This document shows, piece by piece, positions 1 to 64,000 of a stretch of 64,000 bases of DNA (positions are counted from its first letter, which is position 1; each line of letters starts with the position of its first letter). Origin of the DNA: Thalia democratica. Taxonomy: Eukaryota. The stretch covers positions 87,792,001 through 87,856,000 of the forward strand of contig OZ241826.1 of assembly GCA_965202585.1 (NCBI GenBank), read 5' to 3'. The position numbers were made by a program, and so were the translations under genes. Under the pieces are notes generated by a model. That model did not search any database, had not been told where the DNA came from, and saw only the letters and a program-made list of their open reading frames with translations.

Positions 1-503
1 AATGTAGTTGAAGACAAACCCTTTTAATAAATTTTATATACACTCTTAAACAATTTTTTACTAGTCAACTGTAATAGGTTTTATTTAAACAATAAGTCAG
101 TTTATAAAATGTAAACTGTGAGGTTTTAATTGCTAATTAAATTTAATAAATCAAAATTAATAACAAGCTTAAACAACAGAAATATTTTTTAAACTATAAG
201 CAACTTCAATAAACCAATATTGTAATAAAATATAAAACAATACTTTTCTTTATAAAAAAAATAGAAGACCTATAGATTAAAAATAAATTAAAAATCATTA
301 TAGATTTTTAGCGATGGGCACAATTTTAAAAGTTAAAGTGTTTTAACATCTATAAAAGGTAGTTAAAGCATAGACTCAAAACAAAAAAAAATATATGCTT
401 TATTGTAAACAACGGTCAGTTACAACTAAAACTTAAGCAATATAGAAGTTTAAGTATCAAATTGTATATTAATATTATTTTAACAAAGTATTTTTATCAG
501 AGA

Positions 504-1254
<751 letters not shown>

Positions 1255-1320
1255 CAGTCCTTCCTCGCTAATCCGGTCCTCGCTAATCCGGTTCCTCGCT
1301 AATCCGGCCGGTTTTAGTCG
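1255..1320. mobile_element. Terminal sequence of a Tc1/mariner-superfamily (pogo/Tigger-like) DNA transposon
   Basis: TA|CAGTCC start followed by three tandem CCTCGCTAATCCGG motifs, inserted at a TA in the Groucho exon. The opposite terminus was not found in the window. Confidence 0.6.
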
Positions 1321-3032
1321 AGAAGTCGACTTTTTTACTTTAGCGTTTAATTTCATTTTACTTCGAAAAAGTATTCAATTTACGTTTTATAAGTATGTAA
1401 GCAATATATTGTTACGTCATAATAAAGTATCATTTGTATAATCTTAAGTTTTTTTCATACTTTTCCCGCTCAGTTGTAACAAACTTGTTTATTATACATT
1501 TGCAATTTTTCCGTCTTTGCTAAGCAAGTTACACTTTAATATACTACAACCAACATATCTGGTTAAAAAAATAGATAAGACAGCAAAGAAACGAATTAAT
1601 ATTGTTATTTTCAATCTCTTTGGATTTTAAAATTACTACAATTGTACTACAGGGTAGCTGTTCAACCTGAAAATTGATAAACTTAAAATAAAACAATGGA
1701 AAAACAATAAGTTTTCACAACACTAAAAATAATAATAAACCCTGGATTTTCCAACACTTACCAATGTAATATACTTAAATTCTTTTTACATATGACCAAT
1801 CTATCAAGTATATGTATCTTTAATATCCATAACTATTTAACATAATTGTTTTACTTTAAGTTTAGCTTTATAATACAAATGGACTAAAACTTTTACTTTA
1901 TCAAACCTGTGAGAAACTCCAAAAACGTGAAGATTATTTTTTAAAAGCCTTTGGCAGCTTTGGTAGTTACAGAAAACATTAATCTTAGTTAAATTTTCAT
2001 TTTTTAAATTACTTGTAATTTTTTCTATAGAATTAGTTTTAATATTAAGTAAAATTTTAAATTGTGGCAGCATAAATAAAACACTGTTGTTTTCATAACT
2101 TTTTACAAAAATCAATTGTAAGAGTATGCACTTTTTCTTAGTGAATGATATAAAACTGTGATTAAAAAGTATTGAATCATGGAACGAAGAAAAACAATGT
2201 GAAAAAAAACAATTTATTTAAAGTTTTAGTTTGATTTTTATTTAAATACATCATTTTAAGTACACTTTGTGACAAGATTTCATTAGGATATGAAAATAGT
2301 TTCCAAAAAAGAAAGAATATTGTCCTCATATAGGCAATTTGAGTTATTAGAATTTAAGTGCGAAGAAGTAATTGTGTAACTTACTAATAAAGAAGCAATA
2401 TATAATGTTAAAGCGATATTTTTTTTTAAATTTAGTCATGTGGGTGTTTATAAAAATGAGACTGGAAAATTGGAAGATTGGAAAACAATTTCAAAACTTT
2501 ACCTTGTGCTTGTAGTTAATTGCTTAATTATTGTTTTAGTTTCCTCGGATGGTATATCTAATGTTTTTATACTTAAACTACAAAAAAAAACAACTTAAAC
2601 TCTTACATTAAAATTTTTTATAGTTTTTTAGTCATTACAAAATGTTTGTGATCACAAAATAACGTTTATATTTACCTATCATAAATTACATTAAAGTTAC
2701 TAATCAACTTAGTTTTTATCAATACTTACTAAAATTTAATAAAAGTTAGGTTGTATAAAAGGGCTTGAATTTTAAGCTTAAGAACTTTTCTTTCATAACA
2801 TTCTTTTTTTAACACATTTTATTAAAATGTTAAGTTTATTTAAAGTGTAACATAAAGATAAAAAAAAGATCAATATTTGTTGTATGAAGTACTAGAATGT
2901 AGTCAGACAATGTATATAATAAGAGAATCTTAATAAAGATATTATTTTACATTGTAATCAAATTTAGTGTAGATTATTATTTTATCATTCAAACTTCCTA
3001 ACAACACATTTAACAACAGACTAAATAAACAA

Positions 3033-6000
3033 ATGTCAAAAATCTTTAAAATTTTCATTCTGCTTTTGCTGGCGTGTTGCGGCACCTGCGATTGGTGGGT
3101 TTTGTACAGTAAACATGGTAAACTGGAGAGAAGAACACCTCATATTGTGTTGGAGGGAGATGAGACCACGTTGCAGTGTTTAGTGTATCAGAGTGATGCC
3201 ATTAAAAGCAAAACTCTCGTCAACTGGTATATATTACATTACTTTTGTATTGGTTTTTTCTTAAAAGTAATCTTTTTGTTTAAAACACACCTTCAAAATT
3301 ATTGTCTTGGTGTTTTAGCTACAACTTCGATTTACTTTATCTTCAATAAAGTGTTGTTTTTGCATGTATTTTTAAGTTTGTTAGTAAACACAAGACTAAA
3401 TAGATAAACTTACATGGAGACAATCCTTGATTTTTTGAAATAAAAACCTAATTTTTGAAAATAATATAGAAAATTTAAATAAAGTCTAGAGTTGCCCCCA
3501 TGAAGGTTTTTTATAATCAATCTAATCTTGAAACTGTATACTTTTGTAAAAATTGTCACCTACAAAAGATTTTCTTAGATACAGTTTACATTAATATTAT
3601 TTTTTAAAGACAGCTTATGTAAAATTTAATTTATGTAAGCAAAAATTTTGTACAAGGTGTTTTATGATATTTCTCAAGCACGAAAATACTTCTGGCTGAA
3701 AACTTTAAGTTCCTTACTGTCTGTATAATATTTATTTTTAACAACTAAGAATAATATGATTAGAATAGTGCATTGAATTTACTGTAATAAAAAAACTTCT
3801 CAACCACTGTCTTATAAAATAAAAGGTTTCGTCAACCCGATAAATCGAAGAGTTCAATAGGAGAATTCATAGCTGGAGGGCTGATAGACCACGAGGGGCC
3901 GTGCAGAAAAGTAGGAGAAGGCAAGAACATGACCGAAATGTGCATGAAGAAGGGTACTTACGATCTAGTATTGAAAAATCCGCACAGGTCTTGTTATTTT
4001 GAACATTTTGCTCTTTCATTTAAAGATTAATTTCGGTGAAACAAAAAGATAGAAATTTTAAAAAGTTCACATCATTACCACATGCCAAGTTTGTATGATA
4101 GATCCTAGAGATATATTATACACACGCAAAGAGTAATTTGTTTTTATATAAATACACTTAAAATTTTCATACTATCCAAAAAATAAGATTTGTGTGAGTA
4201 AAAAATTATATTTAAGCTTGGTTGCAATATGTAAGTTACCACATGTTCTAGATAATAGCATAATTAACAACCACCAGAGTTGTCAAAATACTATGGTGAT
4301 GTTAAATGAATACTCAAACGTAAAAAGTGTTCTATTTTTTTACGAAGATTAAACGCTCGAGTAAACGAAGCTTTTTGATTCAACAAAACTGATATTTACT
4401 AGGTAATAAATACTCAGACAGGCTAAACTATTTTTTAAAACATTGGCAAAATGAAGAAGAGTACTTAAGTTTTGATAGTTTTTGCATAACACTTGCTAGT
4501 ATGAATGTATTTTTTAATAAAAAATATCTAGTTTTAAAATCTTTATCTGTAAACTTATTTTTCCATCAAATTCATTTTCTTATATTTTTCTTAAGGAAAA
4601 GTGATTAGTTTTTTATCACTAATGTATTTTTTTAAACATGCTTATGGCTTTATTTTTGTTTTAATATAATGAGTTATTTTGTGGTGTGACGGAAATCCCC
4701 AAATATTTGCGGAGACAACACAAAAAAATTAAAAAAATTTTATGTTTTAATTAATACTTAACATGTTGGGTTCGGGTCAAGGGCAAAGTATAAAAAAAAT
4801 AAAAAAAATGTTTTTAACTGATGATTCAGCAAATATATGGGGAGAAACCTTTGCTCTAACATCGGACCCTAAAATAATAGTACAATTCTGTTTCTAAAAG
4901 TTTATTAAGTTTCTTTTATTGCTCAAAACTTATTTTCATATAAACCGTTCAAAAATAATTTTGATAAACATCTATCAAAGTGTTTTCTGTTTACTTGTCA
5001 ATCCTTTAATATTATACTATACGTTTACAATTACTGTTTTAGACTTGATGTTTTTTATTCGAAAAACAGATCGAACGGGGGAATTTACACTTGTCAGGTG
5101 CTCAACACTGCCAACAACAAACCCATGCTGTACGGCGGCTACGAGCTCAGCGTCGTCCACCAACCATCCAAGCCAACAATAGAGTACATACCCGGTCGCA
5201 TAGTGGAAAACGGAAAGTTCACGCTCCAGTGCGTTTCGGACACCAAGTACGAACCCCTGCCGACGCTCGAGTGGTTCTTCAACGGCAACATGCTGAGGCT
5301 GCAATCTCAAGAGCGAAGAGACTTTTTGGGAGTTGAAGTCGATCCCGACGGCTTGTTGACCTTCAAACATTTCAACGCACACAACCACGGGGAGTACTAC
5401 TGCACTGCTTCCATGGTTGAATATGGGCATGACGGAATTAAGTATCCTGCCGAAGAAGTCCCGAGCTACAAAACCAAGCTGGAGGTTTCCTTCTGGTCTG
5501 ACGCGGTCATCGGCGGGTTCTGCGGCGGTTTGGTTTTGCTCACAGGCTTGTGCGTTTGTTTGTACAGTCTGTTCAGATATCCCTGCGCAGTGCCTAAGCG
5601 CATCGAAGAGTCCAAGCGCCTGGCTAGGTTCAATAGGTTCCGTGGTAACCGACCTGCAAATAATATCGCTCCAAACACCAATCACTCTGGAAAGGCTGAA
5701 AATAATACGGATCAATCGAAAGCTCACAAGAACAATGAACTGTCAAACAACCATGATCTGTTTAAAGTTACATCCGAAAGTGAGGAAAACCCTTCGGAAA
5801 GTCAAAAAAACAATGAAAGTTTAGTTCAAGAAAAAAATGAATCTGCATCAACACATCCACAATACAAGGAGTCTCAACCAGGTTCTACTGATCACAGCAA
5901 AGGTGCCACTAAAAGCCATGAAAACAGTAAGTGTCGGTCAGAAAATTCAGAAGAGATTCACGTAGACATTAAAACTGAAAACAAAGATTTACCTATCTAC

Positions 6001-6987
6001 CCGGTAATAGTTCAACAAAGCGTTCCAGAGCAAAAGTCATTGACTCGTGATTATGCAGAATCTAACAAGAATGCTCCACTAAGCAATGCAAATCAAAATC
6101 AACTTCAGCTCGGCTATGCAAGTCCAAGCGAAAATCAACAATACTCTCCTGAACAAAATGCTGTGAATCATAACTTTGCAAACGGAGCTTCCAACACTCA
6201 AGCAAGTCAGACTACACAAAATATCAACCAAGTGTCACATGCTCGTCAAATGCATCAAGCTCAGCAGAGTTATCCAAGTTCCGACTTTTTAGCCACCTTA
6301 GCTCCACCTGGTTATGTAAATTTTAACGGAGCACCACAAAGAGTTGCGAACCAAAATACAGCTCCACAAAGGTATGTCAACCCGAATGTAGCTTTGAATG
6401 TAAATTCCAATCCTAAAGTTGCCCAGCCAGTCTTTTTGAATCAAGATTTGAATTTACAAAGACATTTGTACCCAAATCAAGCTACACAAAACTTTGCAAA
6501 TAAAAATACTATTCTACAAAGAAATGCAAACCCGTATACGGTTCCACAAAGCTTTTTCAATCAAAATGTAAATACACAAATGTATGAGAGTCAAAATGTA
6601 GCTCCAAAAATACATTCAAACCCAAATGTAGTTTCACAAAGCTTTGCAAACCCAACTCTAACTCTACAAAGACATCCAAACCCAAATATGGTTCAACAAA
6701 GACATGCTAATCCAAATATGGTTCAACAAAGCTATATTAACCCAAATATGGTTTCACAAAGACATGTAAACACAAATATGGTTTCACAGAGACATCTAAA
6801 TCCAAGTATGCTTCCACAAAGACATGCTAATCCCAACAGAGCTCAACCAAAATATGCTAATCAGAATGACGTTCAACAGCCACGTTCCAGACGCCAATTG
6901 ACCGTGTTGAAGCCGGAGGAAGGCAAGAAAATAAAAATACCCGAGTCGATGGCGTGGATCGGCAACCCGTCCAACTACACTTACTAA
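3033..6987 (+). CDS. Type I membrane protein with two Ig-like domains and a long N/Q-rich cytoplasmic tail (757 aa). Exons 3033-3226, 3826-3987, 5070-6987
   Basis: Signal peptide MSKIFKIFILLLLACCG. Ig1: TLQC...NWFRQ...LVLKNPHRSNGGIYTC across phase-2 introns with GT/AG ends. Ig2: FTLQC...LEWFFNG...HGEYYC. TM segment AVIGGFCGGLVLLTGLCVCLYSLF. Total 2274 nt is in frame, and the same exon structure recurs in the paralog at 59527-63432. Confidence 0.9.
6640..6870 (+). repeat. Coding 30-bp (10-aa) tandem repeat in the receptor tail, consensus about QRH(V/A)NPNMVx
   Basis: Recurrent caaagacatg...aacccaaatatggtt units at 30-bp period; more degenerate units extend back to about 6340. Confidence 0.9.
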
Positions 6988-7560
6988 CATTTTTTGTGTG
7001 AGCTACAAAAAATTCTTATGTTATTTTTTATGGATTAATTAGTTGTTCGAAAGTTTTGTACAAAAAACAATGTTGTGATCTTAAGGGTAAGGGTTTTAAA
7101 TGTGTATGACTTTTGTTAAACTAAACTACGTTCTATGTATTTTTGACAATTTTGAATAATTGGTTTACAAATTGACTTATTTTAGATTTTTTTCATAAAG
7201 AGATACAAGTTACTAGGTTTTTTTTTTGCTGTATCTTTTATCGTTATAGAACTAGTCTGCTTAATACACAATTTTGATCTGTAGTGAAGATAGTTTTTAA
7301 CATTTTAAAATAAATTAATTAAAATGCATAGAAATATTTTATTGGTTATTTATTTCATTAGCATTTTCACATAGAATATATATTTGAGTAAAGTTCGCTT
7401 TTTTATGTCTTGATAAAATTTAATAAATAATTAACTAAGTAAAACAATTATAACTTCTATAATAGTTTTACTTTGTTTGCTAGTAGCTATTAAGCTCTTG
7501 ATGTTTTAGCAAAAAATAATTTATTTAAGCTTGTAAATATAAAACTAAATTCGTAACAGT

Positions 7561-7959
7561 CAGGGTTGCACCTTAACCTGGAATCCTGGAAAAACCTGGA
7601 ACTTGACAATCTAGGCAAAAAAAAACCTGGAAAAACCTTGATTTTTGTAAACTTTGAAAAAAACCTTGAAAACCTGGAATTTTAACAATTTTCACATGTT
7701 CAGTAATAAAATTTCGATTTGACTCAAAAAAGATATCCTATATATAAAAAAAAAGTGTCATCATCAAACATTTTTTTACTAAAAAAGATATTTAAAGTAG
7801 CTTTACAGTATCTTTTCAATGTTGTTTGACTTTTTAAACAGTTTCTTACCTAAAACTTAAATTTAAACTAAAAATTGAACCAAAAATGTGTCCTTTTAAA
7901 AACCTAGAAGAAAATAGAAAAACCTGGAAAAAATTAAAAAAAAACGAGTGGTAATCCTG
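7561..7959. mobile_element. MITE (CAGGGTTGC-terminated family, possibly hAT-related) with a 6-bp TSD
   Basis: Starts CAGGGTTGCA and ends TGGTAATCCTG; AACAGT direct repeat at 7555-7560 and 7960-7965; internal AACCTGGAA repeats. The homologous flank of the paralog near 58845 lacks the insertion. Confidence 0.8.
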
Positions 7960-8329
7960 AACAGTGCATATTTGATTTCTTTTTTCTATATTTCAGAATA
8001 CTGATTTTTCAAAGACTATAAAATGATTTTTCGAACTAATATTAACACGAAAATTTATGCACAATGCAAACTTTATACTAAGAAAAACTTCTGCTAAGTT
8101 GCTAATTTACTTTTTTGCTTAAGTTTAAACAATTTTAATCCAGTACAAGCTTTTGGCACAATCAATAAAAGCTTTGTGTAAAACTTTACAATTTTTTCCT
8201 AAAAATTTTTAAAATAAATTATTTTTGTGAGTAATATTAAAGCTTTTATTCGAAGTGTTTTTTATGAGCTTTTCTAGTTTTTCGGACTATATAATCAACT
8301 TAAATAGAAAACCTAATATGTTTAAAAAA

Positions 8330-8400
8330 TCTAACTTGATTAGAGTCTTACTGAAGAACTCAGGTGTTCCCCTAATATTTGCTGAGTCAGAAAAAAAGCT
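8330..8400. promoter_or_regulatory. Conserved non-coding block downstream of the Ig gene containing an AP-1-type TGAGTCA site
   Basis: Visibly better conserved than its surroundings against the inverted copy at 58417-58487; TGAGTCA at 8383-8389 and TGACTCA at 58428-58434. Confidence 0.35.
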
Positions 8401-9968
8401 CCTTTCATTTTCAATTTCAGTTATTGAACGTTTATTTTTTAGACTATCTTTCATATGTTTGGTTAAAGTGGGTTAGGGATATAAACAAGTAAAAAATATA
8501 AAAACAACCTTTCTAAAAACTAGTTTACATAGAAAATTTTAAGGAAAACACCTTAATGTTTCAATCGTGCCCATTTAAACACAAACTGGCTACAACTTTT
8601 TCTTGCTGAGATTCTTTCCATTTTAATATTTAGCAAATAAAAAAAAGTTTTATTAGTTTAAAATTAATACTTGTTACATAATAATTACTGTTATATATTC
8701 GTATCAACTTTACTATAAAACTAATACTTTTTTTACAATTGATTATTTTTTATTGAAGTATAAAGCCTTGAGTACTAATTTTCAATTACCAACGTTGAAT
8801 TACTGTATTAAAAAAACAATTTTATGTACAATTTTGCTCTTTTAGTAGTTTTACTTAAGACCATTTTTATGAGTAATTATAAATAAAATAGCAGGTAACG
8901 GTAAAAAATAATAAGTTTTGAGATACCAAATTTAAGATAGGTAAACAAATCTCAAAACAAATTTACCTGAATATCTTTGAATAAAAGTCTAAGCTTCTAA
9001 TTTTTTTTCAATAAAATCACGACTTAGTGACTTACATAGCTTAAATATTTTTGCAATTGTGGTAACTTAAAAAACTTCATACTATAAATTAACAGTGTAT
9101 TATTTGACTTATAAAGCTTAATTACTTTTAATTTTTTTTCTATTCTCTAAAAAATGTTAAAAATACATTATATTTTTTCTAATTAAATTTAATTTAAATA
9201 TAATTAAACTTGTTAATTGGATGCGACCAATAACACATTTGTTGTGTTTTGTGCATGTTTATATACATTCAAATGACGTATTTATATCTTAAACAAAAAA
9301 CGAAACTTTTAAATCTGTTTTAGTGAGTAAATTTTTTAAAACTTTAATACTAGTACTCTATTATCAAATGTTGAAGTTAATGAAAAACCGTTGTTTTCGA
9401 TAATTTTTCAATCAATAATTGTTGTCTAAAATAAGTATTTTATCTAAAATTTTAAATAACGATTGTTATCATTTAAAACATAAACATTTATAAGTTAATT
9501 ATAAATTACGTTTCGTTTCACTAACTAATACTTAATCATTACTCCTTTACTTGGTATGATTTAGCCTCAGTCTTTATTAAAACTAAACTAAAAAAAAAAT
9601 TAAATTTTTGTTTTTTTAAATTGTTTAATAAGGTTTGAAATAAATAAAAATAAAAATATTGAAAGTTTCAATACAGGCAAAATAAAAGTATATTGTTATT
9701 AGCTGTTAAGAAAAAAGTACAATTAAACAAGTTTTTTTTATAATTCATTTACATAAAAAAAAACAATTAAATTCTTATATTCACAGCCTACTTAATCATT
9801 AGTAATATTTAAGTTTATACTGTGCAGCACACAGTGTTAAGAAAGATATATAAAACATTAAAATATATAAAGCAAATTGCTATAAACCCACCAAGTGGCG
9901 ATGTGGCTGTGCAAAATTATATAAAAACATTCAAATATATAAAACAAATTATTGTTTAGCAAACATGT

Positions 9969-10040
9969 GGGGATGTAGCTCAGGGGTAGAGCGCGCGCTT
10001 CGCATGCGTGAGGCCCCGGGTTCAATTCCCGGTATCTCCA
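9969..10040 (+). tRNA. tRNA-Ala(CGC)
   Basis: Complete cloverleaf GGGGATG...TATCTCCA with the G3:U70 Ala determinant, anticodon arm CGCGC-TTCGCAT-GCGTG, T arm CCGGG-TTCAATT-CCCGG, followed by a T-run terminator. Confidence 0.95.
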
Positions 10041-10917
10041 CTTTTTTTTATTTTATAGACTTAATTCAACAAATACTAATTTTTATGAACCTAAATTTTA
10101 ATATCTACAACAATGTACTAAAAACAGGATATAGTTTTTCAAAAGCTTTGATTTTTGTAGAAAAACACTTACAAAACTCGATATGATAAAATATACATTT
10201 ATACAGTTAAAAAGTTTTTTTTAGTTTATAGTTTTTCTTATAAAAAAAAATTAAACATATCTATATAAAATCAAGAAGTCTAACTATAATCGTTAAACTG
10301 ATTTATTCTCTAAAACCTACTATGCTTTAGTTTAGATAGTTTTAATGTAAGTTTTTTACAGATTTAGATTTATGTTTTTTTTTTAATTTAAGTGATTAAT
10401 AACTTAAAAAACTTATAAACTAATTATTTATATAATAAATTCTATTCAACAGAAAATAGAAATATAAGTATTTCTTTGAAGAATTTGATATCTTTTAAAT
10501 TAAATTGTTTTGTTTCAATTTGTTTTCCAACTGTTGCTATATCAACTTTTTGTTGCATATGTATAAAATCTTATTTAAGGAAACATAAAATGATTAATTT
10601 CTTTTGTATTGAAGAAAAGTCTAAAGAAAATAAAAGTCTCTAAAAATAATTAAAACATCGAATTTTTTTTTAATTATGGATTTTTTCATTTTTTTTTTAA
10701 ATTGAAAATCAAACAAAACAGCTTTTATAAGCCTAAATTGTAATAATTTCTTTCTTTTTACATAAACTAAGTTTATTTAAATGTATTAGAGTTGTTTTTA
10801 GTCCTATCAATTACAAAATATTTAAACATTGTCTCGTAATACTAAATTTTGAAAAATCAAAATTGTTTTCACAGCAAGTATTGTTCATTAGATATTCAGC
10901 TGAAGTTGATTTTTTCA

Positions 10918-11356
10918 GGTAGATGTAAAATTTGCACGAGCAGACAAATTTGCTCGAGGTGACTAAATTAAACGAAAATACTTTTGCACGAAGACACTTT
11001 TGCATGGTTACATTTTTGCACGGGTTGAACTTTTTATATATTTTTTGAGTTTTTTGTATTATTGTTTTTTTTACTTTTACTCTTACCCCTAACCCTTACC
11101 CTCAGTAAGTAATTAATTTTTCCTTTTGTTTTTTATTAACTTTAATATATTATTTAAATTTATTCTTTCTTTAATTTTTTGTTATGTTTTATTTACTGTC
11201 GTGCAAAAATGACCCTCCGTGCAAAATTGACTCTTGGTTCAAAATTTTCTTTGTAAAAATTTGTCTTCATGCATCAGTATTTTCGTGCAAAACAGACCGT
11301 TCGTGCAATTTAGTCCCATTGTGCAATTATGTCTTCGTGCAATTTTGACCTTCCTT
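10918..11356. mobile_element. Foldback/MITE-like element with inverted arrays of TTTGCACG / CGTGCAAA sub-repeats
   Basis: Left arm carries repeated tttgcacg, right arm repeated cgtgcaaa(a), around an AT-rich core with ccctaacccttaccc. A partial copy lies at about 54455-54510. Confidence 0.65.
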
Positions 11357-11369
11357 CATCTTTTGAGCG

Positions 11370-12230
11370 TGTGATTAGGAGATAAAATATATACATAACA
11401 TTCCTTGTCTGTAGCTTGTCGTCGATGTAACAAATGCTTAACAGTTTTTTGTAACTAGTCTAAGTTTTGTTCATTAGCAAAGTTTTATTTTTAAACTATG
11501 TTTTGATAATTTTTTTAATATTAGAAATAATCAAAACGCTTTAATACGAAAAGAACTATGAAGTTTTTTAGAATTTACTTAATTTCTTGTGCAAAATTAA
11601 AAATTTAAAAAAATATATATTTCAATAATCTTGTTTTTTTTTAAAGCTTTAAAAATTATAAGATTTAAAAAATTATACAAAATTTTAAATTTATTCGAAT
11701 GTTAAGTTTTAAACTTTTTCAGACTGTATGGATTAAAATAAACTTCAGTAATCAAAAATATATTTAAAAATTTTGTAATTTGAAGTATTACTTATACTAT
11801 AATAATTTTTAATTAAAAAATTAAAATAAAAACAAGTATATTACTACATTAAACAGTATGTATACGTAATAAGTATTTTATACAAAGAGAAATAATTTAA
11901 AAGAAAAAGCTCAATAATTTCATTGAGCTTCGTACTTCAAACTGTATCTATTTAAAGTAAAACTATTTACTTAAATTGTTATTACAAGAAAAAACTATTT
12001 AAACAAAAATTTATTAACATGATTTTTAATTTGCCCAAAGCATATAAATGCATAAAATAAAAACTTTCTTTAGGTTAATCACAAAATGATGAACATTAAA
12101 TAGTTGAATTTCAATTTGTTGAACTTTTCTATTTTTGATGCAATTTGTAGATCAGTTTTCTTAAATTTTTAATTTGAACAAATTTTATTGAAACCCATCA
12201 AAGCAAGCTTAGTGAATACCAATTCAGTTC
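11370..12230 (-). repeat. Inverted third copy of the sequence upstream of tRNA-Glu (about 39620-40580; also about 50300-51340)
   Basis: Colinear reverse-complement matches, e.g. gttacatcgacgacaagctacagacaaggaatgtta, gtattaaagcgtttt and cagtctgaaaaag. Confidence 0.8.
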
Positions 12231-12296
12231 AGAATGTTCTAATTCTATTATCTATATATGTATATACAATTGTTTCACAGTTCTGTTGAACAAAAC

Positions 12297-12370
12297 AGAT
12301 CTTCAGTTTAAGAGAGCCTCTATATATATATATATATATAGAGAGAGAGGCTCTCTGCAACTGAAGATCT
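12297..12370. repeat. Palindrome centred on an (AT)n tract
   Basis: AGATCTTCAGTT-ta-AGAGAGCCTCT (AT)n AGAGAGAGAGGCTCTCT-gc-AACTGAAGATCT. Confidence 0.9.
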
Positions 12371-12389
12371 ATAATTTATTAGAAAAAAT

Positions 12390-13200
12390 ATAGATTATAA
12401 AAATAATTGTACATATTTTTCATAAGTTTAGACGCCTTAATCATCAGTCAATAAAAAAAAAGGTACTTTGCTAAACATAGATGCAAAAGTTATACAAAAA
12501 ATAATACAAACAGTATGACGTAATATTGTGCATCATAAAAATTCAGTACAAAAATCGTTCGACAATCTAACTAATCAAAAAACTAAAATTAACAAAAACA
12601 ACAGTTAAATGACTATAAACTACTTTAAAATTTATTGTTTTTTTATATTTATTAAGAGAAACATTTTCATATGTCGTCAAGACGATAGGAATTCACTTCT
12701 CTTATTTAAACAACCTTCCTTTTTTAACGCATACATAACGGCTGTTGATTCTTTTGAGCAGAGTCTAAAAACAGTTATTACTATCTGTAGAAGGTGTTCA
12801 AGTTTAAATAATAACCTTATTATATATATATATATATATAATAAGGTTATTATTTAAACATGAACTTCTTCCACATAGCCCACTTGAATTGCTTTCAAAT
12901 AATTTATTGGAAAAGTACGATTTTAAAAATATCGGCACATATGTTTCATAAAGCTAAACTTTAATCATCAGAAAATTCAATTCAAACTAAAAAGCACTTA
13001 CTAAACATAGATGCAAAAGTTATACAAAAAAATTAAGACAGTATGACTTAATATTGTGCATTATACAATGCAATACAAAAACTGATCTTCCATCTAACTA
13101 ATCAAACAACTAAGTTTCACAAAGACCACAGTTAAGTGACTATAAAATACTTTAAATTTTGTTGTATTATAAGAGGAGATTTTTTATATGTCGACAAGAC
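12390..13200 (+). repeat. Diverged direct repeat of about 300 bp (about 12390-12710 and 12915-13200)
   Basis: Shared blocks ctaaacatagatgcaaaagttatacaaaaaa, cagtatgac.taatattgtgcat, atctaactaatcaaa and gactataaa.tacttt in the same order. Confidence 0.8.
12796..12865. repeat. Near-perfect 70-bp palindrome centred on an (AT)n tract
   Basis: GTTCAAGTTTAAATAATAACCTTAT (TA)10 ATAAGGTTATTATTTAAACATGAAC, with a single mismatch. Confidence 0.92.
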
Positions 13201-13203
13201 AAA

Positions 13204-14978
13204 GAAAAGTAGTATAAATCTATTTTAAGTAAAGTTGTAAAAACAACCATTAATTAGTTAATCCATAAAATTTAAGAAACGGTATAAACAATAAAAGTCA
13301 CATACACTAGAATAAAGTGTATTTTATTTATTAAATGTTTGAAATGATGAAATCTAAGTTATAACAAAATCAAAATTAGATACAATTAAGAAGCAGATTT
13401 AGTTTAAATGTAAAAATTAAAAAACAAAAAACTTTAAATGTAAGAAAACATAGCACAAAAATAAAAAACTTGCTGTCAAGCCTACAAAGCACTAACTGAT
13501 AATTAAATTACAGCGATATACATAAAGTCACAATGACTTAAATTACATACATATTGTATGTAATAATTATTAAAATAATTGGTTGTTGTTTTGTAAAGGA
13601 GCAGTCGGGTGTTTTAATTAAAGATCCTATACACAGATAATTCAAATATTAAATAATTAAACTGTGTTATATATGTAAGTTTAAATGTAAAACGTTAAAC
13701 AACAAGGTGGTCATATGCTAAGAATAAACCTGCAGTAAAAAATCTCTAGCTCTATTGGGCGTAGAAGTTAAAAAGCACGGTTTATCTGTGATTTAAATAC
13801 AGGCTTCCAATTAAACTTGGAATTTAACACATAAAGATGTGAAGAATTATAGTCGGAGGGTAAAGTGAATACATGAAATGTCGGAGCAATAAAGTGGCAT
13901 GTGTAAAATAAAAATATACATAATAAATTAATGTAACTATGTTTTACTTATGGCATACAATTGTATTAATACATATTAAGTGAATGTGTGTGTTTATGTG
14001 AAAGTGAATGAATAATACGGAAGGTGAGAAAGCGCCAAGGTGTTATTTGAAGAAGAACCGTCGGTTGTGTACACTTTTAATTGAAATATTAGGTCTTTTA
14101 TTTAGTAATTGTTTACTATCTTCTGCTGAAATTGTCATTCGTTCAAGGTTGCATACTTGGCAGATCTTGCAACCGCTACTTACTGATGTTATTGTTGGAA
14201 TAGTGAAATATGCTGTATTCCATTTCTGGTTTTGTACTTCATTTATAATTTTATTATAATAATAATATCATTTTATATATTTATTTCACTTTACCCTCCG
14301 TCACTTTTATTCTCTGATATTTCTTATATTCTTTTTCCCTCCGACTGTTATTCTTCACATCTTTGTGTGTTAAGTTCCAAATTTAATTGGAAGCGCGTAT
14401 TTAAATCACAGATAAACCGTGCTTTTTAACTTCTACGCCCCAATAGAGCTAGAGATTTTTTACTGCAGGTTTATTCTTAGCATATGACCACCTTGTTGTT
14501 TAACGTTTTACATTTAAACTTACATATATAACACAGTTTAATTATTTAATATTTGAATCATCTGTGTATAGGATCTTTAATTAAAACACCCGACTGCTCT
14601 TTCATAAAACAACAATCAATTATTTTAATAATTATTACATACAATATATATGTAATTTAAGTCATTATGACTTTATGTATGTCGCTGTAACTTAATTATC
14701 AGTTAGTGCTTTGTAGGCTTGACAACAAGTTTTTATTTTTGTGCAATATTTTCTTAAAATTTAAATTTTTACATTTAAACTAAATCTGTTTCCTAATTGC
14801 CTCTAACTTTGATTTCGTTATAATTTAGATTTAATCATTACAAACATTTAATAAATAAAATACAAGTTATATCAAGTTCCTGTGACTTTTAATGTTTTTA
14901 CCATTGTTAAACTTTATTGATTCACTAAAATGGTTGTTGTACCACTTTTATTCATAAGAGATTACATACTACTTTTCA
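13204..14978. repeat. Long inverted repeat: arms about 13204-13865 and 14330-14978, spacer about 465 bp
   Basis: Arms align colinearly as reverse complements. Only about four differences across the ~200-bp core (13600-13800), with much more divergence outward. No TSD found at the outer ends. Confidence 0.92.
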
Positions 14979-16895
14979 TGTTAAAGCGCTTTAATGCTTT
15001 CCCAAAAATAAACACTTAATTAACTAACTTTACAATACAAATTGAATAGTTGTCTCAATGTTCATATATATTGTGACGTAACTATTGGATGTATTTTGTT
15101 TAATCATTGGCAACGATAAAATGAATTTAAACTAGTTATGCTTTCCAATAAAGTAAGTGGTTCGTTATATTATGGTTTGTTGTTTTGTTGTGTATTTTAG
15201 TTTACTTTACTTAATTGAGACTTAATAATTACAAGTATTATATAGTTTTGTAAAAGTCGGATTTAACATTAAGTCATTTACCTATTATTAACTATTAACC
15301 TCTAAAAATATGTAGAAATCATTTTGTTTTAATTCTAATGAACACATTTATACATTAACTTTAGCTTCTATTCTTTCACCACATTATTTATTTTTTTCCA
15401 GAACCCAGTTGAAGTATGTTGATTCGTTAACACACAGAAAAATATGCTTGTACATTAAAGGAAGATTACTGTGTAGTTTTTTTTTTATATACATATAATT
15501 ATATAAACTTTTATTTAAAAAAATAAGAACTTTGTTTTTTTTCTACAAAATAACGCACACAGCAAATTTGATACACTTAATTATGATTTTCCTTATGTTT
15601 TACGGAATTTATTTTACTAAAAAGATTTAGGAATTTTTTACACTTATTATCAGAGAAGAAGATAAGAACTTGGTTATATGTTTTAATTACTTAACTAAAA
15701 GTTAAAGAAGTATATTATTTATAAAATTTTTTATTTTTATTTTACTAGTGTTTTAAATTGTTTAAATTGAAAAAGTTATGCTTCTGAGATACCTTAAGAC
15801 AGTTATTGTCGTGGAAAATGATGCTAAACTGTATTCAAGTGGTGTACGACTTGATAATTAAAAGTTTACTTTATACACTAGATCTTCGAACAAAATATCT
15901 AAAGCGCTTTTTTAGCGTTCAATAAGTAATGATAATATAGATTATTTAAATTAGATTGCAAAAGTTTATTGTGAAGTTTTAACTACATGCAAACTTCATC
16001 TTGATATGAAATGTTTTATGATATTAAAATTACTGTATTTTTATTAAAGATTATAAAATAATTTTTATTTTCTTATTCTACTTATTTTTTTCTATTTAAA
16101 ATACTAAACGTTTCTAATCGTTACTACTTATGAGGACTTATACTTAAAGAAGTTTGAAATTTTATGATTTTAAATCTTAAAATTATTGTTTTGCCAAAAC
16201 TAGTAGTCTGTTTATGGTTAATAATGTGTTTTGATCAGTTATAAACGATCTAAGACACAAATTTTATCCAATAAAAACCTAAATAATAAAATCTAACTCA
16301 AACTTTTGCTAAAAATTTAGTTAAAAGTTATGATTTAGTTTATTTATTATAACTTTATGTAGTTCAAAACAAGCTGTTTTAGTATATTTAGTTCTTATAT
16401 TTAAACATTTTTTTTTCTAGCTAGCTGTAATGGTTTTTTTTTAAACAATAAGTCAACGTATTAAATGTAAATTACACAATTTCAATTGCTTATTAAGTAA
16501 AAAAAATTGGAATAAAAAGCAAGTTTTAACAATAAAAATATTTATATAAATTATAAGCAATTCCGATAAATCAAGAATTTAATAATTACCAAGGTAAAAA
16601 ACATTTCTTCATCGAAAGAAAATAAAAGATCTTTGGAAAATAATTAAATAAGAGTTATTATAGAATAGTTACAATTACGGTATAGGAGCATAAATACATT
16701 AAAAGAGATTTTTAACTAAAAGTTAAATAAGTTTTTACAACTTTAAAAGGTTATTAAAGTATAAACTCGAGGCAAAAATAAAATTTTTGCAATATTGAAA
16801 ACAACTGTCAGTTACAAATAATACATTAGCAATATAAAAGTTTAAGTATATAATGCTCTATTAATATTATTTTCACATAGTTTTTCTATTCAAGA

Positions 16896-28067
<11,172 letters not shown>

Positions 28068-29489
28068 CAAGAATAATTGTTAGGAATCAATTTTAAAATA
28101 GTGCTTAAATATTATACAAGTATACCTGAAAATAAATCAACAAAGTTTATAAACAAAAAATCACTGTTAAGTCTTGTATAAAAAATGTTAATAAAAGCCA
28201 ATTTAAGACTGATAAATTGAAGCTAAGGTGTTGTGTTTCTAAGTTTTCTAACTTTAGATGTCAAACTAAATGTATAAATCAGCCTTGTAGATAAAAATGT
28301 ATACTTTATTTTTAATAAACATATTTTATTTCATAAATGCTTATGTTGTACTAAGCTGTTCTTTTTAATAATCTGTAATTCCTTTAAACTTTCTATTTAC
28401 TAGTTAAAGTGTTAAACTGTTCAGACTATAAAGAAATGGTTAGCCTAACTAAAAAGTATTCAATGTCATTTTAATCACATTAAATAAATATTGTTATATA
28501 TTACAAGCTGCACAATGCACATACATACGTTAAAGGTTAACTATTATAGAAGTTTTAAGCTATTTTAATGTTTAGCCTCAAGGAAAAATACAAAACAAAG
28601 TTAACTTTAATTGCTATAAATAATACTAGTTCCAAATTTTAACTACTGCTTTTTTTTAAACTCTCATTTTTAAAACTGACTGAACATAAAAAAAAACCGT
28701 TATTAAAAGATATTTTACATTTCCTGTAATATGAAACATTCATTTTATAAAATCAAAATACAGTTTTACCAAGTTTTATATTCTTGTTATTTCCGACTTT
28801 TAGTACTAGTTGTTAAATTAGTTAAAAAATAAAATACATAAAAATTTTTTAAAAATTTAAATTTTTTATAAGCTATTCATAATAAACCACTATTTATGAA
28901 AAATCAAAATAAATGAGTATTTTAACTAAAATAATGTTTATATATCATATTTTTTCTTACTTTCTTTCAAAATATTTAAAACTTTTATTTTACAAGTTTT
29001 TAAAGTATTTGGGAGAAAGTAAAGAAAAAACTGAAGAATATAAATAAAAACTTTAATAAAAATTATTTATTTTTGATGAACTGTTGTTTAAAAATTTTAG
29101 TTAAAAAAATAAAAAAATGTACTAACGCGTAGTATGAAACGCTAGAGCTGTTGTTTCTTACAGTCACAAATTAAATTTCACGGTTTTTGTTTTACTATCA
29201 AATTTACTTAAGAATTATTTTACTTTTTAATTTAATCCATTCGGACTTCAAAACCTCGATAAATCGGAGCTGCAAGTTTAAAATGTGCCTCCTGCATTTT
29301 AATCGCCATGTTAATCAAATATCACATTCTTGCGTTGTTGCAAATTCACTACAACCGGTGAACAATAAGACAGGTATTGACAAGCTGAACTCGAGCGGGG
29401 CAACTCGATCAGGGACAACTTGAGAAAGAATTGGAAGATCAGGGCATTTATTTAGAGAATTGTTTCTATGTTATTTAGATTATCTTCTA

Positions 29490-29830
29490 AAAACTTAGGT
29501 AAATATACTTTCTGTGCTCTACTATATAGAGTTTTAATCAGACAAACTTTCTACGTTTGCTACAAAAGGATTGAAAACTCATAATCTAAAAACAAGAACA
29601 AACGAGCATGTTCAAAAAGGTATTATCTCGCACATCAGTGTAAAAACGATAAAAAGAATGCAGCAGTCAAAAAATCGTTGAAAAAATCAGCTATAGCTGA
29701 ACATTTAGCAAACTTTACCTCTTGTAGAAAAAATTTAGATTTTTTTTAATTTAGTACTATGGGAAATGTTCAAGTACTTTAGAACTAATAAGACTAGAAG
29801 TCATTCTATTATACTTAAATATTTATAGTT
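29490..29830 (+). mobile_element. Degenerate Penelope-like retroelement GIY-YIG endonuclease relic
   Basis: Frameshifted fragments LKTRTNEHV and KSAIAEHLANFTSC match the L..R..EH and SAIAEH motifs of PLE endonucleases. Confidence 0.55.
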
Positions 29831-30797
29831 TATGTAAAAAGGTATAATTTAACTACTATTTAGCCTTAATTAGTTATAAGCCATTTTGTTTAACTTTAAA
29901 TTTTACTTATGTTGATTACGATTGAATTAAGTTAATTGATGATTGAATTTAATGTTTAAATTATAATTTACCTAAGGAAAATTGATTAGATATATTGGAA
30001 AAGAAAGAATATGAGTCATTTTGTTTTTTCAGTAAAGTTAAAAAATAAGCCTGATGTTTAAATTGTTAAAATCTTACCACGTAATCAGTTTGCTACAAAA
30101 TAAGATGAATGCTTTTATCAAGGACGGAGTTGACATTACATATACTTTTATACGCGTATCTATCCCCATTTATCTAACCAATAAGTACATTAGTTGATTT
30201 TTAGACTTTTACTATAATTTTTTTGGTTTTTGTCATCATTGTTTTATTTGTTCATAAAAAATAGATTAGATCAGTGGTCTTCACAGTACTAGTGCACATT
30301 TTATTGGTATACAAAAACATGTCACCATAAGGTAAAAGGTTCAAAAAAACCTCAAGATTTTTATTTTGCTTTGAAACACCTAAATACTAAGTAAACTTTT
30401 AAAAACTGCCCGCAAAAATGCTTAGTTTTTTTTTTGCTAAATATCATAAACTCTGAAAATGTTTTATGCAAGTTTCCATATGGATTTCGTCTATGTGAGG
30501 TTCGTGCACCCTAAAAATTTTCGTGAACCTTAAAAAAGTTTCTTGCACAACTTGAAGACTGCTAGTCTAGATTATTGCAAACAATTTAAAAATATGTTTA
30601 TTGTAATTCATTACAGTTTTTAGAAACTTTAAATAGTTTTATATAGTTTTTATTACCAAAATATTATTCACTACCTTAGCTTACTGAGAGTTATTTAAAT
30701 ATTAAAAATAAATCGTTCTTATGATTTTAAGAAATATACTGGTAAAGTAAAATAGTTTATGAAAATGTGTATTAACTCTTTATATCCAAAAGAAAAA

Positions 30798-30867
30798 GTA
30801 GCTTGAGAGCATTGAATTCTCCACTGCTGGTTTAGAAAAACAGTGCTCTGCCACTTAGCTATATCAC
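30798..30867 (-). pseudogene. Degenerate tRNA-like relic or SINE head
   Basis: Minus strand TAGCTAAGTGGCAGAGC (A box/D arm) ... GAATTCAATGC (decayed B box) at tRNA-like spacing; stems are broken. Confidence 0.4.
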
Positions 30868-32635
30868 AATATAAAATATTTTCAGTATTTGCACTTTAAT
30901 TCAGCGTTCGACATAAAAGTGCTTGTATAAATCAATGATCTTCATATAACGTTGTAACGTTAAGTATTTTTTGACTAGTTAACTTTTATTAAAGTTTAAT
31001 AAAGTTTAAACGGTTTTTACATAAATTCACATTTTCAAACTTTTAGATACAATTTATTTAATAAGCCAAACTTTAAAATATTACACCAAAATTTGAAATA
31101 TTTTTATATTGCTCAATAAAAAGCAATATGAAAAAATTTACTAAGGTACATAATTTACTTCATAAAGTTTAATGTTAATTTATAAAAAAAAAATTTAATC
31201 AAAGTTTTGATAACATTTTGCAACAGAATTAAACTTAAAACTAAAACTTTAGCATACAAACTTACAAAACATACCTTTATAAAGGATTTATTTTTTTCCT
31301 TTGTTTTTATACTAGTATATATTTTTAAAAGTTAAAAAATGATTGCTTTTTTTTAATTGAAACTCATTTACTTTAGATGTCAGAAATTTCCTTGAGTTTG
31401 TAATTTATAATTAATACCTTTAATACTGTTCTATACTACGGATAAAACTATAAAATTATAAAAAAAAAGTATGAAATTTTTAGAATGTTTTTATACTTTT
31501 TAATTTATATAAACACTGGCATATAATTAACTATCTTTATACAGTCCTAATATAAAGTTCTCACGACTTAGTTAAAACAGTTGAACTATGTTTAAAAAGT
31601 GTTTTTCATTGCCTTAGCATGCATAAAGGTTTTGTTTGGCAAAATAAACTTTAAGTTTATTAAATGTTTTCAAGTTCTATATAATAGTAAAAGTGTTTGT
31701 GAAAAGTTAAGTATTTGATAAGCATAATAAATACAAAGGTAAGATATTTGAAACTCTTAATTTATACATTTTATAGTAAACAAAGCCTTACAAACTACTT
31801 AATATATTTAAAAAAGCTTACATTATTTAAAAATTAATATTTTAGTGAGGTATAAGCAAAAAGGTAGTGTAACTAGGATTAGACCTGGATGGGAACGTTA
31901 ATTACTTACCATCAGTGGCGACGCGTGGTCTTTTTGTAAGGGGTCACTGTAAACTGACATTGTAAAGTAAAAATTCCCTTACTTTGAAACATTCATATCT
32001 TTTAGATATTTTTAGATATTTTTTTATAATTTAAACTTTTCTAGAAATATAAGGAAAATCAAATATAAATATTTGCTTGAATGAAGTTTTATACATACAC
32101 AACATAAAAGTTAAAAAAAAGCTACAGTTGAAAAACAAATTAAAACAAAGCAATTTATATCAAAATGTAGTAAACTCCTCAAAAAAAAAATTTATTTATA
32201 TACTTTTGATTAAATAAAATTTATTACACAAAAAAATAATTCATAAGTTTTTTTTAATTATTAATCACTTAAAGTTTGTAAAAAAAATTAACCGTAAAGA
32301 TAAATCTCGAAAACCTTAGATTAAAACTATATAAACTGAAATATAGAAGGTTTTAGAGAACAAATTATTTGAAAGATTATTGTTAAACTTCTTGATTATG
32401 TATAAAATATGTTTAACTTACCTTTTTTTAATTATATATTTATAAAATTAAAGTTTTAGCTGTATTAATATATATTGTCTTCTTTTTTTTCTCAAAACCA
32501 TTAATTTAAACTTTTTTTGTAAGGTTTATTATATACAAATCAAAGCTATTAAATTATACTCTGCTTTTTAGTACATAATTGTAAATACAAAAAATTATGC
32601 AACTTTTGAATTAAGCTAAAATAAACCAAAAAACG

Positions 32636-32707
32636 TGGAGATGCCGGGAATTGAACCCGGGGCCTCACGCATGCGAAGCGCGCGCTCTACCCCTGAGCTA
32701 CATCCCC
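32636..32707 (-). tRNA. tRNA-Ala(CGC)
   Basis: Reverse complement is identical to 9969-10040 except for one acceptor-stem base (G-C instead of G-U); T6 terminator. About 400 bp of 5' flank is also homologous (9510-9960 vs 32710-33110). Confidence 0.95.
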
Positions 32708-33318
32708 ACACGTCAGTTCAACAATAGTTTGCTATATCTACTACTCTATATACTACTTATTCATATATTTCCACTGTGTGCTGCACAGTGTACACTTAAA
32801 TAATACCAATGACTAAGTAGGCTGTGTAAATAAAAATTTAAATCTTTTTTGTAAGAAGTAAATGAATTATATAAAAAACTTGTTTAATTGTACAACATTT
32901 TTTTCTCAACGGTTAATAATAAAAACTTTCATTTTGCCCGCATTGTAACTTTAAATATTTTTTTATTTAATTTAGTTTTTAGCTTTTTTAAATAATTTAA
33001 AATATCAAAACTTTAAATTTTTTTTTAAATTTAGTTTCTGTTAAGACCGTAGTTAAATCACAACAAGTAATTGAGTACTGATTAAATATAGGTAAGTGAC
33101 TTGTAACTTTATTAATAGTTGATATATAAATATACATATGTTATAAGATTACTAAGGTTTTTTTAACTGTTAAATAGTTGACTTCTTTCAGAACAGAACT
33201 ATAGATTTTTGTTATAGTTTTTATATTAATGGAATTAAACTAACCTTTTACACTTTTAAATAAGTTGAATTTATTTTTTAAAAAAAGTATTATTTTGAGA
33301 CATTTTTAACGTGTACAA

Positions 33319-36300
33319 CAGGGGTCGGCAAATTGCGGCCCGCGGGCCAAATGCGGCCCGCGAAGGGTAAATCTGCGGCCCGCGAGCACGTTTTTTTTTT
33401 GAATGGAATGCGGCCCGCGAGAGAAATTTCTGCGGCCCGCGAGCTACCAAATGTGGCCCGCTTAGCAAAAATAAATTTTGGTGAATTTTGTTTTGGTAAT
33501 TTAGTTTAAATTGATTAATATCGTTTTAGGTCCCTGTTTATCATTTTAAAACATCTAAAAGACTTTATTGCTTTGATTTAAAGTTGTTAAAAAGACTAAT
33601 TATCATTTTTCAAGTGATGATTCTATCAGTTTCACAATAATTTCTTATTGCATCAGCAAATTTTCAACTGAAAAAAGAAGTGCTTGGATTCCAAAGGTTT
33701 TTTTATAAACAATCCTTATTTAGTAAATAAACTAAACGCAAATGATTTTCATAGTGTTTATATGTAATGCACAGTAATTAATTAAAACTTCATTCTTAAC
33801 AATTCTGGTATTTTGTTTAACATGTAAAAAGTTTATCATAGTAAGTTATATCTGAATGTGCACAAAAACATTTAAAAACACCAACTTACATAGTAATCAA
33901 TTTAAATATTGTATATTATAAATTGCACAATATATTATATATTGAAATTTAAAATTAGTAGTGATAAATTTATTAAATTTACAAATTGTTAATAAAAATA
34001 GTTGTAATTCCAGCAATTAGGCAACTTAACTTTGTCACAAACTTTACTTTGTCAGGATAGGTTGAAGACATTTCAAATCTCAGACCGATTTAAGCATTTT
34101 TTTCAGTTTTTAGCTTGAATTGCTTCTTATGTTCTAAAATTTAAATCTAAATTCAAAGCTTTTTTGCTTTGAAGAGAGGAAAACAAAACTTATAATTTAT
34201 GTTTTGTTATACTCACAGTTATGGTTATAAATTTAACATATTTCATATTTTAAGTCTTGCAGCTGCTATACTTTGAAGCATTGTTTACATTAATTTATAA
34301 GTGTGAACAATCAGTGATGACATATTACCTTGAATTTGACAATTTGGCTACAATGACCTGGAAATTGAGAATTAAAAAAAAAACCTGGGTATTTACATGT
34401 AAAGTATTGTAAATTCTAATATGCACAAAAAATCTACAATACATTTTTTTTTTGAATAACACATTTTAAAAAGCTTAACACCATTTTTAATGTTGCTATC
34501 TTGATTAAAAATTTTTTTTTACCTTAAACTTAATTTTATACTAAAAATAGACCAAGAAAATTGTATTTTCAAAAACCTTGAAAGAATTCAAAAAACATAA
34601 AAATTTTCTTAAAACCTTTGACAACCCAGGAACTGTTTACATTCTCTCTTAGGGTTGTAAATAGCACAAATATTAGATGTTGTATTTATACAACACAGGA
34701 AAAACTTTTTTTTTATAAAATAAGCTAGATAAAAGATGATACATTATAAAAAAAATAATTTATCATGGTTGAAACTTATAAAGTTTTTGAAGTTCAATAT
34801 TATTTATCATTGTAAACTATACCTAGAAACCTGGAAAAGTCTGGAAAAACTTTAAATAAAACAACTGCAATCAAGCTATATCACGCATAAATCTTTGATT
34901 GTATATGAACGTTACACTTTAACTTATGTTATTTTAGTGTAATTTTTGTAGGATCTGAATTAAATTTCTAACAATTGAAGGTAAAAAATTTGTAGAAAAA
35001 AAAAATTGTCTGATACGTTTTTTATTGCATCTAAAAATTTAAAATCTGTTATTAGTTTAATGTTTCAAAGGTTGTGTAAATTTTTATAGTTGTTTTCTTT
35101 TATCTGAAACTCAAATAGTCTTAACTTTGTTTCGAGTGTCATAATATGGTACCAAATTTCATAGAATAACTTAATTTTCCTTATCATACCAAGCTAAGTT
35201 GGTAAGAAAAATGCTTTAAAAAGTTTTCAATTCAAACGGTATCTCCTTTTTATTAGTTACTTTTGCTGCTTTATAGACATTTTGACAATTTTTTCTGATC
35301 AGTCTGTAGTTACTGAAGATAATCATGTTATTTATTAAACTGACGTTATCATTTTTTTTTCGTTTCTTGCAATAACTCTTCACTAACGTTTTTTGATTCT
35401 TATAGCTCGTCTTATATTTCATATTTACTATTTTTATTGCGGATAAAGATTTGTAATAATGCTAAAAAAAATTCTTCTTTGTTACATAATTGCTTAATAA
35501 ATTTTTGTTTTTTCGTTATAAATATTTTAAAAAGTTAACTGTACATTCAAGCTGACTTATAACATTTATTTTTTCTGTGTTTATTTAATTCACTCTTAAT
35601 AAACTTCGTTTTTTTTTTTTGCAAATTTTATTTTAAACAGGGTTGCAAAATAAACTGCCTAGTTTAGAATTTTGTATACTCAGACTAAGTTAAACCTGTT
35701 TAAGGCCTTTTTCGAAAACTCAGGTCTTTGTGAAGCTTATTTTTTAATTACTTCAAGTAAATATATGAATACTCATAATAGTTTTATGATGTTAGTGTAG
35801 TTTATTTATTGTAACTTATTCTAGGCTACGTACATATTTTGTACTTTTAAAATTTAACTATATTTTAATTAGTTATTTAAGCTTTACTAACAGCAGGTTT
35901 TTAGTTTTTTTAACTTTTAACAAACTTAGACTGGTTTTATACAACTTAAACATTTTTGCTGTAAAAGTGACAACTATGTAAAAGACTATTAAATTATTAA
36001 TAAGCTTATTATGTTTATGTTAAAAACAAAATTTAGATTTCTTCATTACAAATTAAGTAATTTTTTAATTGAGTAATTACCGAATTTTTTAAAGAATGCA
36101 AATTGTTAAAATTCATTTTCAATGATTTTTTTTTGTATGTAAAAGTGGTTGATAACATAAAAAATGTATCCAAGTGTCTCATAAAGTAATTCAACCTTGG
36201 TTTTAATAGAAAGTTAGGTTGCAAGTAAAATAATAAAATATAAAGTTAAAGTTTAATTGTGTAAAGTATTACAAATTTTATTAAGACTTTATTATATTAG

Positions 36301-36516
36301 TCATTGTAAATTTAAATCCTTTTTTTTATTTAAATAGATAGTATATGCGTAGCCAATAGCAAATCAGAATAATAAACTCAGTATAAGTAAACTGAAAGTG
36401 TGACTAAAACTAAAACTAAAAATTATTTAAATGTAACTAAAACTAAAACTGCGGCCCGCGAAGGTTTTTGAAACTTGAAATTTGGCCCGCGAGCACCAAC
36501 TGCCTGCCGACCCCTG
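33319..36516. mobile_element. hAT (Charlie/Buster-like) termini enclosing about 3 kb of AT-rich decayed sequence
   Basis: TIRs CAGGGGTCGGCA (33319) and TGCCGACCCCTG (ends 36516), with multiple GCGGCCCGCG subterminal motifs at both ends. Flanking 8-mers GTGTACAA and GTCTAGGG both have a central TA but differ, so there is no TSD. No transposase ORF. Confidence 0.75.
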
Positions 36517-36582
36517 GTCTAGGGGTATGATACGCGCTTCGGGTGCGCGCGAGGCACCGGGGCTCAATCCCCGTACAGGCCA
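36517..36582 (+). pseudogene. 5'-truncated tRNA-Pro(CGG)
   Basis: GTCTAGGGGTATGAT...CGCGC-TTCGGGT-GCGCG...ACAGGCC matches eukaryotic tRNA-Pro. The 5' acceptor strand is replaced by the hAT terminus and the T-loop is altered (GCTCAAT). Confidence 0.8.
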
Positions 36583-37477
36583 AATTTATTTATTATATTA
36601 TAAATATATTACTACTATTAATTTATAAATTTAAATGAGGTGGTAGAAAAATAAAATTTCTTTAGTTTCATTAGTTACCATCGAATCGAGCTTCATTCGT
36701 ATGAAGTATATTTACAAATATTGATACATTGGTATGTTTTATAAACTAAAAAGTTAGTGTAAAATTTCAATAATTACTACTAAACAAGTTTTTCCCAATA
36801 ATATTAATAGCTATAACCTAATGCTTTCAGTTTAGCAAGAGTTTTGTTGTTTTAGACGCATTTTGTTCAATTTATGGTTGTAATCTGCAGTTTTTTGAAG
36901 GTTTATTTTTAATGCTGAACAGAAATTTCTATAGAAAACATTGAAATATGAAAAAAAAAAAAGTTTTTCATTCTAATTTTAAGGCCGCAAAAACTACAAT
37001 TCTTTCACTGTTTCAAATTAATGATGATAATTATAAACTTACTAAATACAATTTTTAATTTTTAAGTGTTGATAATTTTATGTTACATGGATATATTGAT
37101 ATATATGATTTTAATATTATTTTAGCTAATTGTTATAAAAATATAAGTAAGTATGTACCACTCGTTTGTAGGGTTAACTTAGTTCTTAAACCAAATTTTT
37201 CAAGAGCATCATTGTTTTTCATTAAAATTTATTTAATAAACTTATTATGAACTTCTATTTTAGGAAAACAAAAGTTAAGTTGCAAATAGAAATATTTTTA
37301 TTTCCTTTTTTTTTTTGTATGTACACTTGTTTGTTTGTTTCGTGATATGGTGTAAAATTTAATTATTAATATAATAGTTTTAACGGACGGTTTAAACACC
37401 TTTTTTAGGTTTTAGGTAATTAAACTCACGCGTTACATTCTTTTTATAACTAAAATTAATAAAAGGTTCAATTATTA

Positions 37478-37538
37478 GATTTGATTTTAGTATCTATTGT
37501 TAACAAGTTATGCGCTTTAGCCAACTACGCCATGGGAA
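37478..37538 (-). pseudogene. Degenerate tRNA-like relic (possibly Asn-GTT-like) or SINE head
   Basis: Minus strand CCCATGGCGTAGTTGGCTAAAGCGC (A box) ... TTGTTAA loop ... ATCAAATC (decayed B box). Confidence 0.4.
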
Positions 37539-38894
37539 ATCGAACGTTAATGCTTATATGATCTAATTGAATTATTACGTCATAATTAAACGCGATGTCC
37601 TCGTTTAAAATGACTTTTTGAATTTTAAAACAATTTAGGTTTGTCATGCGATTATTGCTGGAATTTTACATGAAATTGAAACCAACTACTTTACCTAAGT
37701 TAAAAAAAAGTTTATTTTCATTCTGTTATTTTAAACTTGTATAATTTAACTAATGTTACTTCAGTTTTGTTTAGTGTTTAATGTTATATATCACTTCCTA
37801 TCATTGAAAAAAATAAATGGAGATTATTTATATTTCTTAATGCTAAAAAACAATTAAACATATTTAAAGCCCTTAATCTTTAAAAAAAAGTTATTGTTTG
37901 AAAATATTTAATATGGAATTCCGTAATCAACATAAACTTTTGAAAAAATTGTTTATATTCAAATAAAACTTAAACTGCTGCCAAAAAAAAAATTTCACTT
38001 TTTTTAACATTTTATGGCTATTTACTTTAAAGTCCGATTTGATTTTTTAACAACATAACATTTAAACCTCAAAGTTTTTTAAACATAATTTTATTTTTTC
38101 TTTATTTTGTTTAGCTTTTTTACAAAGCACTATTTAGAAATAGTTTATAAACAACTGTTTTCGTACTTCGGTAGTCTATTACTCAATATTTCTGAATTTT
38201 TTTGTAGAAAATCATATATTTGTAGTATCAGTAAACAATTTGTTACATGCGTTTTATAAAAAGTTGTTATTTATAATAGCATTTTATAAGATAAACAAAA
38301 ATTGAAACAGATTAAATTCTTTCTCAAAATTAAAATAAAAGAGGGTTATTTGAAATTTATAAACTAAAATAAAAAATTTGTACTAAAAACTTGAATTATC
38401 TACTAATTATTAAAGTTTTAATTTGTTTCCTAATAATCATTTTTAGTATTATATTTAGGCTTACTGCTTTTAATTTTAGCCTCAAAGGTAAGAAAACAAT
38501 TAGTCTTGAAAAATAATGTTAAGATTAAAATATTTTTTTTAATACAATATACTTTATTATATTTCTATACCTCCAAACTATAAATTAACTAAAATTATTA
38601 TTTAAATTATCATCATTTATTTATATTTAAAGGAAAATAGTCTACAAAATCTACTTATAAAATCAAAACATAGAATAAAATACGTAACCAAATACAATTT
38701 TGTTGCAGAAAACACTTTAAATTTAATTCAAAAAGTGATTTTCGCTGATTGAAAGTGAAAACAGTTTGTACCAAACGACAAACTTACGATTTACTTTCTC
38801 ACGTTCTCTCGCATCTACCAAGCTACACTAAATATTTATTTATAGTATTTAGTGCTAAAAATTTATAAACGCACTACTTATATGCTTGACGTGT

Positions 38895-38966
38895 GGTCCT
38901 ATGGTGTAATGGTTAGCACACAGGACTCTGAATCCTGTGATCCGAGTTCAAGTCTCGGTAGGACCT
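38895..38966 (+). tRNA. tRNA-Gln(CTG)
   Basis: Perfect acceptor stem GGTCCTA/TAGGACC, anticodon arm CAGGA-CTCTGAA-TCCTG, T arm CCGAG-TTCAAGT-CTCGG. Confidence 0.95.
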
Positions 38967-40660
38967 GTTTTGTTTTAAATTAGGTTACGATGTATATTTT
39001 ATTTATTAAAAAAAAAATAAATCCTAGAGTTCACTACGTAAAAATGGTTACAAAACATAATTTTAGTAAAAATTTGTTTATAGGTCCAATAAAGCTCATT
39101 ATAAAATTAGTTAAATTATTTTGATCATTGCTAACAATAAAAAAATAAATTGTATTTCTATTGAAATGAAGTCAGAAAACTAATGTGATATATGCTTTTT
39201 TTTATCAATCTTATAACTTTTTTCTTTTAAACTTTATATGCATTTTTAATAGATTGAGTGAATCTTGCTTACGCTTATAATTTGTAAAATTATCTTAGTA
39301 ATTTTTTTTATATATATAAGAGTTAAATATATTATATGAACTTAAACGTGTAAAGAGAATTTTCTTGCCAACATACTTAATAGAATTCTTAAAGTTTATT
39401 AATTTAAAAAATAATAATATTTTAGTTGTTAGTTTCGAACTAAGTTTTTTTTTCGCACTATTTTGCTTCTCGTACAAAACTTCATCATACTTTGTTTTTT
39501 CTGTTAAATAATGTTTTTACAATTAATTATTTTCTAGTTTAAACAGCTTATAATTATATGCAAAAGCCTAAATAAAACAACTATACTGTTTTTTATATTT
39601 GTTAAAGTTTGTAAAAAATTATTTAAAATATTTTTTAGTGGGTTCAGTGAATATTGAATTAGTTGATCAAGTTTTATTTTCTGTATATATATATTCAGGA
39701 AAACTTTAGAATTAAGAAAATATTCATCAACAAACTGCATCAAAAATTCGAAAACTTCAACAAATTTAAAATATTGTGGCAATTATTAAATGTTCATAAT
39801 TTTTGTAGTTGAGTTAAAGTATTTTTTTATTTTATGCATTTATACACTTTGGACAAATTAAAAATCACGTCATTATTTTTTTTTTTAATTTGTTTGTTTC
39901 TGTAGTAATAGTTTAAGTACATAGTTCTACTTAAAATAAATAAAGTTTGAAGCACCATGCTCAATTAAAGTATTGTTCCTTTTCTTTTTAATTTATTCAC
40001 CTTGTATAAATACTTAGCAAAGTATAACGTAAATATATATATATATATATCGATATAAATGTATACTGTTTAATGTAAATATATTCTAGTCTTTATGTTG
40101 AGTTTTTAAATAAAAGTTATTTTAATATAACCATCACTTTAAATTTGAAAATTTATAAACATTAATTTTTGATTAATGTACTTTTTTTTAGTCAAGACAG
40201 TCTGAAAAAGCTTTAAACTTAACATTCAAATAAGTTTTAGAGTTAGTTTTAATTTTTCGAAACCTTATAAATTAATACACATTTATTTTTACATAATGTG
40301 CAACAAAAAAATTTAAAGTTTGAAAAATACAAGATTAATAAAACATTTTATTTAAACGTTTATTTTCGCACATGAGTCTAAATAGTTTCTGCAAAACTTC
40401 GAGGTTGTTTTTGTATTAAAGCGTTTTAATTATTTCTGCAATAAAAAAATAAGTAGCAAAACAAAGTTTAAAAATAAAACTTTGCTAATGAACAAAAACT
40501 TAGATTAGTTACATAAAACTGTTAAGTATTTGTTACATCGACGACAAGCTACAGACAAGGAATGTTATATACTTTTCTCTTAAACACTTTAGCACGCACA
40601 ATATATAGATGTTTACTTAGGTGTAAGTATATAATTTTTAAAACTTGTTCTCAGATGCCT

Positions 40661-40732
40661 TCCCAGGTGGTCTAGTGGTTAGGATTCGTTGATCTCACCC
40701 ACGCGGCCCGGGTTCGATTCCCGGTCTGGGAA
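40661..40732 (+). tRNA. tRNA-Glu(CTC), variant or possible pseudogene
   Basis: Acceptor and T arms are intact and followed by a T6 terminator. The anticodon stem has a U30-C40 mismatch and A32. Confidence 0.7.
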
Positions 40733-43700
40733 CATTTTTTATTTTAATGTTTCAAAAAAAATCAACTTTTATAAATGTTGAAATATATTAATGTTTCAAT
40801 AATGAAACATTTTAAACGAAACTCGTTTTAATTTAATAACAAATTTCTCTACTAAGAATTCAGAGTAAAACATTGTATTTAATGGCTTTCAAAACTGTAT
40901 TGAACTAATACTAAACTAAAAAATTTGTAATAATTTTAAACCAAACGACGTTTTATAAACTATCATATTAAAATTTGATTGCAATTGTCTGTATTATTAC
41001 ATTAACTAAAAGTTAAAAAGTTCCCACAAAAAGCTCGTTTCAGGTTTAAAAAATTAATTGTTCAAAATGTTTTGTTATTGTTTAAATTAGATGTTATGAA
41101 AAAAAATAATTTAAGGTTTTTTAGAATTACTTTCACATTTATACTTTAAACATTATTACACTATATAGTGACTGATGAACTTTTTTTAGAAACATTGTTA
41201 CCGTAACAACTGTTTCAAACAAATAATTATGTTTTGTTTTAGTTTAAATATTTATATAAACTTAATTCCATTTTTATGACATTTAAAAACACCTATTAAC
41301 TTTTTTATCAATTTTAAAATAGTACTTTTGAAAATTGTTATTCGACACACAAATTTGAAAAATGTTTTAAATTTAATTTTTTTAAGTAAAAAATAAATCT
41401 TATAAGTTGATAAATAATTACAGGTAAATCTACAACGTTAACAAAATAAATATTCTATGTATAATCTGCAAATAGTGTTTCAGATATTATTATTAATTTA
41501 TTAGTCGTCAATAACTGAAAACTTTTCTTAAAAAAAGTATTCATCATTAAATTTAAATTGAATAACTCTATGTATAGAACAGTTTTTGAAATGAACTTTA
41601 GTTGCTGTTATTGAGAAGTACGTAATGATCATTTCTAGCTGTACTTCTAAATTTTTTGTAATTAAGAAAAAATGTTTTTTTACAAATGAAAATACTTGTG
41701 ACAAAAAACGCAATTTTATTCAACTCAGAATTCAACTCTAGAAAGTTAGAATAGATAGTGAAATAATACTTGTTCTCTACTAAAAATTATCAGTTTACTG
41801 TCTAAACAAATAGTTAACTTATATGCTTGACAGTGGTTAAAAAACGGTAATAATTATAATCCTAATTTTAACAGAATAATTATAATTATTTTCAAAGACT
41901 GTACAGTTTGTGATTTAAATACTTAGTATTATTTTAGTTTTAAATAAGATTACAACTTCATATAAAACAAACTTTTTTCTGTTCTTAAAATAGCTATTTT
42001 TTTTTCCAGACATTTACGGAATTGTAAGAGGTCAGATTTTTTTCGTCGTATTCAACAATATTCTGCTTTAAAAGAAACTATTAAAAAAAAAACATATAAT
42101 ATACCAAATCTTACTTATAGTTTATATAACTGAATAACAGAAAAGAGTTTATAATGTTTTATTATTTTCTTTAAGTCTTTATATGCTAAATTTAAAGAAA
42201 AAATTTATTAACTTAGTTATACGCTATCTGTAGGTAGCTGACTAAAATTTAAAAGTACAAATAGTTAATTGAGCCGCGAATTCAAATAAAGTGTTGATTG
42301 GAAAGGGAGTTTTTACAGTATAAAGCATTTTTCTTTTCAAAGGGTATAAAAATGACTAATCATGTATAAGTTTAAAATTAAGTATAAAGGTATGAACTTT
42401 TCAATTTTATAATTTGTTCAGTTGCAATTAAAAACACATATTAAATCTGTGTTTTAAGTATTGTTGTAGAATTCTTCTAGGTTAACTTAAAAAAAACTAT
42501 TTATTATTTTTAACTCACTCATCCTTTTTTTTCTTTTAAACAGGGTTTGCACACACTCAGGATACTCTGGATAACTCAGAATATTTTGAATTATTTTTAG
42601 TTTTAAGTTGACTCTGATTCCTCAAGCCATTTTATATATTTTTTAAATGTGGAATTTTTAATGATTTTAGTATAATCTTAGTCCACTTTATTTCTAAATC
42701 TTGAATGATTTTTACTTGTTTGAAGTTCTGTTTTGTTTAAAAACTTTAAAAAATTGATTTAATTTGATACAATATAACTAATTTTCTTTATAAACTTAAC
42801 TTTTCTAGACTTTAAAAAGTTTTTTTTATTTTATATTAAAAAAAAAATATTTTGGGAAGTTTCAGGAAAGCTTGAAAAATCAATACAAAACTAAGAATTT
42901 TAAACTAGTTTACTTTAGTATTCTTAAAAGTACACTTAAACATGCTAAAGGACACACTAAATAAAAAAAATATATTTAACAGCTTAAGATAAATAAACAT
43001 AAACAATTAAACAAAGTTAAATTTATAAAGAACTAACTAATAAGTTTGAACTTTTTTGTTTAATATAAAAGGCTAAATACTTAGTATATACAATAAAGAA
43101 GTAGTAGTTGCACATTTATAAAAAGTACAACCAGATACTTTATTTTCCCGAAGCATTTTTATATGAAAATAACACATTTGTACCAAATTAACAAAAATTA
43201 ATAAATAATATACTGAAAGAAAAGGCTTATTTAAGTAAAAATAAGTATTAACATAAATATTAAAATAAAAGAATCAGTAATTTTTTTTTTTCTTATGTTT
43301 TTTATTGGAATTTCGTTGATTTTTACTAATACTTACAGTATTCAAGTTAAATCTTTTCAGTTTAGTTAAATCTAAACTATTCAGTTTAGTTAAAAAGTTA
43401 AATTAAATCTAAACTTTTCAGTTTACTTAAATCTTTTCAGAAAAAATTCCACCTTCCAACACGATACCACATCCTGCAGTAACTTCTTTTACATTCTCTT
43501 TGCTCTTTAAAAAAATGAACTATGCCACTGACTGTAGTTGTATACATTCTTTTTTCAATTTTATTTCCTCTTAACTAATATTTGTTGCAGGAAAAACTGT
43601 AAAATTGATTGAAAAAAACCTTATATTTGTTTTTAATAAAATCAAACTCCGATAAAGAATATTCTAGAGATTTCAATCCTAATTTTATCAAAAATAATAA

Positions 43701-44688
43701 TCAAAAAATAAAATCCAACGACGTGTAATGTATAGGGGTAACAGAGATAGAAAAAATTGAAGCCAAATACACTCATTTAATCAGGAATTCCTAAACTTTT
43801 TTTAAATTGCCTTCTTTAAAGAAATTAAAAAGGCTATGGCCTTCCACAACAAGACTACTCAATAAAGACTTTTTTTGCTCTTCATCTGAAACTCAAGAAT
43901 ATCTAGTTTAAGTTTCAAAGTTTCATGACGGCACAAAATTCTAAAAACGTTCCCCCACTCATTCCGCCACTTAACTTGTTATTGCTCCCCGACTTACTAA
44001 AATACCACCCATTCTTCGAATCCCTGATTAAAAAAAAACAAAGCTATGTAAGCAGGGGAATTTGATTGATTATTATTTTTATTTAAATAATTATTGCTCT
44101 TATGTTATGTATATTTATGTTTATTTAAAATTTTAATTAAATTTTAGTTTTGTGTTTTGCTTGATTAACTAATTTCTGATGCAATTATAAGGTTATATAA
44201 GTTTAAATTTTCTTTATTTTGTAACAATCGTAGCACTTTGATGAAAGTTTATAATAAAAGACCTTATTTGGTTTTAATCCAGTACAGTAGCAGACTTATA
44301 TTTAAAACCTGTAGTTTTTTGTTATTAAACATATTTTTTTTTTTTAATAAATTTAAGTCTCTTTTCAACCTAATTCAAAATTGTGAATAGAAATGAGAAA
44401 ATAACTTGTAATCTAAAAAACTTTTAAGAATATAAGAAATGTTGGAAAATATTTGCTACTCAGAACAAACTCTGGCTAGTTTGATTTTGGTCTTGCTTAT
44501 TTTTCATCTTTAGTTAGATATTCTATTAAATAGGACAAAAATATTTGCTTGTATAAAACCTAGAAAACCACTAGAAAACCTAAAAGAAAATAAAAAGCCT
44601 TAAAGTTTTTAAATCACTATTGGTTATCCGGCAAAAATATACACACAATATTAACTCTACTTTTAAATTGACGAAAATAAAGCATTAT

Positions 44689-45069
44689 TAGAGTTGCCAT
44701 ACACTCAAAATTATTAGAATTTTTTTTAAATTTCAGTTTTACTCCGGAAAACCCAGGTTATTTTGAATTTTGTTTTTTAATTTAGTTAGTTTTGTTGTTG
44801 TTTTCATAAAACTCACTCCGGTAGTTATAGGTTTTTAAAATAAGCTCAGGACAAATTTTTCCTATACTTTAAATGATTTTTAGTTATATTGTTTTCATTA
44901 TTTTGTATTTTATAACTAGTTTTCCTGAATTTAGATTTTATTAATTTATAAAAATACGATAACTTTTGTTAATATTTAAAAACTCAGGGTGGCTCCGGGC
45001 AGTAAAAAAGCTTTAAGGTCATCTTTCGGTCACTGAGGACTTTTTTTGACTTAAATAGTAGCAACCCTG
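44689..45069. mobile_element. Decayed CAGGGTTGC-family MITE
   Basis: Starts TAGAGTTGCCA, ends GCAACCCTG; flanks CATTAT / CAATAT (5 of 6 match). Confidence 0.55.
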
Positions 45070-45567
45070 CAATATTATTAACACAACATAGGTTAAAATT
45101 AAAACGCTGAAATTATATTCCAAAAAGATTTCTTCGTTCATATTATATGAATTTATAAAAGAAAATTGCTATTCAAGTTTTTTACTTTCAATTTATTTTA
45201 TAGGTTTACTTAAAGTTGTCGGATTTTAAGATGAAACATAATTTGATTTGTTTATTTCTACATATATCTAGTAAACAAATTTTTCATAAACTTAAATAAT
45301 TGCAATGAGTTTTTTGCTACTTAAATAAACTAAGTTGTGATTTGAAAAATAGAATAATTGTTTTTAAACATAATTTAGATTTTAATAAACAAATAGAACT
45401 AAGAACATAAAGCAACCTTAATAGCAAATCTAATGATAAACGACTGAAAAATATTCATAGTAAAATATATAGAAAATTTGAAATCGATAAACATAATTTT
45501 TAATAACATGAAGTTTAATTTATAAACTTAAAACATTAAAGTATTATTACAGCTTTCTGTTTAAACA

Positions 45568-47838
45568 ATGTCTGATTTTTACAACAACAAAGCAGCATGC
45601 GATGAGTTTTTAACAAGAGTTGTTAACCTGATTAAAAGGAGAGTAAGCAGTCTGAAGGGTGTTTATTCAGTTGCAAGCGACACTGCTAACATCAAGTTTA
45701 AAGAAAGGGGTGGCATTTACAACGGTAGAAGTTACTGCGGAATTCAAATTTGTATCAAGCGGGAAAACCAAGTTCCAATGAGAAGCAATAAACTTCCTTA
45801 TGGATGTTAGTTTATAATTTAAAACCTTAGGTTATACAAGCTTTAAAAATATTAATGTACATTGAACCTTAAAAAAACTTAATATTTATTATATAAAAAA
45901 AAATATTGTTAAAATGTTTTGATAATTTTAATTACCTTAGGTTATTCAAGTTTTTGTAAAGTAATAATGTACATTGAACTTTTAAAACACTTAATATTTG
46001 TTTTTACAGTTTTTTGTTACCAATTGTTTATAGTTCGTTGTTTATTTAATAAATAAAATTGATACTTATAATCAGTGTTGCCGAAGACTAAACCAGGAAA
46101 ACTCAAGATGTTTTGAGTTTTTTTTATAAACTTGATCTGGTTTCGCATTATTTTTGTATATAAAAAACTCGGGAAAGTTAAGGGAATCTCTTGAACTTCA
46201 CGCTTTTTTTTAGTTAAATCAGATTTAGTTAGCTAATTTTGAAAATGTTGTTATGTTATAACTGATTTAGTTTGGAGCTTCATTTAAATAAATTTAAAAA
46301 AAAAAACATTTATATAAGGCTTTGTATATACCAAGGATAACTCAACAAAGTTAACAGTCAGTCATTACAGTTATTATGATCTAAAAAATGGCAACCCTGC
46401 ATAACACCGAGAACATATTTTAATCAAAATGTTCTATTTTAACCACTAAAACACTTTTCTTTTAGACAAAATCAACTAAATGAACATTTACATTTTTTAT
46501 TTATTTTAGGTGCTTATTATCCAGTGTTTCCCATCGTATCCGGCCGGTTGTTAGTGGAAGGATACTATGGTGAGTTGGTTGTGAGAAATGCTGACTGTCA
46601 AGATCCTATATTTCTTTGGAGTTCTCAAGATGAATTGCTTGACAGCATTAAAAGTTTGAACGAAAATTCCAATGTTAGTATTCAAATTAATTAAACTTAA
46701 GTTTGTCTCACAGCACATTATTTAGCTATCAATTTTTTATTTCAAGTAGGATAGATAATTCAACCAGGGAGTATAAGATATATATATCAAGCAGTTAAAT
46801 GTATATTAAGCTAATCTATACTCAACTTTATTACTATAAGTACCAGCGTTTTCCAAATGCTAATAATTTAAAAAATTAAAACTAGTTGAGGTTTTAAAAA
46901 ACAATAAGAAATAAAAAAAATTAACTAAACCTACGACAAACGACAACAGCATTTAAAACAACCTACGACCGGTTTCTTTTTTATCATCAATTAAAAACAA
47001 AAATAAAAATCACTATTCAATTTTTGTACTGTAAATTTGTGCTTATTAGAATGCATTCGAAGTAAAATACAACTATACTTAATAGTGTCTTTTAAAGAAA
47101 AAATCCAACACTAAGATTAATAAAAATTTTGTTATCAGCAAATATCATTGCAGTTTTCTTCTGACAAACCTGATTTTTACAACGACAAAGAAGCTCGCGA
47201 TAATTTTTTAAAGGAGGTTCTTGACAAACTCCACTACGAATTGAACATTCCGGTTTTGGTGGATTCTGAAAATAACTTTGTTGGCACTTATCTAGTTGCA
47301 AGCGACATTGCTAACATAAGGTTTCTCGAGAAGGATGGAAGCTACGACGGTAGAGGCTACTGCGGAATTCAAATTTCTATACTGTCAAGATTCCAAGCTC
47401 CTGTGAGGAGCAAGAAGTTTCATAATGAGCGTTAGTTAAGTTTTAATTGATAATTTAATGTTCGGTATCATAAGGTGTTAAAAAGTAAAGATATACGTAG
47501 ATTTTTTAAATAAAAACTTTAGTTTGAAAAACAAAGCTGTTTTTTTTAACTATTGTTGACTTTTTTTGTCCCCAACAGTCGCTAGTTGTTTTTATGTTTG
47601 AAGTAAATTTAAAAAATACCAACTTTTTAACTAACAATTTTTATTCAAAACAAAACCAGCTAAATAAACATTTACTTTAGGAACTGCCTCAGCGTTTCCC
47701 GTCATATCTGGCAGATTGTTGACTCGTCGCCTTGGGTATCAGGAGTTCGTTGCGAGGGAAGATAGTCAAGATCCATTTTTCCTGTGGACTTCTTACGAAG
47801 ATTTAATTGAAAAAATTAGAAAGTTGAATGAAAATTGA
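45568..47838 (+). CDS. Uncharacterised 278-aa protein with two tandem ~135-aa homologous domains. Exons 45568-45805, 46510-46673, 47154-47430, 47681-47838
   Basis: All three introns begin GTTAGT and end AG, with phases 1, 0, 1 joining in frame. The halves share DFYN.K.A.D.FL, G.Y.VASD.ANI.F, G.Y.GR.YCGIQI, P.RS.K, FP..SGRLL and QDP.FLW, with an intron at the same position and phase in each half. Codon-like GC enrichment over the flanks. Confidence 0.8.
46073..46399. mobile_element. Decayed CAGGGTTGC-family MITE in intron 1 of the tandem-domain gene
   Basis: CAGTGTTGCC ... GGCAACCCTG termini. Confidence 0.55.
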
Positions 47839-49140
47839 TGAAGTAAACCTGATTGTAATATGACGTTATATGTGATTATATGTTGAAACTTTAAAACTAA
47901 TTAAGTTTTAATTATAAACTTGATTGTTAATTGGCAGTATTTAAATGACAATATATATTCAAAATTAATTATTATGCATTTAGTCTACTTTTAACAAACG
48001 ACAAATTATAGCAAAAGCAAGTAATTTTTCAGTTGATTTAGTATGTTACAAATATTTATTTCTCATTTATTTACTACTGTGCCTAAGTTGCATTTTATAC
48101 AGTAATAAACCTAGAATTAGAATATAGTAGTTTTCCTTATCAACGTATATTGTATGCAATCCGTACGTTTAAGCATTTTCAAGTAATCCCATGTGTGTAG
48201 CAAAAGTTTTCTATTCAGACAATTTCTAAGTGTTAATGAAAGTAGTTTTGAAGAAAAACTTTTCAAATTTATAGTTTAAATATTTACTTATTTTTTGATA
48301 ATAAACAGAACATAAAAGCATTGCTGAGCAATGAGATTGATTTTATTTTGTTTTTGATTTACTAACGGCTTCAAAACATATGAAACATAATTCGGTTTTT
48401 TTTTTATAGTTTTTTTATTTAATTTATTTTTTATTTATTTCTGCTTTTTTCATTAGCTTTTGTGTTGTTTTTTTAATGTTAAAATTAGTTTTAATCAGGT
48501 TAACTTAAAAAAAAACGATCCTAAAATAAAGTATACTTCAAACTTTAAGCTGCTTAAAAAGTTACGTAGATTCAATTTAAAAAATACTTGTTTAAGCTTT
48601 CAAAAATATATGCACTATAATTTGTTGTTTTAAAAAAACTTTTGCGTAATTTCTTACAATATTATGTAATAAAATTTAAAAAAAATTATTCGTTAAAAAA
48701 GATAGGAAAAAGATAGTGATCTATTTTTTAATTAATAACTTATATATAAAAGTAACTATTATAAAATAATAAAAGTATATATTTATTAAAGTAACTACAA
48801 AAATAATTGTAAATAACTTTTATATAAATAAATAAAATACATTATTTAGACATAACCTTCAAATTAGTTTCTTTTTACTGAAAAGATAAAATACATTTAA
48901 AATAATTTATACCTAATAAATTTACACCATGAGTAAATATCCAACCGTTTTTCCGTAAAAATTTTTAAGATTTGTTTTGTTTTAGTTTTGTTTTAATTTT
49001 AGATACAACTGAAGAGTTTTTGCATCATTTTTCTTTCTAATAAACTTCTTTTAAGGGTTATTCCTAACGAACTGTGAAAACAGATAAGATACAATAAAGT
49101 TAATAAGCTGGTTTGATTAGTGAAGATAAAAACGAATGTG

Positions 49141-49213
49141 ACCCCAAACCGGAGATCGAACCCTAGCCGCGGTAGAAAGAACCACAAATGCTAACTATTA
49201 CGCAACTTAAACT
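49141..49213 (-). pseudogene. Degenerate tRNA-Glu-like relic or SINE head
   Basis: Minus strand TTGCGTAATAGTTAGCATTTGTGGTTCTTTCTACCGCGGCTAGGGTTCGATCTCCGGTTTGGGG aligns with the tRNA-Glu copies; B box GGTTCGATC retained. Confidence 0.55.
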
Positions 49214-49646
49214 GGACACAACCACTTATTACGTATTTCAGCCTATGCTTGTGTGTACTGCTACATGCACATGCGAAAGTGTTTAGGAGAACATTGTTAC
49301 TGTTCTATGCAAATTAACTTGTTATCATTTGATTTGGTGTGTCTCTTGTTTTTATTCCTTTAAGGTTTCTTAGTAATTAAACACATAACAAACCCGCTAA
49401 ACTGCTGAAACAAAGGCATTAATTAAGCTATTATGTTAGTTATATTACAACACGATAATACTTAGAACAAACGAAATCTAACAAATTACTTCCAGTTTTA
49501 ATTGGTTTAATTTTTTAGACAAACTAACTAAATAAATTTTTATCAAACGAAACAAATACACTAAAATTTTCGTGAAAGGAAGAGTTACAATTTGAATAAA
49601 AATTGCTTCAGCTTTCAGAAAAACGTTCAATGAAATTATTGAGTAT

Positions 49647-49680
49647 TCCTGTGATCCGAGTTCAAGTCTCTGTAGGACCT
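49647..49680 (+). pseudogene. 3' half of tRNA-Gln at the start of the duplicated block
   Basis: TCCTGTGATCCGAGTTCAAGTCTCTGTAGGACCT matches 38933-38966 with one mismatch; the 5' half is absent. Confidence 0.85.
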
Positions 49681-51418
49681 GTATTTATTTTAAATCGTGT
49701 GTTGATGTAGATTAAGTTTATTTTAAAAAATAATAACATTTATCATAGAGTTAACTACGTAGAAATAGTTACCAAACAAAATTTAAGTTATGATTACTTT
49801 GTAGTTCCAATAAAGCTCATTATAAAATTAATTAATTTACTTTAAGCAATACAAACAATGCAAAATAAAATTGTATTTTGATTGAAATGAAGTCAGCAAA
49901 CTAATGTGATAAACATTTTGCTTCTTTCGATCTTACAATATTTTTAATTATAAATATATTTTTACTAGAGTGCTTGAATCTTGCTCACATTTACTATTTA
50001 ATAATCTGTTTAAACTATTGTAGATTTTTTATTCAATAACAACATATAATATGTGCTTTAAATGTATAAATAGAGTTGTCTTGTCGACATATTTACTAGC
50101 TTTTTTAAAGTTTAATAGATAAAAAATAATATTTTAGATAACTGTTTGTTGCTCAAATTTTTTAGTTGTTAGTTTCGAATTAAATTATTTTTTGCACTGA
50201 TATGCGTCTTGTACAAATCTTCATCATACTTTGTTTTTGTTTTTACTTTTAACTTATATTTTTCACATTCAACTCTTTCCGAATTTAAACAGCTGATGAT
50301 TATCTGCCTGATCTAAACAAATGTATGAAGCAAAAGCTAGTATTAAAAACTGTACTAACTTATTCTATTAGTTAATTTTTGTAATAAACTAATCAACAGC
50401 TTTTTAAGTTGGCTCAGTAAAAATTGACTTCGTTAATCTAATTATGTGTTAGGCTTGTGCTTGAAAGGGTTTTTATAAAATTTGAACAAAAGAAAAATTC
50501 AAAAAAAATCTGTTTTATGTAATTTTTCAATAAAAATAATTTTAAAATTTTGTGATCAAATATTCTATGTTTTTAACTTTAGTTGTTAACTTTAAGAAAT
50601 TTTATATTTATGCATTTCTACGCTTTTGACTAAAATTAAAATCACTTCTTATTTTTTTTCTTTAATTTGTTTGTTCCTGTGTTAATGATTTAAGTATTTA
50701 GCTTTACTTAAAAGTAGCTAAAGTTCAAAACAAGAAGCTTAATTAAATATTGTTCTTTTTCTTGTTATTTTTATATAGTTTTGGAATGAACTTTTTATAA
50801 TGTTTATACGTAAACATACTTTTATTGAAAACATATTTTTATACATTTTTATGTAAAATATTTCAAACTAAAACCATTGTATTATAAGCATTATTTTCAA
50901 TTAGAAAATATCTAAAAGTTTTTTCGATTGTTGTACTCTTTTTAAAACCATATAATTTAAAAAAGTTTAAAACATGACATTAAGTAGTTTTTAGAATGAG
51001 TTTTAATTTTTATTAAAAAGTTAGTAAAAAAAATTTTCATATAAGTCAATACACATTTATTTTAAAGAAATAGTACAACAAAATGTTTTAAAATTTCAAA
51101 AAATACGCAAGAATAATTGAATATTTTTTTTTTAAGCTTTTAACAATTTTTCACTTAAAATTAAGTAGTTTCTAAACAACTTCATGGTTGCTTTTGTATT
51201 AAAGCGTTTTAATTATTTCTATTATTTCTGCTACTAAAAAAATACAAAAGCAAAAGAGAGTTTTAAAATAAAGATTAGTTACATAAAACTGTTACATCGA
51301 CGACAAGCTACAGACAATGAATGTTATATACTTTTCTCCTAAACACGTTAGCACGCACAATAGATAGATGTTTACTTAAGCGTTAGTATATAAATTGTAA
51401 AACTTGCATTCATACTTT

Positions 51419-51490
51419 TTCCAGGTGGTCTAGTGGTTAGGATTCGTAGCTCTCACCCACGCGGCCCGAGTTCGATTCCCGGTCTGGGAA
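51419..51490 (+). pseudogene. tRNA-Glu(CTC) probable pseudogene
   Basis: Paralog of 40661-40732 with an A30-C40 anticodon-stem mismatch, an A-C mismatch in the T stem and a U2 substitution. Confidence 0.7.
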
Positions 51491-53319
51491 CACTTTTGAT
51501 TAATAACATTTTTCTCAAATTTATTACCACTTTATAGTCTGTTGAACTTTTTAAAGATTTTAATGGTAAAACTTTTTAGACAATACTAATTAAAAATTTT
51601 TAATCAAAATTGTAAACTAAACTTTTGAAATTAAATTTTGTAGTTAGTGGTTTTCGAAACTTTGTTAAATTTATTCAAAGTTAAAAGAATTATAAAAGTT
51701 TTCAATTTTAATAACACTTTATGAGTTATCATAATAAATTGTTGGTTGCAATTGTTTTTATTTATATATAAACAAAAAGTGTAAGTTAAAAGGTTAAATT
51801 TTAGCCTTTATAAGTAAGTTGTTCGAAATGTTTTGATTCCATTAAAATTATAAATTACAAAACATCAATATAAAGTATTTAGGATCTACTTTAATATATT
51901 TTGAACATTTTTACACTATCAATTTAATTCCATTTTTATGACAATTAAACATATTATTTTTTTAATCAGTTTCATAATGAAAAATTTTCGTTATATACAC
52001 AAAATAAAAATATTTTAAATCGAATATAATTGTAAAAATTAAGTCTTACAAGTTATTCAAATAACTAAAGGTATATCTAAAACGGTATTAATACAAACAA
52101 TTTTTATTATAAACCGCAGACAGTGTTTTATATATTATTCAAAAATTACTGTTTTTTATTTAATTTTTTATGAAATTAAAGTTAAACCTAATTAAGTACT
52201 ATTGTACATTAGCTTTGTACCTTTGTTCTAATATTTAAATGCTTATACTGAAGTAGACTAAATAGATTATTCAAAACACGCCATTCAGAGATAATAGTTT
52301 AAGTCTGTTATTTCAGCTGTGTTCAATAGCTTTTATTAAACACTCAGTAAATGCTAATTTTTTATATGCATACTAATGTCTTTTCAACTGCCCTTTACAA
52401 GACATTAAACTGTATCCGTGGTGTATTACTCGATAAACGAAAGATTTTTCATATCCAGGTTTTTAAACCAAACGTTTTGAGCGGTTTTTTCATTTAATAT
52501 ACAATAATACTATCTTTAACTAGTTTTAATTAAAACATAATCTTAAATTTATCTTAAACTACTAATTTTTTTAATAAACCGAATTAAAATTATGAACTAT
52601 TAAAGCAGATTGCCCCACACATACTTTGGTACAGTATTCTAAGATTATTAATATACCTAACATATATTGAAACTACACTTTTTACCTTTAACAAAACAAC
52701 TAGTTTTGGGAAATATGAATAACTGACAAATTTTAATAACAATTTCATGATTAGAATAATGTTTTAAAAAATTAGTTATCTTAGAAATAGAATAGTTTTA
52801 AAATCTAACTATGTTTTCATTATTAAGAATATTACAAAACTAAATTTCTATAATATCAAAAATTTTTCAAAAATCTATAAAAATTGATGAGTTTTTTTTA
52901 ATAAAATTTAAGATTGTATTTTACCAAAGGTTGTTTTACTTTAATATTTATAAAACTTATCTACCTTTTCAGACTAAATCTTTACAAACTGTTCTTAAAA
53001 ACGGTTACAAAAAAAATAAGACAACTAATTTAACTTTATTAACTTGATATTATACTGAAATTTGATAAAGACCTAATTTTTAGTAATAAACTAAATTTAC
53101 AGTCACTTTTTTTTTTAATTTCATGTAAACACTCATGCTTGTATAAAATTTGTACGTGAAAAAGAGGACAAGTTCAAAATCAATTTTTGACTATTTTTAT
53201 TATTAATTTTTTGATAAAATTAACATATTATTAACTTGATTACTAAGAAATTAAATTGCTTTGTAAGCTATGAAAATTTTCAATAGTAATAACTTTATTA
53301 AAAACTAAAGTTAAACGGT

Positions 53320-53945
53320 AACTAAAATATGTTTTGTATGTTTTAATATTAAAAGCTTTATATTTCTAATATTTTCAAACAATTTCATTAGAATATAATT
53401 ATAAAGTATTTACATAATAAAACAAACTATTTTAAACTATTCGAGAAGTTATTCATTACACTAACTTTAATAGAAATCTCTTTCAAAATTTAGTTTTTAG
53501 TTTTTGTTCTAGTAAAAAATATAATTATAATTAATTTTATAGTTTATTTGTAGTAAAGTTTTTTTAAATTAATGACTTAAAACTAAGTTTAACTTTTACT
53601 GTTTTAAGTTAGCTGCAAAAAAAAATTATTAGTTTTATTCTTAAACAAAATTTGCATTACTTTAACAGAAAATAATATTACAGCACACTTTTAAATATAA
53701 TGATAGTCAGTAATCAAACAAATATTACAAACACAGGTAATACCTTTATATTGTGATTAGTTGTTGAAGATAAATTAAAAAAATGTCTGTGGTAAAAAAC
53801 TAAAATTAATTGGTAAGTAAAATATGTTTTTTATGTTTCAATATTAAGAGCTTTGTATTTTTTAATATTATGAAACAATTTCATTAGAATCTAATTATAA
53901 AGTATTTATATAATAAAACAAACTATTTTAAACTATTCGAGTATT
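53320..53945 (+). repeat. Direct repeat of about 130 bp (about 53320-53450 and 53815-53945)
   Basis: aaacaatttcattagaat.taattataaagtattta.ataataaaacaaactattttaaactattcgag is present twice. Confidence 0.8.
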
Positions 53946-53974
53946 TATAATCGTTTATATATTATTTTAAAAGC

Positions 53975-54432
53975 TGTAGCGAGGGAAAAGGTTTACCAGA
54001 CTGGGGTATTATTTAATTTGCAGTTCCGCTAATTGTGTTTATACTTTAACTTTGGTGAATTGTTGTATAGGCAATAATATTTCCAGGAAGAAGAGTATTG
54101 GATGATACAGGTTTGATATAAATGTAATTCGTACATGTTGTTTAGTTTGGTAAATTACGTTTAGTATATCAATAAATTAAATAAAGAAAAAATAGTTTGA
54201 TAGTATTTTTATGTTTATATGGAGTATTATATTAACGTTCATACTAGATGAAGACACAATTCATGTTATACGATTTGACTAACCTCCAACTTATGATGAA
54301 ATAATGACTTCTGATAATCAGTTGGAGTATGAAAATGAATCACAATCTTTATCGAACACAAACAAACAAGAAGTGAAGTTCAGGTCAAATACTAAACTGC
54401 CAACATATGAAGAAGCTCTTAATATGATATAG
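53975..54432 (+). pseudogene. Relic of a small single-pass membrane protein with PY motifs
   Basis: GKGLPDWGII*FAVPLIVFIL(fs)TLVNCC (TM-like followed by Cys-Cys), then ...RFD*PPTYDEIMT...KLPTYEEALNMI* (54211-54432); in-frame stops and a frameshift. Confidence 0.55.
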
Positions 54433-55312
54433 AATAAAATTCTTAAAAAGAGACCTCTCGTGCAAAAGTGACGCTCGTGCAAAATTGAGGCTCGCGCAAA
54501 AGTAACATCCATTCAACTTATTAATTGTAAAATATATTCTCAACTTGCAGACACTCTAGTTAAATAAGTAATATAAATTATTTACAACCTTATAAACCTA
54601 CTTTTGTTAAACAGTAATACAAGTCCAATTAATACTTATAAAACTACTACACTAATTAGCTTAGTCAGTCTAAACATTAGCTTAAGAATTAACCTTAGAA
54701 TTATTATATAATTATGGCCGAAATAAAAACAGTTTAATTAAGATAAGCAAATAAATTCGTACAAAATGATTATATAAATGTAGTTTATTTACAAAGAAAT
54801 GAAGCGAAGAGGATTAAAAAACGTTATATTCTCAGCTTAAAAACTTAGATTAATACTAAATTTGAGTTTTTTACATCTAATCGAAAGAAACAAGGATCAA
54901 ATTAAAACATTTTAAATTAGAGCTCTAAATGAACATAGTAAAATACAAACTTTAAAATTTTTAATTTTTGCATCACATAATGCCTTATTAATATTTTAAA
55001 ATTAGCTGTTTTTTAAATAGAATAAAAAGTTATTAGCTATACTAAATAGTATTTATAGAAAAATATTACTGAAAATCCGTATTAAAATTAAAATAGCTAT
55101 AATTGTGTACATTTTTTATATTGAAAGTAAATATGAATTAATTTTACAAAATACTTATTATCCGAAAACGTATTACGAAATAGACAAAGCTAAACAGTTT
55201 AAATGAGCTTTTCAACAACATTTGGCCATTTTATTATAGCCATGATGTTTACTATACAACTATAATCATATTTGTTTAAATGTTTAGAACATCGTTTTCC
55301 TAGATTCTCATT

Positions 55313-57249
55313 TTAAAGACGAGGAACTGTGATAGCAGAAAAGCTGGTGAGATGTTTCGTTGGTTCGCTAGGTTTTTCACACCACTCACCCTTTACTGTA
55401 TCGAAGCAAAACATACTCGATGAACCTTTAAAATAAGTATAAAGTTTGCGTCCAACACTAAAGACTGCAAATGGTCTATTTGAAGTACTGTCGTACAGGC
55501 TGAATGATGGTTTAAGAACAGCGAATTTTTTAGAAGTAGAATCATAAACTTCATTGATATAAGTTCCTCCTGCGATGACATACAATTTATTCTTAACTAC
55601 AACTGACTCATGGAGACATCTTGAATAGTTCATAGTTGGAAATTCTGTCCAAGTGTCGTCTATTGGGTCGTAAGCTTCAACTGTATCTATTGTTTGATAG
55701 TTGTCTTCATCGTAATAATTGACAAAGTTAACAAACTCAAGGCCTGTATAGTGCTTGCCACCAGATACGATGATTTTCTCTTCAAAAACGCATGCAGCAG
55801 GATTTTCTCTTATTTCGATCATCTTTGATTTGTGCTTCCAAGAGCAACTGTACGTATCAAACTCTATACACAAGTCTCTTTCAGTATGACAGTCATCATA
55901 ACCTCCGAACAAATAAATTTTATCCATGAAACCGCATACCGCATAACAATAGTAGTCATAGTCATTTATATCTTCTATATTTGCTACTACTTTGCACGTT
56001 TTCGCAAGATGGCTGTACATTTCTACTTCTTTTACGATAATTCTATTCGACGAGTTACTATCTGGGACATCATTACCACCAAAAATGTAGACATTTCCTT
56101 TGAGATAAACCACTTTAGAGTTATAACGTTTTTTCACTAATGAAGAAACTATTTCTGAACTGTTAAAGTGGTCGGAATTCTTTATTCGCAGTACTTTGTT
56201 ATCAACAACTTCATCAGCTTTTTCCACACCCCCAAAATACAAAATGTCAAATGAATCGTGACCGCAGCATCTTGCTGTGAAAAACGTGCTCGGTTTATTC
56301 CTATAAAAATCAAAGTTGCCTTTCAAAATTTCATTTACGACCGCTAGGGAATCTTTGTTCTTTCTAAAACAGCTCTGTTCAGTTAAAATAGTTTTTAAGG
56401 TTTTATCTTCTAACAGTGAAAGACGTATTTCTTGTAGAAGCATTTTTGAAAACTTTCCTCTTTTTATAAAGTTGTATTTAATCCATTTATCAACAGCTTC
56501 GTAAACTTCAATCTCAGTTGTAACTAACAAACTTGATCTAGAAATAATTTCTTTAAGAAGATTTACTTCCAATTGCAAAAAGCTGTCTGTCTCTGAAATC
56601 ATCAAAAAACGACTATCTATGTATATTAAAGCGTCTTTACTCGAAGAACAAAACATCTTTAAAAGAATGAGATACATGCGAAAGTCTTCAGGACCTATTT
56701 TATCTTTGAGACATTTGACTAGTTTTTGTTCTTCATTGACGTCTAAAACTAATTTATTTAGCTGAATGGCTTGGACGATGTAAAGCTCTTGTAGTGTAAC
56801 TTTTCCTGAAAAAAATATTCAAAAAGGTTTGACATTAATTTACAAACCAGTAGTAATAAGACTAGTTTTATAGTATTGGGTAAAGAAAAATTAGTAACAT
56901 AGGTTTACCTAAACTAACATTTTAAAAAAACAAAATATTTACTTATAAACTGTAAAAATGTAGTTTATCAATTGTTTTTAAACATAACAATTTCACTTAT
57001 TCTAAACAAACTTGGATAGGAAAAGTCTTTGCTAGCTTTTGAGTATTTAATGGCATTCTCCAATGTTTTCTTCTGTTGCGCTTTTGTGATACATTTCTCA
57101 ACAAAAGTACAAACTTCAAGTTTATTAGCATTATTGCTTAGGTGTTCAGTTTTCAGAGTATCTTCTAGTTTAATTTTTTTAATACCAGCTGTTATCTTAT
57201 TTACATCTCTCAATAAGTATGATTTAAGCTTTAAACCTTTTTCACTCAT
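55313..57249 (-). CDS. KLHL-like BACK + Kelch-repeat protein; main exon 56805-55313 is intact, upstream BTB-like exon (from 57249) is doubtful
   Basis: BACK motif FLQLEVNLLKEIISRSSLLVTTEIEVYEAVDKWI and IRLSLL; Kelch GG motifs YFGG, YIFGG, YLFGG, VSGG and VIAGG with Y/W-terminal strands. The acceptor at 56806-56807 opens a 497-codon frame. The BTB-terminal INYIFT(G) near 56950 is out of frame with the ATG at 57249. Confidence 0.8.
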
Positions 57250-59526
57250 TATCCAAGTAGTGTAAAACTATTAATTAAACCTGTTTAGAATTTATATAAA
57301 AAGTAAGATAATAGTAAAGTAAACTAAAGCTTGAAGTAAGATTAAGAACAAATAGTATAACAGTATTACTTGAAATCAATCTAGTCGCTGTAGATGAAAT
57401 TTCTTTTTAAGATTAAGTAGTTAAAATAATCCTGGTAGATATTTAAAATTGACACAACACTAAAACATGCATATTAAGTCAAAGTTATTTTTAAATGGCG
57501 GCTTAAAGTTACAAAACAATACAAAACATTAAAAAGAGTTAAGGAAAAATTTAAAAAACATTAAAAGTTATTTTTAAATATCATATTAAAAGAAATGTGG
57601 GTGTCCTACATAACAAAAAAAAGTTTTCAACTACTTTTTAACAAAGTTATTAAAAGGTTTATTTCAGCTGCATATACTTCTACAACCACCTAAAGTAGTT
57701 TAGCTTTATTAAATACTAAAAAATAAATTCAAGCAAAACTGTAGTTATTGTTGATAAACTTTGCAAATATATTATCTATTTACTTACACTAGTTTTTATT
57801 TGGTAGCATTTGTAATATAACAAAGAGCTTCCGTTCTTAAATGGAGATCTCATTTATGTACATAAATGTTTTAGCTGACTGTAAGTAAAGGACCAGCAAA
57901 ACTATTATTTATTAAATTATTAAGATTGTAAGAAACCTTAAACTACTTGTATAATGAAATCGAGTCAATAAAGTTAGACTGTATTAACAATGTTTAAAGT
58001 GCGACAAAATGTAACAAACTAAACTAAAAAACTGATACAAAATAAAATACTTTGACACAATAACAAAGATTAAAATCAGTCACCATCGTTACGCTAGTAC
58101 AATGGGAATTACATAACTTTTTTCAAAGTAACAAATAGAAACAATGACTAAAAGTTAACTCATGCGTCAAAACTTAGAAGTAACCAAAGAGCGTAGCTCG
58201 AGCTCTTATGGAAATATTTGAGAAAAGAGAAAGAAGGCCACTTCCAACAATTTATCGATACATAGGCATTATAATCTGATGACCTTTATATTGAAATGTA
58301 AATTAAAACCATATTCAAAAAAATAATAAACATTGTCTCATTTGTTAAAAAAAAGGGGTTTTAAGAAATATTATTAAAAGTAATTTAATAACTATGATTA
58401 AGTATATAATGATAAAAGCTTTTTTTCTGACTCAGCAAACATTAGAGGAAACACCTGAGTGCTTCAGTAAGACTCTATTTAAGTTAGAACTCATTGGATT
58501 TTGTAAGCAGTTTGATTCTGTATTCATTAAAACTAGACAAGTTCATTAGAAAAAACAATTGCAATAAGTGCTTGAATAACACTAACTAAAACAATTAAAT
58601 TAAAATGTTAAGGGTAAAGTTACAAACTGGGAAGTTTCTTTTAATCATTGTGCCAAAAATTTAATACTGGATTATTCTTTCATAACAGAAGAATAAAAAA
58701 GAAATAGCAAAATAGCAGAATTTTTTATACTATAAATTTTACATTAAGCATAAGTCTATGTGTTAATAATACTTCAAAAAATCATTTTATAGTCTTCGAT
58801 AAAAGCTTAATACTAGTATATCAAAAATATATAAGAATTATGTACTGCTACGATTTTACTTTTTAGTTTTAAAACTTTTGGTAGTCAATTGCTGTTAAAA
58901 AAATTATTCCTTTTGAATAAATTTCTATATGCATTAATAAAAACAAAAATATCAAGAGTTTATTAGACACTAAGAAAAATAATAAATTTATTTTTGAGAT
59001 TATAACATTTTTTACTTAGGTAGTTACTTATGAAATTTTAATAAGATAAAAAAAACAAGCTTCATTAAAATATCTATATTTTTTTTAAACAAAATGCTAA
59101 CAAAAGAAATTACCAGAAAATTACTTTTATGCGTTTTAACTGATTAATTTTAATAAGTTAAAAACTATATTTACTACAACTCAAGAAGAATTGTGTATAT
59201 ACCAGACTAGTTAGGAAGAAATTAAAATGTAGTAAAAAAATCTAGTAACTTTTATCTATTTATGTAATAGTTAAGTAATGTTTATCTTTATTTGTAAAAA
59301 CAAACCGAATAAATTATGTTTATTTTTGTAAAAAAATTAGTTAGCTTGTAATTTAATTCTTCAAACTTGTCAAAAACATTCAGAAAGTACTTCAAATAAC
59401 AAAAAGCTATACATAACTCAAAAAGTTATCTTTGATAACACCAATTTTTATTTTTAAAAAGTTTCCGAACAACTAATTCACTAATTCGAACACCTAATAA
59501 CTATTTTCAGCTCATTAATAAAAATG

Positions 59527-62500
59527 TTAGTAAGTGTAGTTGGACGGATTGCCGATCCACGCCATCGAATCGGGTATTTTCACTTTCCTGCCTTCCTCCG
59601 GCTTCAAAACGGTCGGTTGGCCTCTGAAACGTAGCTGTTGAGCGGTTTTCTGATTTGCATGACTGTGTTGAACTCTGTTGGGGTTTACATGTCTTTGTGG
59701 AAGCATATTTGGATTCGGATGTCTCTGTGAAACCATATTTGGGTTTACATGTCTTTGTGAATTATAGTTGGATTTAGATGTCTCTGTAGAACCATTTTGA
59801 TTTACATGTCTTTTTGGAACCGTATTTGGGTCAGTATAACTTTGTTGAACAATGTTTGGGTTTAAATGTCTTTGTGGAACCATATTTGGGTTAATATAAC
59901 TTTGTTGAAATATATTTTGGTTTACATGTCTTTGTGGAACCATATTTTGGTATGCATAAGTTTGTAGAATAAAATTTGGGTTTGCAAAGTTTTGGGAAAC
60001 ACATTTGGGTTTGAATGTACTTTTGGAGCTACATTTTGATTCTCATACATTTGTGTATTTACATTATGATTTGAAAAGCTTTGTGGAATCGTATACGGGT
60101 CTGCATTTTTTTTGTTTAATAGTATTTTTATTTGCAAAGTTTTGTGTAGCTTTATTTGGGTTCAAATGTCTTTGTAAATCCATATCTTGATTCAAAAAGA
60201 CTGGCTGGGCAACTTTAAGATTGGAATTTACTTTCAAAGATACATTTGGTTTGACATATCTTTGTGGAGCTGCATTTTGGTTTGCAACTCTTTGTGGTGC
60301 TCCGTTAGAATTTGCATAACCAGGTTAAGCTAAGGTGGCTAAAAAGTCGGAACTTGGATAATTCTGCTGAGCTTGATGCATTAGACGAGCATGTGACACC
60401 TGGTTGATATTATATGTGCTCTGACTTGCTTGAATGTTGGAAGCTCCGTTTGCAAACTAATGATTCACAGAATTTTGTTCAGGTGAGTATTGTTGATTTT
60501 CGCTCGGACTTGCAAAGCCGAGCTGAGTAGATTTTGGTTTGCATTGCTTCGTTGAGAATTCTTGTTAGATTCTGCATAATCACGAGTCAATGTCTTTTGC
60601 TCGGGAACGCTTTTTTGAACAATTACCGGGTAAAGAGGTAAATCTTTGTTTTCGTTTTTAGTGTCTTCGTCAACATCTTCTGAATTTTCTGACCGACCTT
60701 TACTGTTTTTATGGCTTTCAGTGGCATCTTTGCTGTGATCAGTATTACTAGATTGAGATTCCTTGTGTTGTGGATACGTTGATGCAGATTCATTTTTTTC
60801 TTGAATTAAACTTTCATTGTTATTTTGACTTTCCGAAGGTTTTTCCTCACTTTCGCATGTAACTTTAAACAGATCATGCTTGTTTGACAGTTCATTGTTC
60901 TTGTGAGCTTTCGATTGATCCGCATTGTTTTCAGCCTTTCCAGGGTGATGGATGTTTGGAGCGATATTGTTTGCAGGTCGGTTACCACGGAACCTATTGA
61001 ACCTAGCCAGGCGCTTGGACTCTGCAATGCGCTTGGGCACTAAGCAGGAATATCTGAACTGCTGTACAAACAAACGCACAACCCTGTGAGCAATTCAAAC
61101 CGCCGCAGAACCCGCCGATGACCGCGTCCGACCAGAAAGAAATCTCCAGCTTGGTTTTGTAGCTCGGGACTTCTTCGGCAGGATACTTAATTCCGTCATG
61201 CCCATAATCAACCATGGAAGCAGTGCAGTAGTATTCCCCGTGGTTGTGCGCGTTGAAGTGTTTGAACGTCAACAAGCCGTCGGGATCGACTTCAACGCCC
61301 AAAAAGTCTCTTCGCTCCTGAGATTGCAGCCTCAGCATGTTATCGTTGAAGAACCAGTCGAGTGTCGGTAGGGGTTCGTACTTGGTGTCGGAAACGTACT
61401 GAAGCGTGAACTTTCCGTTTTCCTCTATGCGCCCGGGTATGTACTCTATTGTGGGCTTGGATGGTTGGTAAACGACGCTGAGCTCGTAGCCTCCGTACAG
61501 CATGGGTTTGTTGTTGGGAGTGTTGAGTACCTGGCAAGTGTAAATTCCGCCGTCCGATCTGTTTTTGCATATAAAAAACATCAAGTCTAAAACAGTAATT
61601 GAGAAGTATAAAGAATATACTTTGATAATTGTTTATACAATTTATTTTTAATTAGTTTAAAATGAAGAAAACGTTATAAGCAATAAATAAAATTTAAATA
61701 CTTTTTAGAAACAGAATTGTACTATTAACTTAAAGTAAACTAATAAAAAAACAAACCAAAAAAGTCTGATACGCGGTTGTTTGAGGATAAAACCTGTCTG
61801 AAAGACTAAAAACAACAATCAGCATTCTTTGTAAGATATTTGAAAAAAAAAAACATAGTGATAAAAATCTACTAATCGAGCCTTATAGAAAAATATAAGA
61901 AAAAGAACTCAAAGGAAAAAAAAAAGAAATTAATTTAATTAACTTTAACAAGTTTTATAATTATACACTAATACTATCAATATTGCGCAAAAACAATCAA
62001 AATTTAAGTACCCTTTTTCATTTAGCCGAAGTTTTGAAAAATAGTCTAGCCTGCCCTAGTATTTAGTATTCAGTCTAGATAACTTTTTTAAAATTAAAAT
62101 GTCTTATTTTACTCTTGCGTCAAATCTTATAAAAAAAAGAAGTTTTACATTTCAGAACTCAATTGGCATGACCATAGTATTTTGACAACTTTTGTGCCTA
62201 TCAAGTATGTTACTATCTAAAACGTGTGGCAACTATTATGATTACACATTACAATCCAGTTTAAATTTATTTTTTGCTTACACAAATATTATTTTTTGAT
62301 TCGTATGAAAAGTTCAGCTAAAATCAATAAATTAAACAAATTTCTCGTTGCTCGGGTATAAAAAAAATCTCTACGAATCTATCATACAAGCTTGACATGT
62401 GCAACAGTTTGAAAAGTTCTATTTTTTTGTTTCACCAAAATTAATCTTTAAACGAAATAGCAAAATGTTCAAAATAACAAGACCTGTGCGGATTTTTTAA

Positions 62501-63432
62501 CACCAGATCGTAAGTGCCCTTCTTCATGCACATTTCAGTCGTGTTCTTGCCTTCTCCTACTTTTCTGCACGGCCCCTCGTGGTCTATCAGCCCTCCAGCT
62601 ATGAGTTCTCCTATAGAACTCTTTTTAACATCAGATTAAAGAAACCTTTTGTTTTATAAGACAGTGGTTGAGAAGTGTTTATATTACAGTAATTTCAATG
62701 CACTATTCTTATTATATTATTCGTAGTTGATGAAAATATATATTATACAGACAATAAGGAACTTGAAGTTTTCAGTCAGAAGTATTTTCATGCTTGAGAA
62801 ATATCATAAAACACCTTGTACAAAATTTTAGCTTCCATAAATAAAATTTTACATAAGCTGTTTAAAAAAAATATAATATTAATGTAAACTGTATTTAAGA
62901 AAATCTTTTGTATGTGACAATTTACACAAAAGTATACAGTTTGAAGTTTAGAACGGTTATAAAAAACCTTCATGGGGTAACTCTTGATTTTATTCAAATT
63001 TTCTATATTATTTTCAAAAATTAAGTTTTTATTTAAAAAAATCAAGGATTGTCTCAATGTAAGTTTATTTATTTAGTTGTTTACTAACAAACTTAAAAAT
63101 ACATGCTAAAACAACACTTTATTGAAGATAAAGTAAATCAAAGTTGTAGCTAAAACACCAAGACAATTTTAAAAGTGTGTTTTAAACAAAAAGATTACTT
63201 TTAAGCAAAAACCAATACAAAAGTAATGTAATATATACCAGTTGACGAGAGTTTTGCTTTTAATGGCATCACTTTGATACACTAAACACTGCAACGTGGT
63301 CTCATCTCCCTCCAACACACTATGAGGTGTTCTTCTCTCCAGTTTACCATCTTTGCTGTACAAAACCCACCAATCGCTTTTGCCGCAACACGCCAGCAAA
63401 AGCAGAATGAAAATTTTAAAGGTTTTTGACAT
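59527..63432 (-). pseudogene. Disabled inverted paralog of the two-Ig receptor (exons 63432-63239, 62645-62484, 61558-59527)
   Basis: Same exon sizes (194, 162) and splice sites as the + copy. Nonsense TAA at 62636-62638 (CAA in the paralog), 1-bp deletions near 61092 (inside the TM) and 60527, and further lesions. The C-terminal WIGNPSNYTY* is retained. Confidence 0.92.
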
Positions 63433-64000
63433 TTGTTTATTTAGTCTGTTGTTAAATGTGTTGTTAGGAACTTTAAATGATAAAATAATGGTCTACACTA
63501 AATTTGATTACAATGTAATATAATATCTTTATTAAGATTCTCATATTATACACATTGTCTGAATACATTCTAGTACTTCATACAACAAATATTGATCTAT
63601 TTTTATATATATGTTATATTTAAAATAAACTTAGCATTTAAAAAAACAAGTGTTTAAAAAAAAGAATGTTATAAAAGAAAAGTTCTTAAGCTTAAAATTA
63701 CAGCCCTTTTATACAAACTAACTTTTATTATATTTTAGTAAGTATTAATAAAAACTAAGTTGATTAGTAACTTTAATGTAATTTATGATAGCTTAAAATT
63801 AAACATAATTTATAATCACAAACATTTTGTAATGACTAAAAAACTTAAAAAAATTTATTGTAAGTGTTTAATTTTTTTTTTGTAGTTTAAGTATAAAAAA
63901 CACTAGATACACCATCCCAGTAAACTAAAACAATAGTTAAGCAATTAACTACAAGCACAAGGTTAAGTTTTGAAAATATTTTCCAATCTTCCAATTTTCC

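Follow-up and report, generated by a model that had tools for sequence, protein, structure and literature searches.

In a 64,000-nt stretch of Thalia democratica DNA (the window), positions 45568–47838 of the plus strand probably hold one four-exon protein-coding gene, born by fusion of two tandem paralogs of a lineage-restricted two-exon gene. The four open segments are separated by GT..AG introns in phases 1, 0 and 1 and, when joined, give an open reading frame of 278 codons (837 nt of spliced coding sequence; ~32 kDa, pI 6.8; Table 1). Exons 1 and 2 supply the first 134 amino acids (unit 1) and exons 3 and 4 the remaining 144 (unit 2). The four-exon, in-frame model is the only reading we found that would let unit 2 be translated.

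Table 1 Features of the predicted four-exon gene, in window coordinates (a slash marks an exon boundary).
Feature	Position	Strand	Remarks
Candidate acceptor AG (45551-45552) and 15-nt leader before the ATG	45551..45567	+	Putative spliced-leader trans-splice site or 5′UTR-intron acceptor
Exon 1	45568..45805	+	N-terminal part of unit 1; ATG start; donor T/GTTAGT, phase 1
Intron 1	45806..46509	+	704 nt; GTTAGT..TTTTAG; position homologous to intron 3
Exon 2	46510..46673	+	C-terminal part of unit 1; ends ..LNEN-SN; phase-0 donor AAT/GTTAGT
Intron 2	46674..47153	+	480 nt; GTTAGT..TTGCAG; putative former intergenic spacer; splicing predicted by comparison
Exon 3	47154..47430	+	N-terminal part of unit 2, after acceptor ttgcag/; donor C/GTTAGT, phase 1
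Intron 3	47431..47680	+	250 nt; GTTAGT..TTTAG; phase 1
Exon 4	47681..47838	+	C-terminal part of unit 2; stop TGA 47836-47838
Start of conserved 3′ flank	47839..47868	+	GTAAACC..ATATGACG motif; common to the 3′ ends of type C and chromosome-4 genes; absent after unit 1

We re-derived the exons from the DNA, and their coordinates and sequences came out as an earlier, sequence-only reading had given them. That reading had also stated that unit 2 has no ATG of its own, that the product has neither a signal peptide nor a transmembrane segment, that retention of intron 2 would yield a 140-aa single-domain isoform, and that the gene sits between the two copies of a tRNA block; all four statements agree with our analysis. 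Exons 3 and 4 contain zero in-frame Met codons, exon 3 beginning with TTT TCT TCT (FSS), and the TGA of exon 4 is directly followed by a second in-frame TGA. By hydropathy, no signal peptide or transmembrane segment was found in the 278-aa protein, whose N-terminus is polar and whose maximum Kyte–Doolittle value over 19 residues is 0.94; we read the predicted product as soluble rather than secreted or membrane-bound. Unspliced intron 2 would extend unit 1 by VSIQIN to a TAA at 46692-46694, giving the 140-aa, one-domain form. The GC content of the exons is 39%, as against 23–24% in the three introns, and that of the whole window is 23–33%. Intron 2 also carries a high-copy dispersed repeat at ~46898–46991, visible as a spike in read depth. 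The gene is flanked by tRNA-Glu(CTC) genes at 40661 and 51419, both part of a diverged direct repeat with a period of ~10.7 kb, and a direct repeat of 194 nt occurs at 38997 and 49718. A Kelch ORF is a neighbour of the four-exon gene.

The two units are paralogs, which bears out the proposal of the same reading that the protein is a tandem duplication of a ~135-aa domain. In tblastn comparisons, unit 2 matched unit 1 with 44.6% identity over the N exons (E = 5.9e-18) and 51% over the C exons (E = 1.5e-12), and the internal introns of the two units occupy a homologous phase-1 position. The units have pI values of 8.6 and 5.5 and thus opposite net charge. Introns 1 and 3 must be spliced, because an intronless relative from a marine metagenome, P0008 (see below), has the N and C parts of the domain in one chain.

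A six-frame search of the animal's own 802-Mb assembly returned 26 exon matches. We fetched these loci and mapped all four exon types onto them, which sorted the family into four groups. The first consists of eight unit 1–unit 2 pairs, all alike in order, orientation and intron positions; five of them (the window, L021, L022, L023 and L024) are open over all 278 codons, and the other three (L025, L026 and L027) have stops or frameshifts in both units. The second group comprises single-unit "type C" genes, usually 4–6 kb downstream of a pair, which begin MSSAQPDFYG.. (for example, G000:C15:93685 and C1:87862061). Two single-unit genes on chromosome 4 (contig C4), beginning MSTPPPDFL.., make up the third, and fragments on contigs C2 and C10 the fourth. 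The type C and chromosome-4 paralogs resemble unit 2 in having the two-exon domain with the same phase-1 intron position, 45–50% identity and the core motifs D-x-A-N-I-x-F, G..Q/R-I, S-G-R/K and F-x-W-x-S, but each encodes one domain only, starts at an ATG of its own, 15 nt beyond an acceptor, and ends at a TGA of its own. We therefore do not follow the sequence-only reading in regarding this as a single hidden gene: its four-exon, in-frame model stands, but at least eight copies of it exist, and together with the single-domain paralogs they make up a birth-and-death cluster. Most pair copies are recent duplicates, so their mutual conservation alone is weak evidence.

Comparison of the pairs with the single-unit genes suggests how the two halves came to be joined. 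In a single-unit gene, the acceptor (attacag or attgcag) lies 15 nt before the ATG; then come the N exon, the phase-1 intron and the C exon, which ends ..LN.N and is followed by TGA and the GTAAACC.. flank. The upstream end of this design, ttattacag/15 nt/ATG, is kept in 8/8 unit-1 copies, and the same acceptor–15 nt–ATG arrangement occurs in the type C genes, in the chromosome-4 paralogs and in a contig from a sister species (L060). Where the single-domain paralogs pass from ..LN.N directly to TGA, unit 1 continues with the two sense codons TCC AAT, and GTTAGT comes immediately after them. Unit 1 lacks the conserved 3′ flank, whereas unit 2 has both stop and flank, and the first codons of unit 2, TTT TCT TCT, align with ATG TCT TCC or ATG TCC ACG (MSS/MST) in the paralogs. 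Thus, the upstream copy has no stop and the downstream copy no start; the two would be joined by the new donor and the old acceptor, which are both in phase 0. This donor and acceptor are kept in all eight copies, although intron 2 varies in length from 453 to 1524 nt, and the donor hexamer is the same as that of introns 1 and 3. A lost stop, a lost start and a donor and acceptor of compatible phase, the signature of a cis-spliced fusion of tandem paralogs, were found together in the eight copies and in the sister-species contigs.

These features suggest the following course of events. Stand-alone members of the family have an acceptor 15 nt before their ATG, most likely a trans-splice site, and a TGA after ..LN.N. 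In the upstream copy, the stop would have been replaced by two sense codons and the phase-0 GTTAGT donor. The downstream copy would have lost its ATG, and its old acceptor, having gained an upstream partner donor, would have been turned to cis use. The product would be a 278-aa soluble protein with two diverged copies of the ~135-aa domain. Counting against the fusion, the junction donors, with T at +3 and a base other than G at −1, are weak when measured against metazoans in general; in the sister species, the junction donor is GTTCGT. As for the in-frame, phase-0 GTTAGT join of unit 2 proposed from the sequence, its phase and frame hold, and the junction itself is deduced by comparison; on balance, we consider the splice between exons 2 and 3 probably real.

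A related genome has the same layout. Three overlapping Tara Oceans contigs (L060, L059 and L035) rebuild the four exons in a relative, with ~71% DNA identity to the locus through exons and introns, and no closer copy of them was found in the T. democratica genome. We take them to represent a sister species, about 30% diverged in DNA. In this species, unit 1 has the acceptor–15 nt–ATG arrangement, exon 2 ends NEN-CK/GTTCGT with a stop three codons further on, unit 2 starts ttgcag/(C/T)TT without an ATG, and all exons are open.

Unit 1, with its stop at 46692 and 140 amino acids, might instead be the only functional product of two separate genes, unit 2 being a start-less, untranslated relic or else 3′ UTR or non-coding RNA. 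We regard this as unlikely. Between the two species, dN/dS was 0.64 and 0.82 for the unit 1 exons, about 1.0 for exon 3 (Nei–Gojobori) and 0.32 for exon 4, high values that indicate a fast-evolving family. The value for exon 3 suits a relic, as do the missing ATG, the decay of three of the eight loci and the outcome of the run searches, which found no RNA for the joint between exons 2 and 3, and constraint on exon 3 therefore has to be judged from its open frame, its conserved motifs and its dN/dS within the genome. In five copies, nevertheless, all 144 codons of unit 2 can be read without a stop, and in the sister species its N and C exons are open too; in DNA of 24% GC stops arise easily, and such open frames count against a relic. 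Among the five intact copies, whose intron divergence is close to dS, within-genome dN/dS was 0.25–0.59 for unit 2 and 0.13–0.86 for unit 1. Furthermore, unit 2 keeps the family-wide core motifs, and its internal intron is still GTTAGT..AG and in phase. Two unconnected genes would also have to accommodate the matching change in unit 1, where the stop position is read through and a phase-0 donor stands exactly there. Both units are thus open and show some coding constraint, in keeping with a fused four-exon gene.

Two run searches found no RNA runs containing the locus. Three runs of unrecorded type do contain it, but these have coverage on the introns as on the exons and no GT..AG joints; they are therefore genomic DNA-like and silent on expression. 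A search of the genome for a retrocopy of the exon 2–exon 3 junction returned only two AT-rich chance matches with three mismatches each, the joined exon 2–exon 3 sequence was absent from the JGI metagenome contigs, and neither a 5.8-billion nor a 1.84-billion protein set contained a transcript-derived or annotated protein of 278 aa or one spanning the junction.

We considered whether unit 2 could be expressed by itself. In the genome, the Ciona-type 16-nt leader with GT directly after it was counted 358 times and the reversed control 0 times, indicating that the animal is a tunicate that trans-splices. The acceptor in front of exon 1 is probably a spliced-leader trans-splice site, or else a 5′UTR-intron acceptor. 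In some phyla, spliced leaders end in AUG. We rejected an AUG supplied by the leader in this case, because the 16-nt Ciona spliced-leader sequence, as published, holds none (PMC1488885). An mRNA made of leader, exon 3 and exon 4 would have ATGs only out of frame, with ORFs of at most 23 aa, and no mini-exon with ATG..GT in phase 0 was found in the 480 nt of intron 2. In Ciona, moreover, acceptors that have an upstream partner donor are preferentially cis-spliced rather than trans-spliced (PMC1488885). Given a leader without AUG, a unit 2 without Met, a spacer without a mini-exon and this preference for cis-splicing, the only canonical route to translation of unit 2 would lead through exons 1 and 2.

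These observations leave little room for an operon, or for independently trans-spliced genes, in which unit 2 would receive the leader at 47153/47154 and be translated alone, a scheme we hold to be very improbable. The leader is in the genome, an acceptor lies immediately before the coding start throughout the family, and operons are known in Ciona (PMC1488885), but non-AUG initiation would be needed here. The gap of 480 nt (453–1524 nt in the other copies) also contrasts with Ciona operons, which have essentially no intercistronic DNA (less than 100 nt between cistrons, typically 0), and the unpaired donor upstream of unit 2 favours cis-splicing (PMC1488885). A leader of the Ciona type accounts for the acceptor 15 nt before the ATGs and at the same time excludes unit 2 as a cistron of its own. 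Translation of unit 2 from another coding 5′ exon, upstream of unit 1 or non-canonical and independent of exons 1 and 2, is more improbable still: in all family genes something does seem to be added by splicing 15 nt ahead of the start, but the spacer offers no candidate for such an exon, the upstream part must be non-coding in the paralogs since their ATG comes after the acceptor, and the lost stop and new donor of unit 1 would be left unexplained.

The domain encoded twice by the four-exon gene appears to be a real orphan, matching no described family. In Pfam searches with the four exon peptides, the only match was to RIM2a_ZnF, whose 15 bits fall short of the cut-off of 27, and when 30 family members were scanned singly no Pfam family appeared in more than one member and none reached the cut-off. 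Searches of PHROGs and of PDB sequences with family members gave no significant match, and exon 3, used as query in a feature search of the ESM Atlas, did not reach the threshold for recognition. When 1.84 billion representative proteins were searched exhaustively with HMMER, the real matches were P0008 and four ORFs of exon size; all of them lay on contigs of marine metagenomes, and no protein from NCBI, UniProt or transcripts was among them. Likewise, a word-based search with exon 3 retrieved nothing but an ORF of exon size on a contig of an ENA metagenome, and one with an alignment led by P0008, for lengths of 174–553 aa, only exon-sized ORFs and P0008. Five further candidates (P0005–P0007, P0009 and P0010) were treated as spurious; they are long repeat proteins in which a motif of ~24 residues was matched many times. 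The suggestion, made from the sequence alone, of an undescribed protein family has therefore survived searches of Pfam, PHROGs and PDB sequences, with relatives turning up only in marine metagenomes. The domain is described in no database, and standard annotation pipelines seem to miss it.

P0008 is an ORF of 316 aa found on contig L032, from a Tara Oceans marine metagenome. Its domain is complete, with N and C parts in a single chain, a profile E-value of 2.3e-5 and 26–40% identity to the window exons, but P0008 differs from the window gene in being intronless and single-domain, with ~140 disordered residues in front. This disordered region is basic/acidic and belongs to a different tandem gene family of the T. 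democratica genome. Across the family, the invariant residues of the N exon are F8, A14, F18, D51, A53, N54, I55, F57, G66, G71 and I74 (unit-2 numbering), and the C exons share S-G-R/K and F-x-W-x-S..L-I. Besides the D-x-A-N-I-x-F motif, it is mainly core positions with hydrophobic residues or Gly that are invariant.

We predicted the fold with AlphaFold2 from residues 143–278 of P0008 and the family alignment; P0008 is 26–30% identical to the window protein. In the model (mean pLDDT 76, pTM 0.68), a long helix at the N-terminus is followed by about seven antiparallel strands and then by a helix at the C-terminus, and we infer that the domains of the window protein share this fold. The best Foldseek match in the PDB was Atg10 (4gsk; E = 0.024, probability 0.90, TM 0.35, rmsd 6.6 Å); matches among AFDB clusters had TM scores of 0.51 or less, and those in a fold search of the ESM Atlas 0.57 or less. 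In a wide VIA-align search, the Mediator Med17 C-terminal domain (4h62_Q) gave Z 7.5 with an rmsd of 5.1 Å over 103 residues, and CyaY (4hs5_A) gave Z 7.0 with 3.0 Å over 86 residues, the stated background of this tool being Z 7–8. All matches lie within the tools' stated background, and we read the predicted fold as a generic two-layer alpha/beta sandwich. Frataxin/CyaY and Med17C share with the model the order helix, antiparallel sheet, helix in a two-layer sandwich, but their Z values are at background, with no sequence similarity and an aligned identity of 14%, and the resemblance is not evidence of kinship or function. Membership in the frataxin/CyaY family was rejected in the absence of a Pfam or PDB sequence match, Z 7.0 being within background. 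A ubiquitin-conjugating E2 or Atg10-like protein (UBC-RWD fold) was rejected as well, since, unlike these enzymes, the family has no conserved catalytic Cys and the TM score was 0.35. The only recurrent Cys, that of the YCG motif, is replaced by Y in the chromosome-4 paralogs (L029 and L030) and by R in P0008, P0002 and P0011–P0015. This substitution, the nature of the invariant residues and the generic fold give no support to the catalytic or ligand-binding site that had been proposed from the clustered polar and aromatic residues. A homodimer prediction with two copies of the P0008 domain scored 0.00, with a pLDDT for the domain's own fold of 55–58, and counts neither for nor against pairing of the domains.

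A possible, tentative reading of the protein's function is that of a rapidly evolving intracellular (cytosolic or nuclear) protein-binding module, whose two copies would form a single-chain pseudo-heterodimer, rather than an enzyme. The domain is small and soluble and has no catalytic-looking invariant residues, its genes form an amplified cluster with pseudogenes and evolve fast, the fused copies are of opposite charge, and one relative carries a disordered attachment; a paired protein-binding module fits these features better than an enzyme does. More speculatively, and with rather low probability, this could be the founding example of a fast-evolving birth-and-death domain family of one probably pelagic tunicate lineage, with a possible role in conflict or recognition, whose two-domain form arose when the new donor of an upstream paralog took over a spliced-leader trans-splice acceptor for cis-splicing, an outron-to-intron conversion yielding a single-chain heterodimer. 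Lineage-restricted orphan families are common in tunicates, and the wider importance of this one is for now limited. Should the junction prove real, the locus would exemplify cleanly, and in nature, one particular way in which genes become fused, with the presumed intermediates, single-domain paralogs that have their own start and stop, still nearby.

Spliced-leader trans-splicing and operon organization in Ciona (Satou et al. 2006, PMC1488885) are among the closest known systems. The T. democratica locus and the Ciona system have in common the 16-nt leader, acceptors placed just upstream of start codons, and adjacent, co-oriented units. Judged as an operon, the T. democratica locus falls short on both the spacing of its units and the start of the second: the units are co-oriented but not juxtaposed within 100 nt in the window or in the other copies, and exons 3 and 4 contain no in-frame ATG. 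The downstream unit here thus differs from a Ciona cistron in lacking a start codon, in lying 480 nt away and in being preceded by an in-phase donor. Given that donor, the pairing rule stated for Ciona (PMC1488885) predicts a cis-spliced fusion of the two units rather than resolution of an operon.

The number of loci at which unit 1 and unit 2 are paired, eight in the 802-Mb assembly, carries a caveat concerning scaffold C15. This 232-kb scaffold contains three unit1–unit2 pairs and two type C genes (single-unit paralogs with their own ATG and stop). Their layout is inverted and mirrors a portion of the cluster at C1:87.34–88.00 Mb. C15 could represent this region a second time, either as an unplaced copy or as the alternative haplotype, and the count of eight may therefore include allelic duplicates. 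The family genes also share sequence directly 3′ of the stop codon, where a conserved GTAAACC is followed by ATATGACG(TCA); in the type C genes, this flank includes a perfect palindrome, TGACGTCA, which is CRE-like. Within the window, the fusion gene lies between the two copies of the duplication that bears tRNA-Glu(CTC).

Coordinates of features in the window and in the assembly
Feature	Position	Strand	Remarks
Conserved 3′ flank	window 47839-47868; L023 (intact pair locus) from 9271; L024 (intact pair locus); L028 (family gene locus)		
Single uninterrupted 454-aa ORF	window 55313-56677	-	Atlas feature search: among BACK-Kelch (KLHL-like) proteins, score 0.95
Diverged direct duplication	window 38997-39190 and 49718-49911		80% identity over 194 nt, period ~10.7 kb
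tRNA-Glu(CTC) gene	window 40661 and 51419		carried by the ~10.7-kb-period duplication
Tandem arrays of intronless ORFs (L037-L046)	C1:86733391-86741456; C1:87075933-87082481; C1:31958931-31966196		
Spliced leader + GT, example copy	C1:11705994		

Intron 2, which separates the two units, harbors a repeat. Between 46898 and 46991 of the window, the summed contig depth rose from ~250 to ~4000 in all three DNA-like sequencing runs, and contig breaks were numerous at 46975/46976. The depth jump and the breaks together mark a short dispersed repeat that is present in very many copies and lies within the intron. In the sister species, the counterpart of this stretch includes a 44-nt piece that is 91% identical to C2:102558037.

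We also considered proteins with partial similarity to the family. P0008, a 316-aa intronless ORF from a Tara Oceans contig, resembles the L037–L046 array ORFs in its N-terminal 150 residues (39–48% identity). The array ORFs, of ~220–250 aa, are basic at the N-terminus, S/P-rich in the middle and acidic at the C-terminus, and conserve the motif ..ISGYNVRGVTTDCYGPEELQSLTGDTDDEQ..; none had a Pfam match, and no fusion-gene family domain adjoined the arrays. P0005, a 1372-aa protein of the representative library, was rejected as a relative. It contains at least 10 repeats of ~50 aa, each with ..GGDKANIRFEHGT.NSDGRY.., which resembles the D-T-A-N-I-R-F..Y-D-G-R motif of the family, but its profile score (E 2e-10) arises only because this short motif recurs, and the resemblance is probably coincidental.

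Finally, a genome-wide count of the 16-nt Ciona-type spliced leader with GT directly after it gave 358 occurrences (198 forward, 160 reverse), as compared with zero for the reversed control. On one scaffold, the copies form a regular tandem array with a spacing of ~15,085 bp (C26:7129-84046). The genomic copies of this Ciona-type leader are a mixed set that includes probable SL RNA genes.
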